Translations under genes and position numbers: made by a program
The notes under the pieces: generated by a model
What the model was told of the DNA's origin: nothing
Databases searched by the model: none
The model's input: the letters and a program-made list of their open reading frames with translations, nothing else
Origin: Paragordius varius
Lineage: Eukaryota > Animalia > Nematomorpha
Assembly: GCA_964247055.1 (NCBI GenBank)
Contig: OZ176055.1
Coordinates: 620,001 to 684,000 of the forward strand
Length of the DNA: 64,000 nt
Direction of reading: 5' to 3'
Shown here: positions 1-64,000 of the stretch, piece by piece
How the letters are laid out: each line of letters starts with the position of its first letter
Position numbering within the stretch: position 1 is the stretch's first letter

Positions 1-990
1 CCTAGTTACAAATATTCTTTCAAACGCTTACAAAGAAAAAGAGGGATTCTACATTTTAACTTCTTCATATAAACGACCCATTCATCAAAAACCATGCTAA
101 TGAGAAACTAGTTAATACAGAAAAAAATTTAAATAAACTCAGTTCCAACACACGACCCAATTTGCAAATACGTGTCCGGTAATGAAGATGGTGCCAATTA
201 ATATATTAATTATTTCATGTAAAGTTTTTTGCTTGCAAATCTTCTCGCCCTTGCCGCTACATGGAAACCTCTAGGCATTTCTATCGTTATTCAGCTCGGT
301 GGCAATCTTATAGCTTTTAAATTGGAAAAATTTTATTGTAATATATTACAAAATGCAATAAGAAGTGAGTAAGTTGAGAATCTCTATTACCTCGTCAACC
401 AAGGGATAATAATAAAATGTGTTGCTCTAAATCTGGTTAACCATTGCTTAATACACAGGCATTACATTGAGGCACAACAAGGTGGATAACTATATCAATT
501 CGAGAAAAACATCCGAGAATCAAAAGATTGACGAGCCCAACCTCCTACCGGATTTAGTAATAAATGGGAATACCAATTGCTGGTACCTTTTAAAAAGAGA
601 CATCATTAGACGACGCATAAAACACCACACTATATACATTCACTTGATCTGTAACCTTCAGAAAAATACTCCAACGATTATATCCCATTATAAGAGCTTT
701 GCTCGTGGTACCCCCAGATTAATAGACTTTTTGATGATTTAAAATTAAAAGTCCAGTCGTATCAAACAAGAACACATCTCGGAAGTAATTAAATCATTTT
801 GCGACATTTATCAGTAGTCGAAACATGTAGCCCCCAAGTAAAACGCCCATCGATATCTTACCCAACAATTAACCTCCGTGCCCAACCAAACATAATTTTG
901 TGAGTGCTCCATTCATACTTTATCTTCCCAGCCCCCGTTGTCTTCTTTCCTACTTTTTAATGATTTATTTGCTTCGGGAAAAAGAAATTT
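1..990 (+). mobile_element. Decayed RLE-type (NeSL/Utopia-like) non-LTR retrotransposon 3' fragment, copy 1
   Basis: ORF 467-742 and neighbouring frames give RHNKVD..KIDEPNLLPDLVI..NTNC, homologous to the intact RLE domain at 11023-11661. Frameshifted. Duplicate of 15363-16350. Confidence 0.8.
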
Positions 991-999
991 TTGGCTTAC

Positions 1000-1930
1000 A
1001 ACAATCATCCTCATCAGGTCGTTGTTTCTCCAGCATTAGCCAGCTCCCAAATTCTCGAAATAATTTGCGATTGAGACAGATGTCTTTGTTTTTCTCAATT
1101 ATGATGTGGCTGCCTCGTCTTAAATTGTCATTAAGATGAAAGGACCTAAATTTGTTAATCCAACCATAAAAGCGTTCAATATGGCCCTAATAGATGAGAC
1201 GATTTGCTCTGAAAAAAGAAGACATAGGTTTATTTTTTTTAATAGATGCTGCTATAATCTACTTTATTCATATTGACCAATAGCCAAAAATCGCGTTGAC
1301 GAGGAGCTAAATAATACAATTATAATTGAAACTACATCTCCTTCGACCATGACCAAGTGTGATAATACATGGCTGCTAATGAAGGAAGTGCCAAAGGCCG
1401 TTTTAATTATTCATTGTATAGTGTTTTGTTTGGATTTATCCTTGTAACATGAAAATTTTGAAATAAACACTCATCAAATTATGTTGAATAATTATAGCAT
1501 AGGAATTAAATTTTTTCAAGATATAATGTGACCAAAGGCTAATACATTCATCACCTTGCGTACCAAAGGAGATTGATGGATGCTATAGATAATCCTACCA
1601 AACCTCTGTGTTTTTTTTAAACAAAGAATGCAATTTATTATCTTACTCAATTTCAAGGTTGCATAATTGTAGGCATTTATCAGTCTGACATGTTGAAAAA
1701 ATCTATCCGATTTGAAAAGGGACATGGTTATTTACATTTTTTTGTGTAACCTGATTTATTGATAAGTGATAACCCCACCCCTCTTATTCCTGGTTACATC
1801 TTTATATCCGCATTCGGTAAAGGCATATTTAGCCGATCCGTTTAATGAAGAGTTTCATGAAGAAAAGTTTTTATCAAAGACTATTATCCAATTTATTTTG
1901 ATCATAGTTAAACCAATAATAACAGTGTTT
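1000..1930 (-). pseudogene. Possible degenerate AP-endonuclease (LINE ORF2 N-terminal) remnant
   Basis: Manual minus-strand translation gives IIGLT..W, GYKDVTRNKRGGVITY, FGRIIYSIHQSP and IANYF in the order expected for APE-LINE motifs. Many stops and frameshifts. Duplicate at about 16380-17350. Confidence 0.4.
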
Positions 1931-4699
1931 TATGTTCAGGTTTACTGACACCTTAAATGTTAGAACATTTAATTTTACAAAATTAAATTTTTTTACTCTA
2001 TCGTTTTGACTAAAATGGCCAACATAGTCCAATGCCAAATCAATATTTTTTTGAATTAGGGAAAAGGGCGGCTGCTCTAATTTATTTTAGTTGATAAATA
2101 TATTTTGAATAAGTTAAATAAAATAAAATTAATTTGGAGAATAAAATGTCATATTTTAATACTTCAACGCGCCCATTAAGATCGATTGAAAAAAATGGTT
2201 TGTCTTATTTTAGTAAATCGATGTTAAATAAATGCTAACTTTTAATGATAATACCTTATATCAGGAGCTTCCACCACAAATGCCTTCGCGAGCGGCATTC
2301 GAGAAATATCTGGGCATTAACAAAATTTTATTGGCTTTCAAACATATGACTTTAAAAACTACTCAATATTTTAACAATTTTTGCTAGCTCATTCCTTTTT
2401 TACAACATTGGCCCGATTTAAAACTAATATATTATGAAATATATAAGGGAGGGGCCGCATGGGGTCGTCCATAAAATTATTGTAACCAGCAAGAAATTTC
2501 TGCAAAATTTTACGAAATAAATAATATTAAATTTTTTAGTATAATTTTTTTGATTTAAAAAGATCTTAACGTTAGAATTCAAAACATACAATGACACTTG
2601 TTAAATACAAATATATTTATTATTCAAGCCATTTAAATTTTTACGCCTTCAATTTTATATAATTTATAAAATTTTACAATTATTATTTTAATAAATAGCT
2701 GTTTCTTTCTCTTAATCTTTGTCTTAATATAAAATTTTATTTTTGTTTAGCTAATTATGTACGGCAGGTGGTGTTCAGTATAGAGGAAAAGGGACTTTTT
2801 TACTTTGAGATAATAATTTAATACAGTTTGGATTTTTTAGATCCATTTAAAAAAAGCTTAATCATATATTGTATTTTCGATCAATATTTTAATTTGCCAT
2901 CTAAAAACAGTATGTCGACAATTGTATAAATACTCAATATTTTTTATAAAACCATTATAAATTTTTTCCTTATCATTTTTTTTTGCTCATCCTTAATTAT
3001 TAACAAATACCAGGTAAATTTCGCAAAATTTCAATAATTAATCCAATTTTATTTTATGATTTTTAGAAAAAACTGCAACATCATAAAACTATTACATGTT
3101 TTATCGGTGATTTCGGTCCCAATTTTGGGTATATTTTATTTTTAGTTTTAAACAAAAAAAAACACTGATATTACTTAAAAATATTTTTGTTGATTTTATC
3201 AGTTGGTTATTTTTTTCATATTTAATAATTGTTTAATTTCCAAGGCTACATGTCTGTGACCGCGGAAGATAGAAAACCGGTTGAAGAGCCCATCGCAGTT
3301 CGAAAACATTACCCAGGAACTGGTTACCGTGATATCCCTAGACACAAATGAACCATAAAAGTGTTTATGAAACAATATTTTTACTGTTTTAGGCCTAGTC
3401 TATACTTTAAACCCAATTTTTAACAATTAAACACCAATATTTTGTTACTTCCTAATTAATATTGTTATAAATAAATAATTAGTTTAATTAGATACATTAT
3501 ATAGTGATGATAGAGATTATATAATTGGTGGCGATATATTATGGTGAACGTCATTAGGTTTCACTTAATTACTTTTTAATATACCCTTAACGAAAGATTA
3601 TCAATATATTGTACATTCAAGCTATATCCAGTCTTTATGGAAAATTGGAATCACAGTCTGGGTTCTAATAATGTGAATGGTTTGATAAAATGTTTATCTA
3701 TATAAACTTATTCCTGTAAAATATAATATAACATGGAATATTAATTTAATTAGAAAATTACAGTAAAAATCAAAATTATAAAGACATATAAAAATCATAT
3801 ATTTTTTACATAACAGCCATACGTTTTAAACCTTTAATTAATACAATTTTAAATATAATTTTTTTTAAATAGTATGGCTGTTTTTTCATAGAATATTTGT
3901 CTCAGTTTTTACATTTTTTTAGTATTTTTTAATTTATATCAAATCTTCTTTCAACATTAGAAATTTTTTATTAAAATTATAATAGTCAACCTGACCCTTC
4001 CTACTATTCTGGATTCAATAAGGTTGTTTTGAATTGCAATATGAAATTAGGAGCCCTCATAAATTTATAATATAATATAAATATGATTTGCTTTTTAAAA
4101 TGTTGGTTATGATACAATGATATTTGGAATGTAGCATTTAAATCAAATTTAAAATATGCTCTAATTTTGCGATTTTGTGAAAGAACGCTATAAAAAGTAT
4201 ATAAAATTTCCTTAGATCAGTAAGACCCAAACCACCATTGTGTGGAAGAAGCAGAGCTTTTCTCTCAGCTCAATATAGAATTTTTTGGATTTAAAATTGA
4301 CAGATATGTTGTTTTTTTTTAAAAACTACACCGTTTCCATCAAGATCATACCATAAATGCTCTTTAAAAATAATTAATAAAATATTTTATTATGAATCAT
4401 AATTCTAGTATATATTCGAATCTCGCAATCTCTGCTATATAATTTAAATATAAAATATTACTCATCTTGGGTTGCTATATAGTGGATAGAGATATAAATG
4501 TTCAGTTAAGTTCAAAATAGTAATTGAATACTTTGTGTAGGAATATAAATTATGGTATTTTTATTATTAAAAATTTAATAATTTTAATTAAATTGATGTG
4601 ATTAAACGACTTGTTAAATATTAAAAGCATCGAATTCTGACACATTACCAGAATATATGTTATTTATGATATTTTCTGCTCCACTGCCCACAAAAGGGG

Positions 4700-5175
4700 G
4701 AAGTAAAAAAATTGAACACTTAAAGTTGGTCCTTGAACTTTTTTCATTTGTTTTCATGTCAGTCACACCGTGTATTTTTATATAATAGTATTTCACACCT
4801 ATTATATTGTTTTAACCAAGTTTTTAAAATAATATCAAATATCATTCAGAAACCGTATATCATTATTCTTCACAAAAATATTAATAAGTTTAACGTGTAA
4901 AAAATATTTTTGGGGTTATTAATTACAATTATTTGTTGAAAACATTTATAAATGAAATAATAATGTTAAATTGGAAAAAATTAGTTCGAAACAAAAATAG
5001 GTTTCAAATAAATAATTGTAATAAATAAATAAATATATAATAAATTAAGAAAGTTAAAAAATAATAAAATAGATGCAAAATTTATGGTTATAAAACTAAT
5101 TTTTTTTGGACCGCTTGAAGTGTTCAATGACGAACTTGAAGTGTTGAAGGACCAACTTGAAGTTCAATGCTCTTG
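4700..5175. repeat. MITE-like segment bounded by inverted aagttggtcctt / aaggaccaactt motifs with short subterminal repeats
   Basis: 4724 aagttggtccttgaa is inverted relative to 5146 gaaggaccaacttgaag; acttgaagt is repeated 3-4 times. The counterpart in copy B (about 21090-23350) is interrupted by the RTE insertion. Confidence 0.4.
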
Positions 5176-5363
5176 AAATGCATGGTATATATATAATATT
5201 TTATGATGCTTTTGGGGTTTACGAGTGATAGAAAGTCATATGACTTTTATGGTAAATTCTCTCGCAAAACAGAAAATTTGCGTATGCAATATATTTTTTT
5301 GTAAAAGCTTAATCAAGGGTTAATTGGCCGTTCGAGATTTATGTGGGGCTTGCAATTAAATTG

Positions 5364-6200
5364 CTATATATTTAAAAAAATGGAAAGTGGTAGCTTTGTG
5401 ATCTGTTTCCGGAAAACCGGTAGACCCATTCAAATTCAAACATCGAAAAAATATAATTATTAATTAATGCCCCGACAATAGCTTCGCCCATTGAAATAGG
5501 CCTCCAGTTAGAGCCCACCCCGTGTGAAGAACCGGTCTTTTTGAAAACAGAAGTCCACAGAGATATTTTTTAAATCTGTTTTCCGCCCAAGGTATGAGAC
5601 CGTAATTATCTAATAAGAATTCTACGTATTCCCTGTTTAAAGGCAAAAATTTTAGTCAAGCGTTTCTTTGAAAATAGCTGCTGATTAAGGAGCTACCCGC
5701 GAAAAACTGACCCTTCATATCAAAATAGCGTGCTTTTGGGGCTAAATTTTAGGAAGCCTATCAGGCCATATGAGTCCAATAGCTGCTTAATTCGTTAAAA
5801 GTCAAAAATTTTAGTCAAGCGGATTTTTTAATTTAGCTCTTAAATAGGCCCTTTACTCCCTAAAATATGCCTATCATTGAATTATTTAGTTTTAAGGCCA
5901 TTTTTCCATAAACTATTAGGAATGAACGATGATTTCAGGTATAAAAGCAAATTTTTTCATCTAACTACATTTTTATATTAGCCTCTGGGTAGGGGGCTAC
6001 CCGGCTACAACTGCGCCATTATATCGATACAGATGCCTTTGGAGCTAAATTTCAGAATATGACCCTATGTGATTTTAAAACTTCGTGCCGCATGACAAAA
6101 TTGCTTATAAAATCATAAATGTGTATCTCAATATTCACACGAGACAATTAAATAATCAATCAGACCTTATTGCTTTTAAACATATAATCGTATTAGTTTA
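5364..6200 (+). mobile_element. Non-autonomous Helitron, 3'-truncated first unit of a head-to-tail dimer
   Basis: Starts gctatatatttaaaaaaatggaaagtggtagctttgtg (variant of the family 5' end) and is colinear with 6279-7200 but lacks the hairpin/CTAG end. Absent from duplicate copy B (about 23540). Confidence 0.7.
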
Positions 6201-6278
6201 TTGTTTTATTATTTATATATCTATAATATGTATAGGTTGTTAAAAAATATATGGATAATATAACATTATTTATGGTAA

Positions 6279-7278
6279 TCTATATTTTTATAAAAATGGA
6301 ATGTGGTGGCTTTGTGCTATTTCCTGAAAACCGGTAGACACATTTAAATCCAAACATCGAAAAAATATAATCAGAATGCCCCGACAATAGCTTCGCCCTT
6401 TTTGGAAATAGGCCCCAGTTCGGGCCCACCCCGTGTGAAAAACGGGTTTTTTTTAAAACAGAAGTCCACAAAAATCGTGTTTTTAAGACAATTTTCCAAG
6501 AACGTGTTGAGCCATTCAATTACAAAAATGATTTTGGTCTACTTATTTTCGATTGCGCCAAACATAGTCGGCTCGCTTTTTTAATTTAGAAACCAAGTCC
6601 ACAAAAATAATTTTTTTAATCTATTTTTTGCCCTAGGTATGAGACCGTATTAATTCAATAAGGATGCTACATATTCCCTGTTAAAAGGCAAAAATTTTAG
6701 TCAAGCGACCCGCGAAAAACTGAACCTTCATATCAAAATAGCGTGATTTTGGGGCTAAATTTCAGGAAGCCACCTATCAGGCCATATGAGTTCAATAGCT
6801 TCTTAAAGTATTACCCGTAAAAAGTCAAAAAATTTTGTCAAGCGGATTTTCTAATTAGCCGTTAAATAGGCCCTTTACTCCCTAAAAAATGCCTATCATT
6901 CAACTACTATTTTATTTTAAAGCCATTCTTCCATAAACTATTAGGAATGAACGATGATTTCAGGTAGAAAGGCAATTTTTTTTATCTAACTACTTTTTAT
7001 ATTGGCCTCTGGGTAGGGGGCTATCCGCCTACAACTGCGCCATCATATCGATACAGCATGCCTTTGGAGCCAAATTTCAGAATATGAGACTATGTGAATC
7101 ATTACTTCGTGCTGTATGACAAAATTGCTTATAAAATCAAAAATATATTATGCTTAATTCATAAATTGTCTATCTCAATATTCAAACGAGACAATTAAAT
7201 AATCAATCAGACTTTATTGATCCCGCAGAAGTCCAAAGGACTTCCTCGGGCTGCGTAGCAGCACGAGATTTACCCTAG
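6279..7278 (+). mobile_element. Non-autonomous Helitron, complete (1.0 kb)
   Basis: A|TC 5' end (tctatatttttataaaaatgg), subterminal hairpins gaagtcc-aaa-ggacttc and ctcg-g-gctgc-gta-gcagc-a-cgag, then CTAG|T 3' end. No target-site duplication, as expected for Helitrons. Confidence 0.85.
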
Positions 7279-8124
7279 TAGATATACAAAAATATGCTGA
7301 TAAAAGCAATACAATTTAAATTTGTTAAGGAATCATATTAATTCTGTTTAATTAGCAAACATTAACAAATATTGCTATATTGTGTTTGCATTTTACATAT
7401 AAAAAATTATCTATGCATGCATATATATTTATCAAACGCGGACCGTTGAATTTTTGAGTCACAAATGCGGTCAGCCATATATGTTAAGAACCCCTGTTAT
7501 AAAGAAATAAAATATTTCATAAAGTTTTAATTTTTAGTGGGCTCTAAAAGTTTCAACTCTTAAAATAAAAATGCCAAAATTTCACTATAGAACTTAAATA
7601 TATTCTAGATATGGTAAAAAATATTTTTGAAAAAATGAATAAAAAATTAATTTTTAGAGCGGTGTACGTATATCCACTTTGATTTTTGCGGATCGCAGGC
7701 CTGTTTAAAATCAATTATTTTTAAAAATATGAAATTGTAGGAAGAAAGTAAGGGTCGTTTTGTGTATACAGTGGTGATAAGAAGCATGTCTGTCACACCC
7801 TTTTCAGGTAAGCTTAAGTCGTTGTATAGTATTTTCGTAGGTAAATGCGAGCCAATTCGCTCTAATTATAATATATATAAAATTTTGAGGAATATATTAA
7901 TTAAAATATTGGCCACTATAAGGTCTATAACAAATCAGCGTCGCCCATGCTTGTGAAGGCTTCCTTGCACTCTCAACTATAATCGATAGCATAGCAAGAG
8001 TGAGTAAAGACTTGGACGCTATGCCCGGAATATTGAATTTTTTATTGAATAGCGATTTCACAATTATGGTATTTTGGGCTGTATGCAATACCACTTTTTG
8101 ACTAAGCACAACTTAAATTTTGTT

Positions 8125-8710
8125 AACACTTGGATGCAACACATTCATTTCATTCTTTCGATTCGAATTGGGGTAGTTGGATACCCCAGGCCTGTTAAAA
8201 ATTAAATTCTTTAAAAAATATGGAAGGAATCGAAACCATGGCAAAATTTTGCACTCTTATAACGTTAAAACCGAAATATATAAAAAATTTTAAAAATTCT
8301 TGATATTACTTATTTTAAGCTATAACCGAACGTTACAAATCTAGTCAACGTGACATGTGTGCAATGTAAAATTGAAAAATACAAAATAAACAGCTTTTTC
8401 TATTTCTATCAATGTTAGATATAATTTATATAATATATTAGCTTTACCCTTAATATTAATTGAAGACGGTATTTTTCAAAAATTTTGTAAAATAAAATAG
8501 CGTCGAAGTAGTTTGACATGGAACTTTTTTCAAAAAACAATTTTTTTTGATATTTTGGCATATTTATAAAATTTTTATTAGGATACAAGCATAAATTTAA
8601 ATTGTGACCGTTTCCTTCAGTAGTTTTTTTAATCCTATGAAATTTTATCTGGGGTAATTAGATAACCCAAATTGAATCGAAGTGTTAATTGAAATAGATG
8701 TAAAAAGTGT
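8125..8710. mobile_element. MITE-like element with inverted ends (ttcgattc..attggg / ccca..ttgaatcgaa)
   Basis: 8157 ttcgattcgaattggggtag versus 8666 cccaaattgaatcgaag. Homologous copies at about 23970-24410 and 32680-33165. Confidence 0.55.
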
Positions 8711-9399
8711 TCATTTTTAGCGAGGTTAATTTACCATATGTATATACTTATTTCAATCCATGTCCTATTTGATTACTAGAGATATTCCTGAAGCTATGAG
8801 GATGGGTAACTACACATTATATTTATAGATAATATAAGAGGCCTTTTGGAGATACACATGTAACTTTTAGTTGACGATGCATTTTACTCGCCACATGTCA
8901 AGATCTTATCCATTTGACAATACAATATACAGTATTTAAAATTAAGATATTTATAATCATATTTTATAAAGCGATAAAATAGTATATTGTCACAAATGTT
9001 ATTAATATTTTGCTAAATTAAAAAAAATGGGATCTTTAGCCTTTTGGGCACAGGAAAAACTATTAAAAATATCAAATTTCTTATTAATTCAACTTTTTTC
9101 GCTAATACATCAAGTAAAATAAAAACTTTCAAAAGTATTTGAGCATTAAATTTTAATATTTATCAATTCTTATATCAGCTATTTATTTTTGCTATCTTTG
9201 TGACTCTAGAAGTCGAATATCTCTAAAAATTATACACGAGAGGAGGGTCTATATTAAATTTCAACTAAAAAACTCTTAAAACAGTAGATTGTTTTCTAAT
9301 TTAAGCTCTGGCGTCAAAAACTACCCGAAAATGTTAACATGGATAAATTTATATGAAGAAGTGATAATAATTATTTTAATTCATTGCATATCACATTCT

Positions 9400-10050
9400 C
9401 AAATTGAAAAAAAACGAAAATGTATATTTTATCGAGTAAGAATAGAGGAAAGCGGGGTTATAATCAATAAAATGTAGTTAGGCACGTCATCATTTGTAAG
9501 ATTTTTTACACTAATAAATAAATAGTAAATATTAGAACTGGCTTTCATTGTGCTAACTAGGTCTTGCTTAAGTTTAAGGCCGTTTTGAATGTTAAAAATA
9601 TCAAAAATATTGCCTAAACGGGGAGACCAACACAAAGTTCCTGTTATTTCAACGTTAAAACAACGCTTTTAAGTGTGCTTATGGCGTACATCACTGTTTT
9701 TTCGTTGAAGGCACGCCTCTAAAGCATAAAGTCTGGTTGGATCTAATGAATAGCATTTTGGGTATCTGTTATAATTAGATCCGGTATGAGGCGATAAGCA
9801 TCAACTAATTGATTTTTTGGAAATTATTTTGTATTTTGCAGGGATATTAAATTGATTTTTGCGTTTATTAAAAATATTTTTTTGTCAGGAGGCTCCCATG
9901 GAGACGTTGATTGCATTAGAGCCGTTTCATTCCTACTGTTTGCACGTCAACAGTTTTTTTAGCCTGGATTGACGGTAGCTAGTATAGTGCTGTGAAGAAA
10001 TATTTAATCACGATATTTCAGATTTCGCTAGCTAAAAATTAAGTATTAAA
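9400..10050 (-). mobile_element. Decayed RLE-type retrotransposon fragment, copy 2
   Basis: ORF 9429-9635 (..GLKLKQDLVSTMKASSNIYYLFIS..) is homologous to RIKQDLIAEVLKFSCDIYHLFISG at the end of the 11023-11661 ORF. Confidence 0.7.
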
Positions 10051-10551
10051 ATTTATTAAGGGCAACAGATTGTATTACCATTATTTTCTTTTAATGCTTC
10101 GCTTAACTTACTAACTAATGAATGTTCTAAATTAGCTTAATAATGTTTTTTTGTGTGAAATTGACGGAAACGGTTAACATTATTTGATCATGTTGCGGGT
10201 TTCATAAAAATAGACACAATATAGTAGGTGATAAAATCAATTAATATTTTGTATAATTTCAAAATAATTAAAAAATTATCAGTAGAAGCTCTCGTCTATT
10301 ACAAAATATAATATAAACTTAACCTAAATTGTTACATTCATGTATCAGCATAGAGAATCTTTTTTGGAATACGAAGAATTTCACATTTATAATTTTCAGT
10401 TTATTTCTAATTAAGTTTCGTTTATCATTCATTATCTTATGGATTTAAAACGTTATTATAAAACTTTAGCAATCTGTTCACCACAACTACCATTTTATTA
10501 ATAAAAAATTTACCACCTAATATATATAGAGAGAGAGTAAATTATTTTTAT

Positions 10552-10683
10552 ACGCAGAACCCGGCAGCCAGAAATTATGCGCTCGGCTTGCCCCCATTTG
10601 GGGCAATCGTAGCCTTCAACTTGGCCGAGGTGCAATGGCCAAGTCTCAAACTAAGGGTATCGCCTTCTTGATCGCGATGGTTA
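10552..10683 (-). ncRNA. U1: U1 snRNA sequence, lacking the 5' ~20 nt and truncated in stem-loop IV
   Basis: Minus strand: atcgc-GATCAAGAAG-gcgat (stem-loop I, U1-70K loop); ttggcc-ATTGCACctc-ggccaa (stem-loop II, U1A loop); ttgcccc-aaat-ggggcaa-like stem III; Sm site ATAATTTCTGG. No ATACTTACCTG 5' arm. Probably a pseudogene. Confidence 0.92.
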
Positions 10684-10816
10684 CAATTTATTAAATAAGT
10701 AATATAAATATTTAAAATACATTGCTGTAAAAGAAAAGGCAAAGGTAGGAATAGCTTATAAATAATATAGGATAAATAATACGTAGTAAAATTAATATAC
10801 GTTGTGAATTCTAAAA

Positions 10817-10818
<2 letters not shown>

Positions 10819-10866
<48 letters not shown>
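10819..10866. repeat. (AT)n microsatellite in the retroelement 3' UTR
   Basis: About 24 AT units read directly. Confidence 0.95.
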
Positions 10867-10868
<2 letters not shown>

Positions 10869-11022
10869 ATAATAATAGGGGAAAGAAGACAGCGTGAATG
10901 GGAGAGTGCAAAGAAAACTTAGCACATATTTTGTTGTAATATAAATGCTGATTGTTTGAATAAATAAATATGTAATAAAACAAAGAGTAACAAGGGGGGA
11001 TGAAATGCGAGATTGTATAGAA

Positions 11023-11661
11023 TTAATTTTGACTTGAACAAAAAGGCTGCTCGTTGGGAGGGTCGACTATGGGAGTCACACTTGGCGGTTGGATATTCCG
11101 ACCACTGATGAATAGGTGGTAGATATCACAGGAGAATTTGAGCACTTCTGCGATTAGGTCTTGTTTGATACGGTTTGGGTATTTTATACCAAGTGCATCG
11201 AAAAGTTTGTCATTTCGGGAGTACCAGGAGCCAAGAGCTCCTATTACCACTGGGATAATTTCAACGTTAGAATATTTTTCAGAGAAGGAGCAAATCAAAT
11301 GATCGTATTTTGTGAGCTTGGTGTTATAAGCATCTTCTAAAGATGATACTCTATCATAAGGGATTGTGGGGTCGATAATGTAACAATTAGTATTATCAGC
11401 TATCACTAGGTCGGGACGCAGGTTTGAGTCATCAACCTTTTGATTTTCGGAGATAATCGAGAATTTTTTGGGTAGTATTGATTTAATGGAGTCAACCACT
11501 TTGTTGTGACGCTCGGTGACAATACCTGTGTCTATCAGGCAGTGATTTATTACATGAGATCCAGATTCAATCCGGATCTTGCACCTTCTACAAGAGGTAT
11601 CGTCGAACCTTCTTGGTTTGTAATTAAGAGGGAGAATGATCTGGTATGAATAAATCTCCAA
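11023..11661 (-). CDS. Non-LTR retrotransposon C-terminus: CCHC zinc knuckle plus PD-(D/E)xK restriction-like endonuclease (partial)
   Basis: CRRCKIRIESGSHVINHC, RHN, RPDLV, IIDPTIPYD, KLTKY, PVVIGALGSW, SCDIYHLFISG: the motif order of R2/NeSL/Utopia RLE domains. The RT is missing from this copy. Confidence 0.9.
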   Translation of the reverse strand: MEIYSYQIILPLNYKPRRFDDTSCRRCKIRIESGSHVINHCLIDTGIVTERHNKVVDSIKSILPKKFSIISENQKVDDSNLRPDLVIADNTNCYIIDPTIPYDRVSSLEDAYNTKLTKYDHLICSFSEKYSNVEIIPVVIGALGSWYSRNDKLFDALGIKYPNRIKQDLIAEVLKFSCDIYHLFISGRNIQPPSVTPIVDPPNEQPFCSSQN

Positions 11662-11752
11662 TCCTTAAACCTCAGGTTTTTGCCCTAAAATAAGAAGGAA
11701 TGGGAGATTTATCTATGCGACACATTCCAATCCTCCCTTGGTTTACAAGGTG

Positions 11753-13214
11753 CATGACAAAAGTTAGACGCAATCAAAAGCTTCTATTACCTAACTTTAA
11801 CGTACTACCTTTGGTTAAATCAATTTAATTTCGCCACCAGCGACAAACTAGATACACAGATGTTGAGTATCCTAAAACCAATACTGGGGCTCCCAAAAGA
11901 CGCTAAACCACATCTTTGCATTGGGAATAAGGCGAGCCCTAGCTAAAAAGTCATTTCAACATCTTTAGAATCGATGCAGCCTTCAAATCGATTCATTCAA
12001 ATGACCAAATGGTCAAAAAATATGCACAAAACGAGCTCAATTTAACAGCATCAATTACGCGGTGATCACTTGCTCAAAAATTTTCAATCTCACTTGGTGC
12101 GAATGGGTCCCCCTAGGTGATTCTTCCTTAGCCATTCAGTTTCATGAAAGCCTAATAGTCCCGGACAAGAAAATTCCCATGTTCACCTTTTCCGGAATGC
12201 AATAAGAGGCGAGAAAGACCAGAATTTCCACCACCTTGCAAACAATTAAAGGATAATGGAATCTCTCGCCATGGATAAATCTTCCCATTCCTTCTTATTC
12301 TCGGGCAAAAACCTAAGGTTTAAGGATTGAAGATTTAGTCATAGGGCAAACTCAGCCTTTTCCCTCTTAACAGCAAACCGGGAAGGTTCGACGATACCTC
12401 ATCAGAAGGTGCAAGAACCGGATTGAATCTGGATCGCATGTAATATATCACTGCCTGATAGACACAGGTATTGTCGCCGAGCGACACAACAAATTGATCG
12501 ATTATATTAAATCCTTATTTCCCAAAAAATTCTCTGTTATATCTGAAAATCAAAAGGTTGATGACTCAAACTTGCGACCTGATATAGTAATAACTGATAA
12601 TCTAACCGCTACATAACAGACCCGACGATCCCCTATGAAAACACTCTTTTCATTAGACGACGCATTTAACACCAAGCTCACTAAATATTATCACCTGATC
12701 TGCCCCTTCTCTGGAAAATACCCCGATGCTGAAATCATACCTGTAGTGATAGGAGCCCTAGGATTATGGTACCTACCCTTCAAATGACAAACTTTTTGAC
12801 GCACTTGAAATAAAACACCCCACCCATTTCAAACAAAAGCTCATCCTGGAAGTGCTTAAATCTTCCTGTGACATCTACCACCTGTTCATCAGTGGTCGGA
12901 ACGTTCAACCTCTATCTGATACTTCTGTATTGCCTCCCCCGTCAACAACCTCAGTGGCCAAGCCAAAATTAGTCCTATGCAAACTCCTATTCTCACCTTT
13001 TCTCCATCTTATTTTATATATATTTTTATTCTTACAAATATTATAAATTCCTTATACCTTTATAGCCTTTTCTTATATTATCATACAAATGGCATTTGTA
13101 GTAAAACAATAGATGTAATTTTTATTTCCATTTATCCATATATATTCATTCCCTTGACTCTTTTTCTTTTACAATTTCTATTGATATGTTATTATTAAAT
13201 TCTTTAATAAATTT
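11753..13214 (+). mobile_element. 5'-truncated decayed RLE-type retrotransposon, copy 4, with 3' UTR joined to U1
   Basis: Begins in the RT thumb (QKLDAIKSFYY..LGLPKDA), continues through CCHC/RLE (frameshifted; ORF 12852 LKSSCDIYHLFISGRNV) and a ~290 bp UTR ending ..TTTAATAAATTT before the U1 sequence. Confidence 0.85.
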
Positions 13215-13361
13215 TAATTATCTCTGACCAAGAAAGGAGATATCCTAGTTAAAGGTTAACCATTGCACTTCGGTTTTGCTGATAGCTATAACTACTCCAA
13301 ATTGGGTTACGTTAAGCACATAATTTATGGGTGTTGGCGGTTTGCGTTCGCGCTTACCGCC
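13215..13361 (+). ncRNA. U1: Divergent U1 snRNA variant lacking the 5' ~20 nt
   Basis: atctc-tGACCAAGAAag-gagat (stem-loop I); aacc-ATTGCACttc-ggtt (U1A loop); Sm site ATAATTTATGG; intact stem-loop IV ggcggt..gcg-TTCG-cgc..accgcc. Confidence 0.88.
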
Positions 13362-13399
13362 TTATATCTCTTAAGTTAAATTTACTTTTTTAAAAGCCA

Positions 13400-15190
13400 A
13401 TTTTATCTTGAGCACGAATGTTGGTTCTCGGGGGAGGCAATTACGGAAGTTTTAGATAGAGATTAAACGTTCCGATCACTGATGAATAGGTGGTAGATGT
13501 CACAAGAGCATTTTAAGCACTTCCGCGATGAGTTTTTTTTGATACGGATGGGGTATTTTATTCCTAATGCATCGAAAAGTTTGTCATATCTGGGGTACCA
13601 TGAGGCTAGAGCTCCTATTACTACAGGGATAATTTTAACGTTAGAGTATTCACCTGAAAGGGAGCAGACGGTCATACTTTGTAAGTTTGGTAGTGTAGGC
13701 ATCATCTACGGATGAGAATCTGTTGCAAGGAATTGTAGAATAAATGATGTAGCAATCGCTATTATCGGTATCAAGTCCGGTCTTAAGTTTGAGTTATCAA
13801 CCCTTTAATTCTCTTATCGAAAACCTATTTAATATAATCGACTACCTTGTTGTATCGATCGGTGACAATACCTGTGTCTATGATGGATATTCCTAATTAA
13901 ATTGTTCTGGCACCTGAAAGTGTTATCATCGAACCTTTCCGGTTTGCAGTTAATGGGCAGCAGGTTGAGTCTGGCCCTATGAATGAATCTCCAGTCATAA
14001 ACAGCTTTTTGCCACAGAAGAAAGGAATGGGATGATCCAAGGCAACGCATTTTATTATCCTCCCTTGGTTCGCGAGTTGTAATAAATTCTCATATTTCTC
14101 ACCTCTTATTGCATTCCAGAACAGGTGAATTAGAGAATTGCTCAATTGAATAGCGAAACAGTCACCTAGGAGTTTCCAAATCGCAGCAAGTGAAATTCAG
14201 AATTTGTAAGCAAGGGACCATACGTTCCCATGATTTATGTAGCCATTCACTTCCTCCTATTCAGAGAAATATTGACACATTTGTTTATGGGTTGGGGCTG
14301 AAATGAGTTTAAATATTTTTGTAACTGTTAGATTAAGCTTTTCTAGATTTCCATAGGGTCATTTGAGTCAAGAAGAAAGGTAGCATCAATTCTGAAGATG
14401 TCAAAATCGTTTAAGAGCTGGAATGCCAGCTCTCTTACTCTTCGGTGCAAAGGTGTAATTGTTAGTAGCATCTTTTGGAAAGCCGAATAGTATTTTTACG
14501 ATACTTGGCATATGTGTATTAAGTTTGTCACTAGTGGCGTAATTAAATTGATTTAAACGAAAGTCATATGTTAGAATTTGGTAATAAAAGTTGTTTATTG
14601 CATCTAACTTTTGCATAGTGGCAAGGTTGGATATCGCAATATTGTCAAGCATTTCAATTACTGCGGGAAATGGTAGGGAATAACACTAATAGATTCCCTG
14701 ATATTTTTTGGTGTTCTCCACAATTATTTTTATTTTGATTTTCAGGATTAATAAGATGAACCCGATTCAATTCATTGACAATAAAATTAATATTATTTTG
14801 GTGATTATTATGGGATATGCATATAAATCAATCCCTTTATCGGGGGCCCGCTTGATGATGTTATTTAATCCAATTATAAATAGGAGCCCTGAGAGTAGGC
14901 ATCCTTGTTTGATGCCTTGATCCAGTTTGATCGGGTAAGACATATCGTTGTCGGAACGAATGGATGTGTAAGTATTTGATAGGGAATTGGAGATTAGAGA
15001 GATAGGCTCTTCGAGACGCCTAGACTTTTCAGGTTATCGTGGATGGGCGGATGTGGAATTTTGTCGAATGCATTGGAGATAAAGGCATCTGATATGGGCT
15101 TGCTTCCTCTTCTGTTTTTTGACGCCTTAATGACCAAGCTAGCCGCATATAAAGGCGGTTCATATTTAGTGGTCAACAAATTACATGCCC
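13400..15190 (-). mobile_element. Decayed RLE-type retrotransposon, copy 5 (RT through RLE, 3' UTR missing)
   Basis: Fragmented frames: NAFDKIPH (14994-15179), IKQGCLLSGLLF, QKLDAINNFYY..FGFPKDA (14401-14652), LANQGRIIKCV, DWRFIHRARLNLLPIN (13829-14050), PVVIGALASW..DIYHLFIS (13463-13705). Confidence 0.88.
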
Positions 15191-15194
15191 CTTA

Positions 15195-16350
15195 GCCAAA
15201 ACAACCTATTATTACACTTTCAAAAAGGTATCCCCTGCTCTAAGTAGAAGCGGAAACAAGCTTTTATTACCTGCATCGATGTCTTTAAAATATTCGATAA
15301 ATACCTCATGCAGTAATTCTCACCAACCTCAAAAGATTATTTATAACCCTTAACCGTATTTCCCTAGTTCCAAATACTCTTTCAAACGCTTACAAAGAAA
15401 AAGAGGGCTCTCACCCAAAACTGTTTTAATGTTTTTTCGAATAGATGCTACATTCAAACTTCCTCATAAACGACCCATTCACAAACCATGCTAATGAGGA
15501 ACTAGGTAATATAGAAAAAAACACACTCAGGTCCAACACACGACCCAATTTGCAAGCACGTGTCCGGTAATGAAGATGGTGCCAATTAATATATCAATTA
15601 TTCCATATAAAGTCTTTTGCTCGCAAATCTCCTCTCGCTCTTGCCGCTACATGGAAACCTCTAGGCATTTCTTTTTTATTCAACTCGGTTGCAATCTTAT
15701 AGTTTTTAAATTGGAAAATTTTTATTGTAATATAATATAAAATGCAATAAGTAGTGAGTAAGATAAGAACTTCTCTTACCTCGTCAACCAAGGGATAATA
15801 ATAAAATGTATTGCTCTAAATCTGGTTAACCATTGCTTAATACACGGGCATTACAATGCGGCATAACAAGGTGGATAACTACATCAATTCGAGAAAAGCA
15901 TTCAAAATCAAAAGGTTGACGAGCACAACCTCCTACCGGATTTAATAATATCTGGGAATACAAATTTCTGGTACCTTCTAAAAGAGACATCATTAGACGA
16001 CGCATAAAACACCACACTATATACATTCACTTGATCTGTAACCTTCAGAAAAATACTCCAACTATTATATCCCATAAGAACTTTGTTCGTGGTACCCCCA
16101 GATTAATAGACTTTTTGATGATTTAAAATTAAAAGTACAATCGTATCAAACAAGAACACATTTCGGAAGTAATTAAATCATTAGGCGACATTTATCAGTA
16201 GTCGAAACATGTAGCCCCCAAGTAAAACGCCCATCGATATCTTACCCAACAAACCCTGTGCCCAACCAAACAAATTTTATGAGTGCCCCGTTCACACTTT
16301 ATCTTCCCAGCCCCCGAGTCTTCTTTCCTACTTTTTAATGGTTTATTTGC
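15195..16350 (+). mobile_element. Decayed, internally deleted RLE-type retrotransposon, copy 6
   Basis: RT motif remnant (CIDVFKIFDKIPH near 15265-15310), followed by RHNKVD..PDL..RLE remnant (15850-16200). Paralogue of copy 1. Confidence 0.78.
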
Positions 16351-16379
16351 TTCGGGAAAAAGAAATTTTTCGCTTACAA

Positions 16380-17350
16380 CAATTATCATCATCAGGTCGT
16401 TGTTTCTCCAGCATTAGCCAGTTCCCAAATTCTTGAGCAAAATAACTTGCGATTGAGACAGTCGTCTTTGGTCAATTGAGGTAAGTTTAAGTCATGGCTG
16501 AAATTTTTCCCAATCTGTAGCTGCCTCGTCTTAAATTGCCATTAAGATGAAAGGACCTAAATTTGTTAATCCAACCATTAAGCGTTCAATATGGCCCTAA
16601 TAGATGATACGATTTTTTCTGAAAAAAGAAGACATAGGTTTATTTTTTTAATAGATGCTGCTATAATCTACTTTATTCATATTGACCAATAGCCAAAAAT
16701 CGCGTTGACGAGGAGCTAAATAACAATTATAATTGAAGCTACATCTCCTTCGACCATGACCAGGTGTGATAATACATGTCTGCTAATGAAGGAAGTGCCA
16801 AAGGCCGTTTTAATTATTCATTGTATAGTGTTTTGTTTGGATTTATCCTTGTAACATGAAAATTTTGAAATAAACACTCATCAAATTATGTTGAATAATT
16901 ATAGCATAGGAATTAAATTTTTTCAAAATATAATGTGACCAAAGGCTAATACATTCATTACCTTGCGAACCAAAGGAGATTGATGGATGCTATAGTTAAT
17001 CCTCCCAAACCTCTGTGTTTTTCTAAAACAAAGAATGCAATTTATTATCTCACTCAATTTCAAGGTTGCATAATGGTAGGCATATAATTGCAGACTGACA
17101 TGTTAAAAAAATCAATCCGATTTGAAAAGGGACATGGCTATTTATATTTTTTTGTGTAACCAGATTTTAATTGATAAGTGATGGCCCCCCATGCCCCCCT
17201 TATTCCTTGTTACATCTTTATGTCTGCATTCGGTAAAGGCATATATAGCCGATCCGTTTAATGAAGAGTTTCATGAAGAAAAGTTTTTATCAAAGACTAT
17301 TATCCAATTTATAACTATTTTGATCATAGTTAAACCAAGAATAACAGTGT
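16380..17350 (-). pseudogene. Duplicate of the possible degenerate AP-endonuclease LINE remnant
   Basis: Paralogous to 1000-1930, with similar broken motifs (..RHKDVTRNKGAWGAITY). Confidence 0.35.
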
Positions 17351-19980
17351 TTTATGTTTAGGTTTACGACACCTCAAATTTTAGAACTTTTAATTTCACA
17401 AAATTAATTTTTTTACTCTATCGTGACTAAAATGGGCAACATAGTCCAATGCCAACTTCAAAAGCGATATTTTTTTAAATTAGGAAAAGGGCGGCCCCAA
17501 TTTAATTTATTCTTTATGTTGATAAATATATTGAATAAGTTAAATTATAAAATAAAATTAATTTGGAGAATAAAATGTCATATTTTAATACTTCAACGGG
17601 CCCATAAGATCGACAGAAAAAGATGGTTAAATTTAAATATTAAATATTTAGCTTATGCACTTATGTTTAAATTTGGATGAATTGTTTTTTTATATTTTAG
17701 TAAATCGATGTTAAATAAATGCTAACTTTTAATGATACTACCTTATATCAGGAGTTCCCACCACAAATGCCTTCGCGAGCGGCATTTGAGAAATATCTGG
17801 TCATTAACAAAATTTTATTAGCTTTTAAACATATGACTTTAAAAACTACTCAATATAACAATTTTTGCTAGCTTATTTCCTTTTTAAAGATTTTTACAAT
17901 ATTGGCCCGATTTAAAACAAATATTTTATGAAATATTTAAGGCAGGGGCCGCATGGGGTCGTCCATAAAATTGTTGTAGCCAGCAAGAAATTTCTGCAAA
18001 ATTTTACGAAATAAATAATATTAAATTTCTTAGTATAATTTTTTTGATTTAAAAAGATCTTTACGTTAGAATTCAAAACATACAATGACACTTGTTAAAT
18101 ACAAATATATTTATTAATCAAGCCATTTAAATTTTTACGCCTTCAATTTTGTATAATTTATAAAATTTTGCAATTATTATGTTTAAATAGCTGTTCTTCC
18201 TCTTAATCTTTGTCTTAAAATAAATTTTAATTTTTGTTTAGCTAATTATGTACGGCAGGTGGTGTTCATTATAGAGGAAAAGGCACTTTTTTATATTTAG
18301 ATAATAATTTAATACAAGTGTTTGGATTTATTAAATCCATTTTAAAAAAAGCTCAATCATATATTTATTGTATTTTCGATCAATATTTCAATTTGCCATC
18401 TAAAAACAGTATGTCGACAATTGAATAAATACTCAATAATTTTTTATATAACCATTATAAATTTTTTTTCCTCATCGTTTTTTTGCTCATCCTTAATTAT
18501 TAACGAATACCAGGTAAATTTCAAAAAAAAATCCAATTTTATTTTATAATTTTTAGAAAGAAGTGCAACATCATGAAACTATTACATGTTTTATCGGTGA
18601 TTTCGGTCCTAATTTTGGGTATATTTTATTTTTAGTTTTAAACAAAAAAAACACTGATATTACTTAAAAATATTTTTTGATTTTATCAGTTGTCTATTTT
18701 TTTCATATTTAATAATTGTTTAATTTCTAAGGCTACATGTCTGTGACCGCGGAAGATAGAAAACCGGTTGAAGAGCCCATCGCAGTTCGAAAACATTACC
18801 CAGGAACTGGTTACCGTGATATCCCTAGACATAAATGAACCATAAAAGTGTTTATGAAAATTTTTTTTACTGTTTTAGGCCTAGCCTATGCTTTAAACCC
18901 AATTTTTAACAATTAAACACCAATATTTTGTGAAAAACTTCCTAATTAATATTGTTATAAATAAATGATTAGTTTAGTTAGATACATTATATAGTGATGT
19001 ATGATGATAGAGAATATTAAATTGGTGGCGATATATTTTGGCGAACGTCATCAGGTTTCACTTAATTACTTTTAATATACCCTTAACGAAAGATTATCAA
19101 TATAGTGTAGTACTTTCAAGTTATATCCATCTGTATGGAAAAATTTAGAGATAGGAATCGCAGTCTGGGTTCTTATAAATATCAAGAATGGTTTCATAAA
19201 TTGTTTATCTATATGAAACTTATTCCTGTAAAATATATTATAACATGTAATATTAATAAAATTAAAAAAACACAGTAAAAATCAAAATAATAAAGACAAA
19301 ACATATAAAAATTATATATTTTTTACATAAAAGCTACACATTTTAAACTTTCAATTATTACAATTTTAAAAATTATAATTTTTTTAAATAGTATGGCTGT
19401 TTTTTCATAAAAATATTTCTCTCCGTTTTTACATTTTTATAATTGTATTTTTTAATTTTTATCAAATTTTTCTTTCAACATTAGAATTTATTTTTTTATC
19501 TTGAAAAAAGTTTAACATATCCAAAATTATTATATAAGTCACCCTGACCCTCCCACTATTCTGGATTCAATAAGGATGTTCCGGAACAATGCAAATGTTT
19601 TGCTTTTAAATGTTGATTACGATAATGTATTTGAAATATAGCATTTATATCAAAAAACTTTTATTTAGCGTGCTTTAATATTGCGATTTTGTGAAAGGAA
19701 GCTATTACCACAAAAGTATATAAAATCATAGATTTCTCGTAACCAAAAAGCATCGTAAAAATTCTGATGCATTTTTCTATCATTGAATTCATTAGTTTTG
19801 TGTGTACTGTGTGGAGCATTTCTCGGAGCTCAATATAGTATTTTTTGGATTAAAAATTGACTTATATGTTTTTTTTCCAAAAAAAATATACCAATACTCA
19901 TCTAAAATTTGAATCAAAATAAACAATTTTTTCAAAATAAAATATTTTAATAAGTAATTCTAGTATATTCGCTCGCAACT

Positions 19981-20844
19981 GTTGTACCATTCAATTTCAA
20001 ATATGATTTTTGTTTACTTATTTTCGATTGCGCCGAACATATTCGTCTCGCTTTTTTAATTCAGGCCCTCTTTTTACCCGCTCTCCCCGTAAAATGCCAT
20101 TTTTTTCAAAAAACAAAGTCCACAAAAATAATTTTAAAATATTTTGCCCAAGGTATACCGTGAAAATTCAATAAGGATTCTACGTATTCCCTGTTAAAAG
20201 GCAAAAATTTTAGTCAAGCGTTTCTTTGATGATAGCTGCTGAGTAAAGAGCCTCGAAAAACTGACCCGTCATATCAAAATAGCGTGCTTTTGGAGCTAAA
20301 TTTCAGAAAACCTATCAGGCCATATGAGTTCAATAGCTGCTTAAAGTATTACGCGTAAACAGTCAAAAATATTAGTCTAGCGTTTTTTTCAAATTAGCCA
20401 GTTAAATAGGCCCTTTACGCCCTAAAAAATGCGCTATCATTGAACTATTATTTAGTTTTAAAGCCATTCTTCCATAAACTATTAGGAATGAACGATAATT
20501 CCAGGTATAAAGGCATTTTTATACTGGCCTCTGGGTAGGGGGCTACCCACCTACAAAAGCCATCATATCGATACAGCATACCTTTGGAGCCAAATTTCAG
20601 AAAACCAGATTATGTGAATCATTTTTAAACTTCGTGCGACATAACAAAATTGCTTATAAAATCAAATATATATTATGCTCATTTCAAATAAAATTGTCTA
20701 TCTCAATATTAAAACGAGACATTTAAATGTCGATATAATCCACATATGTGGATATTTTATTGTCCCGTTTTTTCAAATAGCACCCCCCCTCCAGAAGTCC
20801 GAAGGACTTCCTCGAGCTGTATAGCATCACGAGATTCACGCTAG
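19981..20844 (+). mobile_element. Non-autonomous Helitron, 5'-truncated
   Basis: Internal sequence matches the 6279-7278 family and ends gaagtcc-gaa-ggacttc..cacgagattcacgCTAG|T. Absent at the paralogous site in copy A (about 4430-4490). Confidence 0.82.
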
Positions 20845-21457
20845 TAAAGATATAAATGCTCAGTTATGTAATTTAAAATAATCTAATACTTTGCGTAGGA
20901 ATATAAATTATGGTATTTTAAATATTATTTTATTTTTAATAATTTTAATTTAAATTGATGTAATTAAACGACTGGTTAATAGTAAAAGCATCATAAGTAT
21001 TTTGACACATTAACAGAGTATATGTTATTTATATGATATCTATGCTCCACTGCGTGCAAAAAGGGTATAAAAGATATTTTGTTGAAATATATACCATTTT
21101 CAAGAGTGTTCTTGAATACTTCAAGCTGGTGCTTGAAAACTTTAAGTTGGTCCTTCAACTTTTTTAATTTGTTTTTAAGTTTTCTCAGTCAAACTTTGTA
21201 TTATTATTCATATATTTTATTTTTAACATCTATTATCATGCTTTAACCAAATTTTTAAAATAATATCAGGATTTAATCATTCAGAGACCTTATATCATTT
21301 CTTTGTAAAATTCATATAAATTTTAAAACTTAATTGAAAAAAATATCAGTTTCTGGTTATTAATTACAATTTTCGGTTGAGAACAATTAAAATTGAATGA
21401 ATTGTTGAATTCAAAAATATTAGTACGAAACAAACAAAAAATTTAAAAATTAAATGA

Positions 21458-21489
<32 letters not shown>

Positions 21490-21519
21490 TTTAAGAAAAG
21501 TAGGTTAAAATAATCATAC

Positions 21520-23292
21520 TAAACAAAAAATAAAATTGTCAACAAAAAGTCTCGAGATCGCAGAAAAACGTAGAGAATCCAAAATCAAATGAAAATGGGA
21601 TGAATACAAATAACTAAACAGTGAATTTCAAAAGAGTGCAAGAGAGGTCAAAAATAATTATTATGACCAATTGTCTAAAAATTAGAAACAGGCGCCAAAA
21701 ATAACCGAAACTTTTTCCATACAAACAATATTATTCCACACAAAAAGGCTTTTTACAAGGGACCTATGAGAAACGACAACAACTCAATCGTCACTGAAAA
21801 AGAAAAGTCGCAAACTCTGGCTTAAACACATAAGTAAACTATACAACGTAAATAACTCCCAATCAGAGGGGCACAGAGACATCCCTACAATAATAAAATA
21901 TATCCCAATCGATATACTTACCAAATTATTACAAACCATATTTGAGATGGAAAAATTTTTTGAGGATTGGTGCACATCAATTATGATTCCTATTTTAAAA
22001 AAGTAATCCAGAACTGTGCGACAACTATCGCATAGCGCTCTATAACAAGGTGTCCAAAGTTTTCCTAAAAATAATACAGTTTCGACTAAATTCCTTTCTT
22101 GACCCCGAGATATCGACGATTCAGGCTAGTTTTCGAAAAGGTAGAGGATGCCGAGATATGATATGCAATATGAGGTGGATACTAGAGAAACACATCGAAT
22201 TTAACAAAGAACTGCACATGTGCTTTGTCAATTTTTCCAAAGCATTTGATTCCATCCAACACAATAAATTAGGAACATCCCTAAAACAACTTGGAGTATC
22301 AACACATCTAATCAACGTCATATTTTCAATTTACTTAAATTCCACAGCTATAATATCTACACCTCACGGTATATCTGATTCATGTAAGGTACAAGTCGGC
22401 CTACGCCGAGGATGCGTTTTATCCCCAATTATTTTTAACGCATACCTCGAATGTATAATAAGAAACATCCCAGAAACTTATGGCATTAATGTAGGTGGAA
22501 ACCTACTTATATCCGTTCATTACGCGGATAATATAGTCTTATTCGCTGACAGTGTAGACACATTATCGCAAGCCTTTCAAGTGTTTACAACTGAATGCAA
22601 TAAATTCGGATTAAATATCAAGTTTAAAAAAACAAAAGTTATGCAAATCAACCCGGATCAAACAACTAATTTAATAATCCTAAACGGTAATCAGATTGAA
22701 ACGGAAAACAGTTACACGTATTTGGGCAGCATTATAAACAATGACAACAACTCTACTCCCCAAATGAAACGTAGAATTGCTACCGCAAAAGCAGTCAAAT
22801 TCAAATATAACAAGATTTGGACGTCACATGACATCAAACTAAAAACCATAATCAAATTAATCAAGGCCACAATTTTCCCCACATTCCTGTATGGGGGGAA
22901 AGCTGGATACTGAAATGACGAACGACTAATAAATCTTTTCGAATTATGGGTTTGGTGGAAACTTCTCCAAATAAAATGAACAGACAAAATTTCTAACACC
23001 ACTATTTTAAATAAAATAAACCCGGAAATGTCACTTCTAGGCAGCTTAATACGGCAAAAACTATCTTTTTTCGGGCACATTATGAGAGCCAAGAAAAGTC
23101 ACTGATGCTGGTAAAAGCGAATGGTCCTCGCAAAAGAGGAAGAAGACGAGCGGTTAGGATGGATAACATTTTTAAAGAAATCAACAATCACTATCCGAAC
23201 TCAACGTTAGATCCGGTATTCCCAATGAATGGAGAAGCTATATTTTCAATGTTGCAGTTAGTCGGAATCGACTTTAGCAACAACAACAACAA
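21520..23292 (+). mobile_element. 5'-truncated RTE-clade LINE with (CAA)5 tail
   Basis: RT ORF 22050-22913, RTE-type C-terminal remnant (GPRKRGRRRAVRMDNI) and caacaacaacaacaa tail at 23278-23292. The empty site is visible in copy A near 5075. Confidence 0.85.
22050..22913 (+). CDS. Reverse transcriptase domain (RTE-clade, degenerate)
   Basis: QASFRKGRGCRD, FVNFSKAFDSIQH, GLRRGCVLSPIIFN, HYADNIVLFA (YADD changed to YADN), YTYLGSII. Confidence 0.85.
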   Translation: MSKVFLKIIQFRLNSFLDPEISTIQASFRKGRGCRDMICNMRWILEKHIEFNKELHMCFVNFSKAFDSIQHNKLGTSLKQLGVSTHLINVIFSIYLNSTAIISTPHGISDSCKVQVGLRRGCVLSPIIFNAYLECIIRNIPETYGINVGGNLLISVHYADNIVLFADSVDTLSQAFQVFTTECNKFGLNIKFKKTKVMQINPDQTTNLIILNGNQIETENSYTYLGSIINNDNNSTPQMKRRIATAKAVKFKYNKIWTSHDIKLKTIIKLIKATIFPTFLYGGKAGY

Positions 23293-24789
23293 TTTTATGG
23301 TTTTAAAATTTAAAATGTTTAAGGACCAACTTGAAGTGTTCTGTAATGCTCTTGAAGTGCAAGTAATATATATAAAATTAAATATTTTAGTTTCATTATG
23401 CTTTTGGGGTTTACGATTGATAGAAAGCTATTTTAGCTTTTATGGTAAATGCTCTCGTAAAACGCAAAATTCGCGTTCATTGCTAAATAATTATAAAAGT
23501 TAATTTAAGGGTAACTCGCCCCCCAAGGTTTTATGTGCGGAATATCCATAGATAAAAATATGCTGATAAAATCTTAATAAAATATTTTTATAATTAAATC
23601 TATTTAATTGGCAAAAATTAGTAAACATTGCTATATTGTGTCTGCATTTAACATTCTTATGTTAAAACAGCAAATTATGTCTGTATGTTTAGATATATTT
23701 AGAATACGGCCCGTCAGATTTTTTGATACAAAAATGCGGCAGGTTAAGCTATATATGTCGGACACCCTTCTTATAAAGAAATACAATAATTTCAGAAATT
23801 TAAATTTTTAGATTTGGGTCCCTAAAGTTTCAAACTTTTAAAATAACAAAAATGTCAAAATTCTTATATAAAAAATTAAGCATATGCTAGATATGGCATA
23901 GATTTTAAAGAATGAATACTTTGTATTAAAAATTTATATTTAACGGCGTGTACGTACACATCCTTTTTAAACACTTGGATACAATACATTCATTTCAGTC
24001 ATCCGATCCAAATAGGGGTTGGGAAACTGATTATAAATCAATTATTTTTTATATATGGAACAAATTAAAACCATTATAAAAGTTTAAACTCATATAAAAT
24101 TAATGCATCGAATTCAAAAATCTAAAAAACTTATTATTTATTTTATGGATGAACTTCAAGGAAACATGACATGTGTGAATTAGCTAAACACAGCAATAAT
24201 GCAAAATAAACAACTTTCTTCGTTTATATCAATGTTGATGACGTCGAAGTAGTTGGATATGAAGTCTCTCTCTTTTACTAAATTTTATTTATACATTTTG
24301 GCTTATTTATAAATTTTTATTGGGATGGAGGCATAAATTTTAAACTGGAAGATTCAGTAGTTTATTGGTTCCTAGATACCCCAATTTGAATCGAACAAGT
24401 TAAGCATGATGAAACGTGTAAAAACACTATAAGATATTATTAAACCCCTCTATATGATTTTCAAAATTCTATAAATGAGGATATTTTTGTGGACTGTATG
24501 AAAAGATAATTTTTACGTAACCAAAATTTCAACTTACATTAAAACATTTTTTTCCCTTTTATCAGTTTATCGCCGAATCAATTTTAAACTTAAATATAAA
24601 AAAATGTGCTAAATTTTTCCTATTCTCATTGCTGGCATATATAAACAACACATTCTAATGAAATTAAAATAAATAACCGTCGCAATATTAATCGAATATT
24701 TTCGCTAGTTATTGATTTTTAGAATCACCTGCTTCTTTGGATATAATCAAAAAATATTAATTTATCTTTTAAATTAAGGTTTAGAGTGC

Positions 24790-24987
24790 TCATATAACGT
24801 TTTATGCCGAGAAAAGTCGAAGGCTCAAGAAATCGGGGCAGATATAAAATGCGTTGGATCGATAATTTAACTAGAGAAACCAAATTAACAATGCAACAGT
24901 TGAAATCAATCACACCTAACCGTACAAGTTGGCCTAACTATACTTACGAAATAGCGAAAAATAGACCCCGCTCTTAAAACAACAACA
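24790..24987 (+). mobile_element. Short 3' end of a second RTE-clade LINE
   Basis: Manual translation RKVEGSRNRGRYKMRWIDNL..NRTSW..IAKNRPRS* followed by an aacaacaac tail. Confidence 0.7.
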
Positions 24988-25049
24988 TATATGCCTATAT
25001 ATTTAATACATATATTGGATGCCAAAAGCCTTTAATATTTTATTATATA

Positions 25050-27400
25050 TTCACCTCTGGTAGAAACAACATTTCGAGATGTTCCTTAAACACTGAAAGC
25101 CATGAATTGTTAATTTTATATGATTTTATATTTCACTCTAACTTTTATTAATTTACAGATATAATTTTTACCATTGGACAAATTTTATCTTTAATCAAAT
25201 TATATTTATTTTATTCAGCCTAAAATTATAATGTCCAGTAAATCAATAAATTTTTTACATGAATAAATATGCAAATTCAATTTTCCTCTCATTTTCATGC
25301 ACGAACACACCAAAAACACAAATTAGATTTCATCTATCAATCCACAAGCTTATATTATTTATGAGGGAATTGTTCAGGCAAAATAAATGCATCAAATTTT
25401 AAAAATAATATAATAAACGTTACGTTACTTATACTTTTATAGCAAACTTAATTTAGTTTTTTTGCACAATTGGACCAAAATTTAATTAATTTTGAAGGAA
25501 TTCCGTTGAACTCTACTGTTTTTATGAAATACAAATCGTTTTAAAAGAAGGATCGTAACAAGCATTAAATATAATATATTGAAACGGCGGTATCTAATTC
25601 ATTGCTTACCGTTATTGCCGTGACTGTGATCACTTTTAAGAATAATCATTCAAAAACTCATATGTGTTCAGTTGATCTAAATTATCATAATATATCGATA
25701 TAAAACTGAAATTGTAAAGATATGCGGAATTTTATTAAATTTTTACTATATATTATAACAGTAAAAATTAATATTATACAAACGGAACGTATAAACAAAG
25801 AGTCAAATTTGTTACAAAGACAACCATACTTTTTTAAACCTAAATTTTTTGAACAAAAACACAACAAAAACTGTTAGACTGGTTATATTGTTGCAGTCTG
25901 AAACCCAACCCTACGTTTTCTATAAGATATTAAAAACTAAACAATATTATATAATTCAAAATATCGCCCACATAATTATTAATTGTATTCTCTTATAAAT
26001 CCCAAGTATCATAAATTTTTTTGACTTAGAATTAATTGAATAGATACTAACAAATTGACATTATACTGGCAAAACGTAAAAACTATGAGAATATTTTTGA
26101 AGATACCCACCGTTTGGGTAGCCACATAACGAAATAGGGAAATTAAAGCACTCAAATTTATATTTTACAAAAATGCCATTATTAAATTTAAATGTCTATA
26201 AATTTATACGTTTTGTGTGTAATTGGAATTTTCCCTTTATTCTGCAAATTATTTAAAATTATAAATTATAACGTAATAAATTGTGAGCAAACTATTTCTT
26301 ATACGCTCCTATATAAAGTCGAATGATAAGATAATACGGAAAGCAATGTCAAACACACAGACAAACAATTTTAACAGAAGAATGCTAGGAAATATGAATA
26401 TTTATGACGATGATTAAGTTTGATGCGCAATTCTAATAAATTGGTAATACTGAAAAAATAAGCATCGAAATGATTTTAAAATCAACTTTTAGGCGTATGA
26501 AAACAAATGTGTGTGTCAGAAAATTATTTTTTTATTGTTTTAACCATTAAAATTTATGAAGCAATAATTAAGATTTTTTATGTCATTTAAGTTTAAAATA
26601 AAATTTTTTACAGAGCTTTGTGTCGTAAAGAAACAAAATTCCATAAAAGAGTTTGTTTGATTTTTGTCAGAATTGTAGAAATAATTAATTATCTATTATT
26701 AATTATGATTTAAAAAGAATATATGTTTACATAATATTTAAATTAAGTTTTTTTTAGCTTAATTAGTAAATAATTTTTACCATATATTCTAAATCAATCA
26801 AGATTGTGAAAGATTCGTGGCGAATATTTGCAAGTGTCATTAATTGGCTTAAATATCGCACTTTATAAACTTTATGATTAAATAATTCAAAATCCAGCGA
26901 GAGAAATATTGTCATAATAGATTTATCACATATTTAATTAATCAGTATTACCTTTATGCATTTTAGATATATATCTTGGGAAAAAATTATTACAAAAAGA
27001 AAAATATTACTCGGTAGAGAGGAGAGTGTGCTAAACTATATATCAAATCCATTATATTCGGAATTATGGATTTTCAATTCGAAATTGCAATTCTTAAATT
27101 AGCTGTAAAGGAATTTTTTGGGGGTTATTTTCAGTATATGGATGCAATGCAACGTGCAACTTTTCCTGGAATCGGGAAGTTCGTGAATATCAAAAAATTT
27201 TGATTATGCAGCTTATAAATGCATTCGTTTAGACACAGGGATTATAATCTGTATTTATTTTTTATTATTATCATTTTTTTCATAAGTTGTTGCCAGATTA
27301 ATACAATATCAATATTAAATTCGTCCTTAAGCGGTCTCCTAGGCCAGTCAGATTAACAAAAAAATGCATTTTGATAAAGTAGAGTGTTTACAGTAAAAAC
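25050..27400. repeat. Old direct duplication, copy 1 (vs 28400-31800)
   Basis: Colinear anchors: aattagatttcatctatcaa (25321/28687), ggaaatatgaatatttatga (26388/30021), tgtcgtaaagaaacaaaat (26621/31015), taaatgcattc (27217/31594). Confidence 0.7.
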
Positions 27401-27700
27401 TAAAATTAGACGGACAAAACGTAAAAATCTAAATACAAATATTTTTAAAGGACAACCATACTTTTATAAACCTTTATTTTTCTCATATAATTTATATATT
27501 ACAATTGTTAAATATTGATTGATTGTGTAACCAATATACATATCAATTTTTACTTTGCAATTTATAACAATGAGTTATCTTTTTCAAAATCAAATTTTAA
27601 AAAGTAAGGTTGTATTTTAGAAAAAACATTTGTCTTTATATTTTTAGGTTTTGTCCGTTTAATTTCAATTTTTATTGTAAATATTTTACTTTAAAACACC
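27370..27700. mobile_element. Small palindromic MITE-like element
   Basis: aaattagacggacaaaacgtaaaaat..gacaaccatactttt on the left is inverted against aaaagtaaggttgt..ggttttgtccgtttaattt on the right. Related half copies at about 25790-25860 and 57545-57720. Confidence 0.6.
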
Positions 27701-28399
27701 AAAAATATATAAGCTCTCTTGCATGTTTTCTTGTAATCATGGTTGACGAGATTAACCTTTAAACAAATTAAAAAGTTAATTACAATCGTAATGTATTTAT
27801 CTAACTTGGTACTATTGATTTAAAGAAATAATTTTTACATATTCGCCTAAAATAGCTAAAACGACAAATTAATTAAATTTTAAAATTACTTTTTCAAAAA
27901 TGAATGCAGTGTTTAACGAAAACCTCCCCACATTACACATTTTATGTCGACAGTTAATTTATTTTTTAAACAAAAATAATGCAATTTTAATTATAAAAAC
28001 AATTTTTTTTAATATAATAAACAATGTTCGGACAACCATTTTTTGCTGCTTACAATAATTTTTGGAACTTTTAACGTTAGAATGTGCGCAAAATAGGTAT
28101 CTTTAGTTTTTTTTTTCAAAACCGAAACCATTACATTTTTCTTACGTTTTGAAACGGACTCGCCTGAAATTATTTTTTTCGATATTAGGATATCAGGATA
28201 ATAGTATACAATAAATATCCGTAGCATGAATGTTATAACCATTGTTTGTAAGCTAATCTGTTATATTTTAACAAAAAAATCTTATTAACCGATAATTTAT
28301 GGCAAACGTAACCCTGGTGCCAGAAATTGCTTTTTTAATCAATACAGTCTATTTGGACTCTAATAAAAATAGTTGATGTGTTTTAATATTCTTTTTATG

Positions 28400-30818
28400 C
28401 AGCCCCTCAGGCTATTTGTGTTTTAAACACATCTGATAGAAATAAATAAAAAGTGAGGAAGTTTTAAATATTTACTGAGAATACCCTATTTTTACTATAA
28501 TTTATTGCTATTTATTTAATATCTTTGAGAGATAATTTACAAAAATTTTCTCTCCAAAAATAATATATATTTTATGCTGGAAATTGTAATTTCAGTAAAT
28601 CAATAAACAATAATAAAAATATGCAAATTTAATTTTTCTTAAGCAGTTCTTCTGCTCATGCACGACAACACACCAAACAAAAACCAAATTAGATTTCATC
28701 TATCAATGAAAAATCCTAAATAATTTATGAGGGAATAAAAAATTGCAAATTATAAAAATAGTGTTATTTACGTTTATTCTTACCCTTTTTATAAAGAACA
28801 AGCTATTCTAGTTTATTACACAATTGGATTAAAAAACCATGATTATTTTTGAAGAAACGTTAAATGAAACCTATTATTTTTATTAAAAAAATTAAAACGC
28901 TGTTTTTAAAGTTGAAAGGTGATAACATGAAGTATAATTTTACAGAAGAAAGTAACAGTTAACTAATTGATTAAAGGTTATTGATTACGTGACTAATACC
29001 ACTTTTAAAAATAATCATTCAAATCTCATATGCATGTCAAATAATCAAAATTATTTTAATATGAGTGAATAAAACCTGTATATTATAAATGTACTAATTC
29101 TTAATTATATTACAAGCATTTAACTTCGTTTTTTGTTTAAATACATCTGGGGCGCCTAACATATGCGCTCAAACACACCTTCAACTAATTTTAAAATTCA
29201 AATTTTACGGATTCTAAGTAAAATTCTGAATAATCTTTTCGGATTTTTGGCAATGAACTAGCAAAAATTGAAACTTTTTAATCTTATGTTTATGATCTAA
29301 TATTGTCAATGCCAATATATTCTTTAAATGTGAAGCCCATTGGAAATTTTAGTTCAAAATGCAGATTGCGTAGCCATGTAGGACAACACATGGAATATTG
29401 CTCATGATTGCGAATAAGGACAATTAGGTGTCAGGCCCTTTATTTTTTGCCCCAGTCAAAAATTCAGCTTAATATGAAATTAGGATTTTAAATATAAGAT
29501 GTTTGGATGAAATAGATGAAATTTAATCTTTTTGATTTTATAGGATTGAATAAAATTATATTCGGAATACTTTAGTTTTAAACAATACATAATTTTTTAT
29601 CATAGAAAGAGGTTGTCCACATATATAAAGTTATGCGTTATAATTTCTTGTAAAATGTTTAAACCCTAATAAATTTGATTAAAAATCTTAATCTTTCAAT
29701 TTTGTAGAATACTTTATAATTGCGAGATGTAGTGATTTTAATTTATTTTAGATATGCGGAGATGGATTTTAAGTCACACCAAATTTACACTTTTTTAAAA
29801 CTTTATGGTTGTCAAACATTACAATATTAAAACTTTTACAAAAACTGCAAAAACTTAATTAAAAATTAATTTCTTTATTAACTATCTCTACAAGTTATAT
29901 AAATATAGATTTTAATGAAATTGTAATAAGCTATCTACTTAATGCACTATACTCTCATAAAAAAGCGGATTTGCGGAATGCAAAACACACAGAAAAATCA
30001 TTTTAATAATACGAATACAGGGAAATATGAATATTTATGATGATTAATCTTGTTGCGCAATTCCTATAAATATGGTAATTTCTAAAAAAATAGCATTGAA
30101 ATTATTTATAATAAAATTTTGTCTCTATGGTCATACATGAAATATTAGGGTTTACACTTTTCATCAGAAATAAACGATTTTTTTATAGAAAAAAATATTT
30201 GAATATTTTTTATGATGATTTTAAATTAACTTTTCGGCCTAAAGCAAATAAGCGGAAAATTAAATATTTTATTGTTTTAACCATTAAAAATTTATATATA
30301 AAAGTCAGTTATAATTTAATATATTTATTAAAAATTAAAAAAATTAATTAAATAGGATTAAGCTCTATGAATCCCAATTTTTTTAACTCCAAATTACATA
30401 GTCATGATATGGGCGCAAACTAAAACATTGCGTAATTTATATAGTGAATATATTGATTACAGTTAAATTATTTTTAACGCTCTAATCCAAATTGAGTTAA
30501 CCGGTTATACCAGCCTATCCATAATTTGATATTATAAAAAACTTTTGATTTAGGCGTTCCCAATTTAAATTTATTATTGTTAAAGGTATGAGATATTTCG
30601 ACATTTCAAATTATTATTCTGTTTTTAGAACCATTTATCGTTTAAATTACGGTACGTATGGGATAAAACAATGTTAGTCCAAAAAAGATTAATAATTGTA
30701 TTAAAAAACAACCCTAGTTGTGTATACAGCCCCCTGTTTTTTTTTAACAAAACATTCTTTTTAATTCTATTGACTAACATTGTTTTATGACATACACTAC
30801 TGTATTTTAAAATCATAT

Positions 30819-30876
<58 letters not shown>

Positions 30877-31800
30877 GGATAATCATGATTTATATTACAA
30901 CAAAATTTAAGATGGAATCTAAAATTTGTAAGAATGATATTTCTTCTTTTATAGCTAGCCAAGCAATTCTTTTCATATTAATTTGACTCAAATATAATTG
31001 CTAGAGATATTTGTTGTCGTAAAGAAACAAAATCTATCAAATGAGTTGGTCCTTTGGTTTCTGTCGAAATTGTCAAAATTATTAATAATATTAAACTAAA
31101 TTATTGGACATGTTAATTGATGGATAAAAATATGCTAAGATTATATGTTAAGTGAATTTCTTGCATACAATAGAAAATTAGTAAATAGTTTTTTCCTTAA
31201 ACCCATCTACAATAAAGATTGTCAAATATTCTCGGCGACTATTTAAAAGTGTCATCCATAATTGGTGGCTTAATTATCTAATGCACTTGTCAACTCTATA
31301 TCTTGAAAGCATTTAATATTTTTATCGAGAGAGATTTTGCGCATTAAATATATTATATATTTTAAAAATTATTAATAATGAAAAAATACTTATTGGGTGA
31401 AGGGATATGCTAAACGTGAATTATAATTGAAATGGATTGCCAAAACTTTTAAAAAGTTTTATAAATATATAAAAAAATTTTTTTGAAAATGAGTTACAGT
31501 ATATAAACATATGTGAAGCAACGTACAATTTTTTCTGAAGTTTGAAAGCTGGTGGATTTCTATACGAATCAAATAAATTAAGCAACTAAGTTGTAAATGC
31601 ATTCATTTATAAAGACCTAGCCCGGATTGTAATTCTGTAATACTTATATTCTATTATTCTCAATTTTTTCATAAGTTGGCTGCCTAGCCAGATAAATACC
31701 ATAAAATTTAATTTGTTTTTTAGTTGAGACTCTTAAATTTAAACAGTAAACGGATTAACAAAATAGGAATTTAATAATGTATGATGTCTGGATTTAATAT
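28400..31800. repeat. Old direct duplication, copy 2
   Basis: Colinear with 25050-27400, with extra inserted blocks. Confidence 0.7.
30827..30868. repeat. (AT)n microsatellite
   Basis: Read directly. Confidence 0.95.
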
Positions 31801-32679
31801 TTTTAGTCATTTAACACTATAAATCTATTATTAGATATCACTAAAAATCAATGTTTTATTGAATTTTAGTTGACAAACTTCTAATTCCAAAACATAATGT
31901 AAGTAAATTAAGATTTTTGAATTAATTATGGAATTTACAAAAAACCATATCAAAAATATTTAATGTATATTTTTTATAGTGGTTAACACTATTGAATAAT
32001 AAAAAACCGAATTATATTTTTTCTCTATAATATCTGAAAGATATAGTTTTAAGAGATATTAGAAAATAAAATAGTAAATAATTAATATTAGTGGATTGTT
32101 TTTACAATAATTTATACCAATCTCTTCAAATAAGGCAAGAAAACCGCCATTCTTTTAGGGCAAAACCGGAATCAAGCAACCCAAAACTGTTTTAGAATTC
32201 GGAAGGAACTGGTGACAAAAAAGTGGCATTATAACCGAAAATAACCATGTTTCAATTATTATTACATACAATAAGTATAATGCGTTTTAACTAATTATTA
32301 CTTTTATTGTGAATCTACATAACTCATTAATAAAGTATTTTTTAATCGTTTGGGCTAAATTTTATATACCATTGTAAGAAACACATTTTTAAGGGAATTA
32401 GTGAGAATGTTTTTTTAATAGCAACCGAAAATTATAATTAATTCAACTTATTTGAACTAAAGCTCAGGTATTAAGTTTATAAACAAGTATTCTACGGTAT
32501 TTTAAGTGTATTATTACTGAAAACCCAAACTTTTGCGACCGAATTACAGATCAATTTGGCGATTAATAATAATATGATTAGAAATGATTATTTAGATGGA
32601 TTTTATTGGAATTACAAGAATTTAAAGATAATATTGAACTAAAAAATAAATTATTTAAAATGTGTAAAGATATCTAATT

Positions 32680-33165
32680 AACACTTGGATATAACACATT
32701 CATTTCAGTCCTTCGATTCAAATTGGGGTAGTTGGATATCACCTGTCTTAAATTAAATATTTTAAAAAATATGGAATGAAATGGCACAAATTGCACTTAT
32801 ATAACATTAATAAACCGAAATACATAAAAAGGATCATTCAAAAATACTAGATATAACCGATTTAAAGGTAAAATCTCAGGGTAAATTAGTCAACATGACA
32901 TGTGTGCATGAGCTAAATAAAATAATACAAAATAAACGACTTTTTCTGTTTGAAAATGTTGCAAATTAAAAATGGCGTCGAAGTAGTTTGATATGGAACT
33001 TTTTTTTCAAAACTAATTTTTATTTGGTTCGGCTTATTTATATATTTTTGTTAAGATAAAAGCGTAAATTCAAATTGTTGCCGTTTCTTTCAGTAGTTTT
33101 TTTAAAAATATCAACTTTGAAATAGTCTGGGGTATTTAGATATCCCAATTTGAATCAAACTGTTA
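32680..33165. mobile_element. Third copy of the 8125-8710 MITE-like element
   Basis: acacttggatataacacattcatttcagtccttcgattcaaattgggg ... cccaatttgaatcaaac. Confidence 0.6.
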
Positions 33166-34870
33166 AATGTTAAGGTTTAAAAAAATATTTTAAAGCTAAT
33201 TTTGTATGAAGGTTAATATAGACCATGTATTATGATATAATTATTTCTTTTTGTCGACTAATTGCTAATCCGAATCAACAGTACACAGAAGCGATAAATA
33301 TCTTCTATTTATTTGAGCAAAAGTTAATTAATATAAAATTTTCAACAACAACTTTTCTAAATACAATATAGTAATGAATTTTCCATTATCGTAGGTTTTT
33401 TTAACTTTTTAAGCTCCTTAACGGATTAACGAAAGCCCTGTTAAAAACGCAGAGTTTGGAAAAGGCAAATTGATTTTTAAAAATAATTTTCAAATAAAAA
33501 ACACAAAATCTTTTCAAGCAAAAATTCAAAAATCTGGAAAGTTGAAAACAATAATCACCTTTGAAAGTCTTATTGGAATGATTTTGATTTTTGTACAATA
33601 AAATCAATATATGTACTTAATTAAATTAGCTTTTAATCGTATTCATCAAAAGATTTGTTGATCTCACAAAGAAATTAATGAATTTTTTGCAATAATCCGC
33701 AAAACAAAAATATTTTAAATGAAATGAAAGGAATAAATGACATTTAATCTTTAGATATTTATTATTCATACTAAAATTTTTCAAGGCAGCTAAAAATATT
33801 TTAGGAGATATGAATATTTATGACCTATTATGATAAAAATTTAAACATTTTTGACTAAAATATTTATATACCACCAAGTACATCTCTAATAATGTTAAAA
33901 AAATTTTGATTACAATATAATCAAAATACAAAATATTGGTAAAGTTTTTTAAAGGTTAGGTCTTTATACTTAAATCATTTTACCATTTTTGCATGGATTA
34001 TCCATAATGTATCGTTAAAATATTATCATAAAATAAACTGAATCACAAAAATTAATTTTTAATTCTTAAATATATAGGCAAAATTTATTCTGCCAAAATT
34101 TAAAAAATTGTTTTGTATTGTATATAAAACTAGATATTTTAATGTCGGAAATTTAATTAAATAAAAGAACAAATATTGTTTGGAGATCAAATGAGCCATT
34201 CCTGGTCTTCTATTGTTTTTTATCTCAAAATTTATTTTGTAATCTTAAAAAGATAGTTGCTATATTTTCAACAAAGTTTAATGACAATTTAATTTAATAC
34301 AATAAAATTATTAACCGATTCCTTTTAAATGTGCTCTCGCTGGATGATAAATATAATATTTTATTATTGGAATTTGCGAAATTGGAACGCAAATAAAAAT
34401 GTATATATCGATAATCAAATTAATTTTTGTTCGCGTTATTGCTGTGATAAAATAGCCGGCTAAGCCAACAAAATTTCTGTTTTATTTTTTTTCTCGTAAA
34501 AATAATCTGTATTATTGATGATGAAGATTTATGACAATTATTATTAATTCATCATTGAATATTTGTTACTTACTTGCTTAATTATTTCTTTAAATACATT
34601 TTCTATATCTTGTATCTGACCATTTTTTATGCGTAAATTGATAGATAGATAGATACATTATACGACATTATCTTCTATTGCTTTTTTTGGCAAAAAAATC
34701 ATTAGTAATAATTAAGTTAATTCCTAAGGGATATATCGCTAAATCCTGCCTGATATGGCAAAACTTCACATATATCAAAAAAAATGTTTAAATTTCAAAT
34801 ATTCTCCATATCCTTATATTATTCTTTTTTGAATGGTTTTTAACCTATTTTTAAACTAACCATCAATACA

Positions 34871-45811
<10,941 letters not shown>

Positions 45812-47944
45812 AAAAATGTAAAGGCGCTTACCAATTGTATATTGCATAAAATTTAGATTGTATAATTAGAGTGATAAATGTTATTTTATATTTTTGAATA
45901 TTATATAGTTGCATTTAAAAAAAATTGTTGTGACCCATTATATGTTTAACAAGAATAATAAAATATCGTTAAAATTGTTAAATTATCGATAAAAAACTAT
46001 TGATTAGCGAATAATATTTGCCAGAAAAAATATTTATCTTAAATAATAATTATATATTTTCTGATATTGTTTCCCGTTCCGAATTTGGGTAATAAGCTAT
46101 CTATTCTTTTAACTATGAAATACAGAAAACATGTAAGTAGAAAAACAATAACGATGACATTATTAAATTATAATGATAAATTATCTACAAAAATTAGTAA
46201 CAAAAAACAGAAATTTTAATGGCGCTAAATTGTCTAACGTCCGTATGGTTGAATAAAAATTATAACACAATGATAATTTAATTACATATTTTAACTTTAA
46301 AATGGATTGAGGCAAAACTCTCGCTTAAAACACCTTTCTCCAAAGGCAAAGCTTAAAATCCTTTTTTAATATCCTGCCCCCATTTTGAGACAAGTTAAAA
46401 TTATTACGATTTCCAAGTCTATTAAATTATATCCTAAATTTTTGCATGTGAAAAAAAACCTTCATGTGACCTATATTTTCAAATATGTAAAAACAGGTCG
46501 TCCGCTAGTTTCAAAAAGTCCCTGGTTTCGAAATTAATGAACTGAGGTGTTCCTAAAATTTTGTAATGCATAATCGGGGCGATTTTTTAAAATAAAAATT
46601 TTGAACGGTTACCGAATCGGCTCTACTTTTACACTGAGCTCTGAAACTCTAATATAACTTATGTTATTTTACCAGAAGTTAATTTTATAAATTGATAAAG
46701 TAAATATGTTCTTAAACTATAGTGCTCAAATAATTCATCAGTCTCCAAGTGTTAATTCTTAACATTGCTAATCCGACTTCAATCAGATACTAGAATAAAA
46801 ATGTTATTATACGATCAATTTTTTTAACAAATATCAAATTTTAAAATTATGATGGTCATTCTATTTTGATGAGCAAATTTTATTTGTAAAAAAATAACAC
46901 ATATGGAAACCACTTATTTTGGTTAGAACCGGTTTCTGCTAAAATCTTAAGAATCGCGTTTTCCTATGATTCCGAGTCCAGTTCGAAGCCTGTAAAGTTT
47001 TTAGCTGTTAGTATTTGTAGTTTTTAGGTTTAAATATTAAATTATAGCTTCAAAAGTATTATCTTTCTAAACTAAACCTTAATGTTACAACTACACTATT
47101 GTCATTTACCATATTTTTTTATTTTACTGGTATGCTATTTATTAATCTATCTTATTCCTTGGGTCTTTTTAAATATATAATCTATATTGAAGGAATATGA
47201 TTGAAGCTAAAGGCTCATCTAAATAAAATATCTCGTTGTTTTATGATAAAATATATTTTTCCAAGTAAAACGGATATTTTAATTGAATTTTTATTTTTTA
47301 ACACCAATCAACACTCTGATTTTTGATTCCCATTAAAATGTAAAACTGTGTTTAAACTAAATAGAATATGACATCACAAAATAAGAAAGGACATACTTTG
47401 CTTTTTAAACGCAAAATTTTTGTTAAAGGGCATTATGGATATTTAAGCATGTTTAGTGATGTTTATTAGATGGCTACCCGTCCCCCCCCCCTTCCCCCCC
47501 CCATTGAAATTCTATCATCTATTTCATATAAACTATTCATTCTATTACATACAAAGTAGAACCCAACACTTACAACGATAGATAGGCATCGTTCATTTAT
47601 TTAATTTTATCCATTAGTTTATATGTATATACATTTTTTTATATGAATATTTGTGTCAATATAATTAACCAATTAAATATCCAAATGGTTGGTTATTTGG
47701 GTTTTTTTCACTGCCAGATTTTCGCTTTTTTTGACGGTCAGATCTATTTCGCTTTTTTTCCCTTTTCTTGGCTTTAAATAATTTAAATACAAATAAGTTT
47801 TGATATTAAAATGTTAAAATGTGGAATAAACCTTTATTTCGTTTTTCAATCATCTTAGCCAAACAGATTTTATCGATCCAACGAGTTTTTCCACTATATA
47901 TATTAAATTTGTATTATCTTATCCTTTAACAAATTAGAATTATA

Positions 47945-49263
47945 GCAGTTGTAGTCATAAGTCTTAACCGGTTTTTTTGGTAAAAAACACTAATTTTAAT
48001 AGAAATAAATTTTTTACTTTATTCAGAATATTGTCCATCGGCTTCAACACATTTCCCCCATCTCTTAGGTTAGATATTCAATAAAACTCTTGAGCTTTGC
48101 GGCATACCATTCCTCAAGCCATTTTCCATCTTGATATCATTAAAGTTCTGTCCTGCCATGTTTCCCATTGATGCAAGGAGGTGATAGTAAGATGGCACCG
48201 GAGAGTACGGAGGCGAAAGTAATTTCCATCGAAACGACTGTAAGGTGTCCATCACTGGTTATGCTGTGTGACACAGAATTGTCATGTAGTAAAATCACTT
48301 TACCATGTCTTCTGCCCGTTTTGGTCGTTTTTCGATTAATGCATGGTTTTAATCAGGGGTATCCATATCACATATATTCCTCAGGCTGCTTTAATAGTTT
48401 TATTTATTTTAACCTCAATTTTGGATGATATACGTCTAATTAATACTAAATTTTTGGTTAAAGTCTAATTTTTTTAAACATTTTTTGGAAACTTTTGCTT
48501 ACCGATCCAAGTGTGTTGGACAACCCTGGTTTATAAATCATTTTTGGCGTTGTGTATTTAAGGTTTTACCGGATTTAAAAAATTCATAATAGGATAGATC
48601 TCTTTTTAAAGGGATTAGGCTTTTGTATTAATTAATACCGGTTTGGCAAGGTGGAACCCACAATTTTTCCGCTCTAGATTTACAAAATAAAGCCACTTCT
48701 CAGGACTCGTCTAATTCGATGCAAAATTTGCTTGAGATGGAAGCAAGATTCGACAAATTATTTGGCGTTTAGATTTTGACTGTGAGGGCCGAGTTTATTG
48801 GGTTTTCCTACTGTTTTAGGGGTCTACTCATTATTTTTTTTGTGTCAAAAGAACGCTTCTGCCAATTATGGTTGATAAGTTCAGTCATCATCCAATAACT
48901 CTCAAAGTTTATTCGCAATTGTGTGGTGTACCAAAGTGCCCAATCTCTTTCACGCTAAAATCACAGCTTTTACATTTTCGAAACTTCGTTTCATACGTTT
49001 TAATCGATACATGTTCTCCATATGTTTTTACGAGCGAACGAAAACTAACACCTTTTGTTTCAATAAGAAAGATAAGGCCTGCCTTCGTTTTCAGGCACAA
49101 CAATTCTACATGATTAGTGATTGATAAAATTAAGATGCTACCTTTCGGCAGACCCAAATTGTGTTAAAGTCATATGAAAAAAGGGTCTGCATCAAAATAA
49201 GTGCCCAATTTTTGCTAACGTCTTTTCTTCATTAAACCGGTAATGACTAATGACTACACCTGG
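47945..49263 (-). mobile_element. Degenerate full-length mariner (Mos1-like) transposon, 1.32 kb
   Basis: TA-flanked imperfect TIRs (gcagttgtagtcataagtcttaaccggttt vs ccaggtgtagtcattagtcattaccggttt). Broken transposase: N-terminal KTYGEHVSIKTYETKFRKCKSCDFSV, RRHGKVILLHDN, SPPYSP..YHLLASM, RWGKCVEADGQY. Confidence 0.88.
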
Positions 49264-50163
49264 TATATCTCTAGTTATGATTATAGCTAGATGAGATTTA
49301 ACATAAGAAAATAAGAATATATACTTGTGTATATAACAATAACACATTTCGGAATTCCACACACAAATATAAATGCTATTAGCTTCGTTCAAATTAGGCT
49401 TTGGCGCTTTTGTCACGGAATTCGTAGGCATTCCAATAATCGTTTTTTGACTCGTCCAACAACGTTTTATTAAGTGAGAATCATGCCTTGAATCGAATCC
49501 CCGCACATCCCTATAAAATTATTTATTTAAGACAAATTAAAACTAATAAAATTAAAAGCAATCACATACTTAAAATTTTGACAATGAGTAATAATATGTG
49601 GAATCGATACGAAATCTCGGTCACGATTTCCTTTCTTTGCACTTGCCATAAGTATATTGACAAAAAAGATTGGTAAAAAAACAAGTTTCATTCTTTGAAA
49701 AAAATATTTTCTCTGTTGATAAAAAAGTTCAATCTATAAGTCTCCTTTTAAGACGTGATTTTGGGGTTTTACCCATTAAAACATCTTGATTCGTTAACTT
49801 AATGAGGCTAATATACCACATTATCTATTCGACATTATGTTGTTTGCTTACGCCGAAAGACTAAGTAGTGTGAGCTATCGTATTAAACAAGATAATAAAT
49901 ATTTAACTTTTTCCCAATACAAAAACAAATGTTTCAGGAGGTTGTGGGGTAAAAATGTTTTAAAAAGCGAATATTTATAAAAATACATTTCAACACAATG
50001 AGAAAACTTTCTTAATTAAAAGTTAAAGAAAATAAAGCATCAATATATGAGACAATAATTCTTTAACACTTTTAAGAGGTCCCTCAGGCTGGAGTGAATA
50101 ACAACCAAAAAAATGCATTATTAATGAAACAGTGGTTTTATGTAAAAAAATAAAATCTACACA

Positions 50164-53100
50164 TCTATATATTTATAAAAATGGAAAATGCTGGCTTTGT
50201 GATCTGGTACAGGAAAACCGGTAGACCCAATCAAATCCAAATATCGAAAAAATATAATCATTAATAAATGTCCCGACAATAGCTTCGCCCTTTTTTTGAA
50301 ATAGGCCCCCAGTTCGGGCCCACCCCGTATGAAAAACGGGTTTTTTTTGAAAACAGAAGTCCACGAAATCGTGTTTTTGAGACAATTTTCCGGAGAACGT
50401 GTTGGACCATTCAATTTCAAATATAATTTTTGTTTACTTATTTTCGATTGCGCCGAACATAGTCGAGCCACTTTTTTGATTTAGGCCCTCTTTTTACCCG
50501 CTCCCCCCGTAAAATGCCATTTTTTTCAAAAAACAAAGTCCACAAAAATAATTTTCTAAATCGATTTTTCGCCCTAGGTATGAGACCGTAAAAATTCAAT
50601 AAAGATTCCACGTATTCCCTGTTAAAAGGCAAAAATTTTAGTCCACCGTTTATTTGATGATAGCTGCTGGGTAAGGAGCTACCCGCTAAAAACTGATTTT
50701 TCATATAACTTTGTGAACTGTTTCCGGAAAACCGGTGATCCCAATCAAATCCAAATATCGAAAAAATTTAATCATTAATGAATGCCCCGACAATAGCTTC
50801 GCCCTTTTTTGGAATTAGGTCCCCAGTTCGGGCCCACCCCGTGTGAAAAATGGGTCAAGTCAATTTTTTGGAGAACGTGTTGGACCATTCAATTTCAAAT
50901 ATGAATTTTGTTTACTTATTTTTGATCGCGCTGAACATAGTCGAGTCACTTTTTTGATTTAGGCCCTCTTTTTACCCGCTACCCCCGTAAAATGCCATTT
51001 TTTTCAAAAAAAAACAAAGTCCACAAAAATATTTTTTTGATTGTATTTTTTTGTCCACGGTATGAGACTGTAAAAATTCAATAAAGATTCCACGTATTCC
51101 CTGTTAAAAGGCAAAAATTTTAGTCAAGCGTTTCTTTGATGATAGATGCTGAGTAAGGAGTATCTATCATATGCATAGCATGTTAAAAGATATATGGATA
51201 TTAATACATTATTTATCCTCATCTATATATTTATAAAAATGGAAAATGCTGGCTTTGTGATCTGGTACAGGAAAACCGGTAGACCCAATCAAATCCAAAT
51301 ATCGAAAAAATATAATCATTAATAAATGTCCCGACAATAGCTTCGCCCTTTTTTGGAATTAGGTCCCCAGTTCGGGCCCACCCCGTGTGAAAAATGGGTC
51401 AAGTCAATTTTTTGGAGAACGTGTTGGACCATTCAATTTCAAATATGAATTTTGTTTACTTATTTTTGATCGCGCTGAACATAGTCGAGTCACTTTTTTG
51501 ATTTAGGCCCTCTTTTTACCCGCTACCCCCGTAAAATGCCATTTTTTTCAAAAAAAAACAAAGTCCACAAAAATATTTTTTTGATTGTATTTTTTTGTCC
51601 ACGGTATGAGACTGTAAAAATTCAATAAAGATTCCACGTATTCCCTGTTAAAAGGCAAAAATTTTAGTCAAGCGTTTCTTTGATGATAGATGCTGAGTAA
51701 GGAGTATCTATCATATGCATAGCATGTTAAAAGATATATGGATATTAATACATTATTTATCCTCATCTATATATTTATAAAAATGGAAAATGCTGGCTTT
51801 GTGATCTGGTACAGGAAAACCGGTAGACCCAATCAAATCCAAATATCGAAAAAATATAATCATTAATAAATGTCCCGACAATAGCTTCGCCCTTTTTTGG
51901 AATTAGGTCCCCAGTTCGGGCCCACCCCGTGTGAAAAATGGGTCAAGTCAATTTTTTGGAGAACGTGTTGGACCATTCAATTTCAAATATGAATTTTGTT
52001 TACTTATTTTTGATCGCGCTGAACATAGTCGAGTCACTTTTTTGATTTAGGCCCTCTTTTTACCCGCTACCCCCGTAAAATGCCATTTTTTTCAAAAAAA
52101 AACAAAGTCCACAAAAATAATTTTTTAAATCGATTTTTCGCCCTAGGTATGAGACCGTAAAAATTCAATAAAGATTCCACGTATTCCCTGTTAAAAGGCA
52201 AAAATTTTAGTCTACCGTTTATTTGATGATAGCTGCTGGGTAAGGAGCTACCCGCTAAAAACTGATTTTTCATATAAATTTCTGATCTGTTTCCGAAAAA
52301 CCGGTGAACCCAATCAAATTTAAACATCGAAAAAATTTAATCATTAATGAATGCCCCGACAATAGCTTCGCCCTTTTTTGGAATTAGGTCCCCAGTTCGG
52401 GGCCACCCCGTGTGAAAAATGGGTTAAGTCAATTTTTTGGAGAAAGTGTTGGACCATTCAATTTCAAATATGAATTTTGTTTACTTATTTTTGATAGCGC
52501 TGAACATAGTCGAGTCACTTTTTTGATTTAGGCCCTCTTTTTACCCGCTACCCCCGTAAAATGCCATTTTTTTCAAAAAAAAACAAAGTCCACAAAAATA
52601 TTTTTTTGATTGTATTTTTTTGTCCACGGTATGAGACTGTAAAAATTCAATAAAGATTCCACGTATTCCCTGTTAAAAGGCAAAAATTTTAGTCAAGCGT
52701 TTCTTTGATGATAGATGCTGAGTAAGGAGTATCTATCATATGCATAGCATGTTAAAAGATATATGGATATTAATACATTATTTATCCTCATCTATATATT
52801 TATAAAAATGGAAAATGCTGGCTTTGTGATCTGGTACAGGAAAACCGGTAGACCCAATCAAATCCAAATATCGAAAAAATATAATCATTAATAAATGTCC
52901 CGACAATAGCTTCGCCCTTTTTTTGAAATAGGCCCCCAGTTCGGGCCCACCCCGTATGAAAAACGGGTTTTTTTTGAAAACAGAAGTCCACAAAATCGTG
53001 TTTTTGAGACAATTTTCCGGAGAACGTGTTGGACCATTCAATTTCAAATATAATTTTTGTTTACTTATTTTCGATTGCGCCGAACATAGTCGAGCCACTT

Positions 53101-56100
53101 TTTTGATTTAGGCCCTCTTTTTACCCGCTCCCCCCGTAAAATGCCATTTTTTTCAAAAAACAAAGTCCACAAAAATAATTTTCTAAATCGATTTTTCGCC
53201 CTAGGTATGAGACCGTAAAAATTCAATAAAGATTCCACGTATTCCCTGTTAAAAGGCAAAAATTTTAGTCCACCGTTTATTTGATGATAGCTGCTGGGTA
53301 AGGAGCTACCCGCTAAAAACTGATTTTTCATATAACTTTGTGAACTGTTTCCGGAAAACCGGTGATCCCAATCAAATCCAAATATCGAAAAAATTTAATC
53401 ATTAATGAATGCCCCGACAATAGCTTCGCCCTTTTTTGGAATTAGGTCCCCAGTTCGGGCCCACCCCGTGTGAAAAATGGGTCAAGTCAATTTTTTGGAG
53501 AACGTGTTGGACCATTCAATTTCAAATATGAATTTTGTTTACTTATTTTTGATCGCGCTGAACATAGTCGAGTCACTTTTTTGATTTAGGCCCTCTTTTT
53601 ACCCGCTACCCCCGTAAAATGCCATTTTTTTCAAAAAAAAACAAAGTCCACAAAAATATTTTTTTGATTGTATTTTTTTGTCCACGGTATGAGACTGTAA
53701 AAATTCAATAAAGATTCCACGTATTCCCTGTTAAAAGGCAAAAATTTTAGTCAAGCGTTTCTTTGATGATAGATGCTGAGTAAGGAGTATCTATCATATG
53801 CATAGCATGTTAAAAGATATATGGATATTAATACATTATTTATCCTCATCTATATATTTATAAAAATGGAAAATGCTGGCTTTGTGATCTGGTACAGGAA
53901 AACCGGTAGACCCAATCAAATCCAAATATCGAAAAAATTTAATCATTAATGAATGCCCCGACAATAGCTTCGCCCTTTTTTGGAATTAGGTCCCCAGTTC
54001 GGGCCCACCCCGTGTGAAAAATGGGTCAAGTCAATTTTTTGGAGAACGTGTTGGACCATTCAATTTCAAATATGAATTTTGTTTACTTATTTTTGATCGC
54101 GCTGAACATAGTCGAGTCACTTTTTTGATTTAGGCCCTCTTTTTACCCGCTACCCCCGTAAAATGCCATTTTTTTCAAAAAAAAACAAAGTCCACAAAAA
54201 TAATTTTTTAAATCGATTTTTCGCCCTAGGTATGAGACCGTAAAAATTCAATAAAGATTCCACGTATTCCCTGTTAAAAGGCAAAAATTTTAGTCTACCG
54301 TTTATTTGATGATAGCTGCTGGGTAAGGAGCTACCCGCTAAAAACTGATTTTTCATATAAATTTCTGATCTGTTTCCGAAAAACCGGTGAACCCAATCAA
54401 ATTTAATCGAAAAAATTTAATCATTAATGAATGCCCCGACAATAGCTTCGCCCTTTTTTGGAATTAGGTCCCCAGTTCGGGGCCACCCCGTGTGAAAAAT
54501 GGGTTAAGTCAATTTTTTGGAGAACGTGTTGGACCATTCAATTTCAAATATGAATTTTGTTTACTTATTTTTGATCGCGCTGAACATAGTCGAGTCACTT
54601 TTTTGATTTAGGCCCTCTTTTTACCCGCTACCCCCGTAAAATGCCATTTTTTTCAAAAAAAAACAAAGTCCACAAAAATATTTTTTTGATTGTATTTTTT
54701 TGTCCACGGTATGAGACTGTAAAAATTCAATAAAGATTCCACGTATTCCCTGTTAAAAGGCAAAAATTTTAGTCAAGCGTTTCTTTGATGATAGATGCTG
54801 AGTAAGGAGTATCTATCATATGCATAGCATGTTAAAAGATATATGGATATTAATACATTATTTATCCTCATCTATATATTTATAAAAATGGAAAATGCTG
54901 GCTTTGTGATCTGGTACAGGAAAACCGGTAGACCCAATCAAATCCAAATATCGAAAAAATATAATCATTAATAAATGTCCCGACAATAGCTTCGCCCTTT
55001 TTTTGAAATAGGCCCCCAGTTCGGGCCCACCCCGTATGAAAAACGGGTTTTTTTTGAAAACAGAAGTCCACGAAATCGTGTTTTTGAGACAATTTTCCGG
55101 AGAACGTGTTGGACCATTCAATTTCAAATATAATTTTTGTTTACTTATTTTCGATTGCGCCGAACATAGTCGAGCCACTTTTTTGATTTAGGCCCTCTTT
55201 TTACCCGCTCCCCCCGTAAAATGCCACCTTTTTCAAAAAACAAAGTCCACAAAAATAATTTTCTAAATCGATTTTTCGCCCTAGGTATGAGACCGTAAAA
55301 ATTCAATAAAGATTCCACGTATTCCCTGTTAAAAGGCAAAAATTTTAGTCCACCGTTTATTTGATGATAGCTGCTGGGTAAGGAGCTACCCGCTAAAAAC
55401 TGATTTTTCATATAACTTTGTGAACTGTTTCCGGAAAACCGGTGATCCCAATCAAATCCAAATATCGAAAAAATTTAATCATTAATGAATGCCCCGACAA
55501 TAGCTTCGCCCTTTTTTGGAATTAGGTCCCCAGTTCGGGCCCACCCCGTGTGAAAAATGGGTCAAGTCAATTTTTTGGAGAACGTGTTGGACCATTCAAT
55601 TTCAAATATGAATTTTGTTTACTTATTTTTGATCGCGCTGAACATAGTCGAGTCACTTTTTTGATTTAGGCCCTCTTTTTACCCGCTACCCCCGTAAAAT
55701 GCCATTTTTTTCAAAAAAAAACAAAGTCCACAAAAATATTTTTTTGATTGTATTTTTTTGTCCACGGTATGAGACTGTAAAAATTCAATAAAGATTCCAC
55801 GTATTCCCTGTTAAAAGGCAAAAATTTTAGTCAAGCGTTTCTTTGATGATAGATGCTGAGTAAGGAGTATCTATCATATGCATAGCATGTTAAAAGATAT
55901 ATGGATATTAATACATTATTTATCCTCATCTATATATTTATAAAAATGGAAAATGCTGGCTTTGTGATCTGGTACAGGAAAACCGGTAGACCCAATCAAA
56001 TCCAAATATCGAAAAAATATAATCATTAATAAATGTCCCGACAATAGCTTCGCCCTTTTTTTGAAATAGGCCCCCAGTTCGGGCCCACCCCGTATGAAAA

Positions 56101-57491
56101 ACGGGTTTTTTTTGAAAACAGAAGTCCACGAAATCGTGTTTTTGAGACAATTTTCCGGAGAACGTGTTGGACCATTCAATTTCAAATATAATTTTTGTTT
56201 ACTTATTTTCGATTGCGCCGAACATAGTCGAGCCACTTTTTTGATTTAGGCCCTCTTTTTACCCGCTCCCCCCGTAAAATGCCATTTTTTTCAAAAAAAA
56301 ACAAAGTCCACAAAAATAATTTTTTAAATCGATTTTTCGCCCTAGGTATGAGACCGTAAAAATTCAATAAAGATTCCACGTATTCCCTGTTAAAAGGCAA
56401 AAATTTTAGTCTACCGTTTATTTGATGATAGCTGCTGGGTAAGGAGCTACCCGCTAAAAACTGATTTTTCATATAAATTTCTGATCTGTTTCCGAAAAAC
56501 CGGTGAACCCAATCAAATTTAAACATCGAAAAAATTTAATCATTAATGAATGCCCCGACAATAGCTTCGCCCTTTTTTGGAATTAGGTCCCCAGTTCGGG
56601 GCCACCCCGTGTGAAAAATGGGTTAAGTCAATTTTTTGGAGAACGTGTTGGACCATTCAATTTCAAATATGAATTTTGTTTACTTATTTTTGATCGCGCT
56701 GAACATAGTCGAGTCACTTTTTTGATTTAGGCCCTCTTTTTACCCGCTCCCCCCGTAAAATGCCATTTTTTTCAAAAAACAAAGTCCACAAAAATAATTT
56801 TCTAAATCGATTTTTCGCCCTAGGTATGAGACCGTAAAAATTCAATAAAGATTCCACGTATTCCCTGTTAAAAGGCAAAAATTTTAGTCCACCGTTTATT
56901 TGATGATAGCTGCTGGGTAAGGAGCTACCCGCTAAAAACTGATTTTTCATATAACTTTGTGAACTGTTTCCGGAAAACCGGTGATCCCAATCAAATCCAA
57001 ATATCGAAAAAATTTAATCATTAATGAATGCCCCGACAATAGCTTCGCCCTTTTTTGGAATTAGGTCCCCAGTTTGAACCCACCCCGTGTGAAAAATGGG
57101 TCAAGTCAATTTTTTGGAGAACGTGTTGGACCATTCAATTTCAAATATGATTTTTGTTTACTTATTTTCGATTGCGCCGAACATAGTCGAGTCACTTTTT
57201 TGATTTAGGCCCTCTTTTTACCCGCTCCCCCCGTAAAATGCCATTTTTTCAAAAAAAAAACAAAGTCCACAAAAATATTTTTTTGATTGTATTTTTTTGC
57301 CCACGGTATGAGACTGTAAAAATTCGAGAAAGATTTTTCATATTGCCTGTTAAAAGGCAAAAATTTTAGTCAGGCGTTTCTTTGATGATAGCTGCTGAGT
57401 AAGGAGTATCTATCATATGTATAGCATGTTACCCCCCCCAGAAGTCCGAAGGACTTCCTCGGGCTGCGTAGCAGCACGAGATTCACGCTAG
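50164..57491 (+). mobile_element. Helitron-derived tandem array (14 x ~0.5 kb subunits) between a TC 5' end and one hairpin-CTAG 3' end
   Basis: cccgacaatagcttcgccc recurs 14 times at about 470-555 bp spacing. The family 5' end recurs 7 times. A single 3' end gaagtccgaaggacttc..cacgagattcacgCTAG|T lies at 57488-57491. Confidence 0.88.
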
Positions 57492-57544
57492 TATATATAT
57501 ATAAATAAATGTGGATATTATCGTTCTCAATATTATATAATGCT

Positions 57545-57720
57545 TTATTCAAAACATTTACATTAAAAATTGAAATTATACGGACAAAACGTAATAATAT
57601 AAAGACAAATAATTTTTTCATAAGACAACCACACTTTTTAAACCTTAGTTTTTCTCATATAAATTATATAAGTACAATTCATAAATAAAAAATTGATTGT
57701 CTAACAAATTTAATTCTCTA
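57545..57720. repeat. Half copy of the 27370-27700 MITE-like family
   Basis: aaattatacggacaaaacgtaataat..gacaaccacacttttt matches the left arm at 27405-27480. Confidence 0.55.
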
Positions 57721-57752
57721 TTTTATACAAGTTTACACTTATATAGCACATA

Positions 57753-60700
57753 CAGTATGCATTTTAATGTATGTTCAGTAATTTTATTACCAGTCCAATA
57801 ACATAAATGGTTTATATAATGCGTAAATGAGCCACGAAATTATTTCGTAGTACACATATGAAAAAGGATTGACATGAGAATTAACATAGGCTTTAATTTT
57901 TGTAAGGTTAAAATTTGAGAATGTTATAGCATTTTATGTTAACATTTGTAATATTGTTGTTACGTATTTAGATCCGGAATTTTGTAGGTTTTAATCTTTG
58001 ATAAATTAATAAATAGTAATACGTATTTTAAGATATTTTATGTTAATTATTCCTAAATTTAATAATAAATATTTTTTAACATGCTAAATTCCTGTATTAA
58101 TCAATAGTATTATAATTTTATATAGTTGTTATTACTAATTAAAAAACACAGATTAATATATATTTGTGAAAATTTAAGTAGATATTAGATTTTTGTCTTA
58201 TGTTTTTTGCATTGTTAATTATTAATAATTTTTAAGTATTTCAGACATTTTAATCAGGTTTTAAATTTAGTCAAATTTAATTTTTTTTGTTTTTTTATTA
58301 ACATTGTTAATTGTAATCAATTACTACATATTTTGGACATTTTAAACAGGTGAAAATTGCGGTTTATAATAAATTTAGAAAATATTTAGTCTTTTTTGTT
58401 TTTTAGGTTTTGCATGGTTAATTTTAATTACTTAGTACATATTTTGGACATTTTAATAATTACAGGTAAAATCATTCAGATTTAAGAATTTTTTGTTTTT
58501 TCTGTACTGCATTTTTAATTGATAATAATTTAAAATAGTTCTGTTATAATTATCAAAACAGGTAAAAATATTTGGGTGTGAGTTTTTATTATTATTTAGG
58601 TATGCATTGTTAATTATTAAAATTTTTATTTTTTGTTATATTAATAAATACAAGTAAAACTATTTTTATTTAAGAAAATTTATGTATTTTCAATTTGTTT
58701 TTTAGGTTTTTTTGTTAGTTATTCATGTTTTCAATATATTCGGCATAAATAAAGACAGGTAAAAGTCAATGTTTTTTGGTTTAATTAAATCACTAAAATA
58801 CTCAACCAGTTCAAAAGCTAACAATAAGGAAATAATTTTTAATTATAAATTTATTTATATATAAATGTATTTTCATATAGATCATAAATTAATGTTGGAG
58901 CATTGTTTGAAATTATCATTCTTATTGAGATGAATAAGGTAATTTTGATGATTGTAATATTGATATACGATGCGATGTGCATTCCTGGTGATTATATCTT
59001 AAATTAAGGAATATCATGAATGCCAAAAAATCACTAAGAAATGTAGATTATCCTGAAAATTACAATTATCATCATTTTCTGGGATGATTATAACTCAAAT
59101 ATAAGATAGAAACGTATTAGAAAATTAATACCTGGATTCTAGAAGTATTTTCAACATAATTTAAATATTGGAGGCTAAAACATCTAAAGTTTGAAAGGGG
59201 ATTAAATAAGGTTGACCTGGCTTTTTAACAACTAAACTTGCAAATATTTTCTTTATGAGAAGAAATTCAAAAATGATATTTTATGTTTTTTGCGTTTTCG
59301 TTCTACCATCCTAAACAATAAATAAAAAGGCTTATATGATTTCACCAATGACGTTAAATAGAAAATAGAGACAAAGATTTTTTTAAGCTTTAAATGCAAC
59401 AGCAAAACTAAGCAGTTTAGTATGGTAGAACGAAATCGTAAAAGCATAAAATATCATTTTTGAATTTTTTATCATGAAGAAAATATTTTTTGCAAATTTA
59501 GTTGTTAAAAAGCCAGTCAACCTTACTTTCAAACTTTGGATGTTTTAGCCTCCAATATTTAAATTATGTTGAAAATACTTCTAGAATCCAGGTATTAATT
59601 TTCTAATACGTTTCTATCTTATATTTGAGTTATAATCATCCAAAATGATGATAATTTTAATTTTCAGGATAATCTACATTTCTTAGTGATTTTCTGGCAT
59701 TCATGATATTCCTTAATTTAAGATATAATCACCAGGAATGCACATCGCATCGTATATCAATATTACAATCATCAAAATTACCTTATTCATCTCAATAAGA
59801 ATGCTAATTTCAAACAATGCTCCAACATTAATTTGTGATCTATATGATAATACATTTATATATAAATAAATTTATAATTAAAAATTATTTCCTTATTGTT
59901 AGCTTTTGAACTGGTTGAGTATATTTTTAGTGATTTGATTAAACCAAAAAACATTGACTTTTACCTGTCTTTATTGATGCCGAAAATATTGAAACCATGA
60001 ATAACTAACAAAAAACCTTAAAAACAAATTAAAAATACATAAATTTTCTTAAATAAAAATATTTTTACCTATTTAGTAATATAACAAAAAATAAAAATTT
60101 TAATAATTAACAATGCATACCTAAAAAATAACAAAAACTCACACCCAAATATTTTTACCTGTTTCGATAATTATAACAGAACCATTTTAAATTATTATTA
60201 AAAAATGCAATACAGAAAAAACAAAAAATTCTTAAATCTGGATGATTTTACCTGTAATTATTAAAATGTCCAAAATATGTAGTAATTAATTACAATTAAC
60301 AATGCAAAACCTAATGAAAACTAAATTTTTACTAATGTTTAAAACTGCAATTCTGTATTTTATAATGTCCAAAATATGTTGTTAATAATCACAATCAATG
60401 CAAAACCTAAAACCAAAAAAAACTAAATTTTTACTAAATTTGTTAAAAACCACAATTTTTACCTGTATTTATTAGAATGTCCAAAATATGTAGTAATTGA
60501 TTAAAATTAACAATGTTAAAAAAACAAAAAAAATTAAATTTGATTAAATTTAAAAACCGAATTTTTACCTGATTAAAATGTCTGAAATACTTAAAAATTA
60601 TTAATAATTAAGAATGTAAATAATAAAATACAAAAGTCTAATATCTACTTAAATTTTCACAAATATTTATTTACTTGTGTTTTTTTTTATTGGTAATAAC

Positions 60701-61080
60701 AACTATATATATAATATTGATTAATACAGGTACTTAGCATGTTGAAATATATTTATTATTAAATTTAGGAATCATTAACATAAAATGTCTTAAAATACGT
60801 ATTTTATTATTTTTAATTTACCAAAGATAAAAACCCACAAAATCCGCTTCTAAATACGTAACAACAATATACAAATGTTAACATAAATTGCTTTAATATT
60901 CTCAAAATTTAACATTACAATATATCCATCAAATTAAAGCCTATGTTAATTCTCACATCAATACTCTTTCAATGTGTACTACGAAATAATTTCGTAGGTC
61001 AGTATTTTACGCATTGGATAAACCATTTATGTTATTGGACTGGTAATAAAATTACTGAACATACATTAAAATGTATACTG
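57753..61080. mobile_element. Foldback element (about 1.6 kb inverted arms, about 90 bp spacer), TA target duplication and CAGT..ACTG ends (Tc1/mariner-type termini)
   Basis: 57751 TA|CAGTATgcattttaatgtatgttcag versus ctgaacatacattaaaatgtATACTG|TA at 61082. Arms pair inward to 59316/59405. About 115 bp subrepeats in each arm. No coding capacity seen. Confidence 0.85.
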
Positions 61081-64000
61081 TATAAATAATTTGTTATTTA
61101 TTTTTATATGGATGTGATTAACATGTCGAAAAGTGATAAATAAGAGCAAAAATATTTTTTATGAATAGAGACTCTAATACGCCTTGATTGATTTTGGAAT
61201 ATAATAATTAGTTTCAGGATAAATCATTTAAACTACTAAGGGTTACTCCATTTCTGTTTGTTCCGCGCCTACAAGCCTGCAACCTAGGGAATAACATTAT
61301 TTTACAATATTAATAAAACTCATTGGATAAAAAATCATAAATAATAATAATTACAGTAAACCAATGAAATATTATATGAAAAAATGTAAAAAGATAAGAT
61401 ATCTGTTTTTAAAAGACCGATTTACTTTTTTTTAATTAATCGTTGTTTCAAAATTGCAAAGTATGAGAAGAGATGTAAATTAACACAACAATTATATATT
61501 TTACATTTGTAATTAGATAATTTATAAAGAAAAATCAAGGATTCGAAACGACTGGTAAATGATAAAAATACTTGTCTTTATTTCTTTACATAAATTTGTG
61601 AATATTTTTTACAGTAATGCATGTGAATAAATAAAAAACATTCCCAAAAGATGGGACAAAATCATTGATAGAACAAGAAACAGTTTCATTATCGCGTTTA
61701 ATTCATATAAAATAATTTTAATATTATATAGTTTTATTGAAATAATCGTTTTTTGTTGGATTTATCGTTAAAAGACGTGCGATATAGATTTTACAAATAA
61801 GAAACTTAAATATATTCTTAAACATTGTTACATGAATATCCTTAAAATTGTTAAGCTATAAATTTTGGTGAATAAATAAATATAAGCAGTGTGAAAATTT
61901 AATTTTTTTAAATAAACTTTAGACTAGTTTGCACGTTGATTTCTACTAATAAGAATAAGAAATTTAAAAACTTTAACAATCGATCACGCCTGGATTACAC
62001 AAAGCTATTGAATACCATGTTAATATTCAACATTATTTACTACCATTAATTTTAGATGCTTTTGGTTTTGGTCCTTACAAGTGGTTTAAGAAAGTTATTT
62101 ACATTTATATAGCTGCTCCAATTCGTATAATTTTTTTGGTGAAAGTTAATTTATAATAGCACCAATATATATAACTATATGCAAAAAATGTAAAAACATT
62201 GTTACCAAATTTTAAATTAAACATGTGAGACACGAAATACTGTTTTTTGGAGGTAAAGGGGATATATCTCTTAAAATCGAGGCGAAAGGGCCGAGATTGC
62301 ACGAAAAACACTTTACGCTAAATTTTACAAACAAAAAAATTTTCCGAAAAAATGGATATTTTGCTCACAAATCTAATTTCCCGGAATATTTGGTGAAGCT
62401 TTTAAGTAAAAATATTTTTCCTATCATTCTATGATAAACAATTCTCTCACATCGCTTTTATATTAATAGTTTGTTTTAATATATTTAAATAATAAAGACG
62501 AAATATCAAAATTTTATAATAGAGATGCTTAGCATTATATTTTTATAACTAAAATTTTTTGAACACATATTTTGAGAAATATATATTTTTGATGTCATAA
62601 CTACGATATACTTGTAACCTGTTAAAATATATTCGATTGGTGTTATGCTAGATAGTTCGGAATTCGATTGGCCACCAATGTTGCTAAAAAACGAAAATGA
62701 AATTAGAGTTTTGAGGCTAATTTATATAATACTTTTCAGATGTATTTATACAATTTTTTGTAAAAGTAAATTGCATGTATATAAAATTAATAATCATTCC
62801 TTACAATATTTGCATGATATATACAAAAAAGATATACAAGTAAACTAAATATGTTATTTGCATCATTATAAACTATGCAAATATTATTCACGACAATTTG
62901 TAACATGCATACAAAAATATAATTTGCATATGTAACAGATAGGAAAATATATCAGGATAATCAGGGTGTTTTATACTTTTTTTGTATATGCACTGAATCT
63001 GAAAATAGCATTGTTTTACTTCCTTGCGGCCTTTTGGAAATGAAAAAATTTCAGAGAGCTGGCGCGATAAAAAATTTCAATATATGTTAAATTTAGAACT
63101 ATGTGGCATTATGGAAACGGTATAAAAACGGTTAAAACATTAACACTTTTTCTCGATTCCATTCCATGATGCTGAACAATCTATGACCTCAGATTTTTGA
63201 TTAGTACATTCCATCTTTGATTATGTTATATCAAATTTGTGTTTTTTTACATACAATATATTGAAGCAAACGAACCTTTATTTAAAAATCATGAAGAGAT
63301 AGTTCAGATAAATAATATAGAAAAGATGTTTTTATAATGTTTTAAAGCTTTTTTATACCTTTTCTATCATCCCTCATACTATGCAGTATGCTTCAACATT
63401 TTTTTCAAAAATTTACGCTTTGATATCAACTAAAAATATTTTTAAAGATATTTTCATATTTTTCGTGGATGTCAAATTTAGCAATTAGCTTAATTTTTCT
63501 CGTGCAATCTCAGCATTTTGCTTCTATAATAAGAAAATAATTTAGAAGAAAAATATAATTTTTGATTTTGTGGTTTATATAGTTTATTATCTATTGTGAT
63601 ATTTTGTTATGAAGCCTAGCTTTCACTTATTTAAAAACTGTGCGCAAATATGGCATTTTCTGACACAAAGCACTTGCAACAAAAGAGTAAATAATTTTCT
63701 TAAATGCGCAAGGGCCAAAAAGCATTTTGTTAATCGTGATACATTTTCTAAAAGCACATGTATTTTCATCAGCTTATATTCTTAAAACCTCCGATTTCTG
63801 CAGTGTGCAAAATTTAAAAAAATGAAAATTGTAAAATATCTTTATCTCAAACTTTTCGCCACATTTTTTTATATATTTTCGCTAAAGCAACTGGCAACTA
63901 AATATATACTTTGTCTAGAAAATGTAAAAGAAAGCTTTCAGACTATATATTACCAGCAAAAATATTTATTTCAATTATATTAGTTGTCGTTCCAATCGTT

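What the first reader, a model, noticed from the sequence alone, without database searches (positions are those of the whole stretch)
10552..13361. Candidate U1 snRNA-targeting RLE retrotransposon: two copies end at the same position inside U1
Seen: the two retroelement copies with intact 3' UTRs (10684-11752 on -, 11753-13214 on +) both end ..TTTAATAAATT(G/T) and continue without a gap into TAA(CC/TT)ATC(G/T)C, the start of U1 stem-loop I. Both U1 sequences lack the ~20 nt 5' arm (ATACTTACCTG..), and element and U1 are in the same orientation in both. Established: the protein motifs (DWRFIHRARLN, CRRC..H..NHC, RPDL, GALGSW, DIY) are NeSL/Utopia-type; Utopia inserts into U2 snRNA genes, NeSL-1 into spliced-leader genes and R2 into 28S rDNA. 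Inference: this family uses its RLE to cut U1 genes about 20 nt from the 5' end. I know of no RLE-clade family described as U1-specific but cannot search. An insertion there removes the 5' splice-site-pairing arm and would put the element under the U1 promoter with a short U1 leader.
Basis: partly seen in the sequence, partly recalled or inferred. Interest (0 to 1): 0.92.

Follow-up and report, generated by a model that had tools for sequence, protein, structure and literature searches.

The report
U1 snRNA gene-targeting retrotransposons
This animal genome carries jumping genes of the R2/Utopia type that insert at one fixed spot, about base 21/22, of U1 splicing-RNA genes, a target I did not find reported for this class, and one copy looks recently active.

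Summary
In the window, two 5'-truncated retroelement copies lie head to head. Each ends in ..TTTAATAAATT(G/T)TAA and runs straight into a U1 snRNA gene that lacks its first 21 nt, in the same orientation.

Genome-wide, about 14 of 19 element 3' ends abut U1 at nt 20-23. They fall in three U1 sequence variants. They belong to two families that share only about 38-43% protein identity.

Two full-length copies are preceded by a U1 promoter plus U1 nt 1-17/22. One of them (chromosome piece C6 at 3.725 Mb) has an uninterrupted 1289-aa ORF: zinc fingers, RT, then CCHC and a restriction-like endonuclease. Another sample of the same species label shows the unfilled, intact U1 at that site. Near-identical copies also lie elsewhere, one carrying a 10-nt U1 tail.

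The same genome holds U2-specific Utopia elements, and all three lineages form one clade. So this is a Utopia-related lineage retargeted to U1.

The window's own two junctions are old, dead copies. As a unit they have been segmentally duplicated within the U1 cluster.

I found no U1-specific non-LTR element in the literature. Repbase, Dfam and Fell et al. 2025 could not be checked. The scan's first readers flagged the same thing in neighbouring windows.

The parts
10554..10680 (-). U1 snRNA gene remnant, variant A: nt 22 to ~150. It lacks the 21-nt 5' arm and the last ~16 nt.
   Evidence: Rfam U1 61.5 bits. It is 96-99% identical to other A-type remnants, and its printed sequence agrees with the intact A-type gene L001 from nt 22 on.
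10681..11752 (-). Family-1a element, 5'-truncated. It matches positions ~3349-4340 of the 4340-nt full-length copy. It holds the CCHC+RLE ORF (11023-11661), a 3' UTR with a (TA)n run at about 10822-10868, and the terminus ..TTTAATAAATTGTAA.
   Evidence: ORF list; blastn to the full-length copy; terminus defined by off-target copies.
11753..13217 (+). Family-1b element, 5'-truncated (matches positions ~2761 to the end). The ORF is broken by stops and frameshifts. It has its own 3' UTR, ending ..TTTAATAAATTTTAA.
   Evidence: tblastn and blastn. The 3' UTR recurs 5 times in the genome, always before B-type U1.
13218..13363 (+). U1 snRNA gene remnant, variant B: nt 22-165.
   Evidence: Rfam U1 71.2 bits. 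It matches the intact B-type gene L002.
13364..13408 (+). 3' flank of the U1 gene. A TAAATTTAC/AAATTTAG-type motif about 15-20 nt downstream may be the 3' box.
   Evidence: Related downstream flanks, with a shared motif, are seen after intact and interrupted B-type U1 genes. L002 and L009 are nearly identical to each other, while the window's flank is related but diverged.
13469..14916 (-). Older family-1-like fragment without a 3' UTR. It is part of the repeat unit that follows B-type U1 genes, intact ones included.
   Evidence: blastn. The same arrangement follows the intact U1 at C6:606254.

Best explanation
The window holds two dead, 5'-truncated copies of a single-ORF, restriction-like-endonuclease (RLE) non-LTR retrotransposon lineage that inserts sequence-specifically into U1 snRNA genes. 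Insertion is between about nt 21 and 22, on the 5' strand of stem-loop I, in the orientation of the U1 gene.

Shown:
- The 3' junction is precise and repeated, in three U1 variants and for two diverged families.
- 5' ends vary through truncation.
- Two full-length copies sit directly behind the U1 promoter and U1 nt 1-17/22, with at most 1-3 nt of target change.
- One locus is filled in some samples and unfilled in another.
- Near-identical dispersed copies exist, one with a 10-nt U1 tail.
- The proteins are of the R2/Utopia type, and the sister elements in the same genome are U2-specific.

Inferred mechanism, by analogy with R2 target-primed reverse transcription:
- The N-terminal zinc fingers (and probably other parts of the protein) bind conserved U1 DNA flanking the site. 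ACTTACYTGGCGC lies upstream and GATCAWGAAGG downstream, while the bases at the cut vary.
- The RLE nicks the bottom strand.
- The nick primes cDNA synthesis from the element RNA, whose 3' end carries a short U1 tail able to pair with the primer.
- Second-strand cleavage falls almost opposite the first, so there is no target-site duplication.
- Full-length copies are probably transcribed from the U1 promoter with a U1 leader.

Copy number in the U1 cluster also grew by segmental duplication of already-interrupted units.
For: U1 calls: (17 U1 loci scored, 4 intact and 13 lacking the 5' arm).

3' junctions in register.

Second family at the same site: it shares 43% amino-acid identity over the RLE region and has a different 3' end..AAAATAAATAAATA|CCAATCGTGATC.

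5' junctions: GTACTTACTTGGCGCAGGATTT|GTTGCACGGCG.. (C6:575 kb) and ATACTTACCTGGCGCGG(AGC)|TCTGCCC.. (C6:3.725 Mb), each behind a TATA-like U1 upstream region.

Full lengths are 4340 and 4101 nt, with an intact 1289-aa ORF in the latter.

Domains:
- zf-C2H2, and RVT_1 at 2.9e-38.
- RT plus CCHC/RLE align to solved R2 proteins (9nl3_A, 1.4e-53).

Polymorphism: contigs of runs X1 and X3 bridge the 5' junction. Run X4 has no depth over element positions 331-550. Two of its contigs continue from U1 nt 17 into GGCCAATCGTGATCA, which is an intact U1.

Dispersed copies at 99.5-100% identity lie on C4 (10-nt U1 tail) and C8.

3' end census.

Discordance: the window's copy in A-type U1 is 93% identical to a copy in B-type U1, but 71-80% identical to other copies in A-type U1.

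U2-specific sisters in the same genome.

Tree: all three lineages form one clade (support 100) nested among arthropod sequences. The nearest tested outside relative, P0006, is flanked by U2 on both sides.
Against: - Specificity is not absolute. Family-1 copies on C11 and C29, and family-2 copies on C4 and C8, are not in U1 genes.
- Nearly all U1-associated copies lie in two U1 clusters on one chromosome piece. At least one unit, the window's, is a segmental duplicate. The number of independent insertions (I count about 8, by distinct 5' ends, U1 type and family) is therefore well below the number of junctions.
- U1 remnants are more alike than the adjacent elements. This points to gene conversion and weakens U1 type as a marker of independence.
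- No RNA data: no listed run is on record as RNA. Transcription from the U1 promoter and current activity are therefore not shown.
- The unfilled form in X4 could be a paralogue absent from this assembly rather than an allele.
- No cleavage biochemistry exists.
Confidence: 0.88

Rival explanations
1. One or two ancient insertions into a U1 gene were multiplied by tandem, inverted or segmental duplication and homogenised by gene conversion. On this view there is no U1 target specificity.
For: The window unit is colinear across its head-to-head breakpoint with the unit at C6:585-589 kb. Similar units recur at 598-601 and 613-616 kb. U1 remnants are 96-99% alike while adjacent element sequence is 70-90% alike, which suggests conversion. 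Almost all copies sit in two clusters on C6.
Against: - At least 8 different 5' end points occur, two of them full-length.
- Two families with about 38-43% protein identity and unrelated 3' UTRs sit at the same U1 nucleotide, within 1-2 nt.
- Insertions occur in three U1 variants, two of which also have intact genes with matching flanks in this assembly. The third variant's intact form was seen only in run X4.
- Element relatedness is discordant with U1 type.
- One locus shows a filled/unfilled difference between samples.
- Dispersed copies at 99.5-100% identity, one with a U1 tail, show retrotransposition from a U1-resident source.
Confidence: 0.06
2. The U1 segment (nt 22-165) is part of the element itself: an acquired 3' tail or a 3' transduction carried along at each retrotransposition. 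The element would then insert without regard to U1.
For: A family-2 copy on C4 carries 10 nt of U1 after its 3' end at a non-U1 site. A family-2-like copy carries 17 nt of U1. So element RNAs do extend into U1.
Against: - The sequence beyond the U1 part continues as the normal 3' flank of U1 genes, the same as after intact genes.
- Full-length copies are preceded by U1 nt 1-17/22 and the U1 upstream region.
- The unfilled form is a contiguous intact U1.
- Off-target copies carry 0 or 10 nt of U1 (a family-2-like copy inside the U1 cluster carries 17 nt), never the ~144-nt U1 segment.
Confidence: 0.03
3. Targeting is real, but it is set mainly by base pairing between the U1 tail of the element RNA and the target, or by homology-driven repair. 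The protein would have little sequence specificity of its own.
For: RNA templates carry U1 sequence downstream of the element. An AATAAA motif lies 6-9 nt before the element end in both families, which would place RNA 3' ends inside U1. Reviews report that some R2 orthologues can be redirected through template homology arms (PMC13586686).
Against: Off-target copies show that insertion can occur without U1 pairing. U1- and U2-specific sisters differ throughout the protein, and each keeps its own site. Nothing here separates the contribution of protein from that of RNA.
Confidence: 0.15

Closest known systems
Utopia (U2 snRNA gene-specific RLE non-LTR retrotransposons; Kojima & Jurka 2015, PMC4640811)
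   Same: - Single ORF with 1-3 N-terminal zinc fingers, RT, and a C-terminal zinc finger plus RLE; no Myb domain.
- Insertion inside a spliceosomal snRNA gene, near its 5' functional region and in the gene's orientation.
- Precise 3' junction and variable 5' junction.
- No target-site duplication, as in arthropod Utopia.
- Disrupted target genes outnumber intact ones.
- Several families share one small target array.
- U2-specific members live in this same genome and form one clade with the U1 elements. Their 3' terminus (..TTAATAAATTATA) resembles family 1 (..TTTAATAAATTGTAA).
   Different: The target is U1 at nt 21/22 instead of U2 after GUAGUA (nt 38/39). The two target sequences show no evident similarity. 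The family is defined and named by its U2 association, which these elements lack.
R2 (28S rDNA-specific RLE element)
   Same: The RT and CCHC/RLE regions align to solved R2 proteins. The inferred target-primed reverse transcription and co-transcription with the host gene are the same. So are a downstream target sequence on the RNA, 5' truncations, and spread both by retrotransposition and by recombination within the target array.
   Different: The target differs. No Myb domain was detected. No HDV-like ribozyme was found at the 5' end by Rfam. The host promoter would be an snRNA-type promoter rather than Pol I.
NeSL-1 (spliced-leader gene-specific, nematodes)
   Same: An RLE-clade element that targets a small multicopy RNA gene.
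   Different: No Ulp1-like protease domain was detected. The target differs.
Dada-U1 DNA transposons (zebrafish; PMC3706591)
   Same: The only U1 gene-specific mobile elements I found in the literature. They show the same logic of hiding in a multicopy small-RNA gene.
   Different: They are DDE transposase elements with 6-bp target-site duplications, inserting at a different U1 site (GCGAAT). They are unrelated in protein and mechanism.
Keno (APE-type, Tx1 group, U2-specific)
   Same: An snRNA gene-specific non-LTR element.
   Different: It has an APE endonuclease and targets U2.

Membership tests
RLE-bearing (R2-superfamily) non-LTR retrotransposons | Reverse transcriptase domain of non-LTR type | tested here: met
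   Pfam RVT_1 at 2.9e-38 over aa 577-819 of the 1289-aa ORF. phmmer to R2 structures: 9nl3_A 1.4e-53, 8gh6_A 9.4e-28.
RLE-bearing (R2-superfamily) non-LTR retrotransposons | C-terminal CCHC zinc knuckle followed by a PD-(D/E)xK restriction-like endonuclease; no APE domain | tested here: met
   Second aligned stretch to R2 chain 919-1159, covering CRRC..H..C, RPDLV, IDPT and K..KY. The same motifs are in the window ORF 11023-11661. A sub-threshold Pfam PD-(D/E)xK hit (L_protein_N) was found. No APE family was reported.
RLE-bearing (R2-superfamily) non-LTR retrotransposons | Precise 3' junction at a fixed target position, with 5' truncations | tested here: met
Utopia | Insertion into U2 snRNA genes (nt 38/39) | tested here: not met
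   Families 1 and 2 are flanked by U1, never by U2. The U2-specific relatives in the same genome do meet this feature.
Utopia | RT phylogeny inside the Utopia clade | tested here: inconclusive
   The U1 elements form one clade (support 100) with this genome's U2-specific elements. That clade nests among spider, tick, aphid and crustacean sequences, one of which (P0006) is flanked by U2. No named Repbase Utopia, NeSL, R4, HERO or CRE references were available.
Utopia | One to three N-terminal zinc fingers, RT, C-terminal zinc finger plus RLE; no Myb | tested here: met
   zf-C2H2 at aa 257-279, with further CCHH/CCHC-like motifs at aa ~183-240 read from the translation. No Myb hit.
R2 | 28S rDNA target and Myb DNA-binding domain | tested here: not met
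   The flanks are U1. No Myb domain was found in Pfam.
NeSL-1 | Spliced-leader gene target and N-terminal Ulp1-like protease | tested here: not met
   No PF02902 hit in the ORF. The target is U1.
Dada-U1 DNA transposons | DDE transposase and 6-7 bp target-site duplication in U1 | tested here: not met
   The ORF is RT plus RLE. Target change is at most 1-3 nt and there is no duplication.

The most novel reading that the evidence does not exclude
Within one animal genome, a single Utopia radiation has split into U2-specific and U1-specific lineages: one or two target switches, with the order unresolved. The U1-specific family 2 is still mobile. It would be transcribed from the U1 promoter with the 5' splice-site-pairing arm as its leader, and primed through a short U1 tail on its RNA. 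That would give a natural matched pair (same host, same backbone, different snRNA target) for working out how RLE retrotransposons change target, and it would add a new natural landing site to the repertoire of site-specific retroelements.
Probability: 0.5. Interest if true: 0.72.

Novelty: new variant of a known kind. Interest (0 to 1): 0.62.

Why it matters
Site-specific RLE retrotransposons (R2, NeSL, Utopia and others) are models for how selfish elements find safe sites. They are now also scaffolds for targeted gene insertion. U2, spliced-leader, rRNA, tRNA and 5S genes are known targets, but I found no report of a U1-specific non-LTR element. Only the unrelated Dada-U1 DNA transposons target U1.

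Here U1- and U2-specific sisters coexist in one genome, which offers a direct comparison for mapping the determinants of target choice.

The load on the host is also notable. Of the 17 U1 loci scored, 13 are interrupted and 4 are intact. Two of the four intact genes carry C9U in the 5' splice-site-pairing arm.

Tried and rejected
I stitched overlapping loci returned by the genome search instead. Parts of C6:582-597 kb and 617-620 kb were not seen.
- Rfam found no ribozyme or other RNA family in the 5' regions of the two full-length copies.
- No RNA run holds the locus, so expression and the U1-leader transcript could not be tested. All laid runs were contigs, so depth says nothing about copy number.
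- Two of the three nearest outside relatives checked (L063, L064) had no snRNA in their flanks. No second species with U1 targeting was found.
- The tree could not resolve whether the two U1 families are sisters. It gives a trichotomy with the U2 lineage, and the AU test of U1 monophyly gives p = 0.152, which does not reject it.
- Fell et al. 2025 (Nature), an inventory of site-specific retrotransposons in 4,464 animal assemblies, is not held.
- A 14-nt U1-like 5' match on C1 (L048) is followed by non-element sequence. Given the control counts, it is probably chance.
- Organism identity is coded in the tools.
Broken copies were read with X at each break, for the tree only.
Full report
**1. What is in the window**

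Rfam finds two U1 snRNA matches: 13199-13363 (+, 71.2 bits) and 10554-10702 (-, 61.5 bits). In both alignments the U1 body from stem-loop I onward is genuine. The first ~21 model positions, however, are occupied by AT-rich sequence ending ..TTTAATAAATT(G/T)TAA.

Upstream of each U1 lies the 3' part of a retroelement in the same orientation.
- Copy 1 occupies 10681-11752 (-). It has an intact 212-aa ORF (11023-11661) carrying CRRC..H..HC, RPDL, IDPT and KLTKY.
- Copy 2 occupies 11753-13217 (+). Its reading frame is broken.

The two copies meet head to head at 11752/11753. Off-target copies on another chromosome piece end in AAATTGTAA before unrelated DNA.

**2. Genome-wide picture**

The window is G000:C6:620001-684000, in a 110.6-Mb genome of 30% G+C.

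A U1 scan scored 17 loci.
- Four are intact. Two are of variant A (GCACTTACCTGG..) and two are of a B-like variant (ATACTTACTTGG.., that is C9U).
- Thirteen lack the 5' arm and begin with an element 3' end.

The interrupted genes belong to three U1 variants (A, B and C). The A and B remnants match their own intact counterparts. Related downstream flanks follow intact and interrupted B-type genes, and L002 and L009 are nearly identical to each other.

I then took a census of 3' UTR ends that does not depend on U1 (with 31, 32 and 50).

| Element group | 3' ends reported | Followed by U1 | Not followed by U1 |
|---|---|---|---|
| Family 1a | 10, plus the full-length copy at C6:571 kb | 8 | C11 twice and C29 once (C29 repeats one C11 locus) |
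| Family 1b | 5 | 5, all B-type U1 | none |
| Family 2 | 3 | 1 (U1 variant C) | 1 with a 10-nt U1 tail, then unrelated DNA (C4); 1 with no U1 (C8) |
| Family-2-like copy | 1 | 17 nt of U1 | none |

One C6:600.6 kb end is reported in both the 1a and the 1b search. Overall, about 14 of 19 distinct ends meet U1 at nt 20-23.

**3. Two families, one site**

Family 2 shares only 43% identity with the window ORF over the RLE region and about 38% over the whole protein. Its 3' UTR is unrelated and ends ..AAAATAAATAAATA. It nevertheless joins U1 at CCAATCGTGATC, within 1-2 nt of the family-1 junction (TAA|CAATCGTGATC) in the same U1 variant.

**4. 5' junctions**

A genome search for the U1 5' arm (ACTTACYTGGCG) gave 7 hits.
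- Four are the intact genes.
- One is probably chance.
- Two are followed by element 5' ends.

The two junctions are as follows.
- At C6:575 kb: GTACTTACTTGGCGCAGGATTT|GTTGCACGGCGAAACTCTGTCC... This heads a 4340-nt full-length family-1 copy with a broken ORF. Its 3' end meets B-type U1 at nt 22.
- At C6:3.725 Mb: ATACTTACCTGGCGCGG(AGC)|TCTGCCCAAATTTT... This heads a 4101-nt family-2 copy with an uninterrupted 1289-aa ORF.

Both are preceded by the AATT(T/A)ATAT box at the same spacing upstream as in the intact U1 genes. The two families share the 5' motif CTCTGYCCAAATTTTATYTGA. Target change is at most 1-3 nt, so there is no target-site duplication and no sizeable deletion. Arthropod Utopia behaves the same way (PMC4640811).

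**5. The protein**

- Pfam finds zf-C2H2 (aa 257-279) and RVT_1 (aa 577-819, 2.9e-38). It finds no Myb, no Ulp1 protease and no APE domain.
- Against solved structures the C-terminal 694 aa match R2 proteins (9nl3_A 1.4e-53; R2Tg; R2Bm 8gh6_A) in two stretches. One covers the RT. The other covers the CCHC knuckle and the RLE.
- This is the Utopia domain plan: zinc fingers, RT, then a zinc finger and RLE (PMC4640811).

**6. Independent events versus duplication**

The U1 cluster at C6:565-634 kb is partly built from segmental duplicates. The window's unit is [U1-A <- family 1a | family 1b -> U1-B, followed by an inverted older fragment]. It aligns colinearly across its head-to-head breakpoint with a unit at C6:585-589 kb, and similar units lie at 598-601 and 613-616 kb. 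The window's two junctions are therefore old, and each has paralogous copies.

Duplication alone still cannot explain the pattern.
- The copies have at least eight different 5' end points. In full-length coordinates these are 1, 231, 450, 1390, ~2750 and ~3349 for family 1, and 1 and 2998 for family 2.
- They lie in three U1 variants and belong to two families.
- Element relatedness is discordant with U1 type. The window's family-1a coding part is 93% identical to the copy in B-type U1 at 571 kb, but only 71-80% identical to other copies in A-type U1.

U1 remnants are more alike than the neighbouring element sequence. This points to gene conversion within the array, so U1 type alone is an imperfect marker of independence.

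**7. Evidence of recent movement**

Family 2 has copies that are 99.5-100% identical on C6, C4 and C8. The C4 copy ends ..AAATAAATA CCAATCGTGA and then continues in non-U1 DNA. Its RNA template therefore extended 10 nt into U1, which means it came from a U1-resident source.

I laid public contig sets on the 5' junction locus.
- Runs X1 and X3 come from different studies and carry different organism labels. Both contain contigs that bridge the junction without a mismatch.
- Run X4 has the same species label as X1 but comes from another sample. It has no depth over the first ~220 nt of the element.
- Two X4 contigs leave the reference after U1 nt 17 and continue GGCCAATCGTGATCA. That is an intact, unfilled U1 of variant C, a form absent from this assembly.

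This is most simply a presence/absence polymorphism, although a paralogue missing from the assembly is not excluded. No run on record as RNA holds the locus, so expression is untested.

**8. Relatives**

The same genome carries U2-specific elements with 1278-1293-aa open frames. They insert after GTGTAGTA| TCTGTTCTTATC, the canonical Utopia site, and end ..TTAATAAATTATA, much like family 1.

The best outside matches share 34-42% identity over the RT-containing region. They come from spiders, ticks, aphids and crustaceans, which are groups listed as Utopia hosts. Of three outside relatives whose contigs I fetched, one (P0006) is flanked by U2 on both sides and two have no snRNA in their flanks.

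In maximum-likelihood trees, family 1, family 2 and the U2-specific lineage of this genome form one clade (support 100) with an unresolved three-way split, nested among the arthropod sequences. Forcing the two U1 families together costs 2.8 log-likelihood units (p-AU 0.152). One switch or two are therefore both possible.

A caveat applies: the AT-rich composition and long branches could pull this genome's sequences together artificially.

**9. Mechanism**

Shown: the anatomy of the insertions, the domains, the polymorphism and the U1 tail on a dispersed copy.

Inferred from established R2 biology (target-primed reverse transcription):
- The protein recognises conserved U1 DNA on both sides of a variable cut site. 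ACTTACYTGGCGC lies upstream and GATCAWGAAGG downstream. The bases at the cut are GGGC|CCAT, GATT|TTTC and GGGC|CAAT in the three variants.
- The RLE nicks the strand antisense to U1 between nt 21 and 22, and the nick primes cDNA synthesis.
- The AATAAA motif 6-9 nt before the element end would place RNA 3' ends a few nucleotides into U1. This fits the 10-nt tail and gives a short primer-pairing region.
- The second-strand cut lies almost opposite the first.
- Full-length copies sit 17-22 nt behind the U1 start site, so the U1 promoter probably drives them with the 5' splice-site-pairing arm as leader.
- No 5' ribozyme was detected.

**10. Novelty**

Paper searches returned three kinds of relevant result:
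- Utopia and Keno, which target U2.
- NeSL, CRE, R2 and others, which have other targets.
- Dada DNA transposons, the only U1-specific mobile elements found (PMC3706591).

The Utopia paper holds no occurrence of the term 'U1 snRNA'. Recent reviews describe Utopia as U2-specific or of unassigned target (PMC13580325, PMC13188248). I could not consult Repbase, Dfam or Fell et al. 2025.

I therefore rate this as a new variant of a known kind: a Utopia-related lineage with a new target.

First readers of this scan noted the same phenomenon in neighbouring windows of this genome. Those notes are not independent evidence. I did verify the locus of one of them, the intact element at C6:3.725 Mb.

Noticed in passing
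L002 (C6:606254-606419) and L004 (C6:3718553-3718717): Two of the four intact U1 genes read ACTTACTTGG, that is C9U in the 5' splice-site-pairing arm. The two A-type genes start GCAC instead of ATAC. With 13 of the 17 scored U1 loci interrupted, which U1 genes supply the cell is an open question.
   Followed up: no
L025-L031, L047 (C5:12.73 Mb, C5:12.78 Mb, C3:0.41 and 4.53 Mb, C6:9 kb, C2:11.98 Mb): These are U2-specific Utopia elements with open frames of 1278-1293 aa, inserted after GTGTAGTA in U2. At least two 3' UTR types occur (..TTAATAAATTATA and ..CTATAATAAATTA), and L030 shows a tandem arrangement.
   Followed up: partly
L044 (C4:7793796-7796001, -) and L046/L056 (C8:179941-182789, +): These are 5'-truncated family-2 copies, 99.5-100% identical to the U1-resident copy, lying outside U1 genes. 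The C4 copy keeps a 10-nt U1 tail (CCAATCGTGA) and the C8 copy keeps none.
   Followed up: partly
L023 (C11:474235-475248, -), L040 (C11:643392-644408, +), L041 (C29): Family-1a 3' parts end in AAATTGTAA and are followed by TCAACTTCAACC.., not by U1. A family-2-like fragment lies about 50 nt further on. C29 appears to be a redundant copy of the C11:643 kb region.
   Followed up: partly
window 10822-10868, with equivalents in L066 and L069: A (TA)n microsatellite inside the family-1a 3' UTR varies greatly in length between copies.
   Followed up: no
L059 / regionA C6:3729388-3729540: Between the U1 that ends the intact family-2 copy and the next family-1 copy lies an inverted 17-nt U1 fragment (CCTTCATGATCACGATT) joined to an inverted AT-rich end. 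This suggests nested or rearranged insertions in the second U1 cluster.
   Followed up: no
L062 (ENA metagenome contig, 6235 nt): The nearest outside relative tested (P0006, 40% identity) sits inside a U2 gene, with an intact U1 gene about 750 nt upstream on the other strand. This is a linked U1-U2 unit with only U2 occupied.
   Followed up: partly
window 455-901 (+), 9453-9755 (-), 15819-16253 (+), 22023-22736 (+): The window holds further degenerate RLE-element fragments (27-47% identity to the query ORF) and a distant RT-like stretch. It is littered with old copies beyond the two in the finding.
   Followed up: no
L048 (C1:12682534, -): ATACTTACCTGGCG is followed by unrelated AT-rich sequence with no element ORF. 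Given 2+2 control hits, this is probably a chance 12-mer match.
   Followed up: partly
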